This document shows, piece after piece, positions 1 to 64,000 of a stretch of DNA of 64,000 nucleotides. A program made the position numbers and the translations under genes. This DNA comes from an uncultured Neomegalonema sp. (GTDB lineage: Bacteria; Pseudomonadota; Alphaproteobacteria; Rhodobacterales; Rhodobacteraceae), in the NCBI GenBank assembly GCA_937911325.1, contig CALDSD010000093.1, forward strand, positions 1 through 64,000, read 5' to 3'. Within the stretch, counting starts at the first letter, position 1, and each line of letters begins with the position of its first letter. The notes below the pieces were generated by a model. The model worked only from the letters and a program-made list of their open reading frames with translations. It did not search any database and had not been told where the DNA came from.

Positions 1-1
1 G

Positions 2-940
2 CTAGCCGACGCCCGATATGTCGAGCTGACAAAGCCCGCTGGCGCCTTGGGGCGCTTGGAGGAGCTCGCCATCTGGTATGCCGGCTGGCGCGGAGATCCA
101 AAGCCAAACCTGCAGCGCCCGCAGATCCTTGTGTTCGCGGGAAATCATGGCGTGGCGGCGCGGGGCGTCTCGGCGTACCCGACAGATGTCACAGCGCAGA
201 TGGTCGCCAATTTCGAGGCGGGCGGCGCGGCCATCAACCAGCTTTGCAATCTGCACGGGGCGGCGCTGACGGTCATACCGCTTGCTTTGGACATACCGAC
301 GGCCGACTTCACGAAAACAGCCGCCATGACGGAAGACGAGTTCGCCTCCGCCCTGTCGGCTGGGTGGACCGCCGTCGATCCGGACGCCGATTGCATACTG
401 TTGGGCGAGATGGGCATCGGCAACACGACCAGCGCCGCTGCGATCGCCTGTGCGTTGTTCGATGGTCGGCCCGAGGCTTGGGTCGGAGCTGGAACCGGCG
501 TCACGGGCGACGCTTTGCGTGCAAAGCAAGAGACGGTCAAACTGGGGATCGCGCGCCATGCTGACGCGCTGGTCAATCCGATTGAGGTTCTCCGGCGTCT
601 TGGCGGGCGCGAACTGGCGGCGATCGCTGGCGCGATCATGCGCGCAAGACAGGAGCGCATTCCCGTTATCCTCGACGGCTTCATCTGCTGCGCGGCGGCG
701 GCGCCTTTGCTGAAGCACGCGCGACGGGCCTTGGATCATTGCGTCGCCGCGCACAGGTCGGCCGAGGTCGCGCATGGACGGCTGCTGAACGAAATGAACC
801 TAAAACCGGTTCTGGACCTCGACTTACGTCTCGGCGAGGGATCCGGGGCGGCCGTCGCATTGGGTGTTCTGAAAGCCGCGCTCGCATGCCACTCCGGCAT
901 GGCGACGTTCGCTGAGGCGGCGGTTTCAGGAAAAACCTAG
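2..940 (+). CDS. cobT: nicotinate-nucleotide--dimethylbenzimidazole phosphoribosyltransferase CobT (5' end outside window)
   Basis: Frame continues open upstream of the listed TTG at 47. It translates as ...[15 protein letters not shown]..., the conserved CobT N-terminal motif, followed by GEMGIGNTT. Confidence 0.85.
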
Positions 941-2082
941 GAGGCGAACACGCGGCGAAGAACCTCTTCGTAGACACGGCTGAGCGCCGCGATTTCGGCC
1001 ACGGGAGCACGCTCATCCACCTGATGCATGGTCTTGCCGACGAGGCCGAACTCGACGACAGGGCAATGGTTCTTGATGAACCGTGCGTCCGATGTGCCGC
1101 CCGTCGTGGACAACTCCGGCGTGACGCCGGTGACCTTCGCGACCGCCTCGGCGACAATCCCGCTGAGCTGACCGGGAGGCGTCAGGAAACTCTCTCCCGA
1201 GAGTTTCGTCGTCAGTCCGATCGCGACGCCGTCGACGGAGGCTGCGTCTGCTTCCTGCGTCAGCCAGTCGATCAAGGATGCGCCGGTATGGCCGTCGTTG
1301 AACCGGATGTTCAGCGTGGCCCGCGCCTCGCTCGGTATGACATTGTTGGCGGGGTTGCCGACATCGATCGTTGTTAGGGCGAGCGTTGACGCGTCAAAGT
1401 GTTCATTGCCCTCATCCAGCGTATGACTGGCGAGGCGATCGAGCAGTTTCACCAATGGCGGCAGAGGGTTGCGCGCTCGGTGCGGGTAAGCCGAATGCCC
1501 CTGGACGCCGGTCGCGGTCAGGTAAGCGGTCAGACTGCCCCGGCGGCCGATCTTGATCATGTCGCCAAGCGTCTCGCGGCTGGTCGGCTCTCCAACAAGG
1601 CACAGATCGACTTTCTCGCCTTCCCCCTCCATCCAATCGAGCACGGCGGCCGTTCCGTGCACCGCGTCGCCTTCCTCGTCGCCAGTGATCAACAGCGAAA
1701 TCGACCCACTGGGCGGCGTCTCCGTCACGAACTTGCACGCCGCGGCGGCAAAGGCTGCAACGCCGGACTTCATATCAGTGGCGCCACGCCCAATCACCTC
1801 GCCGTCTCGGATCTCCGCTCCAAAGGGATCAGCGGTCCACGCAGCGCGTTCGCCGATCGGCACGACATCGGTATGTCCGGCGAAACAGAAATTCGGCGCG
1901 GCCGTCCCCCAGCGGGCGTAGAGATTCGCGATGCCCTCCACGTCGATGCGGCGACACACGAATCCGTGCGCGGTCAGAAGATCCTCCAACAGCGCAAGCG
2001 CTCCGCCCTCGGCCGGCGTGACGGACGGGCAGCGGATCAGGTCTCGCGTCAGCTCAACGGGATCAGGCAGCGTCGCCATCAA
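937..2082 (-). CDS. dapE: succinyl-diaminopimelate desuccinylase
   Basis: 381 aa, M20 peptidase family with the DapE-type motifs ([17 protein letters not shown]). It overlaps the dapD stop by 4 bp. Confidence 0.9.
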
Positions 2083-2924
2083 TCGCGCAGGAGATCGTTG
2101 ATCGAGGTTTTTGAGCGTGTCTGAGCGTCGACGCGTTTCACGATGACGGCGCAGTAAAGGCTTGGTCCGGGGTCTCCGTTCGGGAGCGGCTTGCCCGGCA
2201 TCGAGCCCGATACGACCACCGAATAGGGCGGCACTTCGCCGATATGCACTTCACCGGTGGCGCGATCGACGATCTTGGTCGAGGCGCCGATGAAGACGCC
2301 CATCGCCAGGACCGACCCTTCCCGCACGATCACGCCCTCGACCACCTCGGAGCGCGCGCCGATAAAGCAGTTGTCCTCGATGATTGTCGGACCAGCCTGC
2401 ATCGGCTCGAGCACGCCGCCGATCCCGACGCCGCCCGAAAGGTGCACGTTCTTACCGATCTGCGCGCAGGAGCCGACGGTGGCCCACGTGTCGACCATCG
2501 TTCCCTCATCGACATAAGCGCCGAGATTGACGAAGGACGGCATCAGAACCACGCCGGGGGCGACATAGGCCGAACGGCGAACGACGCAGTTCGGCACCGC
2601 GCGGAACCCTGCTTCTGTCCATTCCGCTTCGCCCCAACCATCGAACTTCGATGGCACCTTGTCCCACCACGTCGAATGGCCCGGCCCGCCGGGGATCGGC
2701 GCCATATCGTTCATACGGAACGACAAAAGCACTGCTTTCTTGAGCCACTGATTGACAGTCCAGGTCCCATCGGGCGCACGTTCAGCGACGCGTTCTTCGC
2801 CGCGGTCCATCATATGCAAGGCCGATGTGATGGCTTCGCGGGTGGCTCCGCCGGTGTCGGGGGTGATTTCCGCCCGCGCCTCCCAGGCGGCTTCGATGGC
2901 GGCTTCAAGCTCGGCGTGCGACAT
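2079..2924 (-). CDS. dapD: 2,3,4,5-tetrahydropyridine-2,6-dicarboxylate N-succinyltransferase
   Basis: Hexapeptide-repeat transferase with a DapD-like N-terminus ([17 protein letters not shown]). Start moved to the internal ATG at 2924, which has a GGAGG RBS. Confidence 0.9.
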
Positions 2925-3064
2925 AGGTCCTCCAAGAGTAATCGCGGCGGACCATAGAGCCGGGCGTCGGTCGCCGCAATTGCCGGAGGCGCGCAAAGTA
3001 AACTCGTGCTCTAAGAGGCGCAGATTGAACGAAACCGCATGGTCCGCGGACAGGAGAACTCTCG

Positions 3065-3901
3065 ATGACAGACACGGATAGCCGCATTTCCAGGTTTAAA
3101 GGCGTCCAGGAAGATCTTGAGACCGCGCAGAGAATTCCGCCAACGCCTCAATCGAGCGCCCCTGCCTACAAACTGGCCTTCACCGATCCCGACTTTCTCA
3201 AGCGCGAAGAGCTGCGGCCCGTGCGTCTGCAGCTTGAGCTTCTCAAGCCGGAGATCATCCTCAGCGAGCGCGGCGTGCGCTCGACGGTGATCATGTTTGG
3301 CGGCTCCAGGGTTCCACGTCCGGGCGAAGCGCCGAACGCGCCAACCCAAAAGGTGCGGAAGAACCTGGCGAACGTCGCGAAATACTATGACGAGGCTCGG
3401 CTTTTCGCGCAGCTTTGTTCGAAAGAGTCGCTCAAGCACTATGGCCATGAGTTTGTTGTGGCGACGGGCGGCGGACCCGGCATCATGGAGGCTGGGAACC
3501 TTGGTGCCCAGGAAGTTGGGGCCGCCTCGATCGGCTTCAATATCTTCCTCCCACACGAGCAGGCGCCGAACGCCTATGTCACGCCGGATCTGTGTTTCAA
3601 CTTCCACTATTTCGCGATCCGCAAGATGCACTTTCTGATGCGCGCCAAAGCGATCGCAATCTTCCCCGGCGGCTTTGGCACGCTCGACGAGTTGTTCGAG
3701 GTGCTGACGCTGATCCAGACCCAGCGGATGGACCCGGTGCCAATCGTTCTGTTCGCCGAAGCCTTCTGGCGCAAGATCATCGATTTCGAGGCGCTGAAAG
3801 ATGCGGGGACGATCTCGGCGGAGGACCTCAAGCTGTTCACGTTTGTCGAGACGGCCGATGACGCCTGGGGACTGATCAGACAGCACTATGGTCTCAGCTG
3901 A
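3065..3901 (+). CDS. LOG family protein (cytokinin riboside 5'-monophosphate phosphoribohydrolase-like, TIGR00730 type)
   Basis: Carries the GGGPGIMEA and [12 protein letters not shown] motifs; 278 aa. Confidence 0.8.
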
Positions 3902-4873
3902 CTAGCGCGCCGCATCCACCTCGAGTTGCAGCAACACGGTGGACTGGAAGCTATTGAAGTTGTCGTCCGACAAAACCGTCACAATGACGGCTCCGTCCGC
4001 GCCGCGTTCGACGACAACGCCTTCCATGTTGTCAATTCCACTGTCGGGCCCAAGGATCGCCAGCGTCTCACCGGCGCCAAGGTCGTCCATGTCGAACGAG
4101 GGCTCCGCAAAGCGACGGAGCCGCATCCAGACGCCGCCCAACAACGTAAAGCGGCGCTCGAGCAGATAGAGGGCGCCGTCAGGACCAAAATCCAACCCGG
4201 TCGGGGAGAACCCCTCTGAGCGCTCGAACGTAAACTTCGACCAGCGCCCACGAGCCAGACGGTACCCCAGATTGCGCCGACCGAGCATCGCACGCGGGCC
4301 TGTCGCACGTTCAGCAACCACGACAAGCGCGCCATCCGGAGCTCTCGCCAGACCTTCAAAGCTCCGATTGCCGCTGACAAGCCGATTTGGCGGTTGAGGG
4401 GTAAAACGGCGTTCTGCGGACTGGAGCGTTTTGAACAAACCCAGACGATGTGTCTGTTCAAACGAGACCAAGACGCCATCGGGCGTCGCCTGCACCCCCT
4501 CGGCGTCGCCGCCGTCTTTGTCGAGAGCAAGACCATCCGGCCCAAGCATCGGCCGGATCTCGCCACCCTTCACGTCGATCAACCGCCCTTCGCTGTCTCG
4601 CACCAGCTGCATCGAGACGAAGCGACCTTGATCGACGACGGCGGTCAGGCGGTCGTCTTCGATCATCATGCCGGAAAGTCCGCCAAAGCCATGATGGGGC
4701 GAGGACAAACGCAACGCTGACACAAAACGCGCGCGGCTTCCCGCGAGGGCGTCGTCAGGCATCTCGAACTGTTCGGCTTCGATCTCGATCGGCGCCGCTG
4801 CTGCCCAGAGCGCATGCCCGAGAAGCGCCGCGACAACCAAACTCCGCGCCAGAACGCGTTTATGATGCGTCAC
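3902..4873 (-). CDS. secreted esterase-like/phytase-like family protein
   Basis: N-terminal signal peptide and a repeat-rich beta-propeller-like sequence typical of the 'esterase-like activity of phytase' family. It is convergent with the LOG gene. Confidence 0.55.
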   Translation of the reverse strand: MTHHKRVLARSLVVAALLGHALWAAAAPIEIEAEQFEMPDDALAGSRARFVSALRLSSPHHGFGGLSGMMIEDDRLTAVVDQGRFVSMQLVRDSEGRLIDVKGGEIRPMLGPDGLALDKDGGDAEGVQATPDGVLVSFEQTHRLGLFKTLQSAERRFTPQPPNRLVSGNRSFEGLARAPDGALVVVAERATGPRAMLGRRNLGYRLARGRWSKFTFERSEGFSPTGLDFGPDGALYLLERRFTLLGGVWMRLRRFAEPSFDMDDLGAGETLAILGPDSGIDNMEGVVVERGADGAVIVTVLSDDNFNSFQSTVLLQLEVDAAR

Positions 4874-5739
4874 CGCGTCACCAAGCTCCGGCAGGCTTCC
4901 GGGAGATCCGCAAGCGTGACCGCCTTCCGGACCTTCTTGGGCCCAGGCTTAGGCTTGGGATTGAGCGCTTCATCGGAGAACCACCACGCCAACGTCGCAT
5001 CGCACCCATCCCCGGGCGGCGGCGGATCCTGCGCCTGACAGCCCGGCGATCCCGGCGGGCAATGAAGCCGGACATGAAAGTGATGGTCGTGCCCCCACCA
5101 CGGCCGCACCTTCCGCAGCCAGCCGCGATCATCGCCGCGGTCGCGCGCCTGTTCGCACAATCCCTGCTTGATCGCGGCGTTCACAAAAATCCGGGCGACG
5201 CCCAGATCCTCGGCGGCGGCGCGGATCACGTCGTAATGTTCGGGCGTCCACGCCTGGCTGAGCGACTTGCGGTCTGGCGCGACGACGTTGAACGAGGAGA
5301 GTTTCTCGCGCTCCTGCCGTGTGAGTTCGCGGTCGGGCGCCGGACGCATCCAAAAGTCCGCGTCGATGCCCGTTTGATGGGATCGATGACCCGTCAGCAT
5401 CGGCCCGCCGCGCGGCTGTGCGATGTCGCCGACCAGAACGCCGGGCCACCCAATCGCTTGCGCGGCGGTGGAGAGCCGCTCGATGAACGCGATCATGCTC
5501 GGATGGCCGAAGTTGCGGTTCCTGGAGAGCCGCATCGCCTGCCACCCCTCGCCGGTCGGCGCCAGACGCATCGCGCCCGCCAGACACCCCTTAGAGTATC
5601 CGCCGAAGACCTCCGGTGCCTGCGGGCTCGGATCAGCGACGGCGCCAAAGAGCCGCTTCGCCGGCTCTGTCTCGGCGCTCGCAACCGGAGCAGCCAAGGG
5701 GAGCGTTAGAACAATCAGCAGCAGCCAGCTTCGCGCCAT
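4870..5739 (-). CDS. mepA: penicillin-insensitive murein endopeptidase MepA (peptidase M74)
   Basis: Signal peptide and the HDHHFHVRL metal-binding motif characteristic of MepA. Confidence 0.8.
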   Translation of the reverse strand: MARSWLLLIVLTLPLAAPVASAETEPAKRLFGAVADPSPQAPEVFGGYSKGCLAGAMRLAPTGEGWQAMRLSRNRNFGHPSMIAFIERLSTAAQAIGWPGVLVGDIAQPRGGPMLTGHRSHQTGIDADFWMRPAPDRELTRQEREKLSSFNVVAPDRKSLSQAWTPEHYDVIRAAAEDLGVARIFVNAAIKQGLCEQARDRGDDRGWLRKVRPWWGHDHHFHVRLHCPPGSPGCQAQDPPPPGDGCDATLAWWFSDEALNPKPKPGPKKVRKAVTLADLPEACRSLVTR

Positions 5740-5795
5740 AGCAAGTCATCTCAACGTCGATGGACTTTCCTGGCGCAAGACTGAAGCGATCGCGC

Positions 5796-7595
5796 CTAGT
5801 TGTCCATCTTCAGCGCGTTGATGAAGGCCTCCTGCGGGATCTCGACCTTGCCGAACTGCCGCATCTTCTTTTTACCGGCCTGCTGTTTCTCCAGCAGTTT
5901 GCGCTTGCGCGTCACGTCGCCGCCATAACACTTCGCAGTGACGTCCTTACGCAGCGCGCGGACGGTTTCGCGCGCAATGATGCGACCACCGATCGCCGCC
6001 TGGATCGGCACTTTGAACATGTGCATCGGGATCAGTTCTTTGAGCTTTTCGCACATGGCGCGGCCACGGCGTTCCGCCTGGCTGCGGTGGACGATCGTGG
6101 ACAACGCGTCGACCGGCTCGTCGTTCACGAGGATCGACATCCGCACCAGGTCGCCCATCTCGTAACCGTCGATCTGGTAGTCGAAGCTCGCATAGCCCTT
6201 GGTGATCGACTTCAGGCGATCGTAGAAGTCGAACACCACTTCGTTCAGCGGAAGCTTATAATTCGCCATCGCACGCGAGCCCGCGTAGGTGAGATCCTGT
6301 TGCACCCCGCGCCGCTCCTGACAGAGCTTCAGGACGTCCCCCAAGTAGTCGTCGGGAACGAGGATGTTCGCCTGGATCCAGGGCTCCTCGATATGGTCGA
6401 TCTTTACTGGGTCGGGCATGTCGGCCGGATTGTGCATCTCGATCATCCCGCCATCCGTCGTGTAGACGTGATAAACCACCGACGGCGCTGTCGTGATCAA
6501 ATCGATGTTGTATTCGCGCTCAAGCCGCTCGCGGATGATCTCAAGGTGCAACAGACCCAGGAAACCACAACGGAAGCCAAACCCGAGCGCCGCAGAAGTC
6601 TCCATCTCGTGGCTGAAGGACGCGTCATTGAGGGCAAGCTTCTCCATCGCGTCGCGCAAGTTCTCGAATTCGGCGCTATCGACTGGGAAGATCCCACAGA
6701 ACACCACCGGCTGCGCCGGCTTGAAGCCCGGCAGCGGCTCCTCGGTTTGGCGGCGCTCTTCGGTGATCGTGTCGCCAACCCGTGTATCCGAAACCTGTTT
6801 GATCGAGGCGGTGATGAACCCGAGTTCACCTGGTCCCAACTCGTCGATGGTCATCATTTTCGGGATGCAGACGCCGACGCGGTCGATAGGATAGTAATCG
6901 TTCTTCGACATCATCCGGTTCTTCTGGCCCTGTTTCAGAACACCGTCGACGACGCGGACAAGAACGACCACTCCGAGATACGCGTCGTACCAGCTATCCA
7001 CCAGCAACGCTTTCAGAGGCGCATCGCGATCGCCGCTGGGCGCTGGTAGACGCTCGACGATCGCTTCGAGCACATCTTCGATACCAAGACCCGTCTTCGC
7101 AGAAATATGCACAGCGTCGCTGGCGTCGATCCCGATCACGTCTTCGATCTGCTCAGACACCCTCTCCGGCTCCGCCGCGGGGAGATCGATTTTATTAAGG
7201 ACCGACACAATCTCGTGGTCCGCGTCAATCGCCTGGTAGACATTTGCAAGCGTCTGCGCCTCGACGCCTTGGCTGGCGTCCACGACCAACAGCGATCCTT
7301 CGACCGCCAACATCGATCGGGAAACCTCGTAGGCGAAGTCCACATGCCCTGGGGTGTCGATCAGGTTGAGAATGTAATCTTCGCCGTTCTTGGCTTTGTA
7401 GCGCAGACGAACCGTCTGCGCCTTGATCGTGATGCCACGCTCTCTCTCGAGATCCATCGAGTCGAGCACCTGCGCTTTCATCTCGCGGTCTGAGAGCGCG
7501 CCGGTCGTCTGGATCAGCCGGTCGGCCAGCGTCGACTTTCCGTGGTCGATATGCGCGACGATCGAGAAGTTTCGAATGTGAGAGAGATCTGTCAT
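5796..7595 (-). CDS. lepA: translation elongation factor 4
   Basis: Full-length match to LepA, including [21 protein letters not shown]. Start set at the ATG at 7595 ([10 protein letters not shown]). Confidence 0.95.
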
Positions 7596-7660
7596 GTTCG
7601 GGTTATGGGTGCGCTTCCGGACACCGTCAACGTCAGATCGCCGCACCTATCGCCGCGCCC

Positions 7661-7692
7661 CAAAAGTTAAAGAGGCCGCTCAACCGAGCGGC
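7661..7692 (-). terminator. putative rho-independent terminator downstream of the hypothetical gene 7747..8118
   Basis: 7-bp GC-rich stem (GCCGCTC/GAGCGGC, loop AACC) followed on the minus strand by TCTTTAACTTTT. Confidence 0.45.
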
Positions 7693-7746
7693 TTCCTCCC
7701 CCCTTCATCCTGAACTCGCATGTTGCAGAGCGTAGAGGCGGCTTGT

Positions 7747-8118
7747 TCAAGCTGCGAGGGGCATCTCCACAACGTTGCGCGCCGGGGCCGACAGAGGCGC
7801 GGCAGCGGCGTCGCCCGTTAGGAAAACAAGAGCGCCGGAGACCAAACCCGCGACCGCCGAGCGCCCAAAGAGACGCCCTTCAGCCAACTCCGTGAACCCT
7901 TCGGCGTCCGAAGGCGCTTCGGCGATCAGAGCACCCGACGTACGAGCGCGAGCGACCACGTAATCCGGCCAGTCCGCCGACAGATCTTCCTGGGTCGTCA
8001 GGGCCACGCCGCCATCGTCGCCAAACAGGGCGCGAAAGCCCTTTTCAGCCACGGTCGCATCTTCGACGACAACGAGGGAACGGACAGCTGGGGCGGTGGT
8101 CGGCATGCTCACATACAT
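7747..8118 (-). CDS. hypothetical protein
   Basis: 123-aa ORF with a GGAGAA RBS 7-12 nt upstream of the ATG at 8118. No confident family assignment. Confidence 0.5.
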   Translation of the reverse strand: MYVSMPTTAPAVRSLVVVEDATVAEKGFRALFGDDGGVALTTQEDLSADWPDYVVARARTSGALIAEAPSDAEGFTELAEGRLFGRSAVAGLVSGALVFLTGDAAAAPLSAPARNVVEMPLAA

Positions 8119-8219
8119 TGGCTTTCTCCTGCCTCGGCGGGGACTGTCGCCCGCGTTGTTGATGTTTTGTTCCTACATTAACGATGAGAACAAAACAAGA
8201 TGTTTTCTTAATGTTCTCT

Positions 8220-8227
8220 CACTTTTT
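8220..8227. repeat. target-site duplication (left copy)
   Basis: CACTTTTT directly abutting the left IR; identical to 11113..11120. Confidence 0.8.
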
Positions 8228-8250
8228 GGCGATTATATACCTTGCAAACC
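8228..8250. repeat. IS left terminal inverted repeat
   Basis: GGCGATTATATACCTTGCAAACC; its exact reverse complement is at 11090..11112. Confidence 0.85.
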
Positions 8251-8301
8251 CGCTAATGTGATGCCATATCTAGCTTACTGAGAGCACTGGGGTTTTCTGA
8301 A

Positions 8302-9225
8302 ATGTCCATTCTTTCAAAAGCTTACTTCCACGACGAGGCTGCGGCCTTCGAGTACCTGGAGAACATCCTATGGCCGGACGGCCCGGTTTGCCCCCATTGC
8401 GGCGGGTACGAGCGCATTTCCAAGATCAAGGCGAACCCGGAGAAGCGGGTCCGTCAGGGCCTGCACAAGTGCGGTCAGTGCAAAAAGCAGTTCACGGTGC
8501 GTGTCGGCACTGTCTTTGAGGCGTCCAAGGTCGAGCTGCACAAGTGGCTGCAGGCGGTGTACCTGATGTGCGCCAGCAAGAAGGGCATCAGCGCGCACCA
8601 GCTTCACCGCGTTCTGGAGGTCACCTACAAGACCGCATGGTTCATGGCACACCGTATCCGGGAGGCGATGCGTTCGGGAGACCTTGGCCCTTTCGGCCCG
8701 ATGGGCGGTCAGGTCGAGGTGGATGAAACGTTCATCGGCCACGACAAGACCCGCCCGGTTGAGCGCGGCTACCAGCATAAGCACAAGGTTCTAGCGCTTG
8801 TGGACCGCCGCACGGGCAAAGCGAAAACGATGGTCGTTGATCGCCTCGCTAGCCGTGAGTTACTGCCGATCTTGAAAGAGAACATCTCTGAGGAAGCACG
8901 CGTCTACACCGATGAGGCTGGCTGTTACCGCCGCTTGCGCGACCACTTCCTGCAGCTCCAGTCGGTGAAGCATAATGATGGCGAGTACGGTCGTGGCGAG
9001 GTCCACACAATCACCGTCGAGGGCTACTTCTCGATCTTCAAGCGCGGCATGAAGGGTGTCTATCAGCACTGCGCCAAGAAGCACCTGCATCGGTACGTCG
9101 CTGAGTTTGAGTTTCGCTACAATAATCGGGTGGCCAACGGTGTAGGCGACGCCACAAGAACACGAGTTGCATTGGCGGCCGCAGTTGGGAAGCGACTGAC
9201 CTATCGGCGGGCTAACGTCGAATAG
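8302..9225 (+). CDS. IS1595 family transposase (N-terminal zinc ribbon + DDE_Tnp_IS1595/ISXO2-like domain)
   Basis: CPHCG...CGQC zinc ribbon, then VYTDEAGCYRRL...KHLHRYVAEFEFRYNNR, which is typical of IS1595/ISXO2-like transposases. Confidence 0.9.
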   Translation: MSILSKAYFHDEAAAFEYLENILWPDGPVCPHCGGYERISKIKANPEKRVRQGLHKCGQCKKQFTVRVGTVFEASKVELHKWLQAVYLMCASKKGISAHQLHRVLEVTYKTAWFMAHRIREAMRSGDLGPFGPMGGQVEVDETFIGHDKTRPVERGYQHKHKVLALVDRRTGKAKTMVVDRLASRELLPILKENISEEARVYTDEAGCYRRLRDHFLQLQSVKHNDGEYGRGEVHTITVEGYFSIFKRGMKGVYQHCAKKHLHRYVAEFEFRYNNRVANGVGDATRTRVALAAAVGKRLTYRRANVE

Positions 9226-9427
9226 TTGAGTCGGATCAAAGGGATAGCAAAAATATCCACATCTTGTTGGAATCGTTGAACGATTTACCCACATGTAGTA
9301 TGTTCCAATTGGTGGGCCGCCGGGTCGCTCGGGTCGGCAGCGAAAGTGACTGAGGGCGTCCATAGGGACGGTTGGCGCTCTAGGAAGCTGGCCTAGAAGC
9401 CCTTGGATTAGACGAGTCCGGGGCCCA

Positions 9428-10282
9428 CTATTGCCTGGGGTATCCGTAGTATCGGAAGACCTCGGATTGCTCGGGCAGTAGCTTGGCCCCTTTCAGCGAG
9501 GGTAGCAGCTTCACACCGTAGCCGGCAGCGGTGTTTGCAGGGTCGTCTCGATACTTTGCCATTCGTGGGCGCAAGAGCTTCGCGAAGCGCGGATCACAAG
9601 CGCCGGTGTTGTGCACGTCGGATCCTTTAAAAAACGAACTTGCAACGACATCCGCGAGTTGCAGACCAGCGCGTTCGTAATGTGGAAAAACCTTAAGTAG
9701 ATCGTAGTCAATGACCTCCCAGTGTATTTTGCCAAACTTCAGAAAGGTATTTTCGCCCTGATAGCTGATCCAGCGATAGTATGCATTCATCTGTGGGTAA
9801 GAAAGTCCGCCGCGGTTACTGTACTCAATGCGAACCTTTTTCGGCGTTCCGAACTCTTTTTTCGAATGCCAATAGACAAAGTCCGTGACCCGTTCCAAAA
9901 GTACCCTTGTCATCCAGCAATAAAACCAATTTCGAGATGGGATATTTTCGGCGAGAGGATTTCGGTAGCCGCGCATATTCTTCTTATTCGAGCAGACTAC
10001 AAAATATCTTGCGCTAAGCTCTGCTAGGCGCTCACATACAAATACTTTCTTGTTTTCCGAGAGGTTTGAAAAATGCAGGGTGCGTGCTTGGTGTCGCCAA
10101 AGCCCGTCTTTAATGCTTTGAACCCAGTGCTTGACCTCGTCTTCGCGCGAAGCCTTCACGACTACGCCTGAGATCATGAGCCACTCGCTCGAACCATTCT
10201 CGTCGATCGGCCGAATGCGCTTAAGGCCGTCGTCGCCAGCCTCATCGATGTACGCTATATAGTGATAGGGCTTTCCATTCAT
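9428..10282 (-). CDS. DUF3800-like protein (IS passenger)
   Basis: 284 aa. The N-terminal YIAYIDEAGDDG resembles the conserved YIDESG motif of DUF3800. GC content is visibly lower than the surrounding genome. Confidence 0.55.
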   Translation of the reverse strand: MNGKPYHYIAYIDEAGDDGLKRIRPIDENGSSEWLMISGVVVKASREDEVKHWVQSIKDGLWRHQARTLHFSNLSENKKVFVCERLAELSARYFVVCSNKKNMRGYRNPLAENIPSRNWFYCWMTRVLLERVTDFVYWHSKKEFGTPKKVRIEYSNRGGLSYPQMNAYYRWISYQGENTFLKFGKIHWEVIDYDLLKVFPHYERAGLQLADVVASSFFKGSDVHNTGACDPRFAKLLRPRMAKYRDDPANTAAGYGVKLLPSLKGAKLLPEQSEVFRYYGYPRQ

Positions 10283-10293
10283 GGCAGGATTTG

Positions 10294-10467
10294 ATGTCTG
10301 CGGATAAATTGAAAAAGAGTCAACGGGATCGCTTCAAAGAAGCCGCCCACGAGCTGGAGGCCAGTCAAGACGAGGAGCGTTTTAAGGACGCGCTGAGGCA
10401 GATCGGCCAAGCCAAACCACCCGACAAGGACAAAACCAAGGACGACGACCAGAAGCCCGGCCAATGA
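10294..10467 (+). CDS. small highly charged hypothetical protein (57 aa, IS passenger)
   Basis: ATG at 10294 with AGGA 5 nt upstream. Translates MSADKLKKSQRDRFKEAAHELEASQDEERFKDALRQIGQAKPPDKDKTKDDDQKPGQ. It is below the 60-aa cutoff of the ORF track and is preferred over the hydrophobic antisense ORF 10279..10464. Confidence 0.35.
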   Translation: MSADKLKKSQRDRFKEAAHELEASQDEERFKDALRQIGQAKPPDKDKTKDDDQKPGQ

Positions 10468-10495
10468 GCCGGGCTTCGCATTTATGGAGGACCGA

Positions 10496-10681
10496 ATGAC
10501 GGAATGGACCTACCGCGCGCAGGCATGGGTCTGGCGCGCCGTCGCGCAACTAGTGCCGACGTGTTTTTTGCAGTGGGAGCTTCAGCGACGCCCTGGTGTT
10601 GAGGCGATCCGGCGCGGGATCGGCGAGAGAGCCGAGGTCGCGGCAGACGGCCCCTGCACCGTGACGATCAACCGAGACTAG
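10496..10681 (+). CDS. hypothetical protein (61 aa, IS passenger)
   Basis: ATG preceded by GGAGGA (4-nt spacer); Trp-rich. Its stop overlaps the convergent KTSC gene. Confidence 0.3.
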   Translation: MTEWTYRAQAWVWRAVAQLVPTCFLQWELQRRPGVEAIRRGIGERAEVAADGPCTVTINRD

Positions 10682-10860
10682 TAGCGGTCTCGGATATGGT
10701 CGCTGAAGAACGTTCCCTTTGAGGGCGCCCGCAAGAACGCGAGGTAAACGTGCTCCGGCACTCCGTGATAGTCGTACCGTCCGCTCTCATGGAACCAGAT
10801 GGACAGCGTTCCCGCGTCCCATTCGATCCGTCCGATTGCGGAGGAGTTTACAAATGGCAT
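10678..10860 (-). CDS. KTSC domain-containing protein (IS passenger)
   Basis: 60 aa from the ATG at 10860 with an AAGGAGG RBS. IEWDAGTLSIWFHESGRYDYHGVPEHVYLAFLRAPSKGTFFSDHIRDRY matches the KTSC domain. Confidence 0.7.
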   Translation of the reverse strand: MPFVNSSAIGRIEWDAGTLSIWFHESGRYDYHGVPEHVYLAFLRAPSKGTFFSDHIRDRY

Positions 10861-10969
10861 GCTCAAGCCTCCTTTTCCAACATGTTGTGGTTGGGGCTTG
10901 ACGTGAATCGCGCTTTGAATCAGTGTCGTGACGCGGTTCCGCTCCAGCCCCAACCGGCTGGTTCATCTA

Positions 10970-10999
10970 GGTGCTGAGGTGGTTGCACACCTCAGCACC
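10970..10999. other. perfect 12-bp-stem hairpin in subterminal IS region
   Basis: GGTGCTGAGGTG-gttgca-CACCTCAGCACC. No flanking U-tract on either strand. Confidence 0.4.
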
Positions 11000-11089
11000 G
11001 ACATCTTGATAGCACAGAAGAAGAACACGCGGGAGTCCTAGATTCCCGTGTCCACCAGCCTGCAGACTAGATCTGGTACCTCAGGTCTA

Positions 11090-11112
11090 GGTTTGCAAGG
11101 TATATAATCGCC
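11090..11112. repeat. IS right terminal inverted repeat
   Basis: GGTTTGCAAGGTATATAATCGCC, the exact reverse complement of 8228..8250. Confidence 0.85.
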
Positions 11113-11120
11113 CACTTTTT
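11113..11120. repeat. target-site duplication (right copy)
   Basis: CACTTTTT directly abutting the right IR. Confidence 0.8.
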
Positions 11121-11197
11121 TCACCTTGGGGCGAAGCCGACCGATCGTTACGGTCGACACGACACAGCTGACTGACTTTGAGCGACAGGGGGTCTCA

Positions 11198-11905
11198 TTG
11201 GCGCGGATCGTCATATTAACGGGCGCCGGGATTTCGGCGGAGTCGGGACTTGGAACCTTCCGGGATGAAGACGGACTCTGGACCCAATACGACCTTGAAG
11301 ACGTCGCAACGCCCGAGGGGTTCGCCCGCAATCCCGAGCTCGTGCACGACTTCTACAACGCGCGCCGGCGTGGATTGTTGGAGGCACGGCCAAACGCCGC
11401 GCATCACGCGCTGGCGCGTCTTGAGACGGCGCTGCCTGCGCAGGTTCTGATCGTCACTCAGAACATCGACGATCTGCACGAGCAGGCGGGATCAGAAAAC
11501 CTCATCCATATGCATGGCGAGTTGCTGAGAGCCCATTGCACCGAATGCGGGGGCAGCTTTGAGATGCGCGAAGACCTGTCGCCCGAACGCCCATGCCTGC
11601 AATGCCGCGAGATCGGCGGGATGCGGCCATCGGTGGTGTGGTTCGGGGAAATGCCGCTTGAGATGCCGCGGATCTGGAACGAGATCCGAGACGCCGACCT
11701 GTTTGTGTCAATCGGCACCAGCGGAAACGTCTACCCAGCCGCAGCGTTTGTGCAGGACGCCGGTCGCGCAGGAGTAGCGACGCTCGAGCTGAACCTTGAA
11801 AAAACGTCGAACGACTTCGACGAGTCGCGCCAAGGCCAGGCGAGTGTGATCGTCCCGGCCTGGGTCGATGAGGTGTTAAGAGACCTAGAAGGATCCGAGA
11901 TCTAG
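11198..11905 (+). CDS. cobB: NAD-dependent protein deacylase (Sir2 family)
   Basis: [17 protein letters not shown] and a Cys-rich zinc site. Start proposed at the TTG at 11198 ([11 protein letters not shown]), preceded by AGGGGG with a 6-nt spacer. The annotated upstream TTG at 11126 lies only 6 bp from the IS target duplication. Confidence 0.85.
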
Positions 11906-12192
11906 CTCGCTGGCGCGGCCGCTTTCTCGAGATCGCGCTTCACCTTCAGCGCCCGAGGCGACAGTTCTTCGTCGCGAGCCTTCTTCAGGAAAGCGTCAAG
12001 ACCGCCCCGGTGATCGACGGAGCGCAGGGCGTGCGAGGAGATCCGGAACCGGAAGCTACGGCCTAGCGCGTCGCTGTGAAGCGTCACCTGATTGAGATTG
12101 GGCAACCAGCGCCGACGCGTTCTGTTGTTCGCGTGGCTCACATTGTTGCCGGTTTGAACGCCTTTACCAGTCAGCTCGCAGCGACGGGACAT
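11902..12192 (-). CDS. rpmB: 50S ribosomal protein L28
   Basis: [34 protein letters not shown]... Start at the ATG at 12192 with a GAGGGAAAG RBS. It overlaps the cobB stop by 4 bp (convergent). Confidence 0.9.
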
Positions 12193-12353
12193 CGTCTTTC
12201 CCTCTCGGATATAGACCCTTGCGGTCTTCACCGCCCGCGCTTTGACGTTCGGAGACGTCAGCGTCGCGGATCTACTCGTCAAAAACCAAGAACCGCTCCG
12301 GCGAGGCCAGGAGCGGCGTGAGATCGGGTAGCTACTCGTCTCTGAGCGTCAGG

Positions 12354-13379
12354 TCAAGATTTCTGTTCAAGGAAAAGCGCCAAAACCGCGTCGGCGGCGG
12401 CCTCCGGCGAAAGTTCGCCTGCCTTCACCCGCCGTTGCAGATCGGGCAACGCGCTCACGACCGCGGGCGACGCGTCGAAGGACGCCGACAATCCCCGCTC
12501 GATCTCATAACGCATCCAGCGAACGTCTTGCTCGGCGCGACGACCATCGCGCCACCCCTCCGCACGTCGCCAGGAGTCAAGCTTGGCGATACGTTGAAGG
12601 ACGTCTTCGAGCCCTGATCCCGTGACGGCCGAGGCAGGAAGAACGGCCGGGACGTCGTCCGGGTCGCCTGGCCGCTTCCGAAACAGACGCAGCGCGTTCG
12701 CGTAGTCTGACGCTGTCGCCTGCGCCGGGCCCGCAAGCTCGCCGTCCGCCTTGTTGACGACGATAAGATCAGCCATCTCCATCACGCCTCGCTTGACCCC
12801 CTGCAACTCGTCGCCGCCCGCCGGCGCGATCAAGAGCAGGAAGACGTCTGTCATATCCGCGACCATGGTCTCCGATTGACCGACCCCGACTGTCTCGACA
12901 ATGACGACGCCGTACCCAGCCGCCTCGCACAGAAGGATGGCCTCGCGCGTTCGCCGCGCGACGCCGCCAAGCGCGCTCTGAGACGGAGACGGGCGGATGA
13001 ACGCGTTCGCGTCCCGGGAGAGCCGCTCCATCCGCGTCTTGTCGCCCAGGATCGATCCGCCGGTTCGCGCCGAGCTTGGGTCGACCGCCAGCACCGCGAC
13101 GCGCTCGCCTTTCTCGATCAGCAACCGCCCGAAACTCTCGATGAAGGTCGACTTCCCGACGCCGGGCGTCCCGGTCAGACCCAGCCGAACGGCGCCGCCA
13201 GCGTGAGGGTACAGTCTTTCCAGCAGTCTCCGAGCGCGCTCCCGGTGCGACGGATTCGTCGACTCAATGAGTGTAATGGCCCGAGAAAGGGCTCTGCGGT
13301 CGCCTTTTCGCAACGCGTTGGCCCAAGCTGAAAGGTCCTGAAACGGCTGTTGATACTCAGCACCTTGCGTTTCACCCAT
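12354..13379 (-). CDS. meaB: methylmalonyl-CoA mutase-associated GTPase MeaB/ArgK
   Basis: P-loop GTPGVGKST and the full-length MeaB pattern. The ATG at 13379 is chosen over the TTG at 13391. Confidence 0.85.
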   Translation of the reverse strand: MGETQGAEYQQPFQDLSAWANALRKGDRRALSRAITLIESTNPSHRERARRLLERLYPHAGGAVRLGLTGTPGVGKSTFIESFGRLLIEKGERVAVLAVDPSSARTGGSILGDKTRMERLSRDANAFIRPSPSQSALGGVARRTREAILLCEAAGYGVVIVETVGVGQSETMVADMTDVFLLLIAPAGGDELQGVKRGVMEMADLIVVNKADGELAGPAQATASDYANALRLFRKRPGDPDDVPAVLPASAVTGSGLEDVLQRIAKLDSWRRAEGWRDGRRAEQDVRWMRYEIERGLSASFDASPAVVSALPDLQRRVKAGELSPEAAADAVLALFLEQKS

Positions 13380-13436
13380 GGTTTGGCCCAAATTGTTGAT
13401 TTACCGGGGACCAGCATATCGGAGCGAGGTTGCGGG

Positions 13437-14252
13437 ATGCGCAATACTTTTTTGGACCAGAAGACCCATCGGAGATCCTGGTTGAAGATTGCAGCCGCGC
13501 TGGTGCTTGCGGCGGGCGTCTCTGCGACAGGCACGCAGGCCGACGTCAAGAAACCTCGCGAGTTGCGCCTCACCTATGACTTTTACATCGCCGGCCTGCC
13601 GATCGCGAAAGCCAAGCTCAACGCGCGGATCGAAGACGGGTTCTACAGCGCCGAAAGCTCCGGCAAGACGACCGGGATCGCAGCGCTTTTCTTCGGCTCC
13701 AAAGTCGAATCGAGCGGCGGCGGCTTGTTGATGCCGACAGAGGCAGACGCCGTCGACGGCATGGCTCCGCAAGTCTTTGAAGCGTACTTCAAGGTCAAGA
13801 AGAAGGACATGACGCTGCGGATCGCCTATGACGGCGACGCGCCGGAGAGCGTTGAGGCCGAGCCGCCTTTCCGAAAAAAGTCATATGAGATCGACCCCAC
13901 CGAACAACATGGCGCGCTGGATCCGATGTCTGCGATCGTCGCCGCTTACCTGCCGGTGAAATCCGCCGCTGCGGTTTGCAACCGGACCATCACGGTCTTC
14001 GACGGCCGCAAGCGCTTTGACGTTCGCTTCGATGGGTTGCTCGAAGAGTACGAGGAAGACGGCGCACGCTATGTCGAGTGCGCCGGAACCTACTTCCGGA
14101 TCGGCGGGTTCAAGAAGAAGCACATGACGCCAGAACGTCGAACCTATCCGTTCAAGATCCGGTTTCGGATGAACAAGGAAGGCGCGCCGCTGCCGGTGCG
14201 CATCTGGGGCGACACTGATTTCGGCACAGCGGTGGCCTTGCTGCGCGACTGA
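13437..14252 (+). CDS. DUF3108 domain-containing secreted protein
   Basis: Signal peptide (MRNTFLDQKTHRRSWLKIAAALVLAAG) and DUF3108-like repeats (YDFYIAGLPIAKAKL...). GGAGCGAGG RBS. Confidence 0.65.
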   Translation: MRNTFLDQKTHRRSWLKIAAALVLAAGVSATGTQADVKKPRELRLTYDFYIAGLPIAKAKLNARIEDGFYSAESSGKTTGIAALFFGSKVESSGGGLLMPTEADAVDGMAPQVFEAYFKVKKKDMTLRIAYDGDAPESVEAEPPFRKKSYEIDPTEQHGALDPMSAIVAAYLPVKSAAAVCNRTITVFDGRKRFDVRFDGLLEEYEEDGARYVECAGTYFRIGGFKKKHMTPERRTYPFKIRFRMNKEGAPLPVRIWGDTDFGTAVALLRD

Positions 14253-14428
14253 GGTCTGAACCTGCGCAACCTGCGGGATTCCGCAGGTTCGCTTTTGCAA
14301 GTCTCTTCCTATCTCTGCCTCTCCCGAGCCGAAGACTTCTTCGAGCCTCGGCGGGCGCGGGTCCAAACCGCCCCGGCGCGGGTCGCTGTGCGTCCCCGTG
14401 TACGAAGGTCGAAGTGGTGGAACGGGAT

Positions 14429-14504
14429 GCGGATATAGCTCAGAGGTTAGAGCATCAGGTTCAGGATCTGACGGACGCGGGTTCGACTCCCGTTATCTGC
14501 TCCA
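14429..14504 (+). tRNA. tRNA, short-variable-arm cloverleaf; hand-folded anticodon CAG (identity uncertain)
   Basis: GCGGATA acceptor with G3:U70, GCTC/GAGC D-stem, TCAGG/TCTGA anticodon stem with loop TTCAGGA, GGTTCGACTCC T-loop, discriminator U then CCA. Confidence 0.6.
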
Positions 14505-14579
14505 TGGATCGTAGCTCAGTGGTAGAGCAACAGATTGCTAATCTGTGAGGCGAAGGTTCGAGTCCTTCCTATCCAGCCA
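14505..14579 (+). tRNA. tRNA, short-variable-arm cloverleaf; hand-folded anticodon GCU (Asn-like body; identity uncertain)
   Basis: U1:A72 acceptor (TGGATCG / CTATCCA, one mismatch), GAGCAAC, ACAGA/TCTGT anticodon stem with loop TTGCTAA, GGTTCGAGTCC T-loop, discriminator G then CCA. It directly abuts the previous tRNA. Confidence 0.55.
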
Positions 14580-15012
14580 GGGCATTCAAACGCCCCCCAG
14601 CCTTTCACGCTGGTCGAAGAAAATGGGTTTCCGAGGTTCGGCGAGGTCTCGCTGAACAACGCCGCGGCGCCTATCCCAAAGGTGAAAACCAGCGGGTGAC
14701 GCGCCAAGGCCGAGGACGGCGAGGCCGCGCGCTGCGCGCCTCGTGCGTTGGATGATGACGAAGGCGACCATCGGTCAGGTTGAGGCGCTCGCGCCGAGAT
14801 CCCGCCGAGGGTCCCCGACGCCCGCTCTTCGGCGCCCGCTCTCAGGGCGTCAAAGCCGAACCTCGGAGCTCTTCGAATGAAGTTTCAAAGATCGCCGGTC
14901 CAAACGGCGAGATCCGGACGCGGGCGCCGCCCAACTCCGACCCGACGCAACCAGATGGAGACAACCTCAGTCATGCCAAACGCGCCTTGAGCGAACACGC
15001 AAGACGAACTGA

Positions 15013-16182
15013 ATGGATGAAGCGATGACACAGACACGATTTTGGGACGCCGTCTTCGGCGTTCGCCGCATCACATTGACCGAGAACCAGCGCGCCCTCG
15101 CGCTGAAGCAGGGTCGCTTCATGAGCATCCTGGGTCCCGGCGAACACTCTTTCGCCGACCCGCGGGGCCGGATCACGTTTGAGATACACGATCTCAATCG
15201 GCCGGAGTTCGTTTCTGCGTACGAGCGGGCGTTGCTGCGCGAGCGGCCGGATCTGGCCGAGCGCCACCTGACGATCGCAGAGACCGGCGTCGAAGAGATC
15301 GGCCTGGTCGAGCGTGAGGGCCGACTGTTCGGCATCCTCAAGCCGGAGGGTCGTTCCGTGTTCTGGACCGACGCGGGTCCGTGGAAGATCGAGCGCGTCA
15401 ACGTCGGCGAGGCCCTTGAGGTCGCCCCGACGCTGCAGCGGCGTCTCGAGCGCTTTGGCCAGATGGACAAGGTGATCCGCTTCCACGTGCAGGCGGAGCA
15501 GGCAGGTCTTCTGTTCGTCGACGGCGCCTACCAGCGCACGCTGCCGGCCGGCGCGCACATGTTCTGGAACGTGGGCCGCAAGGTCGAGGTGAAGATCGTC
15601 GATCTTCGTCGGCGTTCGCTGGACGTGACCGGTCAGGAGATCCTGACCCGCGACCGCGTGTCGATCCGGGTCAACCTCGCGGCCGAGTACCGCGTGGCGG
15701 ATCCGGTGACGGCGGTGACGGAGGTGACCGACTTCGCCGACGCGCTGTACCGTGCGGTGCAGTATGCGTTCCGCAAGACGCTGGGCGCGATGACGCTCGA
15801 CGAGATCCTCGAGAAGAAGGTCTCCGTCGACGCCGAGGCGGCCGAGCGGGTGCGCGCGGACATGGCGGAGATCGGCCTGCAGGTCGGTGAGATCGCGTTG
15901 AAGGACGTGGTCCTGCCGGGCGAGATGCGGGAGATCCTGAACCAGGTGGTGGCGGCGGAGAAGGAGGCTCAGGCCAATGTCATCCGCCGGCGCGAGGAGA
16001 CAGCGGCGACGCGGTCTCTTCTGAACACCGCCAAGGTGATGGACGAGAACCCGACGATGCTGCGCCTGAAGGAGCTCGAGGCGCTGGAGACGATCTCCGG
16101 CAACGTCGAGAGCCTGGTCGTGCACAACGGCCCGCGCGGCCTGCTGAACGACATCGTTCAGCTCTCCGAGCGGAAGGAGTAG
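15013..16182 (+). CDS. SPFH/band-7 (slipin/stomatin-like) domain protein
   Basis: 389 aa with an SPFH-like core (RVNLAAEYRVADP...) and a C-terminal coiled-coil region (EKEAQANVIRRREE). Confidence 0.65.
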   Translation: MDEAMTQTRFWDAVFGVRRITLTENQRALALKQGRFMSILGPGEHSFADPRGRITFEIHDLNRPEFVSAYERALLRERPDLAERHLTIAETGVEEIGLVEREGRLFGILKPEGRSVFWTDAGPWKIERVNVGEALEVAPTLQRRLERFGQMDKVIRFHVQAEQAGLLFVDGAYQRTLPAGAHMFWNVGRKVEVKIVDLRRRSLDVTGQEILTRDRVSIRVNLAAEYRVADPVTAVTEVTDFADALYRAVQYAFRKTLGAMTLDEILEKKVSVDAEAAERVRADMAEIGLQVGEIALKDVVLPGEMREILNQVVAAEKEAQANVIRRREETAATRSLLNTAKVMDENPTMLRLKELEALETISGNVESLVVHNGPRGLLNDIVQLSERKE

Positions 16183-16243
16183 CCGCCAGATCGGCTGTCC
16201 CTAGAAACGGGGCGATCCGGGAAACCGGGTCGCCCTTTTCAGT

Positions 16244-17236
16244 TCACAGGTAGGTCGCGGCGTCTGCAGCGGGGCTCGGATACCGCCGAACGTCGTGGTC
16301 GCCCGCAGCGGCCTCCGGTTCAGGGATCGGCCCGCCAAGCTGGCGCACGGCTGCGTCGAGATAGCCGATATGGTAGCGGTCGCCATCCTTCTCGAACCGC
16401 GCCGGCAAGCCGGACCAGGGCAGGTTTGGATCGCGGTGATGAACCTCATGCATGTTGAAATTCAGAAAGGCCCGCTCGATCAGACGCGGGAGGCGCAGAT
16501 TGTAGCCCGCCTTAACGTCCTCGAGCGTGTTGCCATAGTGATAGGCGTTGTCGAAGAACGAGATCATGAAACCGCGGCCCCATAACGCCAACGCCAGCAT
16601 CCACCAGTGCTGGCCATAGAGCCAGAAGCTCGACCCGAACAATACCAAAACCAACAGGCCGTCGATCCGCATGATCGTGCGGCCGGGCTCCTGGTTGAGC
16701 TGGCGCTCGGCGGCGCGCATCATCGTTCGCCCATCCGGCGCTTCGTCACCAAAGGTCAGGAACACGAGCCAGCGGTAATAGCGTTTGGGCAGTTGCGCGA
16801 ATGCGCTGGCCATCAGCTCAAAGAAGTAGAGCCCGCCCAAGAGGTTGAAAAAGTACCAGACGCGTTCGCGCAGGCTCGGCTTTGGCAGGACCTTATGTAC
16901 GTCCGCACAGTTGAGCGGCGTCCGGTTGAACCGGTGATGCATGAGGTGACCCAACCGCAGGAGCTGGAACGGCGAGCCAAACAGAATGCACAGGAACCGA
17001 CCGACTCGGTCGCTCCAACGCTTATTCGGCAGAAGATGACCATGGATCGCCTCGTGGATCAGCGACCAGAAAGTGGTCGTGGTCAGAACGATCAGCGCCA
17101 GCAACAGTCCCCAGCCCGGATCAAGCGGGAGCAGATATAGCGGCAAGATGAGAAACTGCAGTACGTTCGCCGCGATCACGACCGCAACGATCAACACATT
17201 CGCACGAACAGGTATCGGCCCAGAGAGGTTTGACAT
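16244..17236 (-). CDS. membrane fatty acid desaturase family protein
   Basis: Multiple TM segments and three His boxes (HEAIHGH, HLMHH, HEVHH). Confidence 0.8.
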   Translation of the reverse strand: MSNLSGPIPVRANVLIVAVVIAANVLQFLILPLYLLPLDPGWGLLLALIVLTTTTFWSLIHEAIHGHLLPNKRWSDRVGRFLCILFGSPFQLLRLGHLMHHRFNRTPLNCADVHKVLPKPSLRERVWYFFNLLGGLYFFELMASAFAQLPKRYYRWLVFLTFGDEAPDGRTMMRAAERQLNQEPGRTIMRIDGLLVLVLFGSSFWLYGQHWWMLALALWGRGFMISFFDNAYHYGNTLEDVKAGYNLRLPRLIERAFLNFNMHEVHHRDPNLPWSGLPARFEKDGDRYHIGYLDAAVRQLGGPIPEPEAAAGDHDVRRYPSPAADAATYL

Positions 17237-17320
17237 TCAGGGCGGCCCCAAACGTTCTCACAATAGACGAACCCAATATACCGCAAATTTGTTTAGGCTC
17301 AAACGAGATGGGCGCGCGGC

Positions 17321-19627
17321 TCAGGCGGACCGCTCGATCCCCGCAAGCGCCGCGACGTTCAAAAGTCCCCGCGCCGTCACCGAGGGCGTTACAATGTAGG
17401 CGCAATCTTCAAACCCCATCAGGATCGGGCCGACCTGCAAGCCGCCGGCGAGGGTTTTGAGCGCGTTCTTTGTCGCGCTGGCGGCGTCCGCCGACGGCAT
17501 GATCAGCAGATTCGCCGGACCGTGCAGCCGCGACTCGGGGAACAGGCGCGCACGAACGTCAGGGGCCACTGCCGCATCGACATGCATTTCGCCGTCAAAC
17601 TCAAAGTCGGCCCCGCTGGTCTCAAGCAGCTTCGCCGCCAAACGCATCTTCAGCGCCGCCGGCGTCTGCAGCTCGCCGAAGTTCGAGTGACTGATCAGCG
17701 CCGCCTTCGGCTCGATGCCAAACCCGCGTATATTGGCTGCGGCCGCCTTTGAGATCTCGACGATCTGATCCGCTGACGGATCGTGGTGCACGTGACTGTC
17801 CGCGATGAAGATCGGCCCCTCATCGAGGATGAGTATCGACAATGCGCCCACCGCGCGGCGCAGACCAGCCTCTCCCAGAACGGCTTCGATGTAGCGCAGA
17901 TGCCAACCGTACTGCCCAAAGGCGCCGCAGATCATCGCGTCCGCTTCCTTGCGGTGAACCATCACCGCCGCGATCGCGGTCGAGTTGGTCCGGATGATCG
18001 CGCGGGCGAGATCCGGGCTGACGCCATCGCGCGCCAAAAGCTCGTGATAGGTCTTCCAGTAATCGGGGTAGCGCGGATCGTCTTCGGGGTTGCAGACCTC
18101 GAAATCCGTCTCCGGTCGGATCTTCAGCCCAAGCTGTTGGCAACGCCGCTCGATCACGCGCGGACGACCGATTAGAACCGGCGCATCGGCGCCTTCTTCA
18201 AGGATCGCATTGGCCGCCTGCAGCACACGACTGTCTTCTCCCTCGGCAAAGACGATGCGGCGGGTCGACTGACGCGCCTGTTCGAAGATCGGCTTCATCA
18301 AGAAGCCCGAGCGGTAGACGAAGCGGTTCAAACGATCGCGGTAAGCGGCGACGTCGTCGAGCGGGCGCGCGGCGACCCCGCTTTTCATCGCGGCGTTCGC
18401 CACGGCGCAGGATACCTGCGACAGCAGACGCGGATCGAACGGCTTGGGGATCAGATAGTCCCTGCCAAAGACCAACCGTTCGCCCGAATAGGCCCGCGCC
18501 GCCTCCGCCGAGACCGGCTCACGCGCGAGCTCCGCCAGCGCCTCGACACAGGCGATCTGCATGGCGTCGTTGATCTGCGTGGCCCCGACATCCAGAGCGC
18601 CCCGAAAGATGAACGGGAAGCACAGCACGTTGTTGACCTGGTTGGGATAGTCCGAACGGCCGGTGGCGATGATCGCATCGGGGCGCGCAGCCGCCGCCTC
18701 TTCCGGCGAGATCTCCGGGTTCGGGTTGGCGAGCGCCAGAACCACCGGGTTCTCGGCCATCCGCTTGAGCATGTCGACCTTGAGCACGCCCGCGCCCGAG
18801 AGACCCAGGAACAGATCCGCGCCGTCGATCACCTGATCCAGCGTCCGCAGATCCGTCGCCTGCGCGTACTCGGCCTTTTGCGGCGTCATCTCGTCCTGGC
18901 GGCCTTGATAGACCAGCCCAGCGATATCGCAGAGCCAGACATTCTCGCGCTTGACCCCAAGCTTGAGCAGCATGTTCAGGCACGCAATGCCCGCCGCCCC
19001 GCCGCCGGTCGAGACGACCTTGATGTCCTCGAAACTTTTGCCTGCGACGTGCAGCGCGTTCTTCGCTGCTGCGGCCACCACGATCGCCGTCCCGTGCTGA
19101 TCGTCATGGAAGACGGGGATCTTCATTGTCTTCTGGCAGAGCTGTTCGACCTCGAAACAGTCCGGCGCCTTGATGTCCTCCAGGTTCACCGCGCCGAATG
19201 TCGGCTCGAGCGCGCGGACGATCTCGGCCAGCCGCGCCGGATCGCTCTCATCCACCTCGATGTCGAAACAGTCGATATTGGCGAACTTCTTAAAGAGGAC
19301 CGCCTTGCCCTCCATGATCGGTTTCGAGGCGAGCCCCCCGATGTTGCCCAGACCCAGCGCCGCCGAGCCGTTGGAGATCACCGCGACAAGATTGGCTTTG
19401 GCGGTGTAGCGCGCCGCGAGGGCGGGATTGTCTTTGATCTCGAGGCACGCCTCGGCGACGCCTGGGCTGTAGGCGAGCGCGAGGTCACGTTGGTTCGAGA
19501 GCGCCTTGGTGGCGCGGATCTCAAGCTTACCGGGGCGGGGATGCTCGTGGTAATCGAGGGCGCGCTGGCGGAACAGTTCCGCGTCGGACTTCTCCTGCGC
19601 GCCGCTTTCAATTGGATTGTCCGGCAT
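17321..19627 (-). CDS. maeB: NADP-dependent malic enzyme (malic enzyme + phosphotransacetylase-like domain)
   Basis: About 768 aa with the MaeB two-domain architecture. ATG at 19627 (MPDNPIES) with a GGGAGA RBS. Confidence 0.9.
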   Translation of the reverse strand: MPDNPIESGAQEKSDAELFRQRALDYHEHPRPGKLEIRATKALSNQRDLALAYSPGVAEACLEIKDNPALAARYTAKANLVAVISNGSAALGLGNIGGLASKPIMEGKAVLFKKFANIDCFDIEVDESDPARLAEIVRALEPTFGAVNLEDIKAPDCFEVEQLCQKTMKIPVFHDDQHGTAIVVAAAAKNALHVAGKSFEDIKVVSTGGGAAGIACLNMLLKLGVKRENVWLCDIAGLVYQGRQDEMTPQKAEYAQATDLRTLDQVIDGADLFLGLSGAGVLKVDMLKRMAENPVVLALANPNPEISPEEAAAARPDAIIATGRSDYPNQVNNVLCFPFIFRGALDVGATQINDAMQIACVEALAELAREPVSAEAARAYSGERLVFGRDYLIPKPFDPRLLSQVSCAVANAAMKSGVAARPLDDVAAYRDRLNRFVYRSGFLMKPIFEQARQSTRRIVFAEGEDSRVLQAANAILEEGADAPVLIGRPRVIERRCQQLGLKIRPETDFEVCNPEDDPRYPDYWKTYHELLARDGVSPDLARAIIRTNSTAIAAVMVHRKEADAMICGAFGQYGWHLRYIEAVLGEAGLRRAVGALSILILDEGPIFIADSHVHHDPSADQIVEISKAAAANIRGFGIEPKAALISHSNFGELQTPAALKMRLAAKLLETSGADFEFDGEMHVDAAVAPDVRARLFPESRLHGPANLLIMPSADAASATKNALKTLAGGLQVGPILMGFEDCAYIVTPSVTARGLLNVAALAGIERSA

Positions 19628-19860
19628 CCCTGCGTCTCCCACACCCTAAGTCTTGTCGCGCATACGCGTTTGATTTCTGCACCTTAGACGGCGAAATCGC
19701 CCACGTCTCTCACGCGTTGATGACGGTCCTGTCGGAACCGATCACGCCCGAGCTGACCCTAGAGTGATCCCCCGTGATTTGCGACCGGATGTCGCACACC
19801 CAATCTCATCCGCATGGACGGCCCCGCTGTCTGGGGCCGCGGATGAATGGGAGTTCCACA

Positions 19861-19980
19861 ATGAAGTTCGTATTCCTTGGCACCGCCGCTGCAATCCTGG
19901 CGCTGACCTTCACCGCCTACACGGTCGAGCCGCACACCACCGAGGTGATGATGGCCCATGCGGGCGCGTTCATTCAGTAG
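19861..19980 (+). CDS. small secreted/membrane peptide (39 aa)
   Basis: GGGAG RBS 7 nt upstream; MKFVFLGTAAAILALTFTAYTVEPHTTEVMMAHAGAFIQ. Confidence 0.35.
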   Translation: MKFVFLGTAAAILALTFTAYTVEPHTTEVMMAHAGAFIQ

Positions 19981-19992
19981 GCGGATGACCCG

Positions 19993-20457
19993 CTAACCGG
20001 CGGCGCGCGCCAGGCGCTTCTCCATGAAGACGAGGCGCGCGTTGTCCGGGTAGCAGCCAAACGGCCCGCGGCGGGAGAACCCGTGGCGGGCGTAGAGACG
20101 TTGGGCGGCGGTCAGAACATCGCCCGTCTCGAGCAGAATGAGAGCGCAGCCGCGCTGTTCGGCCTCAGCCTCCACCGCCGCGACCAGCGCATCAGCGACC
20201 CCGAGGCCGCGCGCGCTCTCCGCCACGTACATCGACTTCAGCTCGCCCTCGCCGTTCCCCTTGTCGACAAAGGCGACGCAACCCAGCGGCTCGCCGTCCT
20301 GTTCCGCCACGAAGAAGGCGACGCCTTCGCCGCGAAGTTCGTCGAGATCGTAGTTGTAGCAAATGTCCGGCGGGTAGAGCTCGGCGATATAGGCCCAATA
20401 CGCGCGGAGCAGCGGCTCGGCGTCAGCGGGGTCGGCGATGCGGGTCGACACGGTCAT
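19993..20457 (-). CDS. GNAT family N-acetyltransferase
   Basis: 154 aa; acetyl-CoA binding motif region RGLGVADALVAAVEAEAEQRG. Confidence 0.8.
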   Translation of the reverse strand: MTVSTRIADPADAEPLLRAYWAYIAELYPPDICYNYDLDELRGEGVAFFVAEQDGEPLGCVAFVDKGNGEGELKSMYVAESARGLGVADALVAAVEAEAEQRGCALILLETGDVLTAAQRLYARHGFSRRGPFGCYPDNARLVFMEKRLARAAG

Positions 20458-20603
20458 GGGAACACAGTGAGCCGATCAACCCGCGGCGACAATTCAAGAG
20501 ATTTGGGGAAAGCCATCATTCGCAGCTTCAACCGCGTGTCGCCAACACTCTCACTTTCGCCGGGCGCATGACTCCACACGCTCGAGCTGACTTCGGCTCA
20601 ACG

Positions 20604-22760
20604 CTACTCCGCCGCCATCGGGGCGCCGCGATTGCGGATGAGCTTCAGCACCTCGCGGGCGGCGTCGGGGATGTTGGTGCCCGGACCGAAGATCGCCGCG
20701 ACCCCGCTCTGCTTGAGGAAGTCGTAGTCCTGGCTCGGGATCACCCCGCCGCAGACCACCAGCACGTCCTCCGCGCCCGCCGCCTTCAAAGCCTGGATCA
20801 GCGCCGGCGCCAGCGTCTTGTGACCCGCCGCCTGGCTGCTGATGCCGACCACGTGCACGTCATTGTCGATCGCGTCCTGAGCGGCTTCCTCCGGCGTTTG
20901 GAACAGTGGGCCGATATCGACGTCGAAGCCCAGATCGGCAAAGGCCGTGGCGATGATCTTGGCGCCGCGGTCATGCCCGTCCTGCCCCATCTTCACGACC
21001 ATCATCCGTGGCCGGCGACCTTCAGCCGCCTCGAACGCGGCGATGTCCGCCTGCAGCGCCTCGAAGCCCTCGTCGCCCTCATAGGCCGAGCCATAGACGC
21101 CCGAGATCGAGCGGACCTCGGCCCGGTGGCGGTCGAATTCTTTCTCCATGGCGTCCGAGATCTCCCCGACTGTGGCCCGGGCGCGCGCGGCCTCGACCGC
21201 CAGCCCGAGCAGATTGCCCTCGCCCGTCTGCGCCGCCTTGGTCAGCGCCGACAGCGCCGCCTCGACCGCCGCCGCGTCGCGGGACGCGCGGATCTGTTCC
21301 AGCCGCGCGACCTGCCCGTCGCGCACGGCCTTGTTGTCGATGTCGAGCACATCGACCGGGTCTTCCTTGGTCGGGCGGTATTTGTTGACGCCGACGATGA
21401 CCTCCTCGCCGCGGTCGATCCGGGCCTGACGGCGGGCGGCGGCCTCCTCGATGCGCAGTTTCGGCATGCCGGTGGCGACCGCCTTGGTCATGCCGCCCAT
21501 GTCTTCGACTTCCTCGATCAGCTTCCAGGCTTCCTCGGCCAGCGACGCCGTGAGGCTCTCGACGTAATAGGAGCCCGCCAGCGGATCGACGACGTTGGTC
21601 ACGCCGGTCTCGTGCTGGAGGATGAGCTGGGTGTTCCGCGCGATGCGCGAGGAAAACTCCGTCGGCAGCGCGATCGCCTCGTCGAACGAGTTCGTGTGCA
21701 GCGACTGGGTGCCGCCCAGCACCGCCGCCAGCGCCTCGTAAGCGGTGCGGACGACGTTGTTGTAGGGGTCCTGCTCCTGCAGCGAGACGCCGGAGGTCTG
21801 GCAATGGGTGCGCAGCATCAGCGAGCCTGGCTTCTTCGGCTCGAACTCGGTCATGATCCGGTGCCACAGCAGGCGCGCGGCGCGGAGCTTGGCGGCCTCC
21901 ATGAAGAAATTCATGCCGATGGCGAAGAAGAAGGAGAGCCGTCCGGCGAACTGGTCGACATCCATGCCTTTCGACAGCGCCGCACGGACATATTCCCGTC
22001 CATCAGCCAGCGTGAAGGCGAGTTCCTGCACCAGCGTCGCCCCGGCCTCCTGCATGTGATAGCCGGAAATCGAGATCGAGTTGAACCGCGGCATTTCCTG
22101 CGCGGTGTATTCGATGATGTCCGCAACGATCCGCATCGAGGGCTCGGGCGGATAGATGTAGGTGTTGCGGACCATGAACTCCTTGAGGATGTCGTTCTGG
22201 ATGGTCCCGGACAGCTCGGCGGTCGTGCAGCCTTGCTCCTGACCGGCGACGATGAAATTCGCCAGGATCGGGATTACGGCGCCGTTCATGGTCATGGAGA
22301 CCGAGATGTCCTTCAGCGGGATGCCGTCGAAGAGGATCTTCATGTCCTCGACGCTGTCGATCGCAACGCCCGCCTTGCCGACATCCCCGATCACCCGGGG
22401 GTGGTCGCTGTCGTAGCCGCGGTGCGTGGCCAGATCGAAGGCGACGGAGACGCCCTGCTGCCCGCCCGCGAGCGCCTGACGATAAAAGGCGTTGCTTTCC
22501 TCTGCGGTCGAAAAACCCGCATATTGGCGGATGGTCCAAGGGCGCCCGGCATACATCGTGGCGCGCGGACCACGGGTGAAGGGCGGCAGGCCGGGCAGCC
22601 CTCCAATATGCTCAAGCTGCTCTAGATCCTCAGCCGTGTAGAGCGGTTTTACGGCGATGCCCTCGGGCGTGTCCCAAGTCAGTTCGTCCGGCGATTTACC
22701 CTTGCGCTCTTTCTCGGCCAGGGCGCGCCAATCGGCCTTTGTGGGTTTCGGCTGCGACAT
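20604..22760 (-). CDS. methylmalonyl-CoA mutase large subunit (with C-terminal B12-binding domain)
   Basis: 718 aa, with a full-length MCM alpha pattern ([19 protein letters not shown]..., C-terminal DxHxxG-type B12 domain). Confidence 0.95.
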
Positions 22761-22900
22761 GACGGGCCTCCCGGGTGCGTTCTTCGTATCCTGCGGTGCA
22801 ACAATACCTACCGCCGCGCCCAGTGTCGGCGCAAGCGATCAGAGGTCGCGGCGCCCATCCGGGCTGGCGTCTTACGAACGCTCACGGTACCTGATGCGCT

Positions 22901-25366
22901 GTGAAGACGCATCCAGATCTACCTATTGACGCTGTCTTGCCCGATCTTGCCGAGCGTTTGCGCGCCGGCGGCAATCTGGTTCTGCAAGCGCCCCCCGGCG
23001 CGGGAAAGACGACCAGGGTTCCGTTGGCGTTGCTCGAAGCCGACTGGCTCGGCGGCGATCGGATCGTCATGTTGGAGCCTCGACGGGTCGCCGCCCGCGC
23101 CGCCGCAGAGCGCATGGCGGAGATGCTCGACGAGAAAGTCGGCCAGACCGTCGGCTACCGCATCCGGCACGAGACGAAGGTGTCGCGCGGCACGCGGATC
23201 GAGGTCGTCACGGAAGGCGTCCTCACGCGCCGGCTGCAATCGGATCCTGGCCTCGAAGGCGTGGGCTGCGTCGTCTTTGACGAGTTTCACGAGCGGTCAA
23301 TCCACGCGGATCTGGGCCTCGCGCTCTGCCTTGAGGCGCAATCGGCGCTGCGACCGGACATCCGGCTCGTCGCCATGTCGGCCACCCTCGACGGCGAGGC
23401 GGTCGCGGCTCTGATGCGCGCTCCGATCATCACGTCCGAGGGCCGCAGCTTTCCGGTCGAGACCCGTTGGCTCGACGCGCCGCTGAAGCTTGACCGGCGA
23501 CGCCGCCTGGAGGACGCGGCCGCAGAGCTTGTCCGACGCGCGCTCGAAGAAGAACCGGGCGACGCGTTGGTCTTTCTTCCGGGCGCTCGCGAGATCCACG
23601 CCGTCGAAAGCCGCTTGGCCGGACAAGTGAGCGACGGCGTCGACATTCTACCGATTTACGGCGGCCTACCCTTTGCGAAGCAGCAACAGGCGCTTCGCCC
23701 ATCCAGTCCGGGCCGCCGCAAAGTCGTGCTGGCCACCGCGATCGCAGAAACGTCGTTGACGATCGAGGGCGTGCGGATCGTGATCGACGCCGGTCGATCC
23801 CGCCGGGCGCGCTTCGACCCGAGCTCCGGTATGAGCCGCCTTGTCACCGAGCGCGCCTCCAAGGCGGCGGCGGCGCAGCGTCGGGGACGCGCCGGACGCC
23901 TTGAGGACGGCGTTTGCTATCGGCTCTGGAGCAAGGGAGAGGAAGGCGCGCTGCGCGCCTTCGACCCACCGGAGATCATCGAGGCCGACCTTGCGCCGCT
24001 TGCGCTGGAGCTTGCGCAGTGGGGCGCCGCCCCCAGCGGGTTGCCTTTCCTCGACGCGCCCCCCGACGCAGCTTTCGCTCAAGCTGTCGATCTTCTCCGC
24101 ATGCTCGGCGCCCTCGACGCCGCCGACCGGATCACGGCGCACGGGCGCGCGATGGCGTCAGCGCCGCTGCATCCGCGGCTCGCCCACATGGTTCTGGCGG
24201 CCGGGGTCTCCGACGAGGCTTGTCAACTCGCCGCGCTTCTTGAAGAGCGCGATCCATTGCGTCAGGACGGGATCGACGTCGGCAAACGGCTGGCCGCGCT
24301 GCGTGAACCCCACAAGCACCCGTCCGTCAGAACGACGTTGGAACGTATCGCAGACACGGCTCGACGACTGCGTCGACGCTTGCCCAGTTCTCAGCCGCGC
24401 GTGTTGTCTATCGGCGCGTTGCTCGCGCTAGCCTACCCCGACCGCATCGGACTGCGCCGCAAAGGCGAGGAACCGCGCTTTCTGCTGTCCGGCGGGAAAG
24501 GCGCCGCGCTCAAGCGGGAAGATCCCCTTGGCGCGGAAAGACTGATCGTCGCCGCTGACCTCGACGGCGACGCGCGCGAGGCGAAGGTCCGCCTTGGCGC
24601 AGCGGTCAGTCTCGGAGAGATCGAGGAGCTCTTCGCGGACCAGATAAAGTGGACAAACGTCTGCGAATGGTCGAAGCGCGACCGAATGGTGAGCGCGCGG
24701 CGTCGGCGGATGCTTGGCGCGGTCGCGCTCGAGGACCAGGTTTGGCGAGACGCCCCGCCAGAAGCGCTGGGCGCCGCGATGGCCGATGGCGTCCGACAGC
24801 TCGGGCTCGCCGCCTTGCCTTGGTCGCCAGCCGCGGAACGTCTTGTCTCCCGCGTCAGACGCGCGTCTGACGGCGACGCTGGCGACGGTGATTTGCCGGA
24901 CTGGTCCGACGCCGCGCTTCTCGACGGACTAGACGCTTGGCTCGCGCCACATCTGGCTGGCCTGCGATCGGCGACGGATCTCGGCACGCTCAACCTGCAC
25001 GAGATCCTGCGATCCGGATTGACCTGGAACCAGACACAAGCCCTCGACCGCATCGCCCCGGCCCATTTCGAAACGCCGTTGGGCGGGCGGGCGCCGATCG
25101 ACTACAGCGGCGCCGACCCGAAAGTCTCCATTCGCCTGCAAGAGCTTTTCGGCCTCGATCACCACCCAACGGTCGCGGGCGCTCCGATCTTGCTCGAACT
25201 CCTGTCGCCGGCCCACCGTCCGATACAGACGACGGCGGACTTGCCCGGCTTCTGGCGAGGCTCTTACGCTGACGTGCGCAAGGATATGCGGGCCAAGTAT
25301 CCAAAACACCCGTGGCCAGAAGATCCGATCGCCGCCAATCCAACTCGGCGCGCGAAACAGCGCTGA
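22901..25366 (+). CDS. hrpB: ATP-dependent RNA helicase HrpB
   Basis: DEAH helicase motifs (GAGKTT, DEFHER) and an HrpB C-terminal domain. GTG start. Confidence 0.9.
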   Translation: MKTHPDLPIDAVLPDLAERLRAGGNLVLQAPPGAGKTTRVPLALLEADWLGGDRIVMLEPRRVAARAAAERMAEMLDEKVGQTVGYRIRHETKVSRGTRIEVVTEGVLTRRLQSDPGLEGVGCVVFDEFHERSIHADLGLALCLEAQSALRPDIRLVAMSATLDGEAVAALMRAPIITSEGRSFPVETRWLDAPLKLDRRRRLEDAAAELVRRALEEEPGDALVFLPGAREIHAVESRLAGQVSDGVDILPIYGGLPFAKQQQALRPSSPGRRKVVLATAIAETSLTIEGVRIVIDAGRSRRARFDPSSGMSRLVTERASKAAAAQRRGRAGRLEDGVCYRLWSKGEEGALRAFDPPEIIEADLAPLALELAQWGAAPSGLPFLDAPPDAAFAQAVDLLRMLGALDAADRITAHGRAMASAPLHPRLAHMVLAAGVSDEACQLAALLEERDPLRQDGIDVGKRLAALREPHKHPSVRTTLERIADTARRLRRRLPSSQPRVLSIGALLALAYPDRIGLRRKGEEPRFLLSGGKGAALKREDPLGAERLIVAADLDGDAREAKVRLGAAVSLGEIEELFADQIKWTNVCEWSKRDRMVSARRRRMLGAVALEDQVWRDAPPEALGAAMADGVRQLGLAALPWSPAAERLVSRVRRASDGDAGDGDLPDWSDAALLDGLDAWLAPHLAGLRSATDLGTLNLHEILRSGLTWNQTQALDRIAPAHFETPLGGRAPIDYSGADPKVSIRLQELFGLDHHPTVAGAPILLELLSPAHRPIQTTADLPGFWRGSYADVRKDMRAKYPKHPWPEDPIAANPTRRAKQR

Positions 25367-25479
25367 TATGAGCAGCGGACTCTCGTTAAATCGGCTCAAC
25401 GCGATCATAGGCGCTTGACGGATCGGCATTCGCCTCGCGACCATCGCGCATTAGTTTTATTTCGTGAACAAGCGACGAG

Positions 25480-26139
25480 GTGAGGTCGGCGCTGTTGATA
25501 GACCCAGGACAAAGCGAGATCGAGCAACGGCTCGAGAGACTGGAGCGCGAGAAAGTCGTCGTTTTCGCGGTTCGGGAGGCGATGCGCGCCGCTCCGCTGC
25601 TCGCGATCGCGGGGCCCAAGAGTTTCGACCGTCTTGCGGAACCCAGTTTTCGTGCGATTCTCACCGCTTCGATCGCAGCCTTTGATCCGAAGGCGCGACC
25701 GTCGGCGCAGATCGCGTCGGACGAAGCCTTCGCCGCGGCCAGCCTGACCGACACCGCGCATTCAGCGGTTTACGCCGCGGCTCGCGCCGCAGGAGCCGCC
25801 GTCGCAAACCATGCCGCGGCGGCCGCCTACGCCGGTTACGCAGCGGCGTTTAGCTCCGCCCGAGCGGCAGCCGCGGAAACGACCTTGCTGCGCGAGGCGA
25901 TCCTCGACCTCGAACAGCTTGAGCGGGCGGTGGCTGCTGATCAGCTGCGCGCCACCCCGCTCTGGCCTTCCGGCACGCCGGTTGAATTCACAGGAGCCGT
26001 CGACCGGCTCGCGCAGACGGTTCGCCAAACCGGCGCAGCGTGCGCCCGTTGGGTCGACTGGTACGTGACCAAGATCTACGGCTGGCCCGAGCTTCTCCCG
26101 ATGGAGCGCGACTGGGCGCTCGCCGAGAACGTTCATTAG
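25480..26139 (+). CDS. hypothetical Ala-rich protein
   Basis: 219-aa ORF filling the gap between hrpB and the convergent regulator. No family recognised. Start uncertain (GTG at 25480 or TTG at 25495). Confidence 0.35.
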   Translation: MRSALLIDPGQSEIEQRLERLEREKVVVFAVREAMRAAPLLAIAGPKSFDRLAEPSFRAILTASIAAFDPKARPSAQIASDEAFAAASLTDTAHSAVYAAARAAGAAVANHAAAAAYAGYAAAFSSARAAAAETTLLREAILDLEQLERAVAADQLRATPLWPSGTPVEFTGAVDRLAQTVRQTGAACARWVDWYVTKIYGWPELLPMERDWALAENVH

Positions 26140-26143
26140 GTCC

Positions 26144-27124
26144 TCAACGCGCCCATGATCTTCGCAGCCGTTGTGGCGACGCGCCGAACTCCGCCTTGAA
26201 GGCGCGCGTGAAGGCGCTGGGGTCGCGGTATCCGGACCGAAGCGCGACTTCGGAAACGCCGAGATCGCTGTCGACGATCCATCGACGCGCCTGGAGAAGA
26301 CGAAGACGCCGATAGACCGTTCGCGGCGGCGCTCCCAAAGCGCTTGTGAACCTCCGCTCAAGCTCTCGAGACCGACACGCGGCGGCCTTGGCCAAAGCGG
26401 CGACGCTCAATGGCGTCTCCAGATTGGCGAGCATCTCGGCCAGCGCCGCCCGAACCTTTCGGTCTTTGGTCTTCGGCGCCAGGGAGTTCGGATCGCCGCT
26501 GCCGCCGCCCGGGTGGTCGCCCTGCATGAACAGGCTGGCGATCTCCAGTGTCAGGGCCGCGCCGTAGTCGCGCTCGATGAGTTGCGTCGCAAGCTCATAG
26601 GCTGTCGCGGCACCGCCCGCGCTCAGCCGATCGCCGTCGATCACCCAGCGTTCGCGGCGGGCGTCCACGTCGGGGAAGCGTTCGGCGAAGGCGTCGAACT
26701 CCTCGAAATGAATGGTTGCAGCCCGTCCCCCCAGCAAACCGGCTTCGGCGAGCAGCCAGCTTCCCGAATCCAATCCAGCCAGAACCCGGTAGCGCCGCGC
26801 AGCCGCCTGCAACGCGCGGAGACACTTGGGCGTGGCGAGGCTTCGAAAACCATAGCTCGGCATCACAAACAGCGCGTCGCCCCTGGGCGCCTCGGCCAAG
26901 GCGCATTCAGGCATCACCGGGAATCCGCTCGAAGACGAGACCGGCGCCCCGTCCAAGGTCAGGATGCGCCACGAATACGCCTTGCGGCCCAGAAAGGTGT
27001 TTGCCGCTCGAAACGGCTCAATCGCATTGGCCAGGCAGTGATTGGAGAAGCGCTCGAACAGCAGAACGCCAAAGCTGCGCGCTTGCTCGCCCGAGACATC
27101 ACCAGTTTTAGTCCAATCCGGCAT
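26144..27124 (-). CDS. GlxA-family (DJ-1/PfpI + AraC HTH) transcriptional regulator, CdhR-like
   Basis: N-terminal GATase1-like domain plus a C-terminal AraC-type HTH. Transcribed divergently from the BKACE/carnitine dehydrogenase genes. Start set at the ATG at 27124. Confidence 0.8.
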   Translation of the reverse strand: MPDWTKTGDVSGEQARSFGVLLFERFSNHCLANAIEPFRAANTFLGRKAYSWRILTLDGAPVSSSSGFPVMPECALAEAPRGDALFVMPSYGFRSLATPKCLRALQAAARRYRVLAGLDSGSWLLAEAGLLGGRAATIHFEEFDAFAERFPDVDARRERWVIDGDRLSAGGAATAYELATQLIERDYGAALTLEIASLFMQGDHPGGGSGDPNSLAPKTKDRKVRAALAEMLANLETPLSVAALAKAAACRSRELERRFTSALGAPPRTVYRRLRLLQARRWIVDSDLGVSEVALRSGYRDPSAFTRAFKAEFGASPQRLRRSWAR

Positions 27125-27221
27125 GATTTCGAGACAATTCGGCATGATGCTGAAAGTCAATCCCATAAACCTCTTAGGACAATACGCCGGCACTCAACGA
27201 ACGTTTCCGGGAGGATCTGCC

Positions 27222-28130
27222 ATGCCGTTGGCCATGAACCGCGAAGTCTTCATCACCTGCGCCGTCACCGGCTCTGGCGGAACCCAGGACCGCAGCCCCC
27301 ATGTGCCGCGCAGCCCGCAACAGATCGCAGACAGCGCAATTGACGCTGCGAAGGCTGGCGCGGCCATCGTGCATTGCCATGTGCGCGATCCGGAGACCGG
27401 CAAACCTGCGCGCGACGGCGCGCTCTACCGCGAGGTCACCGAGCGGATCCGCGACGCGGACGTGGATGTTGTGTTGAACCTCACCGCCGGGATGGGTGGC
27501 GATCTGGTTTTCGGGTCGCCCTCCGCGCCGTTGCCGCTCACCGAAGGCACGGACATGCTCAGCGCCGAGGAACGCGTCGCCCATGTCGCCGACTGCCGGC
27601 CGGAGATCTGCACGCTCGACTGCGGAACCATGAACTTCGCCGAAGCCGATTACGTCATGACCACCACGCCCGGCATGCTCCGCGCGATGGGGTCGATGAT
27701 GACCGAACTGGGCGTGAAGCCGGAAATCGAAGCGTTCGACACCGGCCATTTGTGGCTGGCGAAAGCCCTTGTCGACGAGGGCGTGCTGTCGAGCCCGGCG
27801 CTGGTGCAGCTTTGCATGGGCGTCCCCTGGGGCGCGCCGGACGACCTCAACACGTTCATGGCGATGGTCAACAACGTGCCGTCCGACTGGACCTGGTCGG
27901 CGTTTGCGCTTGGCCGACACCAGATGCCCTATGTCGCCGCCGCGGTTCTGGCGGGCGGCAACGTCCGCGTCGGCCTGGAGGACAACCTGTGGCTCGCCAA
28001 GGGCCAGCTGGCGACGAACGCGCAGCTGGTCGAGCGCGCGGTCACCATAATCGAGAACCTGGGCGCGACTGTCGTCGGGCCCGAGCAGGTCCGCGAGCGA
28101 CTGTCCCTCACCAAGCGGGCCCCGGCATGA
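27222..28130 (+). CDS. 3-keto-5-aminohexanoate cleavage enzyme family (BKACE/DUF849), dehydrocarnitine cleavage enzyme-like
   Basis: ATG at 27222 with a GGGAGGA RBS. VFITCAVTGSG... matches the BKACE N-terminus. The longer annotated ORF from 27042 would overlap the regulator. Confidence 0.85.
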   Translation: MPLAMNREVFITCAVTGSGGTQDRSPHVPRSPQQIADSAIDAAKAGAAIVHCHVRDPETGKPARDGALYREVTERIRDADVDVVLNLTAGMGGDLVFGSPSAPLPLTEGTDMLSAEERVAHVADCRPEICTLDCGTMNFAEADYVMTTTPGMLRAMGSMMTELGVKPEIEAFDTGHLWLAKALVDEGVLSSPALVQLCMGVPWGAPDDLNTFMAMVNNVPSDWTWSAFALGRHQMPYVAAAVLAGGNVRVGLEDNLWLAKGQLATNAQLVERAVTIIENLGATVVGPEQVRERLSLTKRAPA

Positions 28131-29581
28131 TCGAGGTTGAGAAAAAGACCCGAAGCGCGGCGATCATCGGCGGCGGCGTCATTGGCGGCGCCTGGGCCGC
28201 GCGGTTCCTTTTGAACGGATGGAATGTCCGCCTTTTCGATCCGGACCCCGAAGCGGAACGGAAAATGAGCGAAGTCCTGGGCAACGCGCGCCGGTCGTTG
28301 CCGATGCTTTATGACCGGGCTTTGCCGCCCGAAGGCGCGCTGACGCATGTCGCCACGATCGCCGAGGCCGTTGCGGACGCCGCTTGGGTGCAGGAGAGCG
28401 TGCCGGAACGGCTGGAGATCAAGCACAAGGCGATCGCCGAGATCCAGGACGCGATCGACCCGGAAGCGGTGATCGGGTCGTCGACTTCGGGCTTCAAACC
28501 CTCCGAGCTGCAAGAAGGATCGACGGACCCTGGGCAGATCCTGGTCACACATCCGTTCAACCCTGTGTATCTGCTGCCATTGGTCGAGGTCGTGCCCTCG
28601 CCCGCCACCGATCCGCGCGCGACAGCATGGGCGCGTTGGGTGCTCGGCAGCATCGGCATGCACCCGCTCGTGGTGCGCCAGGAGATCGACGCGCATATCG
28701 CCGACAGGTTCCTCGAGGCGGTCTGGCGCGAGGCGCTCTGGTTGATCAAAGACGGGGTCGCCACGACCGAAGAGATCGACGATGCGATCCGCTACGGCTT
28801 TGGTTTGCGCTGGGCGCAGATGGGCCTTTTCGAGACGTATCGCGTGGCCGGCGGCGAGGCTGGCATGCGGCACTTCATCGGCCAGTTCGGCCCCGCGCTG
28901 AAATGGCCCTGGACGAAGCTGATGGATGTTCCCGAGCTCACGGATGACCTTGTCGACGCGATCGCGGATCAGTCGGACGCGCAGTCCGGACATCTCTCGA
29001 TCCGCGAGCTGGAACGTCTGCGCGACGAGAACCTCGTGTCCATCCTCCGCGCGCTCAAGGGACGAGGCTCGGCGGCAGGCGCGTTGATTGCGAACCACGA
29101 GTCGACATTGCCGAAGGAGGCGTCGCCGGACGCCGAGCTGCTGCCCTCGATCGACCGCACCGTGCCGATCGACTGGACCGACTATAACGGCCACATGAAC
29201 GAAAGCCGGTTCGGCCAGGTGTTCTCGGATGCGGCCGACTATGTGATGGTCCATGTCGGCGCGGACGCCGATTACATCGCCCGCGGCCTGAGTTACTTCA
29301 CCGTCGACATCCGGATCCGCTTTCTGGCCGAGGCCAAGGCGGGCCAGCGGATCACCGTCAAAAGCCAAGTCCTTCAGGGCGAGGGCAAGAAGCTGCGCTT
29401 GTTCCATCGCATTCTTGACGCCGACGGCGCCGAGATGGCGACCGGCGAGCAGATGCTGATCCATGTCAGCCTGGAGCCGCGCCGCGCCTGTGATCCCGCG
29501 CCTGAAGTGCTGGCGAAAGTCGAGGCGCTGGCCTCGGCGCATGCGGCCCTGCCGAGACCTTCCGACAAGGAGCTGATGTGA
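28127..29581 (+). CDS. L-carnitine dehydrogenase fused to C-terminal hotdog thioesterase
   Basis: ATGA overlap with the BKACE stop. N-terminal 3-hydroxyacyl-CoA-dehydrogenase NAD fold (AAIIGGGVIGGAWAARF) and C-terminal 4HBT-like thioesterase (PIDWTDYNGHMNESRFGQVF). It is the C-terminal 484 aa of listed ORF 27374..29581. Confidence 0.85.
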   Translation: MIEVEKKTRSAAIIGGGVIGGAWAARFLLNGWNVRLFDPDPEAERKMSEVLGNARRSLPMLYDRALPPEGALTHVATIAEAVADAAWVQESVPERLEIKHKAIAEIQDAIDPEAVIGSSTSGFKPSELQEGSTDPGQILVTHPFNPVYLLPLVEVVPSPATDPRATAWARWVLGSIGMHPLVVRQEIDAHIADRFLEAVWREALWLIKDGVATTEEIDDAIRYGFGLRWAQMGLFETYRVAGGEAGMRHFIGQFGPALKWPWTKLMDVPELTDDLVDAIADQSDAQSGHLSIRELERLRDENLVSILRALKGRGSAAGALIANHESTLPKEASPDAELLPSIDRTVPIDWTDYNGHMNESRFGQVFSDAADYVMVHVGADADYIARGLSYFTVDIRIRFLAEAKAGQRITVKSQVLQGEGKKLRLFHRILDADGAEMATGEQMLIHVSLEPRRACDPAPEVLAKVEALASAHAALPRPSDKELM

Positions 29582-30741
29582 TGCAATTCGGACTGACCGA
29601 AGAGCAGGAGATGATCGTCTCGACCGTGCGCAGTTTCGTCGAGACAGAGATCTACCCGCACGAAGCGGACGTCGAGCGCACCGGCGAAGTGCCGCCCGAG
29701 CTGGCCGAGGCGATCAAGGCCAAGACGATCGAGTTGGGCTTTTACGCGTGCAACTTCCCGGAAAGCATCGGCGGCGCGGGGCTTTCGCACCTAGACTTTG
29801 CTCTGGTGGAGCGGGAGCTCGGCCGTGGCTCGATGGCGCTCACGCATTTCTTTGGCCGACCACAGAACATCCTGATGGCCTGCGAAGGCGAGCAGATCGA
29901 GCGCTACCTGCTGCCCGCTGTCCGCGGCGAGCGCATGGATGCGCTGGCGATGACGGAACCGGACGCCGGTTCGGACGTGCGGGGCATGAAATGCGCTGCG
30001 CGACGCGACGGCGGCGACTGGGTCGTCAACGGCTCCAAGCATTTCATCTCGGGAGCCGAGCACGCCGACTTTGTGATCGTGTTCATCGCCACCGGCGAAG
30101 AGGACACGCCCAAAGGTCCGAAAAAGAAGATCACCACCTTCCTGGTCGATCGCGGCACGCCCGGCTTCACGATCCGCGAGGGATATCGCTCCGTCAGCCA
30201 TCGCGGCTACAAGAACATGATCCTCGAGTTCGACGACTGCCGCCTGCCTGACGCCCAGGTTCTGGGCCCGGTCGACGGCGGCTTCGCCGTGATGAACGAA
30301 TGGCTCTACGCCACGCGCATCACTGTGGCGACGATGTCGGTCGGCCGCGCGCGGCGCTGCTTTGACATGGGGCTCGCCTACGCCGCCGAACGCAAGCAGT
30401 TCGGGCAGCAGATCGGGAAGTTCCAGGGGGTCAGCTTTCAGCTGGCGGACATGATCACGGAGATCGACGCGGCGGACTGGCTGACGCTCGCCGCGGCCTG
30501 GCGGCTCGATCAGGGACTGCCGGCGAACCGGGAGATCGCCAGCGCCAAGCTCTACGCCTCGGAGATGCTGGCGCGCGTCACCGACGCGACGCTGCAGATC
30601 TACGGCGGCATGGGACTGATGGACGACTTCCCGATCGAACGCTTCTGGCGCGATGCGCGGGTCGAGCGGATCTGGGACGGCACCTCCGAGATCCAACGCC
30701 ACATCATCAGCCGCGATCTTCTGCGGCCATTGGGGGCCTGA
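29578..30741 (+). CDS. acyl-CoA dehydrogenase family protein
   Basis: 387 aa with ACAD N, middle and C domains. Start overlaps the upstream stop. Confidence 0.85.
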   Translation: MMQFGLTEEQEMIVSTVRSFVETEIYPHEADVERTGEVPPELAEAIKAKTIELGFYACNFPESIGGAGLSHLDFALVERELGRGSMALTHFFGRPQNILMACEGEQIERYLLPAVRGERMDALAMTEPDAGSDVRGMKCAARRDGGDWVVNGSKHFISGAEHADFVIVFIATGEEDTPKGPKKKITTFLVDRGTPGFTIREGYRSVSHRGYKNMILEFDDCRLPDAQVLGPVDGGFAVMNEWLYATRITVATMSVGRARRCFDMGLAYAAERKQFGQQIGKFQGVSFQLADMITEIDAADWLTLAAAWRLDQGLPANREIASAKLYASEMLARVTDATLQIYGGMGLMDDFPIERFWRDARVERIWDGTSEIQRHIISRDLLRPLGA

Positions 30742-30746
30742 CCTAG

Positions 30747-32825
30747 GTGGCGCCCGCGAACCGCGACCTTACTCGACTGCTGTCTCCGCGTTCGATCGCA
30801 TTCATTGGCGGGCGCGACGCGGCGGAGGCCATCCGGGTCTGCCGCCGCTTTGGCTACGAGGGTGAGATCTGGCCGGTTAGCGCCTCGCGAACGGAGCTGG
30901 CCGGGGTCGCCGCGTTCAAGGACATCGCGTCACTGCCCGGCGTTCCGGACGCCGCGTTTGTCGGAGTGAACCGCGAAGCCAGTATCGACGTGATCGCACA
31001 GCTCCGCGGGTTGGGCGCCGGCGGAGCAATCGCCTATGCGTCGGGCTTCTCGGAATCCATCAGCGAGATCGACGGCGGCGCAGATCTGGAGGCGCGGCTG
31101 ATCGCGGCCGCCGGGGACATGCCGCTGCTGGGACCCAATTGCTACGGTTTCATCAACGCCGGCGTCGGCGCGAGCATCTGGCCGTCAGAGCACGGCGTCG
31201 CCCGCGCTGAGCGAGGCGTCGCGCTGATCAGCCAAAGCACCAATATCGCGATCTCGCTGACGATGCAGCGTCGCGGCCTCCCGATCGCCTTTGTCGGCAC
31301 GGTCGGCAACCAGGCGCAGACAGGACTTTCGAGCCTTGCGCGGGCGGCGTTGGCTTTGCCGACGGTGACCGCATTGGGTCTGCATGTCGAAGCGATCGAC
31401 GACGCGGCGGGCTTTGAGGCCTTGGCGTCGCTGGCGCGCGAGCTGGGCAAGCCGATTGCGCTGACGCAGACCGGTCGGACCGAGGCCGCGCAGAACGCAA
31501 CGCTGTCTCATACGGCGTCGCTGGCGGGTTCGCATGCGGCGTCCGACGCGTTCTACCGGCGGCTCGGCGTCGCACGTCTCGATACGCTGACGCAGCTCGT
31601 CGAAACGCTGAAGCTGCTTCACGTTCACGGACCCTTGCCGGGCGGCAGGATCGCGTCGATGTGCTGTTCCGGCGGCGAGACCGCATTGCTCGCGGATGCG
31701 ATCGACGGCCGCAAGGTGGTCTTCCCGCCCCTGAGCGACACGCACCGTGTTCGGGTGAAAGACACCCTGAACGACATGGTGCGCGTCCTGAATCCGCTCG
31801 ACTATCACACCTTCATCTGGGGGAATGAGGCCGCCCTGACCGAAACCTTTTCGGCGATGATGGGCGGCGGCGGACCGAGCGCGTTCGACATCGGGTTGCT
31901 GACCTTAGATTGGGTGCGGACGGATCGTTGCTCGGACGCTGACTGGTTGCCCACGGTCGCCGCCTTGCGAGCCGCCGCAAACCGATCGGGGTTGAAGGCC
32001 GGCACGCTCTCAACTTTGCCAGACAATATGCCTGAACCGATCGCGGAAAGGCTGATCACAGAGGGTCTGGTTCCCCTCTGCGGGGTCGAGGACGGGTTGA
32101 GCGCCGTCGAAGCCGCCGCATTCATCGGCGGCGCCTGGGCCAGGCCGGCGCCAGCGGTCTTGACGCCTGCGCCGAGAACGGATCGCACGACGCGGCTGCT
32201 GGACGAAGCGGCGGCGAAGGCCGAGTTGGCCGGCTCTGGCGTCCCGACGCCCAAAGGGCGCGCCGTCGAGGAAAACGCCGTCCGAAAGACAGCCGAAGAG
32301 ATCGGGGGAGCCGTTGCGGTGAAATGGCTCGGAACCGCGCACAAGACTGATCTTGGCGCCGTTCAGCTTGGTCTGTTCCCGGAAGAGGCCGCCGAAGCGG
32401 CGCAGGAAATGACGGACCGACTGGGGCCATCGAAGTTCCTGGTCGAGGAGATGGCCTCCAAGCCCGTCGCAGAGTTGATCGTCGGCGCAAAGCGCGACGC
32501 GCCTTACGGCGTGTCGCTCACCTTGGGCGCCGGGGGCGTGCTGACGGAGTTGCTTCGGGACACCGTGACGTTGCTTTTACCTGCGACGCGCGAGGAGATC
32601 CGAGACGCCCTCCTTTCCTTGCGGTCCGCGCCGCTGCTGAAGGGATATCGCGGTCAAGAAGGAGCCGACATAGACCTCGCGGTCGACGCAATCGAAAACC
32701 TTGCTCGCTACGCGATCGCTCGCGCCGATCGGCTGCTGGAAGTTGAAGTAAACCCATTGATGGTGTCCGCAACCGGCGCAACCGCCGTGGATGCGCTGAT
32801 CCGATTGGAGGTCGAAGATGACTGA
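30747..32825 (+). CDS. acetate--CoA ligase family protein, ADP-forming (fused CoA-binding + ATP-grasp domains)
   Basis: 692 aa with an N-terminal CoA-binding Rossmann domain and a C-terminal ATP-grasp domain. GTG start. Confidence 0.8.
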   Translation: MAPANRDLTRLLSPRSIAFIGGRDAAEAIRVCRRFGYEGEIWPVSASRTELAGVAAFKDIASLPGVPDAAFVGVNREASIDVIAQLRGLGAGGAIAYASGFSESISEIDGGADLEARLIAAAGDMPLLGPNCYGFINAGVGASIWPSEHGVARAERGVALISQSTNIAISLTMQRRGLPIAFVGTVGNQAQTGLSSLARAALALPTVTALGLHVEAIDDAAGFEALASLARELGKPIALTQTGRTEAAQNATLSHTASLAGSHAASDAFYRRLGVARLDTLTQLVETLKLLHVHGPLPGGRIASMCCSGGETALLADAIDGRKVVFPPLSDTHRVRVKDTLNDMVRVLNPLDYHTFIWGNEAALTETFSAMMGGGGPSAFDIGLLTLDWVRTDRCSDADWLPTVAALRAAANRSGLKAGTLSTLPDNMPEPIAERLITEGLVPLCGVEDGLSAVEAAAFIGGAWARPAPAVLTPAPRTDRTTRLLDEAAAKAELAGSGVPTPKGRAVEENAVRKTAEEIGGAVAVKWLGTAHKTDLGAVQLGLFPEEAAEAAQEMTDRLGPSKFLVEEMASKPVAELIVGAKRDAPYGVSLTLGAGGVLTELLRDTVTLLLPATREEIRDALLSLRSAPLLKGYRGQEGADIDLAVDAIENLARYAIARADRLLEVEVNPLMVSATGATAVDALIRLEVEDD

Positions 32826-33603
32826 GTCTCCGCTGAAACTTCGCCGCGACGGCGCCGTTCTGGAAGTCGTGCTCGAGCGCGGCAAGGCCAACGCCATCGA
32901 CGCGCCGACCTCGCGCGCGATGAGCCGCGTCTTCGCCGAGTTCCGCGACGACCCTGAGCTACGGGTCGCCATCATCACCGGCGGCGGCGAGAAGTTCTTC
33001 TGCCCGGGCTGGGACCTTAAAGCCGCAGCCGACGGCGAAGGCCCGGTGTCGGATTACGGCGAGGGCGGTTTCGGCGGTTTGCAAGAGCTGCCGAACCTCA
33101 ACAAACCGGTGATCTCGGCCGTCAACGGCATCGCCTTCGGCGGCGGGTTTGAGCTGGCGTTGTCCGCCGACATCGTCATCGCCGCCGAGCACGCCACCTT
33201 TGCGCTGCCGGAGATCCGTTCGGGCACGTTGGCCGACGCCGCGACCCTGAAGCTGCCAAAGCGCATCCCCTATCACATCGCGATGGAGATGCGCTTCACA
33301 GGCCGCGTGCGGACCGCCGAGGAAGGCGCGCGTTGGGGCTTTGTGAACCGGACCGTCCCAGCGGACCAGCTGATGGAGGAGGCGCGCACCCTCGCCAGCG
33401 AACTTGCATCGGGCCCGCCCCTCGTGTTCGCAGCGATCAAAGAGGTCGTGCGCGAGGCCGAGGTCATGGGCTTTCAGCAGGCGCTCGACCGGGTCAACCG
33501 CCAGCAATTCGCAACGGTAAAGACGCTCTATAACTCAGAAGACCAGCTCGAAGGGGCGCGAGCATTCGCTGAAAAACGCGACCCAGAGTGGAAGGGCCGC
33601 TAG
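32818..33603 (+). CDS. enoyl-CoA hydratase/isomerase (crotonase) family, CaiD-like
   Basis: 261 aa with crotonase fold motifs (ITGGGEKFFCPGWDL, AVNGIAFGGGFELAL). Confidence 0.85.
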   Translation: MTESPLKLRRDGAVLEVVLERGKANAIDAPTSRAMSRVFAEFRDDPELRVAIITGGGEKFFCPGWDLKAAADGEGPVSDYGEGGFGGLQELPNLNKPVISAVNGIAFGGGFELALSADIVIAAEHATFALPEIRSGTLADAATLKLPKRIPYHIAMEMRFTGRVRTAEEGARWGFVNRTVPADQLMEEARTLASELASGPPLVFAAIKEVVREAEVMGFQQALDRVNRQQFATVKTLYNSEDQLEGARAFAEKRDPEWKGR

Positions 33604-33665
33604 CATTCCAAAGCCGCTCACAGTAAAGCCCGGGGCGTGGCGGTTCCCCTTGAGTGGTGCTTGGA

Positions 33666-35327
33666 ATGGAAGCTGATTTCGTAATCGTCGGCTCTGGGTC
33701 GGCGGGCTCGGCGATGGCGGCGCGTCTCTCGGAGGATGCGGCTCACAGCGTTTTGGTGCTTGAGTACGGCGGAACGGATTGGGGCCCGCTGATCCAGATG
33801 CCCGGCGCGCTGAGCTATCCAATGAACATGAAGCGCTATGATTGGGGCTACGTCTCTGAACCGGAGCCGCATCTGGGCGGACGCCAGCTTGCTTGCCCGC
33901 GCGGAAAGGTGATCGGCGGCTCCTCCTCGATCAATGGCATGGTCTATGTGCGCGGACATGCGCGCGACTTTGATCACTGGTCGGAGAGCGGCGCAGATGG
34001 CTGGGCGTACGCGGATGTGCTTCCATACTTTCTTCGGATGGAGAACTGGAACGACCGCGGACACGGCGGCGACCCGGATTGGCGCGGCAAGGACGGACCT
34101 CTGCATGTGACGCGCGGCAAGCGTGACAATCCGCTCGTTCACGCCTTCGTCGAAGCGGGGAAACAGGCCGGTTTCGAACTGACCGCCGACTATAACGGCG
34201 AGAAGCAGGAAGGCTTCAGCCCGATGGAGCAGACGACGTATCGGGGCCAGCGCTGGTCGGCCGCGAACGCCTATCTCAAACCTGCGTTGAAGCGATCCAA
34301 CCTCGACCTGGTGAGATGTCTGGTCCGCAAGATCGTCATCGAAGACGGTCGCGCTGTCGGCGTCGAGGTCGAACGCGGCGGCGCCTTGGAGACAGTCCGC
34401 GCGCGCAAAGAGGTGATCATTGCGGCGTCGTCGATCAACTCTCCGAAACTGCTGATGCTTTCCGGCGTGGGTCCAGCCGCGCATCTGGCCGAGAATGGGA
34501 TCGACGTTGTCGCCGATCGGCCGGGCGTCGGCCAAAACCTGCAGGACCATCTGGAGCTTTACATCCAGCAGGCGAGTACACAGCCGATCACGCTCTACAA
34601 ATACTGGAACCTGCCGGGCAAAGCCTGGGTCGGCGCACAATGGTTGTTCACACGCTCTGGTCCCGGCGCATCGAACCAGTTCGAAAGCGCCGCGTTCCTG
34701 CGCTCGAAGCCCGGCGTCGAGTACCCGGACATCCAGTATCATTTCCTGCCCATCGCCGTCCGCTACGATGGTCAGGCGGCTGCCGAGGGGCATGGCTACC
34801 AGGCCCATGTCGGACCGATGCGGTCGCCCTCGCGCGGATCGGTGACCCTGCGCTCGGCCGACCCGAAAGACCCGCCGAAGATCTTGTTCAATTACATGAG
34901 CCACGAGGACGACTGGGCCGACTTCCGCCATTGCATCCGATTGACGCGGGAAATCTTCGGCCAGGCTGCGTTTGATCCCTATCGGGGCAAGGAGATCCAA
35001 CCCGGGGCGGATGTCCAGAGCGACGACGCGTTGAACGACTTCATCCGGGAGCACGTCGAGAGCGCCTATCATCCCTGCGGCACCTGCAAGATCGGACGCC
35101 GCGACGATGCGATGGCCGTCGTCGACCCAGAGTGTCGCGTGATCGGCGTCGACGCGCTTCGCGTGGCCGACAGCTCGATCTTTCCGCGGATCCCCAACGG
35201 CAACCTCAACGGGCCATCGATCATGGTTGGGGAAAAGGCGTCCGACCATATCCTCGGCCGCGATCCGCTGCCGCGATCGAACCGCGAGCCCTGGATCAAC
35301 CCGCGCTGGCGCGAGGCCGATCGCTAA
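33666..35327 (+). CDS. betA: choline dehydrogenase-like GMC oxidoreductase
   Basis: FAD-binding [12 protein letters not shown] and GMC signatures. Start at the ATG at 33666 (MEADF...). The betA assignment rests on family similarity. Confidence 0.75.
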
Positions 35328-35338
35328 GACCAAGACCC

Positions 35339-36442
35339 CTAGATTTCACTGACCTGGTGCGCGGCGGTCGCAAGCCATTCCGGGTTGATCTCGACGCCCC
35401 ATCCCGGCGCGTCCGGAATGGTCGCGCGCCCGTCCTCGATCCGAAACGGATCGCCGAGGAACAGGCCCTCTTGCCACGGGTAGTAGTCCGGGCCCTCGAT
35501 CGAAAACTCGAGATACTTGCCTGCGTTCGGGATGGCGCCGAGCAGATGCATCGTGCAGATCGTGACAAGCGAGAGGTTCGCGCAATGCGGCGTGCAGGGA
35601 AGGCCGGCCGTCGCCGCCATCTCCGCGACCTGCAGGATCCGGGACAGACCGCCCATATACATGACGTCAGGTTGAACGATATCGACCGCGCGCATGGCGA
35701 TCATCCGCTCCCAGGTCGCCAGATCCCAGTCCTGTTCGCCGCCGGTCACGTCGAGCGAGAGCGCGTCGCTCACCTGCTTGGTCTGCTCGAGTTTCCAATA
35801 GGGGCACGGCTCTTCAAAATGACCAATCCCTTCGGCCTCGAGAAGACGGCCGACCTCGATCGCGCGAGCCGGCGAGAAACCGCTATTGGCGTCGACGAGT
35901 TTGGAGACGCCGTCGCCAAGCGCGCGCGACACGGTCGGAACCACCGCCTCGGTGCGGCCCGGCCATTCGTCGACGTCTTGTCCGCATTCGGCCCCAACGC
36001 GCCACTTGAACGCGTCGAACCCTTTTGCGTCTCGCAGACGGACGAGCCGGTCAGCTTCATCTTCGGGCGTGACGTCACGTTTCATCGACGACGCGTAGGC
36101 GCGCAGCGGGCCGGCCTTTCCGCCGATCAGCTCTACCACCGGCTTGCCCTCGACCTTGCCGCGCAAGTCCCACATCGCCGTGTCGAGCCCCGCCAACGCG
36201 CGGCAACGATAGCTGCCGGGAAACTTGTGCTCACGCGCTTCGACCAACTCCACCAGCGGCAAAATCTCGAACGCGTCCGCCCCTAGCGCCCAAGGCGCCA
36301 CCTGTCGGTGGAAGATCGTCGCCGTGATGTCGGCGTTGTAGGTCGACGTCTGACCCCAGCCGACCTCGCCGGCGTCGGTGGTCAAACGAACGAAACAGAC
36401 GAATTCGTTGGAAAAGGTCTCGAGTTTGGCGATGCGGCTCAT
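35339..36442 (-). CDS. mandelate racemase/muconate lactonizing enzyme (enolase superfamily) protein
   Basis: 367 aa with an MR/MLE N-terminal capping domain and a barrel carrying the metal ligands. Confidence 0.85.
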   Translation of the reverse strand: MSRIAKLETFSNEFVCFVRLTTDAGEVGWGQTSTYNADITATIFHRQVAPWALGADAFEILPLVELVEAREHKFPGSYRCRALAGLDTAMWDLRGKVEGKPVVELIGGKAGPLRAYASSMKRDVTPEDEADRLVRLRDAKGFDAFKWRVGAECGQDVDEWPGRTEAVVPTVSRALGDGVSKLVDANSGFSPARAIEVGRLLEAEGIGHFEEPCPYWKLEQTKQVSDALSLDVTGGEQDWDLATWERMIAMRAVDIVQPDVMYMGGLSRILQVAEMAATAGLPCTPHCANLSLVTICTMHLLGAIPNAGKYLEFSIEGPDYYPWQEGLFLGDPFRIEDGRATIPDAPGWGVEINPEWLATAAHQVSEI

Positions 36443-36455
36443 GGCGTACCGGCGA

Positions 36456-38060
36456 TCAGTTGGCGAGGATCTGGTCAGCAGCCTTATACGCCACCATCAT
36501 CGCCGGCGCATTGGTGTTGGCCGAGGTGATGTTCGGGAAGATCGACGCGTCCACCACGCGCAGCCCCTCGACGCCGTAGACCCGCAGCTGTGGATCGACA
36601 ACGCCGCCATCCTCTTGCGGAGCCATCCGGCAAGTGCCGCAGGGGTGATAGACAGAGGCCGACCGCGCTCGGAAATCGGAGACGATCTCATCGTCGGTCG
36701 CGTCGGTCGGATCAAACGGCGGTTCGACCGCGATCAAGGCGCGCATCGCTTCAGTCTCTTGCAAGCGACCAATCAATCGCGCGCCAGCGACCACTTCCTC
36801 GATGTCCTTGTTGGTGTCGAGATAATTCGGTCGAATGCGCGGCGCAGCGTCGGGATCCGGACTGCTGAGGTCGACCCGTCCCTGGCTCGTGGGTCGGCAC
36901 GAGTTGAAGCCAATGATGAAGCCCGGCCACGGATCGGGTTTGAAGAGCTCGCGTTTGTTCACGAGATCCGTCGAGTAACTCACCGGGTTGAAGTAGAGTT
37001 GCGTATCCGGGCGCGGCAGATCCGGGTCGCTGCGAACCATGCCGCCGAATTGATTGACGCCTATGCTGAGCGGGCCGGTTTGATTCAAGACGAAGCGGAT
37101 CCCCGCCGCGATAAGACCGGTCCAACTGCCCAACACGTTGTTGAGCGTCGGTTTGACGGCGCGATAGAAGTAGTTGACCCCAAGATGGTCCTGCATTGCG
37201 CCGCCGACGGCGTCGGCGCCGTGGACGACGTCGATGCCCATCGCGCTCAGGGATCGCCCCGGCCCCACGCCCGAGCGTTGCAGCAACATCGGCGATCCGA
37301 TCGCGCCGGCGGCGAGCAGAACCTCTCCATGCGCGCGCACCGCGACGGTCTCGCCACGGAACGTGTAGTCGACCCCGGCGGCGCGCCGGCCTTCAAAACG
37401 GACTTTCTGGACATAGGCGCCGCTGCGGACCTCCAAGTTGGGCCGCCGACGCGCGGGCCTCAAAAAGGCGACAGCGCTCGAGCAGCGCCATCCCCGCCGG
37501 GTTGTGACGTGGTAGCCGCCGACGCCTTCAGGTTCTGGACCGTTGACGTCCGGCGCATGGCGCAACCCGAGTTCAGACGCCGCGTCAAGAAAATGGCTTT
37601 TGACAGGATGATAATCGGCGTCGCGATTGCAGACCCACAGCGGTCCTTCGCCTTTTACGCCAGTGTCGGCCACTCGGCGCTCGAACCGCTCATAGACGGT
37701 TGAGACCTCATCCCATCCCCACCCTGGATTGCCGACGTCGCGCCAATCGTCATAGTCCACCGGCATGCCGTGCGAATAGACCATCGCGTTGATCGAGCTC
37801 GATCCGCCCAGAACCTTGCCGCGCGGGAAGTAGATCGGCCGATCGCCCAACGCTGGCTCCGGCTCGGAGTTGTATTTCCAATTGACCGAGGCGTCGAAAA
37901 ACGTCTTGCCGTAGCCGATCGGCATGTGGATCCAGAAGCTGCGATCCTCGCCCCCGGCTTCGAGCAGCAAGACACGATTGTGCGGATCGGCGCTCAACCG
38001 GTCCGCCAGAACGCATCCGGCGGACCCGCCGCCGACGATCACATAGTCGAATTCATCCAT
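36456..38060 (-). CDS. GMC family oxidoreductase
   Basis: DYVIVGGGSAGCVLADRLS FAD motif and GMC signatures. Start taken at the ATG at 38060 (MDEFDYVIV). Confidence 0.8.
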   Translation of the reverse strand: MDEFDYVIVGGGSAGCVLADRLSADPHNRVLLLEAGGEDRSFWIHMPIGYGKTFFDASVNWKYNSEPEPALGDRPIYFPRGKVLGGSSSINAMVYSHGMPVDYDDWRDVGNPGWGWDEVSTVYERFERRVADTGVKGEGPLWVCNRDADYHPVKSHFLDAASELGLRHAPDVNGPEPEGVGGYHVTTRRGWRCSSAVAFLRPARRRPNLEVRSGAYVQKVRFEGRRAAGVDYTFRGETVAVRAHGEVLLAAGAIGSPMLLQRSGVGPGRSLSAMGIDVVHGADAVGGAMQDHLGVNYFYRAVKPTLNNVLGSWTGLIAAGIRFVLNQTGPLSIGVNQFGGMVRSDPDLPRPDTQLYFNPVSYSTDLVNKRELFKPDPWPGFIIGFNSCRPTSQGRVDLSSPDPDAAPRIRPNYLDTNKDIEEVVAGARLIGRLQETEAMRALIAVEPPFDPTDATDDEIVSDFRARSASVYHPCGTCRMAPQEDGGVVDPQLRVYGVEGLRVVDASIFPNITSANTNAPAMMVAYKAADQILAN

Positions 38061-38192
38061 GAAACGGGCCCGCGCTCCGGTCTCCAAGCCCCACGAGAAT
38101 CCGAGCAGAGAGGATCGTCCGCAAATCCAGACGCGACAAAGCAGGTCGTTTTCGCGGCTTTCCGTAACGTCATCTTGGGCAGAGCGGGCCGA

Positions 38193-38954
38193 TCAGACTT
38201 TGGGGTCTGGGTTTTCCGTGTGGCCGTCGACCGCGATCACCTGGCCGGAAATCAGCCGCGCGGCGTCCGATCCCAAGAACACCGCCATCCCGGCGACGTC
38301 CGCGGCGGTCACCCAACTGCGCATCGAGGATCCGGCCGCGTAACCGCTATAAATTGCGTCCCGGGTCGTTCCCTTCGCCGCCGCTTCGCGCTCGAGAACG
38401 CCTTCCATCCGCGGCCCTTCGACGGCGCCCGGACAGATCGCGTTCGCGCGGACGCCATGCGGACCCAGTTCCATGGCCACGGTCTTCATCAAACCAATCA
38501 CGCCCCATTTCGCCGCGCAGTATGGCGCGCGGTTCGGGTACCCATAGAGCCCCGCGGTCGAGGATGTGAAAACAATGGAGCCGCCGCCTTGCCGTCGCAT
38601 CATCGGCGCGACGTGCTTCGCGGTCAGGAAGGCGCCCTCGAGGTTCACCGCGATACAGCGGCGCCAGTCCGCCAGATCGACCTGTTCGATGCCGGCCGTC
38701 GGCCCCGCGACTCCCGCGTTCGCGCACAAAACGTCGAGACCGCCCCAGTCTGCGGCGATCTTGTCGAACAGGCCGGCGACCTGCTTTTCGTCAGAGGCGT
38801 CCAGCTCGGAGCGCCGCCACGCGTCAGGCGCGGCCGCAAGCGCGGCCGCGTCAATGTCGGCGATCCAGACCTGCGCTCCGGCATCGGAAAACGCTTCCGC
38901 CATCGCCAGGCCGATACCATTGGCGCCGGCGGTGATCAGAACACGCTGCGTCAT
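38193..38954 (-). CDS. SDR family oxidoreductase
   Basis: TAGANGIG Rossmann motif and a YxxxK catalytic motif. Confidence 0.85.
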   Translation of the reverse strand: MTQRVLITAGANGIGLAMAEAFSDAGAQVWIADIDAAALAAAPDAWRRSELDASDEKQVAGLFDKIAADWGGLDVLCANAGVAGPTAGIEQVDLADWRRCIAVNLEGAFLTAKHVAPMMRRQGGGSIVFTSSTAGLYGYPNRAPYCAAKWGVIGLMKTVAMELGPHGVRANAICPGAVEGPRMEGVLEREAAAKGTTRDAIYSGYAAGSSMRSWVTAADVAGMAVFLGSDAARLISGQVIAVDGHTENPDPKV

Positions 38955-39039
38955 CGGTCGACCGAACGCCCGTCTTTCATCGCGACCATCCTGTCAACTT
39001 GCGTCCGCGTGAGGCCATAGCGACCTCACGCGGGTTTCC

Positions 39040-40611
39040 TCAGGCGAAGGACCAGCGCTCGAACCAGCGATGGCCATCCTTGTCCCAATGGGACGAGAAG
39101 CTGTCGCCGCCGGTGTCGATCTCACCATTTGTCGCAAAGACGTAGTTCGCGAACATCGGGATGATCGCGCCGCCGTCTTCGCCACAGATCGCCTGCATCT
39201 CGTAGTACATCGCGCGCCGCTTGGCGTCGTCGAGCTCGGCGCGAGCCGCGACAAGAAGTTCGTTGAAGCGCCCATTGTCCCAGAAGGTGTCGTTCCAGGC
39301 GGCCCCGGCGGCGTAGGCGGTGGTGAACATAGCGTCCTCCGTCGGGCGCCCGCCCCAGTACACTGCGCTGAACGGATGCTTCATCCAAACATCGGCCCAA
39401 TAGCCGTCGTTCGGCGCACGCTTGACCGTCAGATCAATTCCAGCGGCCGACGCCGAGTTCTGGAACAAGACGCCCGCGTCGACCGCGCCGGCGAACGCCG
39501 CGTCCGCGGCGGCAAGTTCAACGCTGAGGCTGTCGAGCCCAGCCTCCTTCAGATAGAACTTCGCCTTATCCGGATCGTACTCGGTCTGCGCCATCTCGTC
39601 GTTGAAGTAGCGCTGGCCGCGGCCGATCGGGTGGTCGTTGCCCAACGACCCGTAGCCGAACAGGATCTTGTCGACGAGTTCCTGGCGGTTGATCGCGTAT
39701 TTCAGCGCGCGCCGAACGTTGGCGTCGGTGAACGGCTCCTTGTTCGTCGACATCGCGAAGGTGTAGTGCTGGTTCCCCGCGACGGAGTGGATCTTGATCG
39801 CCGGGTTACGCGCCAGAAGGCCGACGGTTTTCAGATCGATCCGGTCGACCATGTTGACGTCGCCCGAGACGAGCGCCGTGGTCCGAGCGTTGGCGTCGAC
39901 GACCGACAGGACCTCGATCTCCTCGAAGAAGCCGCGGCCGGAGTCCCAGTCGTTTTCGTTTCGCGTGTAACGCGCTCTCACGCCGGCCTCGAACTCCTCG
40001 ATCTTGTAGGGCCCGCAGCCGACGCCCGACTGCCAGTCGATGCTGCCGTCGCCTGTCGCCGGCATGACCGGAAGGTGGTAGTCGGTGAAGGTCGTCGGGA
40101 AGTCGGCGCTGCCCGAGTTCAGCTCGACCACGACGACATCGCCGTCGGCAGTGACGTTCGTGACCGCGTCGAGAAGCGGCTTGGCGACGGAGGTCGAGTC
40201 CTCGCTGCGATGGAAATTGATCGAGGCGATCACGTCCTCGGCCGTCACGGTCTTCCCGTTGTGGAACTCCACGCCCGACCGGAGCTTGAAGCGCCATGTG
40301 GCCGCGTCCGGCGACGCTTCCCAGCTTTCAGCGAGCTGCGGCTCGAGCGAGCCGTCGCGTGCGATGCCCGTCAGAAAGCCGCCATAAGCGTAAGACTGTC
40401 CGTTGACGAAGTCGTTTCCCCACATGCCTGGGGTGAGGGTGTCGGGCGTCGAACCGTGTCCCCGCGCGGCGCGTAAGATGCCGCCGCGCGACTGAGCGGC
40501 GCGCGCGCCGCCGGGGAACAACGAGCTTCCAAAACCAGCCGCCGCCCCCGCAGCTGCGGTCGTTTGCAAAAAGGATCGACGGTTTAGACCGCGCTTAATC
40601 TTCTTTCCCAT
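39040..40611 (-). CDS. ABC transporter substrate-binding protein (family 5, peptide/opine type), Tat signal
   Basis: RRSFLQ twin-arginine motif and an SBP_bac_5 body. It is paralogous to the SBP at 46557..48158. GGAGG RBS. Confidence 0.85.
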   Translation of the reverse strand: MGKKIKRGLNRRSFLQTTAAAGAAAGFGSSLFPGGARAAQSRGGILRAARGHGSTPDTLTPGMWGNDFVNGQSYAYGGFLTGIARDGSLEPQLAESWEASPDAATWRFKLRSGVEFHNGKTVTAEDVIASINFHRSEDSTSVAKPLLDAVTNVTADGDVVVVELNSGSADFPTTFTDYHLPVMPATGDGSIDWQSGVGCGPYKIEEFEAGVRARYTRNENDWDSGRGFFEEIEVLSVVDANARTTALVSGDVNMVDRIDLKTVGLLARNPAIKIHSVAGNQHYTFAMSTNKEPFTDANVRRALKYAINRQELVDKILFGYGSLGNDHPIGRGQRYFNDEMAQTEYDPDKAKFYLKEAGLDSLSVELAAADAAFAGAVDAGVLFQNSASAAGIDLTVKRAPNDGYWADVWMKHPFSAVYWGGRPTEDAMFTTAYAAGAAWNDTFWDNGRFNELLVAARAELDDAKRRAMYYEMQAICGEDGGAIIPMFANYVFATNGEIDTGGDSFSSHWDKDGHRWFERWSFA

Positions 40612-41037
40612 TTAAGCCTCCAGAACTCTATGTTTCTTCTCGCCCATTCCGGTACGCACACAATGACCCAACGCGATGCGTCAAAGCGTTTCCGGAACAG
40701 ACCCGGAATTGGCTTCGCAAGCTAACTCACGTTGTATGAGACTTTGCAAGCGCTTGCGCTTTCGCATCTCCGGTTGATGAGGCGTTTTCGCAAGCTCCGG
40801 CGACGGATTGGTCGGGTTCCGGTTCTTTGAAAACAGACGTTTGCTCAAGATCCGAGCAATTCCGGTTGACCCGGTCGGGATTTCGAGCGTTGGTTGACGG
40901 CAGAGACAGTTCTCAGCTGTCGAAGACCTGCAGCAAAGGCAGCCTTCATGCGCTGGTTCCTTCCTCGCCGGTCCAAAAGCCCCGCCCCGACCCCCTCGGA
41001 GGCGCATAAAGAACACACGCCAAAGGAGGTTTCCCGG

Positions 41038-42477
41038 ATGCAGGACACGGCGCATCAAAGCCCAAAGAACGAACCGAGTTTCCGCGAGTCCGTCGATCTG
41101 ATGTACGAGCGGGCGACAGGCTTTATGGATATCTCGCCCGGCCTGAAGCAAAAGATCCGCGTCTGCAACTCGACCTACACCGTCCGCTTTGGCGTGAAGC
41201 TCCGGGGCGAGATGCAGACCTTCACGGGATACCGCTCGGTCCATTCGGAACATGCCGAACCGGTGAAAGGCGGGATCCGCTATGCGCCGGACGTCAATCA
41301 AAACGAGGTCGAAGCGCTGGCCGCGCTGATGACCTACAAATGCGCGCTGGTCGAAGTGCCGTTTGGCGGCTCCAAGGGCGGTTTGGCGATCGATCCGCGC
41401 AAGTGGGAGCCCGACGAGTTGGAGCGGATCACCCGCCGGTTCGCCTACGAGCTGATCAAGCGCGACCTGATCAACCCGTCCCAGAACGTGCCGGCGCCGG
41501 ATATGGGCACCGGCGAACGGGAAATGGCGTGGATCGCCGACCAGTACAAACGAATGCACACGACGGATATCGACAGTCGCGCATGCGTGACGGGCAAACC
41601 GCTGGCGTCGGGCGGCATTCGCGGCCGCGTCGAAGCGACCGGCCGCGGCGTGCAATACGCGATCCGCGAGTTCTTTCGACACCCAGAGGACATCGCGGCC
41701 GCGCAACTGACGCCGTTCTTGCGCGGAAAGAAAGTCGTCGTGCAGGGGTTGGGCAACGTGGGGTACCACGCCGCGAAGTTCCTGCAGGAAGAGGATGACT
41801 GCCAGATCGTCGCCGTCATCGAACGCGACGGCGCCGTCATCAACGAGAACGGCGGCTTGGATATCGAAATCCTTAAGCGCCACATCGCCGAGACGGGCGG
41901 CGTCGCGGACTTCCCGCACGGCCAGCACATCGAAGACGGGGCTAAGGCGCTCGAACTGGATTGCGACATCCTCATCCCGGCGGCGCTTGAAGGCGTCATC
42001 CACGGCGAAAACGCAGATCGGATCAAGGCCCGCCTGATCGTGGAAGCGGCCAATGGCCCGGTTACGGCGACCGCCGACAAGACGCTTCGCGACAAGGGCG
42101 TGGTCATCATCCCGGATATGTACGCGAACGCTGGCGGCGTGACGGTGTCGTATTTTGAATGGGTCAAAAACCTCAGCCATATCCGCTTCGGTCGGATGCA
42201 GCGCCGGCAGGAAGAAGCGCGGCAGGAGCTGATCATCGAAGCGCTGGAGAAAATGACCGGAAACGCCTTCCCGGAGGAGCTGCGGAACGCGTTCGTGTCA
42301 GGCGCCGATGAGCTCACGCTGGTCCGGTCCGGTCTCGACGACACGATGCGCGGCGCATACGGACAGATGCGCGAGGTCTGGCGACGACGGGCGGCGGAGG
42401 GGGTTGATCTCAGAACAGCCGCCTATCTGATCGCCGTCGACCGCGTGCAACAAAGCTACGAGTCGTTGGGTCTTTAG
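41038..42477 (+). CDS. Glu/Leu/Phe/Val dehydrogenase (glutamate dehydrogenase-like)
   Basis: ATG at 41038 with an AAAGGAGG RBS. Carries the GGIRYAPDV and VPFGGSKGG motifs. Confidence 0.85.
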   Translation: MQDTAHQSPKNEPSFRESVDLMYERATGFMDISPGLKQKIRVCNSTYTVRFGVKLRGEMQTFTGYRSVHSEHAEPVKGGIRYAPDVNQNEVEALAALMTYKCALVEVPFGGSKGGLAIDPRKWEPDELERITRRFAYELIKRDLINPSQNVPAPDMGTGEREMAWIADQYKRMHTTDIDSRACVTGKPLASGGIRGRVEATGRGVQYAIREFFRHPEDIAAAQLTPFLRGKKVVVQGLGNVGYHAAKFLQEEDDCQIVAVIERDGAVINENGGLDIEILKRHIAETGGVADFPHGQHIEDGAKALELDCDILIPAALEGVIHGENADRIKARLIVEAANGPVTATADKTLRDKGVVIIPDMYANAGGVTVSYFEWVKNLSHIRFGRMQRRQEEARQELIIEALEKMTGNAFPEELRNAFVSGADELTLVRSGLDDTMRGAYGQMREVWRRRAAEGVDLRTAAYLIAVDRVQQSYESLGL

Positions 42478-42661
42478 CCGAAGAGCGGGGTCCGGCGACG
42501 CCGCGTTGCACTATCTCGGCGCTCTCGAGGGGGCGGTTTGGCTGTCAACGCGCGAAGTCTACCGAGCTGCTCGAAGGGGCCGATCACACAGTCAGCGTCC
42601 GCCTGGACGATCGGCTCGGCTGGCGCTGGCGATGCAGGCGTCGTCGCTCCGAACCCGTGGC

Positions 42662-42877
42662 TCAAGACCTGCCGCGCCGTCGAAACCACTCGTTGGCGAC
42701 GTCTCCCATCGTCTTCTCCGAACCGTCCTTGATCCACTGCATGAAGGGTCGGTCAAAAGCGAAGTCCGGACCGCACTCCGCCTTCAAGAAACGGCGGACG
42801 TTCTGCGTGCTTTTATAGTCTTGGGTGACCGGCGTGTCTCGCGAGATGACGCCACTGTGCCAATCGAACTTTGTCAT
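42662..42877 (-). CDS. small conserved hypothetical protein (71 aa)
   Basis: ATG at 42877 with a GAGGG RBS. The protein-like C-terminal segment of the long ORF 42662..43474 is MTKFDWHSG...FMQWIKDGSEKTMGDVANEWFRRRGRS. The rest of that ORF overlaps a real + strand gene. Confidence 0.45.
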   Translation of the reverse strand: MTKFDWHSGVISRDTPVTQDYKSTQNVRRFLKAECGPDFAFDRPFMQWIKDGSEKTMGDVANEWFRRRGRS

Positions 42878-43066
42878 TGAACAATCCCTCAAGGGCGAAA
42901 GCGGTCGATCCTCCCGATCCGGCGCAGGAGCGGACACCGTTATACACGGCCTGCAGCCGCGGCGTGAGGAGGACCTGATGCAAGGCTTCCTGCGCGGGGT
43001 TATTTCTGTGCTTCGCGCGCTTTCAGCGGATGGCCCGCCAAGTAACGATCTGCCAAGGTGGCTGGC

Positions 43067-43759
43067 ATGCTGACCGAGAACCTGATGCGTGAACTTACGG
43101 CGCCGCCAAACTCGAATGATGGCGATCACCGGCGCGACGCGCCCGCCTTCCATCGCAACGGAATCCCGATCCTCGACGCGCTTTCGAAACGCTTGTCGCA
43201 ACTCGACGGACATCTGCTCGAAATCGGCAGTGGGTCGGGCCAGCATACCGCATTGCTCGCGAAACACTTTCCCCGGTTGACGTTCTGGCCCAGCGATCCC
43301 AACCCTGACCATCGCGCGAGCGTTGACGCATGGCGCGCATATCTCGGCCTGGAGAACGTGCGTCCTGCTGCCGATCTCGACGTCCGCACGAAGCGTTGGG
43401 AGCTGGGGACCGAGACAGCGAGTCGCCGGTTCGACATCCGGTTCGACGCCATCCTGAGCGCCAACGTCATTCACATCGCTCCGTGGTCGGTCGCTGAAGG
43501 TCTATTTCTGGGAGGCGCAAAGCGGCTCGCGCCGGGTGGGTTTCTCGCGCTTTACGGCCCGTTTCGCTGGCGCGGCGTCCACGTGTCGAGCAGCAACCAG
43601 GCTTTCGACGAACGTCTGCGCGCGCGCGACCCGGCATGGGGCGTACGTGATATCGAAGATGTGGATCAGCTGGCGACGTCGCATCAGCTTGCGCGGATCG
43701 AGACGATTGCGATGCCGGCGAACAATCATCTGCTCGTTTTTTCACAGGAAGAGGGGTGA
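43067..43759 (+). CDS. DUF938-type class I SAM-dependent methyltransferase
   Basis: LEIGSGSGQH SAM motif and ANVIHIAPW...LYGPF, typical of DUF938. ATG at 43067 with an AAGGTGG RBS. Confidence 0.7.
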   Translation: MLTENLMRELTAPPNSNDGDHRRDAPAFHRNGIPILDALSKRLSQLDGHLLEIGSGSGQHTALLAKHFPRLTFWPSDPNPDHRASVDAWRAYLGLENVRPAADLDVRTKRWELGTETASRRFDIRFDAILSANVIHIAPWSVAEGLFLGGAKRLAPGGFLALYGPFRWRGVHVSSSNQAFDERLRARDPAWGVRDIEDVDQLATSHQLARIETIAMPANNHLLVFSQEEG

Positions 43760-43806
43760 GCTTCTGGCGGTCTGCGCGGCCCGCTGAGACAAGTCCTCGG
43801 TCTCGT

Positions 43807-43836
43807 CCACGATCGAGATCCAGATCTCGATCGTGG
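43807..43836. terminator. perfect 13-bp-stem hairpin between convergent genes (possible bidirectional terminator or protein-binding palindrome)
   Basis: CCACGATCGAGAT-ccag-ATCTCGATCGTGG with four GATC sites. No U-tract. Confidence 0.35.
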
Positions 43837-43983
43837 CGCATGCCGTTCCAATGGCCACCAGGACCATAGCGTGCGCCGAGGCGGGGCTCGAGTCCGGCCA
43901 GTTCAGATGTGGCGACGAAGGCTCTGGCAAGTCGAGGTTCCACCATCGGCCGAACAGGCGACGATCTCCGCTGCCGCGTCCGA

Positions 43984-44772
43984 TCACATGCTCCGAAGAA
44001 GTTGTCCGAAACCCTCTAGACGGTCGGCCACGCCGCCCAGACGCAGACAATCCCAGAGCATCGCCTGGTTGCTGCAGACGACCGGCTTTCCCAAGCGCCG
44101 TTCGATCTCGTCGACAACCTCGATCGTCCGAAGCGCCCCGCAGCTGATCACGACGGCGTCCGCCTCCGGCCGGTCGATCGCCTCTGCAAACTCGATCAGA
44201 TACTCGGGCGCCACGCGGATCATCTCGGTGTCGAAATTCAACTGAAGGCCCTGAATGTCGAGAATGTCGAAACCGGCCTGGCGAAAGAATTCCGCGACGT
44301 TCGCATTGAGTTCGTCGACATACGGCGTCCCGATAACGATCCGTTTCGCGCCGAGCGCTGCGAGGCCCTTGCGCACCGCGCCGGCGAGCGTCGTCGCCTT
44401 GGCGCCCGGGTGCCCTCGCTCGAGTTCGGCGACGGCCGCTTGCTCGCCAACTGCGACGGTCCCCGAGGTACAGGCGAAACAGACGACGTCGAGGCGGTCG
44501 TCCGGCAAGATCCGTGACGCCGTATCCGCAAGGCTCCCGCGCAATTGAGCCAGGCTTTGGGTCGAGATCTCACGCGGCATTGTCGCGCGCTGGAAGTAGA
44601 CGCCGACGCCCCGAGGCGCATAGCGGATCATTTCCTCCTCGATCGTTTGTTCGTTGGGGATCAGCACGAAGCCGATCTTCGCTCGCGCGTTCCGGCCGCC
44701 GTCGAAGCGAGGAACCCACTTGCGTGATCGAACGATCGAGGCGCTCGCCGGTTCCCGATTAAAATCATCCAT
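43984..44772 (-). CDS. Asp/Glu/hydantoin racemase superfamily protein (maleate isomerase/arylmalonate decarboxylase/EutA-like)
   Basis: 262 aa with paired Cys-containing motifs (VVCFACTSGT, VVISCGALRT) as in the Asp/Glu racemase family. Confidence 0.75.
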   Translation of the reverse strand: MDDFNREPASASIVRSRKWVPRFDGGRNARAKIGFVLIPNEQTIEEEMIRYAPRGVGVYFQRATMPREISTQSLAQLRGSLADTASRILPDDRLDVVCFACTSGTVAVGEQAAVAELERGHPGAKATTLAGAVRKGLAALGAKRIVIGTPYVDELNANVAEFFRQAGFDILDIQGLQLNFDTEMIRVAPEYLIEFAEAIDRPEADAVVISCGALRTIEVVDEIERRLGKPVVCSNQAMLWDCLRLGGVADRLEGFGQLLRSM

Positions 44773-44960
44773 GGCTTGTCCTCAGGCTCAGCAAACCCAC
44801 TGAATCTCATGTTGTATGCAACATGACGCTGCCGCAATGCTGAGAGCGCTGGTTTTGGGCCAGCTTGAGGGCAAGCCTCGCCCCAGATGCGTACATCTTT
44901 GGACGTTCTTGGCGCCCACTTGCTTGCTCCGAGCCGCGTGATCAAGTTTGCGAGGACGAT

Positions 44961-46121
44961 ATGAGCACGACTGAGGACGTCTTCCCACCAACGGAACTTA
45001 AGACAAGGCTCGCAGCCGTGCGCAGTCGAATGGCCGAACAGGAACTCGACGGGCTGGTGATCAGCGCGCCCGAGAACATCTACTATCTCACAGGGCTCGA
45101 TCACTGGGGGTTCTTCGCCTGCCATCTACTGATCGTTCCGCGGGATGGAGATCTGGTCCTGACCGGTCGCGCGATCGAGCGCATCACCTTTGACAATCAG
45201 GTCAGGAACGCACGGTTCGAGGGTCACGCCGACCATGAGGACGTCGTCGACTATGCGGTGCGCATTCTGGCGGAGCTTGGTTTGTCGGGTGGACGGCTCG
45301 GTATCGAAAAGCGTAGTCTGTTCCTGACCCCGCGGATCGCAGAAGGGATCCAGGCCCGGGAAAACGGGGCAGATTGGCGCGACGCCTCTGGCTTGGTCGA
45401 CGCCCTTCGACTTGTGAAGTCGCCGTTGGAGATGTCCTACACGCGCAAGGCTGCGAAAGCCGCCGACGCTGGAACCCTCGCAGCGATCGAGGCGGTCCGC
45501 GACGGTGCGAGCGACTACGAAATCGCAGCCGAATGCCATCGTGCGATGATCCTGGCCGGCAGCGAGTATCCCGGTTTTGGACCCTTCATCCGGCCGACGT
45601 CGCGTCTGGGTGAGGAGCACACGACATGGCGTGGGGACGCCTTCCATGACGGCGATGCGATGTTCCTCGAGATCGCCGCCGCCTACCGCAAGTATCAAGC
45701 TCCGATGGGACGTCTCGTTTATGTCGGCCGCGCGCCAGACGGCGCGGAGAAGTCGGCTGAGATGGCGAGGGACGGAATGAAGGCGATCTGTGGCGCGCTA
45801 CGACCAGGGGTCAAAGCCGGCGACGTCTACGCGGCTTGGCGCGAGGTCGTGCGGGCGGCGGGGCTCGCCAACTACGATCGGCACCATTGCGGATATCTGG
45901 TCAGCATTGGCTTTCCACCGAGTTGGACGGGCGGCAGCATGGTCACCGGGCTCGCGCCGGGGTCTCAGATGGCGCTCGAGACCGGCATGACGTTTCACGC
46001 GCAATCGTGGTTCACCGACACCGACTGCGTCGACTACTTCATTTCCAACACTGTTCTTCTGGGCGAAGAGGGCGCGGAGATCCTCACGCATGAAACGCCA
46101 GAGACGCTGATCGTTCGCTGA
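44961..46121 (+). CDS. M24 family metallohydrolase (creatinase/Xaa-Pro aminopeptidase/ectoine hydrolase-like)
   Basis: Creatinase-type N-domain plus a pita-bread C-domain with conserved His/Asp/Glu metal ligands. ATG at 44961. Confidence 0.8.
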   Translation: MSTTEDVFPPTELKTRLAAVRSRMAEQELDGLVISAPENIYYLTGLDHWGFFACHLLIVPRDGDLVLTGRAIERITFDNQVRNARFEGHADHEDVVDYAVRILAELGLSGGRLGIEKRSLFLTPRIAEGIQARENGADWRDASGLVDALRLVKSPLEMSYTRKAAKAADAGTLAAIEAVRDGASDYEIAAECHRAMILAGSEYPGFGPFIRPTSRLGEEHTTWRGDAFHDGDAMFLEIAAAYRKYQAPMGRLVYVGRAPDGAEKSAEMARDGMKAICGALRPGVKAGDVYAAWREVVRAAGLANYDRHHCGYLVSIGFPPSWTGGSMVTGLAPGSQMALETGMTFHAQSWFTDTDCVDYFISNTVLLGEEGAEILTHETPETLIVR

Positions 46122-46556
46122 TCGGGCGCACCAAGAAACGAGCGACCAGCGAAACGCATCAAGGCGTCTGCGAACACCGCGCCGCCGATGCCGGGCGGGA
46201 TGGAGTGTCAGAGGAGTTCGTCGCCCCTAGAACGGGTGTCGTGACGGGTTTTCGGGATCTGTTGGAGACGATTGAGACGCTGAGAAAGATCGACGGCGTA
46301 TCTCAGCCCGTGCGACGACGTGATCAGGCGGAGAGGCCGCGCGAGCAAATCGGGATGCAAACCGGAATGTCGGAAAGTTTTTGAGTTTGGTCGCTCTGGG
46401 TTTGAAAATTTCCTGAATCGCGGGTGGATCGAGGGAAACTAACGTGCTTCCATGCACTTGGTTCGCAGATGACGTTTGAGAGTTGGGACAAGAGCCAAGG
46501 GGGCGGCGCCCGCCAAACCGCTGCGGCAAAAATCAGAACGACTGGGAGACGACACG

Positions 46557-48158
46557 ATGAAGAAAGATCAAGCCCTTATTGATCGACTAGCGGAAGAGGC
46601 TCGAAAGGGCCGCATCTCTCGCCGGAATTTCATGCATTACTCGCTCGCCGCTGGCCTGACAGCCAGCTCTGCGACGGGATTGTGGACGACGACCGCGATG
46701 GCGCAACCAAAGCCTGGCGGCGTCTTCCGCCTTGGCGCGCATGACGGCAACACGTCCGACACCCATGACCCGGGCACCTATCTCAGCTTCTCGGTGATTC
46801 AGCTGGCGCACACGTATCGCGCGTATCTGACGTTGATTGAACCAGACGGAAGCAACGGTCCAGACGTGGCCACGGAATGGTCGGCGACGCCGGACGCGAA
46901 AGAGTGGACGTTTAAGCTAAACGAGCGGGCGACCTTCCATTCCGGCGGTAAAGTTACGGCCAACGACGTGATCGCGTCGATGAACCATCACCGCGGCGAA
47001 GACTCGACGTCGGCAGCCAAGGCGTTGTTGAAGGATGTCGAGGACATCGTCGACAACGGCGACAACTCGGTCACCTTCAAGCTTGGGTCGTCGAACGCTG
47101 ACCTGCCATGGCTGATGACGGATTATCACCTGCCGATCTGCCCGGCGAACGCCGACGGCTCGTTGAATTGGCAGTCGGGCGACGGTTGTGGCCCCTACAA
47201 GCTCGTCGAAGCTGAGTTCGGCGTCGGCTTCCGCCTGGTCCGTCACGAAGATTGGCACCTGGAAGGCGCCTACTTCGATGAAATCGTCATCCAGGTCCTG
47301 AACGATCCGAACGCTCGTCAGACCGCCCTGGTGACCGGAGACGTGGACGCGATCACGCAGCTCGAACTGAAGACGCTCGCGCTGCTGCAGCGCAATCCGC
47401 AGATCGCGATTGATAACGTGCCGTCCGCAGCGGCGATTACAATGCCGATGTTCTGCGACACCGCACCGTTCGACAATGTCGACGTGCGCAATGCGCTGAA
47501 ACTGTCGATCGATCGCCAGGAGATTATCGACAAAATCGCGTTTGGCACCGCCACGATGGGCAATGACTTCCATCATTCGCCAGCCATGCCTTACTGGCCG
47601 GATGATCTGGAGCAGACCCCGTACGACCCTGATCAGGCGAAAGCGCTGCTCAAGAAAGCAGGGGCTGAGGGGCTGAGCGTCGATCTCAGCGTCGCGGACT
47701 CGGTTTTCTCTGGGGCGGTCGACCTTTGCGTTCTCTACGCCGAGCACGCCAAGGCCGCGGGCATCAACATCAACGTCATCCGCGAGCCGAACGACGGCTA
47801 CTACTCGGATGTCTGGCTGAAAAAACCTTGGTGCGCGGTGCAGTGGGGCGCCCGCCCGACGCCAGACGTGATGTACTCGTTGGCCTACAAGGACGACGCC
47901 GCGTGGAACGAAAGCCGCTGGCAGAACGCTCGGTTCAACGAACTGCTTCGGACCGCCAAGGCCGAGCTCGACGATGCAAAGCGCGCCGAGATGTACCGCG
48001 AAATGGCGATCCTCGCGAAAGACGATGGCGGGACGGTCATCCCGATGTTCCCGAACTTCGTCTACGCGCGCCGCTCGAATGTCATGCACGGCGAGCAACT
48101 CGCCGCCAGCTGGCAGATGGACGGCGCACGCGCGTGCAGCCGCTGGTGGTTCGGCTAA
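46557..48158 (+). CDS. ABC transporter substrate-binding protein (family 5)
   Basis: Tat-like RRNFMH motif and an SBP_bac_5 body. ATG at 46557 with a GGGAGA RBS. Confidence 0.85.
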   Translation: MKKDQALIDRLAEEARKGRISRRNFMHYSLAAGLTASSATGLWTTTAMAQPKPGGVFRLGAHDGNTSDTHDPGTYLSFSVIQLAHTYRAYLTLIEPDGSNGPDVATEWSATPDAKEWTFKLNERATFHSGGKVTANDVIASMNHHRGEDSTSAAKALLKDVEDIVDNGDNSVTFKLGSSNADLPWLMTDYHLPICPANADGSLNWQSGDGCGPYKLVEAEFGVGFRLVRHEDWHLEGAYFDEIVIQVLNDPNARQTALVTGDVDAITQLELKTLALLQRNPQIAIDNVPSAAAITMPMFCDTAPFDNVDVRNALKLSIDRQEIIDKIAFGTATMGNDFHHSPAMPYWPDDLEQTPYDPDQAKALLKKAGAEGLSVDLSVADSVFSGAVDLCVLYAEHAKAAGININVIREPNDGYYSDVWLKKPWCAVQWGARPTPDVMYSLAYKDDAAWNESRWQNARFNELLRTAKAELDDAKRAEMYREMAILAKDDGGTVIPMFPNFVYARRSNVMHGEQLAASWQMDGARACSRWWFG

Positions 48159-48336
48159 TCGCGCAGCCGCATTGCACCCAGCCTGCGCTGGCTGGATGAA
48201 AACTCGGGGCGCCTCCGATGCGAGGCGCCCCCACATACGAACCGAAGACACACGAACACTATAAAAATCAACGTGTTGGACGGTTCAGAAAAAAAGGGTC
48301 AGGCAGGAAGCGGCCCTGAGCGGAGGAGTTCTTCAA

Positions 48337-49293
48337 ATGGGGACGCTACTGTTCCTAATCGCCAAGCGGCTATTCCTCGGATTGCTGACGCTGCTGGTGA
48401 TTTCGGTGATTATTTTCTTCATGGTCGAGCTGCTGCCGGGCGATATCGCCGAGGCCGTGCTTGGGATGGGCGCGACGGAGGAGAACCTCGCCGCTCTGCG
48501 TAAGCAGATGGGTTTGGATCAACCCGCCCCTGTAAGATACCTCAATTGGCTGTCCGGCGCCGTCGTGGGCGACTTTGGCACGTCTTTGATTTCAGGCGAG
48601 CGCGTCACGACGATCATCGGCCAGAGGTTCATGAACACGCTGTTCCTCGCGGCTTACGCGGCTGTGATCGCAGTGCCCTTCGCGATCACCCTCGGCGTGA
48701 TCGTCGCTCTGCTGCGCAACACGCTTTTCGACCGGGTGGCCAACGTCGTGACCTTGACGTCGATTTCGAGCCCAGAGTTCTTCCTCGGCTACATTCTGAT
48801 CCTCTACTTCTCCGTGCAAACGGGCATGTTCCCGGCGATCTCCAGCCTGAACGCGGATATGACGTTCCTGGAGCTGCTCCACCGGACATTCCTGCCGGCG
48901 CTGACGCTGGTGCTCGTTGTCACCGCGCATATGATGCGGATGACGCGCGCGGCGATCATCAACCTGCTGGCCTCGCCTTACATCGAGATGGCGCGGCTCA
49001 AGGGGATGCCGCCGTGGAAGGTGATTGTGAAGCACGCCCTGCCGAACGCGTGGGCTCCGATCATCAACGTGGTGGCGCTGAACCTCGCCTACCTGATCAC
49101 CGGCGTCGTGCTGGTCGAGGTGGTGTTCGTCTACCCAGGGATCGGCCAATCGCTTGTCGATGCCGTGTCAAAGCGTGACTTCCCGGTCGTTCAGGCCTGT
49201 TGTTTGATCTTCGCTGCGACGTTCATCTTGCTGAACATAGCGGCGGATGTCGGCGCAATTCTCACCAACCCGCGCTTGCGGCATCCGAAATAG
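48337..49293 (+). CDS. ABC transporter permease (DppB/OppB-like)
   Basis: 318 aa with 6 TM segments and a BPD_transp_1 EAA-like loop. Confidence 0.85.
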   Translation: MGTLLFLIAKRLFLGLLTLLVISVIIFFMVELLPGDIAEAVLGMGATEENLAALRKQMGLDQPAPVRYLNWLSGAVVGDFGTSLISGERVTTIIGQRFMNTLFLAAYAAVIAVPFAITLGVIVALLRNTLFDRVANVVTLTSISSPEFFLGYILILYFSVQTGMFPAISSLNADMTFLELLHRTFLPALTLVLVVTAHMMRMTRAAIINLLASPYIEMARLKGMPPWKVIVKHALPNAWAPIINVVALNLAYLITGVVLVEVVFVYPGIGQSLVDAVSKRDFPVVQACCLIFAATFILLNIAADVGAILTNPRLRHPK

Positions 49294-49305
49294 GGGGGCG
49301 ATAGA

Positions 49306-50367
49306 ATGAGTGAGTTCGTCATCATCTACTTCGCCCTGCTGGTCATAGCCTCGTGCGGGGCTGCGTATTATGGTCAGCGGCCGGCGTTTCTTACGCTCTT
49401 TTCTCTGACGTTGGTCTCCTTCGTGTTGGGGATCGTCGGCGGCGTGTCGGCGCTCCAGTTCGTGGCGATTGCGGCTGGCTTGTTGGCTTTCGCGGCGGGT
49501 ATCTCCTACTCGTTCCGCGAGTTCCTCGTCGCGATCACCAAGGGCAACCTGTCGAAGGAGCTAAAGACGGCGCCGTTGACGGCGGCGTTTGGCATGTTTG
49601 TCATTTTCACCTACGCGATTGCGGGCATTTTCGCGCCGTTCATCGCCCCTTATGGCGAGGCGGAGGTGATTGCGGCGGCGTTTGCACCAGCGGACGAGAA
49701 CATGCTGCTCGGCGCTGACCAGCTCGGCCGCGACATGTTTAGCCGCCTGATCTATGGCGCGCGAAACACGGTCGGCCTCGCCCTTGTCGCGACAAGCGCC
49801 GCATTCTTCATGGGGGCGACCGCGGGTCTTCTCGCAGCGACAAAAGGCGGCTGGTTCGATCAGTTCATGGGCCGTTTCGCCGATGTCGTCATGTCGATCC
49901 CGTCCCTGATTTTCGCGCTGCTGATGCTGTCGATCTTTGGTCCGGAGATCCACGTGATCATCATCGCGGTGGCGATCATCTATGCGCCAAGGGTCTTCCG
50001 TCTGACCCGCGCCGTCGCCGGCAACGTCGTCGTGATGGACTACATTGAGGCCGCCAAGCTGCGCGGAGAAGGAACCGGGTATCTCATCCGCAGGGAGATC
50101 CTGCCGAACGCGACCGCGCCTTTGGTCGCCGAGTTCGGCTTGGAGTTCTGCTTCGTGTTCCTGTTGGTCGCCGGGCTGTCGTTCCTCGGACTTGGCATCC
50201 AGCCGCCCACAGCGGACTGGGGCTCGATGGTGCGCGAGAACGCAACCCTCATTTCGTTCGGCGTCGTCACGCCGCTCATCCCAGCCGCGGCGATCGCTCT
50301 TCTGACGGTCGCCGTCAACTTCGTCGTTGACTGGATGCTGTTCCGTTCATCCGGCCTGAAGGAGTAA
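49306..50367 (+). CDS. ABC transporter permease (DppC/OppC-like)
   Basis: 353 aa with an extra N-terminal TM region and a permease core. Confidence 0.8.
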   Translation: MSEFVIIYFALLVIASCGAAYYGQRPAFLTLFSLTLVSFVLGIVGGVSALQFVAIAAGLLAFAAGISYSFREFLVAITKGNLSKELKTAPLTAAFGMFVIFTYAIAGIFAPFIAPYGEAEVIAAAFAPADENMLLGADQLGRDMFSRLIYGARNTVGLALVATSAAFFMGATAGLLAATKGGWFDQFMGRFADVVMSIPSLIFALLMLSIFGPEIHVIIIAVAIIYAPRVFRLTRAVAGNVVVMDYIEAAKLRGEGTGYLIRREILPNATAPLVAEFGLEFCFVFLLVAGLSFLGLGIQPPTADWGSMVRENATLISFGVVTPLIPAAAIALLTVAVNFVVDWMLFRSSGLKE

Positions 50368-50372
50368 TCGCC

Positions 50373-52025
50373 ATGTCAGCGAGCAACAAACAGGTTCTCC
50401 TGGAGATCAAAGACCTCAAGATCGAGGGCTTTACCGGCGAGGAGTGGATCCCGATCATCAAGGGCGTCGACCTGACGCTTCATCGCGGCGAGGTGATGGG
50501 GCTGATCGGCGAGTCCGGCGCCGGGAAGTCCACGATCGGCGCGGCGGCCATGGGGTTCGCCCGCGATGGCACGCGCATCTCGGACGGGACCATCGAGTTC
50601 GATGGAATGGAGCTGACCACCGCTACGGAAGAAGACCGCCGCGCGCTGCGGGGCGCTCGCATCGCCTATGTGGCGCAGTCCGCGGCGGCGTCCTTCAATC
50701 CAGCTCACAAGATCATCGATCAGCACACCGAAGCGCCGCTGCACTATCGCATCCAGAAGCGCCTGGAGGCGCAAGAGGATGCGATGGAGCTCTATGAAAG
50801 GCTCCGTCTGCCGAACCCGCAGGAGATCGGTTTCCGCTATCCGCATCAGGTGTCCGGTGGTCAGCTGCAGCGCGCGATGACTGCGATGGCGATGGCCTGC
50901 CGGCCTGACCTGATCATCTTCGACGAGCCGACGACCGCGCTCGACGTGACGACGCAGATCGAGGTTCTGGCCGCGATCCGCGATATCGTCGATCAGTTCG
51001 ACACCGCTGCGATCTACATCACGCATGACCTCGCTGTGGTCGCCCAGATGGCGGACACGATCAAAGTGCTGCTGAAGGGTGAAGAGGTCGAGGAAGCCCC
51101 AACCAAGGAGATGCTGGATAGTCCGAAGGAGGACTACACCAAGAGCCTCTGGGCGGTTCGCAGCTTGAGGCGAGAGCAAAAGTCGCGACCTCAGGGCGCA
51201 ACACCCGTGGTTTCGGTCCAGAATGTCGACGCGGCTTACACAGGCGGCGTGAAAGTCCTCGATGACGTCTCCTTCGACATCTACGAGGGCATGACGGTCG
51301 CCGTGGTGGGAGAATCCGGATCGGGCAAATCGACGACAGCTCGGTGCATCACCGGCCTGCTTCCACCGAAGAAGGGGCAGATCCTGTTCCGAGGCGAGCC
51401 GCTTCCGCCCAGCTATCTCAAGCGAACCAAGGATCAGCTGCGACAGGCCCAGATGATCTATCAAATGGCTGATACGGCGTTGAATCCCAAGGTTCGCATC
51501 AGCGAGATCATCGGTCGTCCGGCCCAGTTCTATTCGGGCCTTCACGGCGGCGCGCTGAAGCAGCGCGTTGACGAACTGCTGGACCTGATCGAACTGGAGC
51601 CATCCAAATTCTACGACCGCTTCCCGCCGGAACTCTCGGGCGGACAGAAGCAGCGGATCGGGATCGCGCGGGCGCTCGCGGCGGAGCCGACCTTCATCAT
51701 CTGCGACGAGGTGACTTCGGCGCTCGACCAGCTCGTCGCCGAGGGCATTCTAAAGCTGTTGAACCGGCTGCAGAGTGAGCTGAACCTCGCCTACATGTTC
51801 ATTACCCACGATCTCGCAACGGTGCGCTCGATCGCGGACGAGGTGGTGGTGATGCAGCACGGGCGGGTCGTCGAACAGGGGCCAAAAGACGAGATGTTCA
51901 CGCCCCCGCACCATCCCTACACGGATCTGCTGCTCTCGTCGGTGCCGGAAATGGATCCGGAGTGGCTGACATCGCTGCTCGAAGAACGCGGCGTCGACAA
52001 TGTCGGAGAGGCGGCGAACGTCTAG
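50373..52025 (+). CDS. ABC transporter ATP-binding protein with duplicated ATPase domains (DppD/DppF fusion)
   Basis: Two Walker A motifs (GESGAGKST, GESGSGKST) and two LSGGQ signatures. Confidence 0.9.
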   Translation: MSASNKQVLLEIKDLKIEGFTGEEWIPIIKGVDLTLHRGEVMGLIGESGAGKSTIGAAAMGFARDGTRISDGTIEFDGMELTTATEEDRRALRGARIAYVAQSAAASFNPAHKIIDQHTEAPLHYRIQKRLEAQEDAMELYERLRLPNPQEIGFRYPHQVSGGQLQRAMTAMAMACRPDLIIFDEPTTALDVTTQIEVLAAIRDIVDQFDTAAIYITHDLAVVAQMADTIKVLLKGEEVEEAPTKEMLDSPKEDYTKSLWAVRSLRREQKSRPQGATPVVSVQNVDAAYTGGVKVLDDVSFDIYEGMTVAVVGESGSGKSTTARCITGLLPPKKGQILFRGEPLPPSYLKRTKDQLRQAQMIYQMADTALNPKVRISEIIGRPAQFYSGLHGGALKQRVDELLDLIELEPSKFYDRFPPELSGGQKQRIGIARALAAEPTFIICDEVTSALDQLVAEGILKLLNRLQSELNLAYMFITHDLATVRSIADEVVVMQHGRVVEQGPKDEMFTPPHHPYTDLLLSSVPEMDPEWLTSLLEERGVDNVGEAANV

Positions 52026-52607
52026 GGCCTCGCGGCGTTGACGGCTCACGTCGAGAGGGTGGCCTGGCGATCAGCCGGCCATCTTCTCTTCACATATGGT
52101 TTTGTCGGGTAATTCGCCGGGGGTCAGACGATCGTCGACGCAGTCGCGACGAGCGTACCAACAAGAACACCATACAGGATCAAAAGCGCCGGAAGGGTGC
52201 CGGCGCGGGCGCGGTATTCGCGGATCAAAGCGTCTCGTGTCAGCATCTTACCAACCCCTAAATCGAGTTCGGCCAGCGCGAACGCGCGCTGCGAGCGGAC
52301 ACATATGGATTTCGGTGTTTCCGCGCAACCAACTGAATGACGAATTTGCATGCGCTGACAGCATGCCTCCCATGCGTTTTCCGCTTAACGTGGGGCACGG
52401 CCCCATGCACGCGCGCATGCACGGATCTAGGCGCGTGATCGCCCTAGTTGGCGCATTCATAAACAGGCGCCAAGGACAAGTCCACACCAACCAAGGCGGT
52501 TGTTTTCCATCTGCACAAAAAGATGAGTTCTGGCATTCGCGAGAACACCACGACTTTTCATGCTTTCGCGCGGCCCTAGAAACTCTAAATTATCGTTTCA
52601 TATCAAG

Positions 52608-53210
52608 TTAATCTAGCTTACTGCATTTCTCTGAAAAAGCCCTCACCACGTTCAGTATATTTCCCGCGTGTTCTGTTTTAAATTTTATAACTGCACTTGC
52701 ACCAAACTCTTGCAGGCTCGCTCTAATTCCACAATATTGAGATAGTGAGAAGCTGGCGTAGTCATCCTTAAACCTATTGGTTAAGTGTGGTATATATCTC
52801 GAGTATTTAATGTGCCCAATATCGTGCAGACGCGATGGCTGGAACCATCCAGCGTTCTTAAAAAACACAGTCAGATCGGAGTACCTTCCATAGCTCTTCA
52901 ATATTGGCAGTCTTTTTCTGAAATCTATTTTTGAAAAATCGATTGATTTTACTCTAAGTTTCGCAAAGAAACCACGCTCACATTGATGAGCGAGATTCTC
53001 AACACCCCACGATATTCTACAACCATCAATGTGTATATCTTCTCTTGACCCTCTCTCCCCTGCCTTTAATTCACTCGATAGCAGTATTTCTTTAATATCA
53101 TTTTTTATTTTATATTCATTGAAATTATGCGATCTATCAAAATAATCCGAGCATGATGCAGTTAAAGCAAGAAGAGCAAGTACTGATATACCTGTCATAC
53201 AGTATTTCAT
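52608..53210 (-). CDS. AT-rich orphan lipoprotein (hypothetical)
   Basis: 200 aa with a lipobox (LALLALTASC). GC content is far below the window average. It is adjacent to the tRNA-Ala 3' flank. Confidence 0.55.
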   Translation of the reverse strand: MKYCMTGISVLALLALTASCSDYFDRSHNFNEYKIKNDIKEILLSSELKAGERGSREDIHIDGCRISWGVENLAHQCERGFFAKLRVKSIDFSKIDFRKRLPILKSYGRYSDLTVFFKNAGWFQPSRLHDIGHIKYSRYIPHLTNRFKDDYASFSLSQYCGIRASLQEFGASAVIKFKTEHAGNILNVVRAFSEKCSKLD

Positions 53211-53430
53211 TGCCGACTTCGACCCTTAATGAATGCTCAAATTTCTCTCCGCGATACGCATCTTTTGACAACGATCTCGCAGGTTGAGCGAACCATTGGC
53301 GCCTGTTCTTCCATCCCCGGAATCGGGATGAGTCACATTTAGGTGTTCTTGTGTCGGATAACAGGGCTTCCAAAACCGAACCAGAGTTCGCTTTTAGACC
53401 GCTGACGCCCTGAACTGTCAGATGAGCTTC

Positions 53431-53450
53431 GCGCAACCACACGGTTGCGC
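53431..53450. other. 8-bp-stem hairpin immediately 3' of tRNA-Ala
   Basis: GCGCAACC-acac-GGTTGCGC. Confidence 0.4.
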
Positions 53451-53452
53451 TG

Positions 53453-53528
53453 TGGTGGAGCCGAGGGGAATCGAACCCCTGACCTCTACGATGCGAACGT
53501 AGCGCTCTCCCAGCTGAGCTACGGCCCC
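53453..53528 (-). tRNA. tRNA-Ala (anticodon CGC)
   Basis: Reverse complement reads GGGGCCGTAGCTCAGCTGGGAGAGCGCTACGTTCGCATCGTAGAGGTCAGGGGTTCGATTCCCCTCGGCTCCACCA. It has G3:U70, a TTCGCAT anticodon loop and discriminator A. Confidence 0.85.
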
Positions 53529-53653
53529 ACAATCCTACGCGCTTGCTCCTCGCGCAGATCCGGCAGGTACGCATGGCTCTGGGCGTTGTCAAGCGGCGCC
53601 CTTCGACGTATCTCATGCGTCGAAAGCATCGAATAGGCAGAGCGGTCCAAGGC

Positions 53654-53944
53654 ATGAACACGTTGATTTGGCTGGTCGGCGCAGTCGCGCAGATCATCTT
53701 TTATCTGGTGCTGATCCAACTCGTGATCGGGCTTCTTATACAGTTTGACGTGCTCAACCGCCGTCAGCAGTTCGTTTGGCAGATCTACAACGGCATCAAT
53801 CAGCTGCTCGACCCGCTGTTGGCGCCGATCCGCAGGATCTTGCCGCCGGCCGGCGGGATGGACTTCTCGCCGCTTGTCCTGTTGCTCGGGCTCTGGGCGC
53901 TCCAAACACTGCTTGTGAACTGCTTCATCCGAGGCGCTTGCTAA
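53654..53944 (+). CDS. YggT family membrane protein
   Basis: 96 aa from the ATG at 53654; PIRRILPPAGGMDFSPL motif. Confidence 0.7.
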   Translation: MNTLIWLVGAVAQIIFYLVLIQLVIGLLIQFDVLNRRQQFVWQIYNGINQLLDPLLAPIRRILPPAGGMDFSPLVLLLGLWALQTLLVNCFIRGAC

Positions 53945-54088
53945 AGCCCGGTCGTTGCAACCAATCGGCTAAACTGGCAAACAGCCTTTGGGGACGACGG
54001 CGGGCTCCCCTCCAGACCAATGCCTAAGCTTGGTCCAAGCATCGCCAGACGCCGACGGCGCGAGCCGCGGCTCTGAAGGAGTGCTTGG

Positions 54089-54475
54089 ATGTCTGATCGC
54101 ATCGAAACAACTGACGATGAAGTCCTGATAGACGGCGCCGTGGGCGTCCTCGCCCGCGTGGCGGTCGCTGCAACCGACGCGCTGATCGTCGATGTCCGCA
54201 AACGCGCCGCCCGGCGCGAGAGCGGTCGAGTTGTCGCCGGCGCCCCCTATCGCGACCCCGAAGAATTTCAGGTTTATGACGAGATTTGGCGTCGCTCGGG
54301 GTCCGTCCTCGTCTACTGCGTGCACGGGCACGAAGTCAGTCAAGAGATCTGCGCCCAGCTGCGCGCCGCCGGCGTTGATGCAAAGTTCATCGTCGGAGGT
54401 TTTGAGGCCCTGACGCATGCCGGCGCAGCGCTAAGTGACCTTGGAGTTGACCGCGATTTGGGGGAGAACGCGTGA
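54089..54475 (+). CDS. rhodanese-like domain protein (chromate-cluster associated)
   Basis: 128 aa; CVHGHEVS active-site-like loop. It overlaps the chrA start. Confidence 0.6.
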   Translation: MSDRIETTDDEVLIDGAVGVLARVAVAATDALIVDVRKRAARRESGRVVAGAPYRDPEEFQVYDEIWRRSGSVLVYCVHGHEVSQEICAQLRAAGVDAKFIVGGFEALTHAGAALSDLGVDRDLGENA

Positions 54476-55758
54476 TGACCGAGGGGCAAGCTTCGGAGGC
54501 GGAGACCAGTCCGGGGCCAAAGGGCGCAACATCCGATACGTCGTCGATGTGGATCAAGATCGGCCTGCTGTCTTTCGGCGGGCCGGCAGGTCAGATCGCG
54601 CTGATGCAAAACGAGCTCGTCGACCGACGCAAGCTCGTTGACGAGCAGACGTTCCTGAGGGGTTTGAACTTCTCGATGCTGCTGCCCGGACCCGAGGCCC
54701 AGCAACTCGCGACCTGGCTTGGATGGCGGATCGGGGGGCTTTGGGGCGGCCTGTTCGCGGGCCTCGCCTTCGTGCTGCCTGGGGCTGTGCTGATGATCGG
54801 GCTCGCATGGCTCGCCGCCAGCGCCGGCGACACGCAATGGGCGCGCTGGATCTTTGCGGGCGTGCAGCCTGTCGTCGTGGCTATTGTCGCCCAAGCGCTC
54901 TATCGGATCGGAAGAAAGGCGCTGAACGGGCCCGCGGCGATGGCCTTGGCCCTGTCCGCTTTCGTCGCGATCTATTTCCTGAGCGCGCCATTCCCCTTGA
55001 TTGTCGCGCTGGCGGGCGTCATCGGATTGCTCCTGCCGCATGGCCCGGAGCAGACCAAGGTCGATCCGGCGCCGCCGGGGTCGCGCGGCTTTGCGCTGCG
55101 TGTGGTGCTCGCCTTCGCCGTCGTGGTGGCCGCCGTCTACGTCGCCGTCCGAGCGGTTTTTGGCGCCGACCCGTTCGACGGGGTCGCGGAACTGTTCCTG
55201 TCGGCCGCCTTCGTCACTTTCGGCGGCGCGTACGCCGTCCTGCCCTATGTCGCTGATCTCGCCGTCGAGAGTTACGCATGGCTGACAAAGGCGGAGATGA
55301 TCAACGGGTTGGCGCTGGCCGAGTCGACGCCTGGACCGTTGATCCTCGTGAACGTCTACGCCGGGTTCTTCGCCGGATGGGACGGGCCTGGGAGCGACCC
55401 AACGATCGCGATCCTGACAGCGGCGCTGGCGTGCTTTTACACGTTTGCGCCAAGTTTCATGCTGATCCTGGCCGCCGCGCCTTATGTCGAACGCCTGCAG
55501 AATGCGCCAGTGGCTAGACGCGCGCTCGCCGGGGTCTCGGCTGCGGTCGTCGGGGTGATTGCGAACCTGGCCGTCTATTTCGGCGTGGAGGCCTTGGCGC
55601 CCGCCGGAGCCGCCGGACCGCTGGGTCTCGATCTTGTTCGAACGGCCATCGCACTCCTCGCCGCCGGACTAGCTTTTGGCCTGAACGTCTCGATGCAGTA
55701 CCTTGTCGCTCTTGGCGCCGTCACAGGTCTGGCGCTGGGTTACGGAGGCTTGTTGTGA
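54472..55758 (+). CDS. chrA: chromate efflux transporter (CHR family)
   Basis: Duplicated CHR domains (GLLSFGGPAGQIALMQ... and FVTFGGAYAVLPYV...). Confidence 0.9.
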   Translation: MMTEGQASEAETSPGPKGATSDTSSMWIKIGLLSFGGPAGQIALMQNELVDRRKLVDEQTFLRGLNFSMLLPGPEAQQLATWLGWRIGGLWGGLFAGLAFVLPGAVLMIGLAWLAASAGDTQWARWIFAGVQPVVVAIVAQALYRIGRKALNGPAAMALALSAFVAIYFLSAPFPLIVALAGVIGLLLPHGPEQTKVDPAPPGSRGFALRVVLAFAVVVAAVYVAVRAVFGADPFDGVAELFLSAAFVTFGGAYAVLPYVADLAVESYAWLTKAEMINGLALAESTPGPLILVNVYAGFFAGWDGPGSDPTIAILTAALACFYTFAPSFMLILAAAPYVERLQNAPVARRALAGVSAAVVGVIANLAVYFGVEALAPAGAAGPLGLDLVRTAIALLAAGLAFGLNVSMQYLVALGAVTGLALGYGGLL

Positions 55759-56396
55759 GCAATGAAACGGTGCCGAAACTAACGTTCTGGTTCGAGTTCG
55801 CGAGCACCTATACCTACCTGACCCTGCAGCGGATCGAAGACGCGGCGAAGTCGGCGGGTGTCGAGCTTGAATGGCGCCCGATCCTTCTAGGGCCGATTTT
55901 CGGCGCGCAGGGTTGGGACACCTCGCCCTTCAAAATCTACCCCGCGAAAGGCGCGTTCATGTTTCGCGACCTTGAGCGTCGCGCCGCCGCATACGGATTG
56001 CCGTTCAAACGCGAGGGCATTCTTCCAGTAAACTCGGTCATGGCCGCGCGCCTGGCCGTCGCCGCATTGGAGCAGTCGCAAGGCCCGGCCTTCTGCCGGC
56101 GTGTTTCTTTCGCCCATTGGGGCGAGGGACGCGACATCAGCAACGCCGACGTCCTTGAAGACTGCGCCAGAGCCGCAGGCTTCGATCCGCAGGCGCTGAG
56201 CGCGCGCGCGTCGGACCCTGCGGTGAAGCCGCGCTTGCGTCAGAATACGGAAGACGCCCAGTCGCTCGGCGTCTTCGGCGCGCCGAGCTTCACGGCCCGG
56301 GGTGAGCTCTTTTGGGGCGACGATCAGCTTGAGGATGCGCTGGCATGGGCCAGGACCGGCGCAATGTCGCCTCGAAACCGTTCGCAGCCGCGCTGA
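55755..56396 (+). CDS. 2-hydroxychromene-2-carboxylate isomerase family (DsbA-like thioredoxin fold)
   Basis: 213 aa with FWFEFASTYTYL and FGAPSF motifs. It overlaps the chrA stop. Confidence 0.8.
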   Translation: MSNETVPKLTFWFEFASTYTYLTLQRIEDAAKSAGVELEWRPILLGPIFGAQGWDTSPFKIYPAKGAFMFRDLERRAAAYGLPFKREGILPVNSVMAARLAVAALEQSQGPAFCRRVSFAHWGEGRDISNADVLEDCARAAGFDPQALSARASDPAVKPRLRQNTEDAQSLGVFGAPSFTARGELFWGDDQLEDALAWARTGAMSPRNRSQPR

Positions 56397-56569
56397 ACGC
56401 TCCGCAACCCGCAGTTGCGCTGTTTCTGCAACGTTGTCTCGACAATAACTCCACGTGTCGAGGCATGGCGCAATAGTTATCCACAATCATGCTAGATCTG
56501 GTGTCGTTGATCACGGTCGACGCGAAATAACGATATACTCGAAACAACGAGATCGAGGAGAAGCGAGCC

Positions 56570-56797
56570 ATGAACGAGCAGAGAACCGGGGGCGATATGT
56601 CCGGCGCCATGATGGGCGCGGCCGCAGGCAATCTATCCGCCGTTATGACGACGACAGCCGTTTGCATGGCGGTGTTTCCACCGCTCGCCTTCATGTTGGT
56701 TCCAGCCGCCGCTTTGGTGGGCGCCGTACAAGGGGCCGAGGCCGGGTACCGAGACCCCGACGCTGGAAAGCACTATTTCGGCTATCGAGGGCGTTAG
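56570..56797 (+). CDS. small membrane protein (75 aa, hypothetical)
   Basis: GAGGAG RBS; Ala/Gly-rich TM segment. Confidence 0.4.
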   Translation: MNEQRTGGDMSGAMMGAAAGNLSAVMTTTAVCMAVFPPLAFMLVPAAALVGAVQGAEAGYRDPDAGKHYFGYRGR

Positions 56798-56915
56798 CGA
56801 GACGAGAATCGGAAAGCGCCAAAAGAAGAGACCCCCGACGCGAGCGCCGAGGGCCTTCCATCCCGGGATAGATGGTCGGTCCGAGTAGGTGGAGAACCCG
56901 AACCGTCGCAGATGA

Positions 56916-57143
56916 CTATGCGCCGAGCGCGGCGTATTCCTCTGCATTGAGGACGCCGTCGCCATTGGCGTCTGCGGACAAGAAGGCGTCCTCCGTCACG
57001 TCGGGCATAGCCGCCAAAAGCTCCTCGTAAGTGATTGCGAGATCGCTGTTGACGTCGACAACCGCGAAGTCTGGGATCGCTGCGATCGTCGCCGAAGCGA
57101 CGAACATGCCGCCCAGGGCCAGAACGGTGAGTGTCTTCTTCAT
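56916..57143 (-). CDS. secreted EF-hand calcium-binding protein (75 aa)
   Basis: Signal peptide MKKTLTVLALGGMFVASA, then two EF-hand loops (DVNSDLAITYEEL, DANGDGVLNAEEY). GGAGAC RBS at the ATG at 57143. Confidence 0.6.
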   Translation of the reverse strand: MKKTLTVLALGGMFVASATIAAIPDFAVVDVNSDLAITYEELLAAMPDVTEDAFLSADANGDGVLNAEEYAALGA

Positions 57144-57406
57144 TGTCGTCTCCATCTTTTCCATGTTGATGGATGAGACGGCCCGCCTGCGCGGGCCGCC
57201 GAACCGATGACGAACCCACCATCGTGGGGGAGCGGCGGCTCGCACCGGTTCGAGGAGCGAGATCGGCTTCAGGACGGGCGGAAACCGGCGCGGTCGATGG
57301 CGAAAAAAGGGCGGTGACGCTGGCTGTGACGCAAGAACAGCGGCTCTGACGCGGTCCGTGATTCCCGTCACGTGATAGGAATCACAACGCGTTAGACGGA
57401 TTGGGC

Positions 57407-58684
57407 CTAGTCGAAGCGGGTCAGCCCTTCGTCGGAGACGATGTCGGTCGACACCGACTCGCCCGCCAGGCGCTTGTCGCGCATCGCCAGCAAGCGCAAC
57501 CGCAGCGCGTTGATCTTGATGAAGCCGGCGGCGTCTTTCTGATCGTAGGCGCCGGCGTCTTCTTCGAACGTGACATGCTGTTCCGAGTAGAGCGAATGCG
57601 CTGACCACCGGCCCACGGTGCTGACCGAACCTTTGTAGAGTTTGAGCCGCACGGTGCCGGTCACATGCTGCTGGCTCTGGTCGATCAGCGCCTGCAACAT
57701 CTCGCGTTCCGGGCTATACCAATAGCCGAAATAGATCAGCTCGGCGTAGCGGGGCATCAGCTCGTCCTTGAGATGCGCAGCCCCCCGGTCGAGCGTAATC
57801 GACTCGATGCCGCGATGCGCCTCCAGCCAGATCGTGCCGCCTGGCGTCTCGTAGATGCCGCGCGACTTCATGCCGACATAGCGTCCCTCGACGAGGTCGA
57901 GCCGGCCGACGCCGTGTTTGCGGCCGTACTCGTTGAGCGTTTCCAGGATCGTGGCCGGCGACATCGCTTCGCCGTTGATGGCGACGGGATCGCCTTTCTT
58001 GAAATCGATTTCGATAAACTCGGGCTGATCCGGCGCATCTTCCGGGCTCACCGTCCGCTGATAGACGTAGTCCGGCGCTGCCTCGGCCGGGTCTTCCAGC
58101 ACCTTTCCCTCAGAGGAGGTGTGCAGCAGGTTTGCGTCGACGCTGAACGGCGCTTCGCCGCGCTTGTCCTTCGGCACGGGGACCTGATGCTGCTCCGCCC
58201 ATTCGATCAGGCGTGTCCGCGAGGAGAGGTCCCACTCCCGCCATGGCGCAATGACCTTGATGTCCGGCTCCAACGCATAGGCCGCGAGCTCGAAACGAAC
58301 CTGGTCGTTGCCTTTGCCGGTGGCGCCATGCGCAACGGCGTCGGCGCCCGTCGCCCGGGCGATCTCGACCAGGTGTTTCGAGATCAGCGGGCGCGCGATT
58401 GAGGTGCCGAGCAGATATAGCCCCTCGTAGACCGCATTCGCCCGAAACATCGGCGCCACAAAGTCTCGAACGAACTCTTCGCGCAGATCGCGGATGTAGA
58501 TGTTCTCGGGCTTGATGCCGAGCAACTCGGCTTTCTTTCGCGCCGGATCGAGTTCCTCGCCCTGCCCCAGATCAGCCGTGAAAGTTACGACCTCGCAGCC
58601 GTATTCGACTTGCAGCCATTTGAGGATGATCGAGGTGTCCAGACCGCCGGAATAGGCGAGCACGACTTTCTTTGGAGCAGACAT
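57407..58684 (-). CDS. argG: argininosuccinate synthase
   Basis: [11 protein letters not shown]-loop motif and a full-length ArgG. Confidence 0.95.
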
Positions 58685-58823
58685 GGGAAGGCCTTTGCGC
58701 GAAGTGATCGGCGACTTCTAGGAGGAAGGTCGCGCCGCGGCAACCCAAGTCGGAAACGCGACCGTTGACTGACGTGGCGTCGACCTCCCATCTCGCCTCG
58801 AAACAGCGAGTGAGGGACCGCGA

Positions 58824-59360
58824 ATGTATCCGTTTCTGCGCTTCTTTTGGGTGTTGTGGCGCGCCAAACGAAAGCCGGCGATGAGCCCAGATGACGAGTC
58901 GGTGTTGGACCTGACGATCTGGCCGTGGGACTGCGACGTCTTCGCCGAACTCAACAATGGGCGCACGCTGACCCTGTTCGATCTGGGTCGCTTCGACCTC
59001 GGCGCCCGCATCGGTCTTCTCGAGCTGCTGCAGAAGCGAAAATGGACGCTGACGGTCGGCGGATCGAGCCTGCAGTATCGCAAACGGATCACGCCGCTTC
59101 AGCGCGTGAAACTTCGCACGCGGTTCGTCGGTATGGACGACAAGTGGTTGTATCTCACGCAGACTTTCGAGAGAGATGGAACGCCCTGCAGTCAGGGACT
59201 GCTGCGCACGGCGGTCGTCGCGCCTGGAAAGGGGATCGTGCCCACCGCTGAGGTCGCGGCGGCGCTTGGGTGGTCCGATTGGCGGCAAGAGTTGCCCGAC
59301 TGGGTCAAGGCATGGATCGCAGCGGACGCCGAACGCCCCTGGCCGCCAAAGGCGCCCTAG
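58824..59360 (+). CDS. acyl-CoA thioesterase (hotdog, 4HBT_2-like)
   Basis: GAGGGA RBS; a thioesterase-like 178-aa protein. Confidence 0.65.
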   Translation: MYPFLRFFWVLWRAKRKPAMSPDDESVLDLTIWPWDCDVFAELNNGRTLTLFDLGRFDLGARIGLLELLQKRKWTLTVGGSSLQYRKRITPLQRVKLRTRFVGMDDKWLYLTQTFERDGTPCSQGLLRTAVVAPGKGIVPTAEVAAALGWSDWRQELPDWVKAWIAADAERPWPPKAP

Positions 59361-59364
59361 GCGG

Positions 59365-60135
59365 TCAGCCCATCTTCGTCAGATCGAGCGGGACGCCCGC
59401 CGCCAACCACCCGCCATCGACCGGCAGGATAGCGCCCGATACGTAGGCGGCGGCGTCAGACGCCAGCCAGAGGCACGCCTGTCCGATTTCTTCGGCCTGC
59501 CCGTGGCGCCGCAGCGGCACTGATTTTGTGACAGCGGCTTTGGCCTCCTCGCTCGGGGCGAGACGGTCCCTGCCCTCGGTGTTGTCGATCGGGCCTGGCG
59601 AGCTCGCATTCACCCGCACACCAGCGGGCCCCCACTCCAGCGCGAGGCATTTCGTCAGCATATCGACGCCCGCCTTCGCCGCGCAGACATGGGACTGCAT
59701 CGCCATCGCCACCTGGGCCTGCGGCGCCGAGATGTGGATCACTGTCGATCCGGGCTTCTTCAGGTGTGGAAACGCGGCTTTCATCACGTGAAAGCTGCCG
59801 AGCAGGTCGATGTCGACAACGCTTTTGAAACCGTTTGGGCTCATCGCGACCGCAGGCGCAGGGAAGTTGCCAGCTGCGCCCGAGATCAACACGTCGGTCT
59901 CGCCCCAATCCGCCATCGCCTCAGCAGCGGCTTCGGGGTCGCGGACGTCGAGCGCATATCCCTTGGCGCCGGCCCCGAGCGTCGCGACCGCCGCATCGAC
60001 CTTGTCCTGGCTTCGACTGGCCACGCCCACCGTCGCTCCAGCGCGCGCGAAGCACTGCGCCACCCCGAGGTTGATGCCGGAGGTGCCGCCAAACACAAAC
60101 ACCCGCGCGCCGTTGAAATCAAAAGTTGCCCGCAT
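59365..60135 (-). CDS. SDR family oxidoreductase
   Basis: GGTSGINLG Rossmann motif and a catalytic tetrad region. Confidence 0.85.
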   Translation of the reverse strand: MRATFDFNGARVFVFGGTSGINLGVAQCFARAGATVGVASRSQDKVDAAVATLGAGAKGYALDVRDPEAAAEAMADWGETDVLISGAAGNFPAPAVAMSPNGFKSVVDIDLLGSFHVMKAAFPHLKKPGSTVIHISAPQAQVAMAMQSHVCAAKAGVDMLTKCLALEWGPAGVRVNASSPGPIDNTEGRDRLAPSEEAKAAVTKSVPLRRHGQAEEIGQACLWLASDAAAYVSGAILPVDGGWLAAGVPLDLTKMG

Positions 60136-60158
60136 CTCAGCTGTTTCCTCTCATCAGT

Positions 60159-60560
60159 TCAGGCGTCGGTCGTTTCGACCGGCGCGCCCGACTTTTTCCA
60201 GGCGCCGAAGCCTCCGTTCACATGCTTGACCGGCTTCAGACCCATGTCCTGAGCCGCTTTGGCCGCGAGAGCCGAGCGCATGCCTCCGGCGCAAAAGAAC
60301 ACGAATGTCTTGTCCTGGGCGAAAACCTCCTTGTGGTAGGGGCTGGCGGGGTCGATCCAGAACTCCAGCATCCCGCGCGGCGCGTGAAACGCGCCCGGCA
60401 TGCGCCCCTCCCGATCCAGTTCGCGGATGTCTCGGATATCGACAAACACGACGTCCTCACGCCCGTGCAACGTCTGGGCGTCCTCGATGGTGATCTCGTC
60501 GACCTCGGCGTTGGCGGCGTCGACGAGGCTCTTCGCCGACTTGGTGATCGTCTGCGGCAT
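60159..60560 (-). CDS. rhodanese-like domain protein
   Basis: 133 aa from the ATG at 60560 with a GGGAGGG RBS. FFCAGGMRS active-site Cys loop. Confidence 0.75.
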   Translation of the reverse strand: MPQTITKSAKSLVDAANAEVDEITIEDAQTLHGREDVVFVDIRDIRELDREGRMPGAFHAPRGMLEFWIDPASPYHKEVFAQDKTFVFFCAGGMRSALAAKAAQDMGLKPVKHVNGGFGAWKKSGAPVETTDA

Positions 60561-60624
60561 TACTTCCCTCCCAGGGCGAGCTCCGGATCTGGCGCGTCGA
60601 AAGCACGCCCGATACGGTGGCGGT

Positions 60625-61530
60625 ATGTCCGAACTCGACCATAAGCAGGCGCTGGCGGCGATCAACGCTGACGATATGCGGCGACTGACCCAGCTCTCTG
60701 ACAGTCCGGGGCTGATCCGCCTGACAAGCCATCTCGCGGCCATTCTGCTCTGCGGCGCTTTTGTCGGCGCAACCACGGGCCTAACGCAGGTCGGTGCGCA
60801 AGCCTTGCTTGGACTGGTTCTGGTGTTCCTGTTCGCGCCCATGCACGAGTGCATTCACCGAACGGCGTTCCGCACGCGTTGGCTCAATGACGTCGTCGCC
60901 GAGATCTGCGGCTTCTTGCTGTTGCTTCCTCCACGAAGTTTTCGGTTTTTCCACTTCGCGCATCATCGTCACACTCAGGATCCGGAGCGCGACCCCGAGC
61001 TGTCCTCGCCAAAACCTGAAACCTGGCCGGCCTACCTTTGGCGGCTCACAGGGTGGTCCTACTGGGTTGGTCAGGTCCGTGGGATGATCACGGCGGCCGT
61101 TGGCGGAGAGATGCCGGATTTCGTGCCCGAACGGGCGGTCGCTCGCGTTCGTTGGGAGGCGCGAGCGTACCTGGCGCTGTACCTCGCAGCCGCCTGTTTC
61201 ACCATCATGAGCGGCCATACTGCTCTTGTGACATTCTGGATATTGCCGCTGGTGCTGGGCCAACCGTGGCTCCGAGCTTATTTGCTGGCCGAGCATACCG
61301 CCTGCCCGCTGAACCCGGACATGCTGGCGAACACGAGAACGACGTTCGCAAACCGTTTTGTGCGTTGGTTCGCGTGGGAAATGCCGCATCACACGGCGCA
61401 TCACGCCCTTCCCCAAGCGCCGTTTCACAAGCTGCCGAGTTTGACGGAGGAATTGCGCCCCTACTTGCGGAGCACGGCTTACGGCTACCCCGACGCCCAC
61501 CGCCAGATCGTCGCGCGTTTTAGGACTTAG
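60625..61530 (+). CDS. fatty acid desaturase family protein
   Basis: ATG at 60625 (MSELDHK). His boxes HECIH, HFAHHRH and HHTAHH. Confidence 0.75.
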   Translation: MSELDHKQALAAINADDMRRLTQLSDSPGLIRLTSHLAAILLCGAFVGATTGLTQVGAQALLGLVLVFLFAPMHECIHRTAFRTRWLNDVVAEICGFLLLLPPRSFRFFHFAHHRHTQDPERDPELSSPKPETWPAYLWRLTGWSYWVGQVRGMITAAVGGEMPDFVPERAVARVRWEARAYLALYLAAACFTIMSGHTALVTFWILPLVLGQPWLRAYLLAEHTACPLNPDMLANTRTTFANRFVRWFAWEMPHHTAHHALPQAPFHKLPSLTEELRPYLRSTAYGYPDAHRQIVARFRT

Positions 61531-61682
61531 TTAATTCAATTGGCTGGCTGATGCGCCCCGAGGCTCAATTCGCGTGTGAATTTGACTGCGTTGATCGCCG
61601 TTCGGTCCACTTTTCGCTAAGCAATTCGGGATAATCTTCGGACAAAGTTTATCGAATTGCGCGTGGGAAACGAGAGAGCGCT

Positions 61683-62726
61683 ATGCTGAATAAAGTTATG
61701 GCAGGCATGTTTGCGCTGATTGGGTTTCTCATCGGCGGGGTCCTGACAGGGCTGCTGACGCCGAATTTTGAGGGCGCAACCACGTCAGCCGAGAAAACCG
61801 CGCGTGAAGCGGCGCAGGACGTTGCATCGCTCAAACCCTCGCCACGGATCGAGACCACGGTCGACTTTCCCGTGGCGCCCACTGCGCCCGACACGGCGGG
61901 CGACGGCGGCTTCGCACGATCGGACGACCAACATCCAGCGCTCTGGCGTGTTTCGGACGAGGACAGCGTGCTGTGGCTGTTCGGAACAGTCCATGCGCTC
62001 CGCGAAGACCTCGACTGGCGCTTTCCGGAATACGAGGCCGCGGTATCTGAAGCCGAACGCTTCTACTTTGAGTCGAAGGTTGAAGACACCGCAGAGACCC
62101 GCAAACGCCTCCGCCAGCTGGAACGCCTTGCGACGTACAAGGACACGCCCCTGACCGAGCGCCTGTCCCAGAGCGGAAGCCGGCGCCTGCTTCGCTTGGC
62201 CCGCCGCCTCGGCTTGGATCAGTCCTCAATCATCTATACGCGCCCCTGGCAGGCAGGTCTGCTTCTCGGTCAGCGATTGGCGGTTCGAGCCGGCATGAAG
62301 GCGGAGCATGGCGTCGAAAGCGTGCTCGCCAAAAGGGTTGGAGATCGCCCGACCTACTACCTTGAGGATGGCATTGAAGTGCTGTTCAACCTCGCGGCGA
62401 TCCCCGAGGAGGCGCAACTCAGAGAGTTCGAGACCGCCCTGGAGCAGATCGACGACAACCCTTACCACACCGCCGACCTGCAGGACGCCTGGCGGTTGGG
62501 AGAGGTCGACCGGCTTTCCCAGCTCGCGTTCGGGTCGATGCCTGTGAACAGTCAGAGCTACGCCGTAATGATGCGCGACCGGAACGTGGCGTGGAGCGAA
62601 AAACTCCGTGCCGACCTGGACGCGGCAGGCGTGAGCTTTGTCGCTGTCGGAGCCGCGCATTTGATCGGCCCAGACAGCGTCCAGAGGCTCCTTGCGGACG
62701 ACGGTTACACGGTCGAGCGGTTCTGA
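61683..62726 (+). CDS. TraB/GumN family protein
   Basis: N-terminal TM segment, LWLFGTVHAL and the C-terminal AVGAAHLIGPDSV motifs. Confidence 0.8.
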   Translation: MLNKVMAGMFALIGFLIGGVLTGLLTPNFEGATTSAEKTAREAAQDVASLKPSPRIETTVDFPVAPTAPDTAGDGGFARSDDQHPALWRVSDEDSVLWLFGTVHALREDLDWRFPEYEAAVSEAERFYFESKVEDTAETRKRLRQLERLATYKDTPLTERLSQSGSRRLLRLARRLGLDQSSIIYTRPWQAGLLLGQRLAVRAGMKAEHGVESVLAKRVGDRPTYYLEDGIEVLFNLAAIPEEAQLREFETALEQIDDNPYHTADLQDAWRLGEVDRLSQLAFGSMPVNSQSYAVMMRDRNVAWSEKLRADLDAAGVSFVAVGAAHLIGPDSVQRLLADDGYTVERF

Positions 62727-62776
62727 CGCTTATTGCTCGTAGCAAGCTGTCTCTAACGGAGCTGGAAGCGCCGCCC

Positions 62777-63970
62777 TTAGCCGACGCGTTCGAGCGCAAC
62801 CGCAGTTCCTTCACCGCCGCCGATGCACAGTGAGGCGACGCCACGGCTCTCGCCCCGCTCCTCAAGCGCGTGGAGCAGCGTCACGAGGATCCGAGCGCCA
62901 GAAGCGCCGATTGGATGTCCAAGAGCGCAGGCGCCGCCGTTCACATTCAGCTTCTCACGCGGAATGTTGAGCTCCTGCTGCGCGGCCATCGGAACAACCG
63001 CAAATGCTTCGTTGATCTCCCAAAGATCCACATCCTCGACCGACCACCCGGTCGTCTCGAGCACCTTCTTCATCGCCGGGATCGGAGCCGTGGTGAACCA
63101 GTTCGGCTCCTGAGCGTGGCTTGCTTGTGCGAGGATCCTGGCGCGGATTGGAAGGCCGCGCTTCTCCGCCTCCGACTGGCGCATCAAAACCAGAGCGGCG
63201 GCGCCGTCGGAGATGGAGGAAGCGTTTGCCGGCGTCACCGTCCCGTCCTTCTTGAAGGCCGGTTTGAGGTGCGGGATCTTGTCCGGCCGCGCATTCTTAG
63301 GCTGTTCATCCTCACCGATCGTCACATCGCCTTTGCGTGTCTTCACAGTGACTGGCGTGATTTCGGCGCCGAAGCGGCCTTCGTTCTGAGCCGACAAGGC
63401 GTTTTCGAGCGACTTCAGCGCGTAGGCGTCCTGCATTTCGCGCGTGAACTGATACTTTTCCGCGCAATCCTCGGCGAACGTTCCCATGGCGCGCCCGGGC
63501 TCGTAGGCGTCCTCCAGACCATCAAACATCATATGATCCAGAACCTGCCCATGACCGATCCGCGTGCCTGAGCGCCCCTGCGGCAGAAGATGTGGCGCGT
63601 TGGTCATCGACTCCATGCCCCCGGCGACGACGACCTCGCTCGCGCCGGTGCGGATCGCATCCGCGCCTTGCATCACGGTCTTCATGCCCGAGCCGCACAT
63701 CTTGTTGACGGTTGTCGCCGGCGCGCTCCACGGCACGCCCGCCGCGTGCGCCGCCTGGCGAGCCGGCGCCTGGCCGAGGCCCGCGGGCAGCACCATGCCC
63801 ATCAGGACTTCCTGAACGTCTTCGGCCGGCAACCCGGCGCGTTCAAGCGCCGCCTTGATCGCCGCGCCGCCGAGATCGGTCGCTTTCACGCCTGAAAGAT
63901 CGCCTTGAAAGCCCCCCATCGGGGTGCGCGCCGCCCCGACGATGACAATCGGATCCGACTCGACACTCAT
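62777..63970 (-). CDS. acetyl-CoA C-acetyltransferase (thiolase II)
   Basis: Active-site Cys region VNKMCGSGMK and a C-terminal GGGEG; GGAGGG RBS. Confidence 0.9.
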   Translation of the reverse strand: MSVESDPIVIVGAARTPMGGFQGDLSGVKATDLGGAAIKAALERAGLPAEDVQEVLMGMVLPAGLGQAPARQAAHAAGVPWSAPATTVNKMCGSGMKTVMQGADAIRTGASEVVVAGGMESMTNAPHLLPQGRSGTRIGHGQVLDHMMFDGLEDAYEPGRAMGTFAEDCAEKYQFTREMQDAYALKSLENALSAQNEGRFGAEITPVTVKTRKGDVTIGEDEQPKNARPDKIPHLKPAFKKDGTVTPANASSISDGAAALVLMRQSEAEKRGLPIRARILAQASHAQEPNWFTTAPIPAMKKVLETTGWSVEDVDLWEINEAFAVVPMAAQQELNIPREKLNVNGGACALGHPIGASGARILVTLLHALEERGESRGVASLCIGGGEGTAVALERVG

Positions 63971-64000
63971 GGCATTCCCTCCAAATGGTTCGTTCGTTGG

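What the first reader, a model, noticed from the sequence alone, without database searches (positions are those of the whole stretch)
52100..53452. AT-rich islet with an orphan lipoprotein at the 3' flank of tRNA-Ala(CGC)
Directly downstream of the tRNA-Ala 3' end (53453, minus strand), about 1.3 kb of markedly AT-rich DNA interrupts the high-GC chromosome. It encodes one 200-aa lipoprotein with no recognisable domain, flanked by about 240 bp and about 480 bp of non-coding sequence. tRNA 3' ends are classic integration sites. No integrase or attachment-site repeat is left, so this looks like the remnant of an integrated element whose only retained gene is a surface or periplasmic lipoprotein.
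Basis: seen in the sequence. Interest (0 to 1): 0.55.

Follow-up and report, generated by a model that had tools for sequence, protein, structure and literature searches.

The report
Orphan AT-rich lipoprotein gene beside tRNA-Ala
A roughly 1-kb AT-rich patch next to a tRNA-Ala gene carries one real, exported lipoprotein-type gene with no detectable relative outside one narrow group of uncultured marine alphaproteobacteria; this is an ordinary orphan gene of probably foreign origin, and nothing shows how it got there.

Summary
The AT-rich core is 52500-53260 (GC 0.36-0.42, against 0.63 for the window). A fast-diverging segment spans about 52380-53395.

The 200-aa ORF (52608-53210, minus strand) is a genuine gene. 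Its dN/dS is 0.28-0.45. Eight of nine further full-length copies from independent assemblies are intact. It has a signal peptide and an invariant Cys20 in a relaxed lipobox.

It is a strict orphan. Searches of 5.8 billion proteins and 1.84 billion cluster representatives found only its own cluster. Pfam, NCBIfam, PHROGs, PADLOC, PDB, phage, plasmid and viral collections gave nothing. GC3 is 0.33, against 0.66-0.82 in neighbouring genes.

Every sampled genome of this clade (92.6-99.9% nucleotide identity) carries it at this site. The nearest other genera keep tRNA-Ala(CGC)-yggT but have unrelated GC-rich genes there.

No integrase remnant, attachment repeat or empty site was found. Foreign origin is likely, but tRNA-targeted integration is unproven. 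AlphaFold2 models failed, so function is unknown. Interest is low: a new member of a known kind.

The parts
53453..53528 (-). tRNA-Ala, anticodon CGC, with encoded CCA. Native gene that forms the right anchor of the islet.
   Evidence: ARAGORN and Rfam RF00005 at 66.8 bits. It is paired with yggT in five other genera. The alignment shows ordinary compensatory stem changes and no 3'-half replacement.
53431..53450 (-). 8-bp GC-rich hairpin (GCGCAACC/GGUUGCGC) that starts 3 nt after the tRNA 3' end. It is probably the tRNA trailer or processing/terminator stem and lies outside the fast-diverging segment.
   Evidence: Sequence and fold; the fold energy is not significant against shuffles. The hairpin is kept in the 95%-identity lineage L003. 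Four linked SNPs disrupt it in L031 and L034.
52380..53395 (.). Fast-diverging segment, the best estimate of the islet's extent at about 1.0 kb.
   Evidence: A maximum-likelihood two-breakpoint fit of mismatches against L003 gives 9.3% inside and 2.2% outside (lnL -380.7 against -399.6). The left breakpoint against L002 is 52360.
52500..53260 (.). AT-rich core, GC about 0.39, with 50-bp bins from 0.20 to 0.50.
52608..53210 (-). Orphan gene for a 200-aa pre-protein. The mature part is 180 aa, pI 9.3, hydrophilic. The core at codons 89-136 is nearly invariant.
   Evidence: ORF. dN/dS is 0.28-0.45. The core has omega 0-0.13. GC1/2/3 are 0.42/0.38/0.33. Eight of nine other full-length copies are intact. 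No homologue exists outside its own cluster.
53151..53210 (-). Signal peptide (codons 1-19: K2, then hydrophobic GISVLALLAL) plus Cys20 in the motif L-T-A-S-C.
   Evidence: Translation. It is the only hydrophobic segment (KD15 maximum 2.07 at residue 11). It matches relaxed lipoprotein patterns, which I recalled from memory. Cys20 is invariant. Position -3 is T, I or P among alleles.
53211..53430 (-). 5' intergenic region of the orphan gene. GC is intermediate. No consensus sigma-70 promoter was detected on the minus strand. Read-through from the tRNA promoter is possible but is inference only.
52513..52571 (-). Long imperfect hairpin with a U-run in its 3' arm, 37 nt after the stop codon. Possible terminator of the orphan gene; weak evidence.
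   Evidence: Fold (z = -1.1, not significant). Substitutions in relatives are not compensatory.
52124..52246 (-). Native 40-aa membrane microprotein gene, not part of the islet. It sets the islet's outermost possible left limit.
   Evidence: Only synonymous changes are seen among lineages. A 42-aa homologue follows the orthologous ABC ATPase in L041. An unannotated homologue is present in Ponticoccus L040 (tblastn E = 2.6e-12). GC3 is 0.66.
50373..52025 (+). Native left flank: the fused double ATPase of a peptide/nickel-type ABC transporter operon.
   Evidence: Pfam domains are listed on homologues. It is 85-90% identical to listed homologues in many Rhodobacteraceae. Omega is 0.04.
53654..53944 (+). 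Native right flank: yggT, followed by a 128-aa gene, chrA and dsbA.
   Evidence: Synteny of tRNA-Ala with yggT, chrA and dsbA holds in L005 and L007.

Best explanation
A roughly 1-kb single-gene islet (about 52380-53395) lies between a native microprotein gene and the trailer of tRNA-Ala(CGC). It carries a functional, lineage-restricted orphan gene of probably foreign (horizontally acquired) origin.

The DNA entered before this species-level clade diversified. The clade now shows up to about 8% nucleotide divergence in the islet. The islet became fixed and is kept under relaxed purifying selection.

The product is made as a 200-aa precursor. It is inferred to be exported by Sec, then lipid-modified and cleaved at Cys20 by the Lgt/LspA pathway. 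That would leave a basic, hydrophilic protein of about 21 kDa tethered to a membrane facing the periplasm or the cell surface.

Its role is unknown. My best guess, which is inference only, is an accessory envelope function of the kind singleton foreign lipoproteins often have: protection or immunity against an envelope-acting toxin or phage, or a niche-specific surface interaction.

Shown: composition, coding status, selection, distribution, and the absence of homologues. Inferred: horizontal origin, lipidation, localisation and function. The route of entry (a tRNA-targeting integrase or illegitimate recombination at a synteny breakpoint) is undetermined.
For: Composition:
- The minimum GC is 0.36 against 0.628 +/- 0.044 for the window.
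- GC3 is 0.33, against 0.66-0.82 in neighbouring genes.

Real gene:
- The stop-free stretch exceeds all 2000 shuffles.
- dN/dS is 0.28-0.45 overall and 0-0.13 in the core at codons 89-136.
- Eight of nine other full-length copies are intact.

Orphan status:
- Only 3 hits among 5.8e9 proteins, all from the same locus in close relatives.
- Only its own cluster among 1.84e9 representatives searched with a profile.
- No hit in Pfam, NCBIfam, PHROGs, PADLOC or PDB.

Distribution:
- Present wherever contigs reach the site in more than 10 assemblies at 92.6-99.9% identity.
- Absent next to tRNA-Ala(CGC)-yggT in L005, L007 and L009. Those loci have pqqBCDE, an FMN-dependent dehydrogenase and an unrelated secreted protein at GC 0.64-0.75.

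Other points:
- The left flank is native.
- Unconstrained sites show a mild AT-to-GC excess. Equilibrium GC is 0.46 at third positions and 0.63 in the non-coding parts, against 0.33 and 0.49 now. This fits slow amelioration.
- The profile matches what is described for bacterial orphans: short, AT-rich, atypical composition (PMC12315717, PMC2718499, PMC3514957).
- Export signal: K2, an 11-residue hydrophobic stretch and an invariant Cys20 matching relaxed lipobox patterns.
Against: - No donor, no homologue in any mobile-element collection, and no integrase or attachment remnants.
- No empty site, so the insertion is inferred and not observed.
- The outgroups are distant (YggT 78% identical) and differ in the whole left flank.
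- The amelioration signal is not significant (23 against 14 substitutions). Total AT-to-GC and GC-to-AT counts in the core are balanced (36 against 34).
- The lipobox is non-canonical in the window: Thr at -3, so the strict [LVI][ASTVI][GAS]C pattern is not met. One allele has Pro at -3 and fails even the relaxed patterns.
- Within the 99.9%-identical population, changes are 7 non-synonymous (including one nonsense) to 2 synonymous. Present-day constraint is therefore weak.
- No structural or functional evidence: AlphaFold2 pLDDT was 40 and 31.5.
Confidence: 0.6

Rival explanations
1. Specific version of the first reader's idea. The islet is the decayed remnant of an integrative element (prophage, ICE or island) that used tRNA-Ala(CGC) as its attachment site. 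Everything except one cargo gene was later deleted.
For: - The atypical segment starts about 58 bp from the tRNA 3' end.
- The tRNA 3' flank is a synteny breakpoint; four lineages have four different neighbours there.
- Integrative elements are reported as a major source of orphan genes (PMC2718499).
Against: - No integrase fragment in a six-frame Pfam scan of both non-coding flanks.
- No direct repeat of the tRNA 3' end within 8 kb; the best match is 10 nt at E about 1.
- The tRNA and its trailer are 98-100% conserved, with no chimeric 3' half.
- No relative of the gene in phage, plasmid or viral collections.
- No presence/absence polymorphism within the clade.
Confidence: 0.25
2. The gene is native. 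Either it arose de novo, or it is an old gene diverged beyond recognition. Its AT-richness would reflect local mutational equilibrium under weak selection, not foreign ancestry.
For: - No homologue anywhere.
- No mobility signatures.
- Total AT-to-GC and GC-to-AT substitutions in the core are balanced, giving an equilibrium GC of 0.40 against 0.39 now.
- Evolution is relaxed, with a nonsense allele.
- The origin of bacterial orphans is acknowledged as unresolved (PMC12315717).
Against: - Adjacent non-coding DNA and the neighbouring microprotein gene keep GC near 0.6. A local AT-ward equilibrium confined to this gene would therefore be odd.
- A 200-codon open frame in 38% GC DNA is very unlikely without selection.
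- Unconstrained sites lean towards GC gain.
- The gene is absent from related genera at the same tRNA flank.
Confidence: 0.12
3. The ORF is a decaying or non-functional relic, or an annotation artefact. The apparent lipoprotein signal is fortuitous.
For: - A nonsense allele, R100*, in GCA_039200805.1.
- A T17P change in the lipobox in GCA_050043125.1.
- A 7:2 non-synonymous to synonymous ratio among near-identical genomes.
- A weak ribosome-binding site and no consensus promoter.
Against: - dN/dS is 0.28-0.45 across about 8% divergence, and the 48-codon core is almost invariant.
- No indels or frame disruptions in three diverged lineages.
- The frame is intact in 8 of 9 other copies.
- The open frame exceeds all shuffles.
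Confidence: 0.05

Closest known systems
Lineage-restricted orphan (ORFan) genes in bacterial genomes (Daubin & Ochman 2004 and Cortez et al. 2009, as summarised in PMC12315717; PMC2718499; PMC3514957)
   Same: It is short, AT-richer than the host genome, atypical in codon composition, faster-evolving than its neighbours, and restricted to one narrow clade. It has no detectable homologue.
   Different: It stands alone as a single gene and is not inside a cluster of atypical genes. It is fixed in every sampled member of the clade, not patchy.
tRNA-associated genomic islands or islets inserted by tyrosine integrases (classical attB in the tRNA 3' end; from general knowledge)
   Same: Atypical-composition DNA lies directly on the 3' side of a tRNA gene, and this flank is a synteny breakpoint between genera.
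   Different: There is no integrase, no integrase pseudogene, no direct repeat of the tRNA 3' end and no presence/absence polymorphism. The segment is only about 1 kb.
Small accessory envelope lipoproteins carried by mobile DNA, such as phage exclusion lipoproteins (T5 Llp, phi80/N15 Cor), plasmid TraT, and periplasmic immunity lipoproteins of T6SS effectors (recalled from memory; a functional analogy only)
   Same: It is a singleton foreign-looking gene whose product has a signal peptide and a lipobox-type Cys. The mature protein is small and hydrophilic.
   Different: There is no sequence similarity to any of them: PHROGs and PADLOC gave nothing. No cognate effector or phage context exists, and no structural model is available to compare.

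Membership tests
Bacterial lipoprotein (Lgt/LspA substrate) | N-terminal positively charged n-region followed by a hydrophobic h-region of about 7-20 residues | tested here: met
   K2, then GISVLALLALTA. It is the only hydrophobic segment of the protein.
Bacterial lipoprotein (Lgt/LspA substrate) | Lipobox ending in an invariant Cys; the strict form is [LVI][ASTVI][GAS]C | tested here: inconclusive
   The window has T-A-S-C, so the strict form fails. Relaxed PROSITE-like and G+LPP-like patterns, which I recalled from memory, match. Allele L003 has I-A-S-C, which meets the strict form. Allele L034 has P-A-S-C, which fails all patterns. Cys20 is invariant.
Bacterial lipoprotein (Lgt/LspA substrate) | Actual diacylglyceryl modification and signal peptidase II cleavage | not testable with these tools
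   This needs globomycin sensitivity tests, lipid labelling or mass spectrometry.
tRNA-targeted integrative element or genomic island | Integrase gene, or its remnant, adjacent to the tRNA | tested here: not met
   No ORF with integrase similarity was found. A six-frame Pfam scan of 52247-52620 and 53200-53455 gave only noise, with E at least 0.15.
tRNA-targeted integrative element or genomic island | Direct repeat of the tRNA 3' end (attL/attR) bounding the element | tested here: not met
   The best direct match is a 10-mer in the trailer at E about 1. No match of 9 nt or more to the tRNA 3' half stands out within 45000-53400.
tRNA-targeted integrative element or genomic island | Atypical base composition relative to the host chromosome | tested here: met
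   GC is 0.36-0.42 against 0.63, and GC3 is 0.33 against 0.66-0.82 in neighbouring genes.
tRNA-targeted integrative element or genomic island | Presence/absence polymorphism (an empty site) among related genomes | tested here: inconclusive
   All assemblies of the clade carry the islet. Other genera lack it but also differ in the whole left flank. Public data hold no intermediate relatives.
Orphan (ORFan, lineage-restricted) gene | No detectable homologue outside a narrow clade | tested here: met
   Only its own cluster was found in 5.8e9 proteins and in 1.84e9 representatives. Family, PDB, phage, plasmid and viral searches were all negative.
Orphan (ORFan, lineage-restricted) gene | Evidence that it is a real gene and not a spurious ORF | tested here: met
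   dN/dS is 0.28-0.45, the core is conserved, the open frame exceeds all 2000 shuffles, and the frame is intact in 8 of 9 other copies.
Xenogeneically silenced locus (MucR/Ros-type silencing of AT-rich DNA in Alphaproteobacteria, PMC7710501) | Silencer occupancy and repression of the AT-rich gene | not testable with these tools
   Only the AT-richness, which is the prerequisite, is shown. Occupancy needs ChIP-seq or a mucR mutant.

The most novel reading that the evidence does not exclude
The orphan encodes a new-fold envelope lipoprotein with a specific protective or host-interaction role, such as phage exclusion, toxin immunity or symbiosis, in this uncultured lineage related to Neomegalonema. 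Its mosaic divergence would then reflect exchange of old alleles at an exposed surface protein. Synonymous divergence is 0.24-0.44 in codons 21-88 against 0.07 in the invariant core.
Probability: 0.15. Interest if true: 0.45.

Novelty: new member of a known kind. Interest (0 to 1): 0.2.

Why it matters
On its own it matters little. It is a clean, well-bounded example of a fixed single-gene orphan islet in a high-GC alphaproteobacterium. The case is useful for studies of orphan origin and amelioration because the clade offers three diverged alleles plus population variants. If the protein turned out to have a defined envelope-protective function or a new fold, it would add one family to the many uncharacterised lipoproteins. 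Nothing here opens a long-standing question.

Tried and rejected
- Remote homology: a word-indexed search, an exhaustive profile search of 1.84e9 representatives, Pfam, NCBIfam, PHROGs, PADLOC and PDB, and tblastn against phages, plasmids and viral contigs. All were empty.
- Structure: AlphaFold2 on the 3-sequence alignment gave pLDDT 40, and on the mature protein alone 31.5. Both are too poor for a fold search, so none was run.
- Attachment repeats: the repeat finder and blastn-short with the tRNA plus its flanks gave only chance-level 8-11-mers.
- The 12-nt perfect inverted repeat AACAGGCGCCAA / TTGGCGCCTGTT flanking the AT-rich core was rejected as terminal repeats. It is centred on the self-complementary GGCGCC, does not extend, and its left arm carries CC-to-AA in L003 and L002.
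- The 14-nt inverted repeat at 52021 / 52567 was rejected for the same reasons: chance level and not conserved.
- RNA elements: Rfam at E up to 1 over 51900-53800 found only the tRNA. Folds of the 3' and 5' non-coding parts did not differ from shuffles.
- Empty site: genome and metagenome scans with YggT, exact-protein look-ups and a YggT homologue search found no relative between 99% and 78% identity. The test could not be done.
- Assembly chimera: rejected, because the arrangement recurs in more than 10 independent assemblies.
- The 171-aa plus-strand ORF at 52096-52611, called in some metagenome annotations, was rejected as spurious. It overlaps the conserved 40-aa gene on the other strand and has no family hit.

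Full report
**1. What is in the sequence**

ARAGORN places tRNA-Ala(CGC) at 53453-53528 on the minus strand, and Rfam agrees.

GC drops from about 0.62 to 0.37-0.42 between roughly 52500 and 53260. It is intermediate (0.48-0.52) up to about 53400. The lowest 400-bp window has GC 0.36, against a window-wide mean of 0.628 with sd 0.044. That is the most extreme value in the 64 kb.

The only sizeable ORF in the trough is 52608-53210 on the minus strand, 200 aa. Its start lies 242 bp from the tRNA 3' end.

It contains a 40-aa ORF at 52124-52246 on the minus strand. The AT-rich DNA is therefore about 0.75 kb, not 1.3 kb.

**2. Is the ORF a gene?**

- Its stop-free stretch of 205 codons exceeds all 2000 shuffles of the same DNA (mean 75, maximum 201).
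- Three diverged alleles exist: the window, L003/L004 and L002. They are 86-88% identical in protein and have no indels.
- Pairwise dN/dS is 0.28-0.45.
- Codons 89-136 are almost invariant, with omega 0-0.13.
- By comparison, the flanking ABC ATPase has omega 0.04, and yggT shows only synonymous changes.

The gene is therefore real but evolves fast.

Constraint looks weak on short timescales. Among genomes about 99.9% identical to the window, changes in the gene are 7 non-synonymous against 2 synonymous. The non-synonymous set includes R100* in GCA_039200805.1 and T17P in the lipobox of GCA_050043125.1.

**3. Product**

The N-terminus is MKYCMTGISVLALLALTAS-C20. It has one basic residue, an 11-residue hydrophobic stretch and an invariant Cys.

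- The strict lipobox [LVI][ASTVI][GAS]C is not met in the window, which has Thr at -3.
- It is met in the L003 allele (IASC).
- Relaxed PROSITE-like and G+LPP-like patterns, written from memory, match all alleles except the T17P variant.

The mature protein is 180 aa, with pI 9.3 and GRAVY -0.51. It has no further hydrophobic segment. Export is likely and lipidation is plausible, but neither is shown.

**4. Homology**

- Pfam, NCBIfam, PHROGs, PADLOC and PDB gave no hits.
- A search of 5.8e9 proteins found three hits, all from the same locus in close relatives.
- A full HMMER profile search of 1.84e9 cluster representatives found only its own cluster.
- Phage, plasmid and viral-contig collections gave nothing.
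- AlphaFold2 gave pLDDT 40 and 31.5, so no fold comparison is meaningful.

This is a strict orphan.

**5. Distribution**

Exact-sequence look-ups of YggT and of the 40-aa protein returned more than 10 independent assemblies. They comprise NCBI MAGs labelled 'Pseudomonadota bacterium' or 'Neomegalonema sp.', plus ENA, Logan and JGI contigs. They are 92.6-99.9% identical to the window.

Wherever a contig reaches the site, the islet is there. No empty site was seen. This also excludes an assembly chimera.

Many contigs end inside the islet or at the tRNA (L035, L037-L039, L046, L047, L049, L050). That fits the islet's higher microdiversity or its deviant GC.

Public data hold no relative between 99% and 78% YggT identity.

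The nearest other genera are L005, L006, L007, L009 and L010. They keep tRNA-Ala(CGC) next to yggT, and L005 and L007 also keep chrA and dsbA. On the tRNA 3' side they have unrelated GC-rich genes:

- L005: pqqBCDE, ending 50 bp from the tRNA.
- L007: an FMN-dependent dehydrogenase.
- L009: an unrelated 248-aa secreted protein.

The flank is a synteny breakpoint, but these outgroups are too distant to define an insertion junction.

**6. Boundaries**

The 40-aa gene is native.

- All its substitutions among lineages are synonymous.
- Its GC3 is 0.66.
- A 42-aa homologue sits convergently after the orthologous ABC ATPase (90% aa identity) in L041.
- An unannotated copy is present in Ponticoccus L040.

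A two-breakpoint likelihood fit of mismatches against L003 places the fast-diverging segment at 52380-53395. Divergence is 9.3% inside and 2.2% outside. The right edge falls just beyond the 8-bp hairpin that follows the tRNA (53431-50).

**7. Origin**

GC3 is 0.33, against 0.66-0.82 in neighbouring genes. The adjacent native non-coding DNA has normal GC. Together these argue for foreign ancestry and against a local mutational quirk.

Substitutions were polarised on the three-allele star tree.

- In the whole core, AT-to-GC and GC-to-AT counts are balanced (36 against 34).
- At unconstrained sites there is a mild AT-to-GC excess. Equilibrium GC is 0.46 at third positions and 0.63 in the non-coding parts, against 0.33 and 0.49 now.
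- This is compatible with slow amelioration but is not significant.

Nothing indicates the route of entry.

- There is no integrase remnant.
- There is no repeat of the tRNA 3' end within 8 kb.
- The tRNA 3' half is not chimeric.
- The short inverted repeats around the gene are at chance level and are not conserved.

I give it about 0.25.

The literature describes exactly this class: short, AT-rich, compositionally atypical orphans. They are often attributed to integrative elements or phages, and their origin is still debated (PMC12315717, PMC2718499, PMC3514957). In Alphaproteobacteria such AT-rich DNA is the proposed target of MucR-type silencing (PMC7710501). That was not testable here.

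**8. Verdict**

The feature is a new member of a well-known kind and its function is unknown. Interest is low (0.2). The most novel reading still open is a new-fold protective or surface-interaction lipoprotein with allele exchange in its N-terminal half. I put its probability at about 0.15.

Noticed in passing
window 14429-14504 (+) and 14505-14579 (+): Two directly abutting tRNAs of 76 and 75 nt are called Leu(CAG) and Ser(GCU), and both are strong Rfam tRNA hits. Both have a short 5-nt variable loop and lack the long variable arm that bacterial tRNA-Leu and tRNA-Ser normally carry (sequence). By my reading, the CAG tRNA has a G3:U70 pair in its acceptor stem, which is the alanine identity element (from general knowledge). 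The GCU tRNA has U1:A72, G73 and a C6-U67 mismatch. They sit among core genes (cobB, rpmB, meaB). Exact-match scans found them in no viral contig. These could be anticodon-switched or mistranslating tRNAs and deserve their own analysis.
   Followed up: partly
window 52124-52246 (-); L041 5720-5848 (-); L040 5723-5848 (-): A conserved 40-42-aa membrane microprotein (MLTRDALIREY...LVGT...) is encoded convergently just after the fused ATPase gene of a peptide/nickel-type ABC transporter operon. It is conserved from this lineage to Ponticoccus, where it is unannotated. Only synonymous changes are seen within the clade. It matches no family.
   Followed up: partly
window 8302-10282: This is the second-lowest GC patch of the window (0.45-0.49). 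It holds a 307-aa ORF that looks like an IS1595/ISXO2-type transposase and a 284-aa ORF on the opposite strand that looks DUF3800-like. Both assignments are judged by eye from the translations and were not searched.
   Followed up: no
window 53439-53451 (trailer of tRNA-Ala); L031, L034: Four linked substitutions within 12 nt (53440, 53445, 53448, 53451) abolish the 8-bp hairpin right after the tRNA in two assemblies. Those assemblies are otherwise about 99.7-99.9% identical to the window. Other assemblies differ only in the loop, at 53439. This could be a short recombination tract, a template-switch event or a consensus error.
   Followed up: no
L033 (GCA_039200805.1), equivalent to window 52913: A T-to-A change converts codon R100 of the orphan gene to a stop in one MAG. 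This is either real pseudogenisation in part of the population or a MAG consensus error.
   Followed up: partly
window 50373-52025 (+) compared with 53654-56396 (+): The ABC ATPase is 85-90% identical to listed homologues in many Rhodobacteraceae genera, and also to a Hoeflea and a Geminicoccaceae entry. The best non-clade relatives of YggT, ChrA and DsbA on the other side of the tRNA are only 64-78% identical. This may be only different conservation levels. It could also mean that the whole left flank has a different history from the right flank.
   Followed up: no
L009 651-1397 (-): In a related genus, the position directly downstream of tRNA-Ala(CGC), on the same strand, holds a different GC-rich 248-aa ORF. 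It has an N-terminal hydrophobic segment and shows no similarity to the window's orphan.
   Followed up: no
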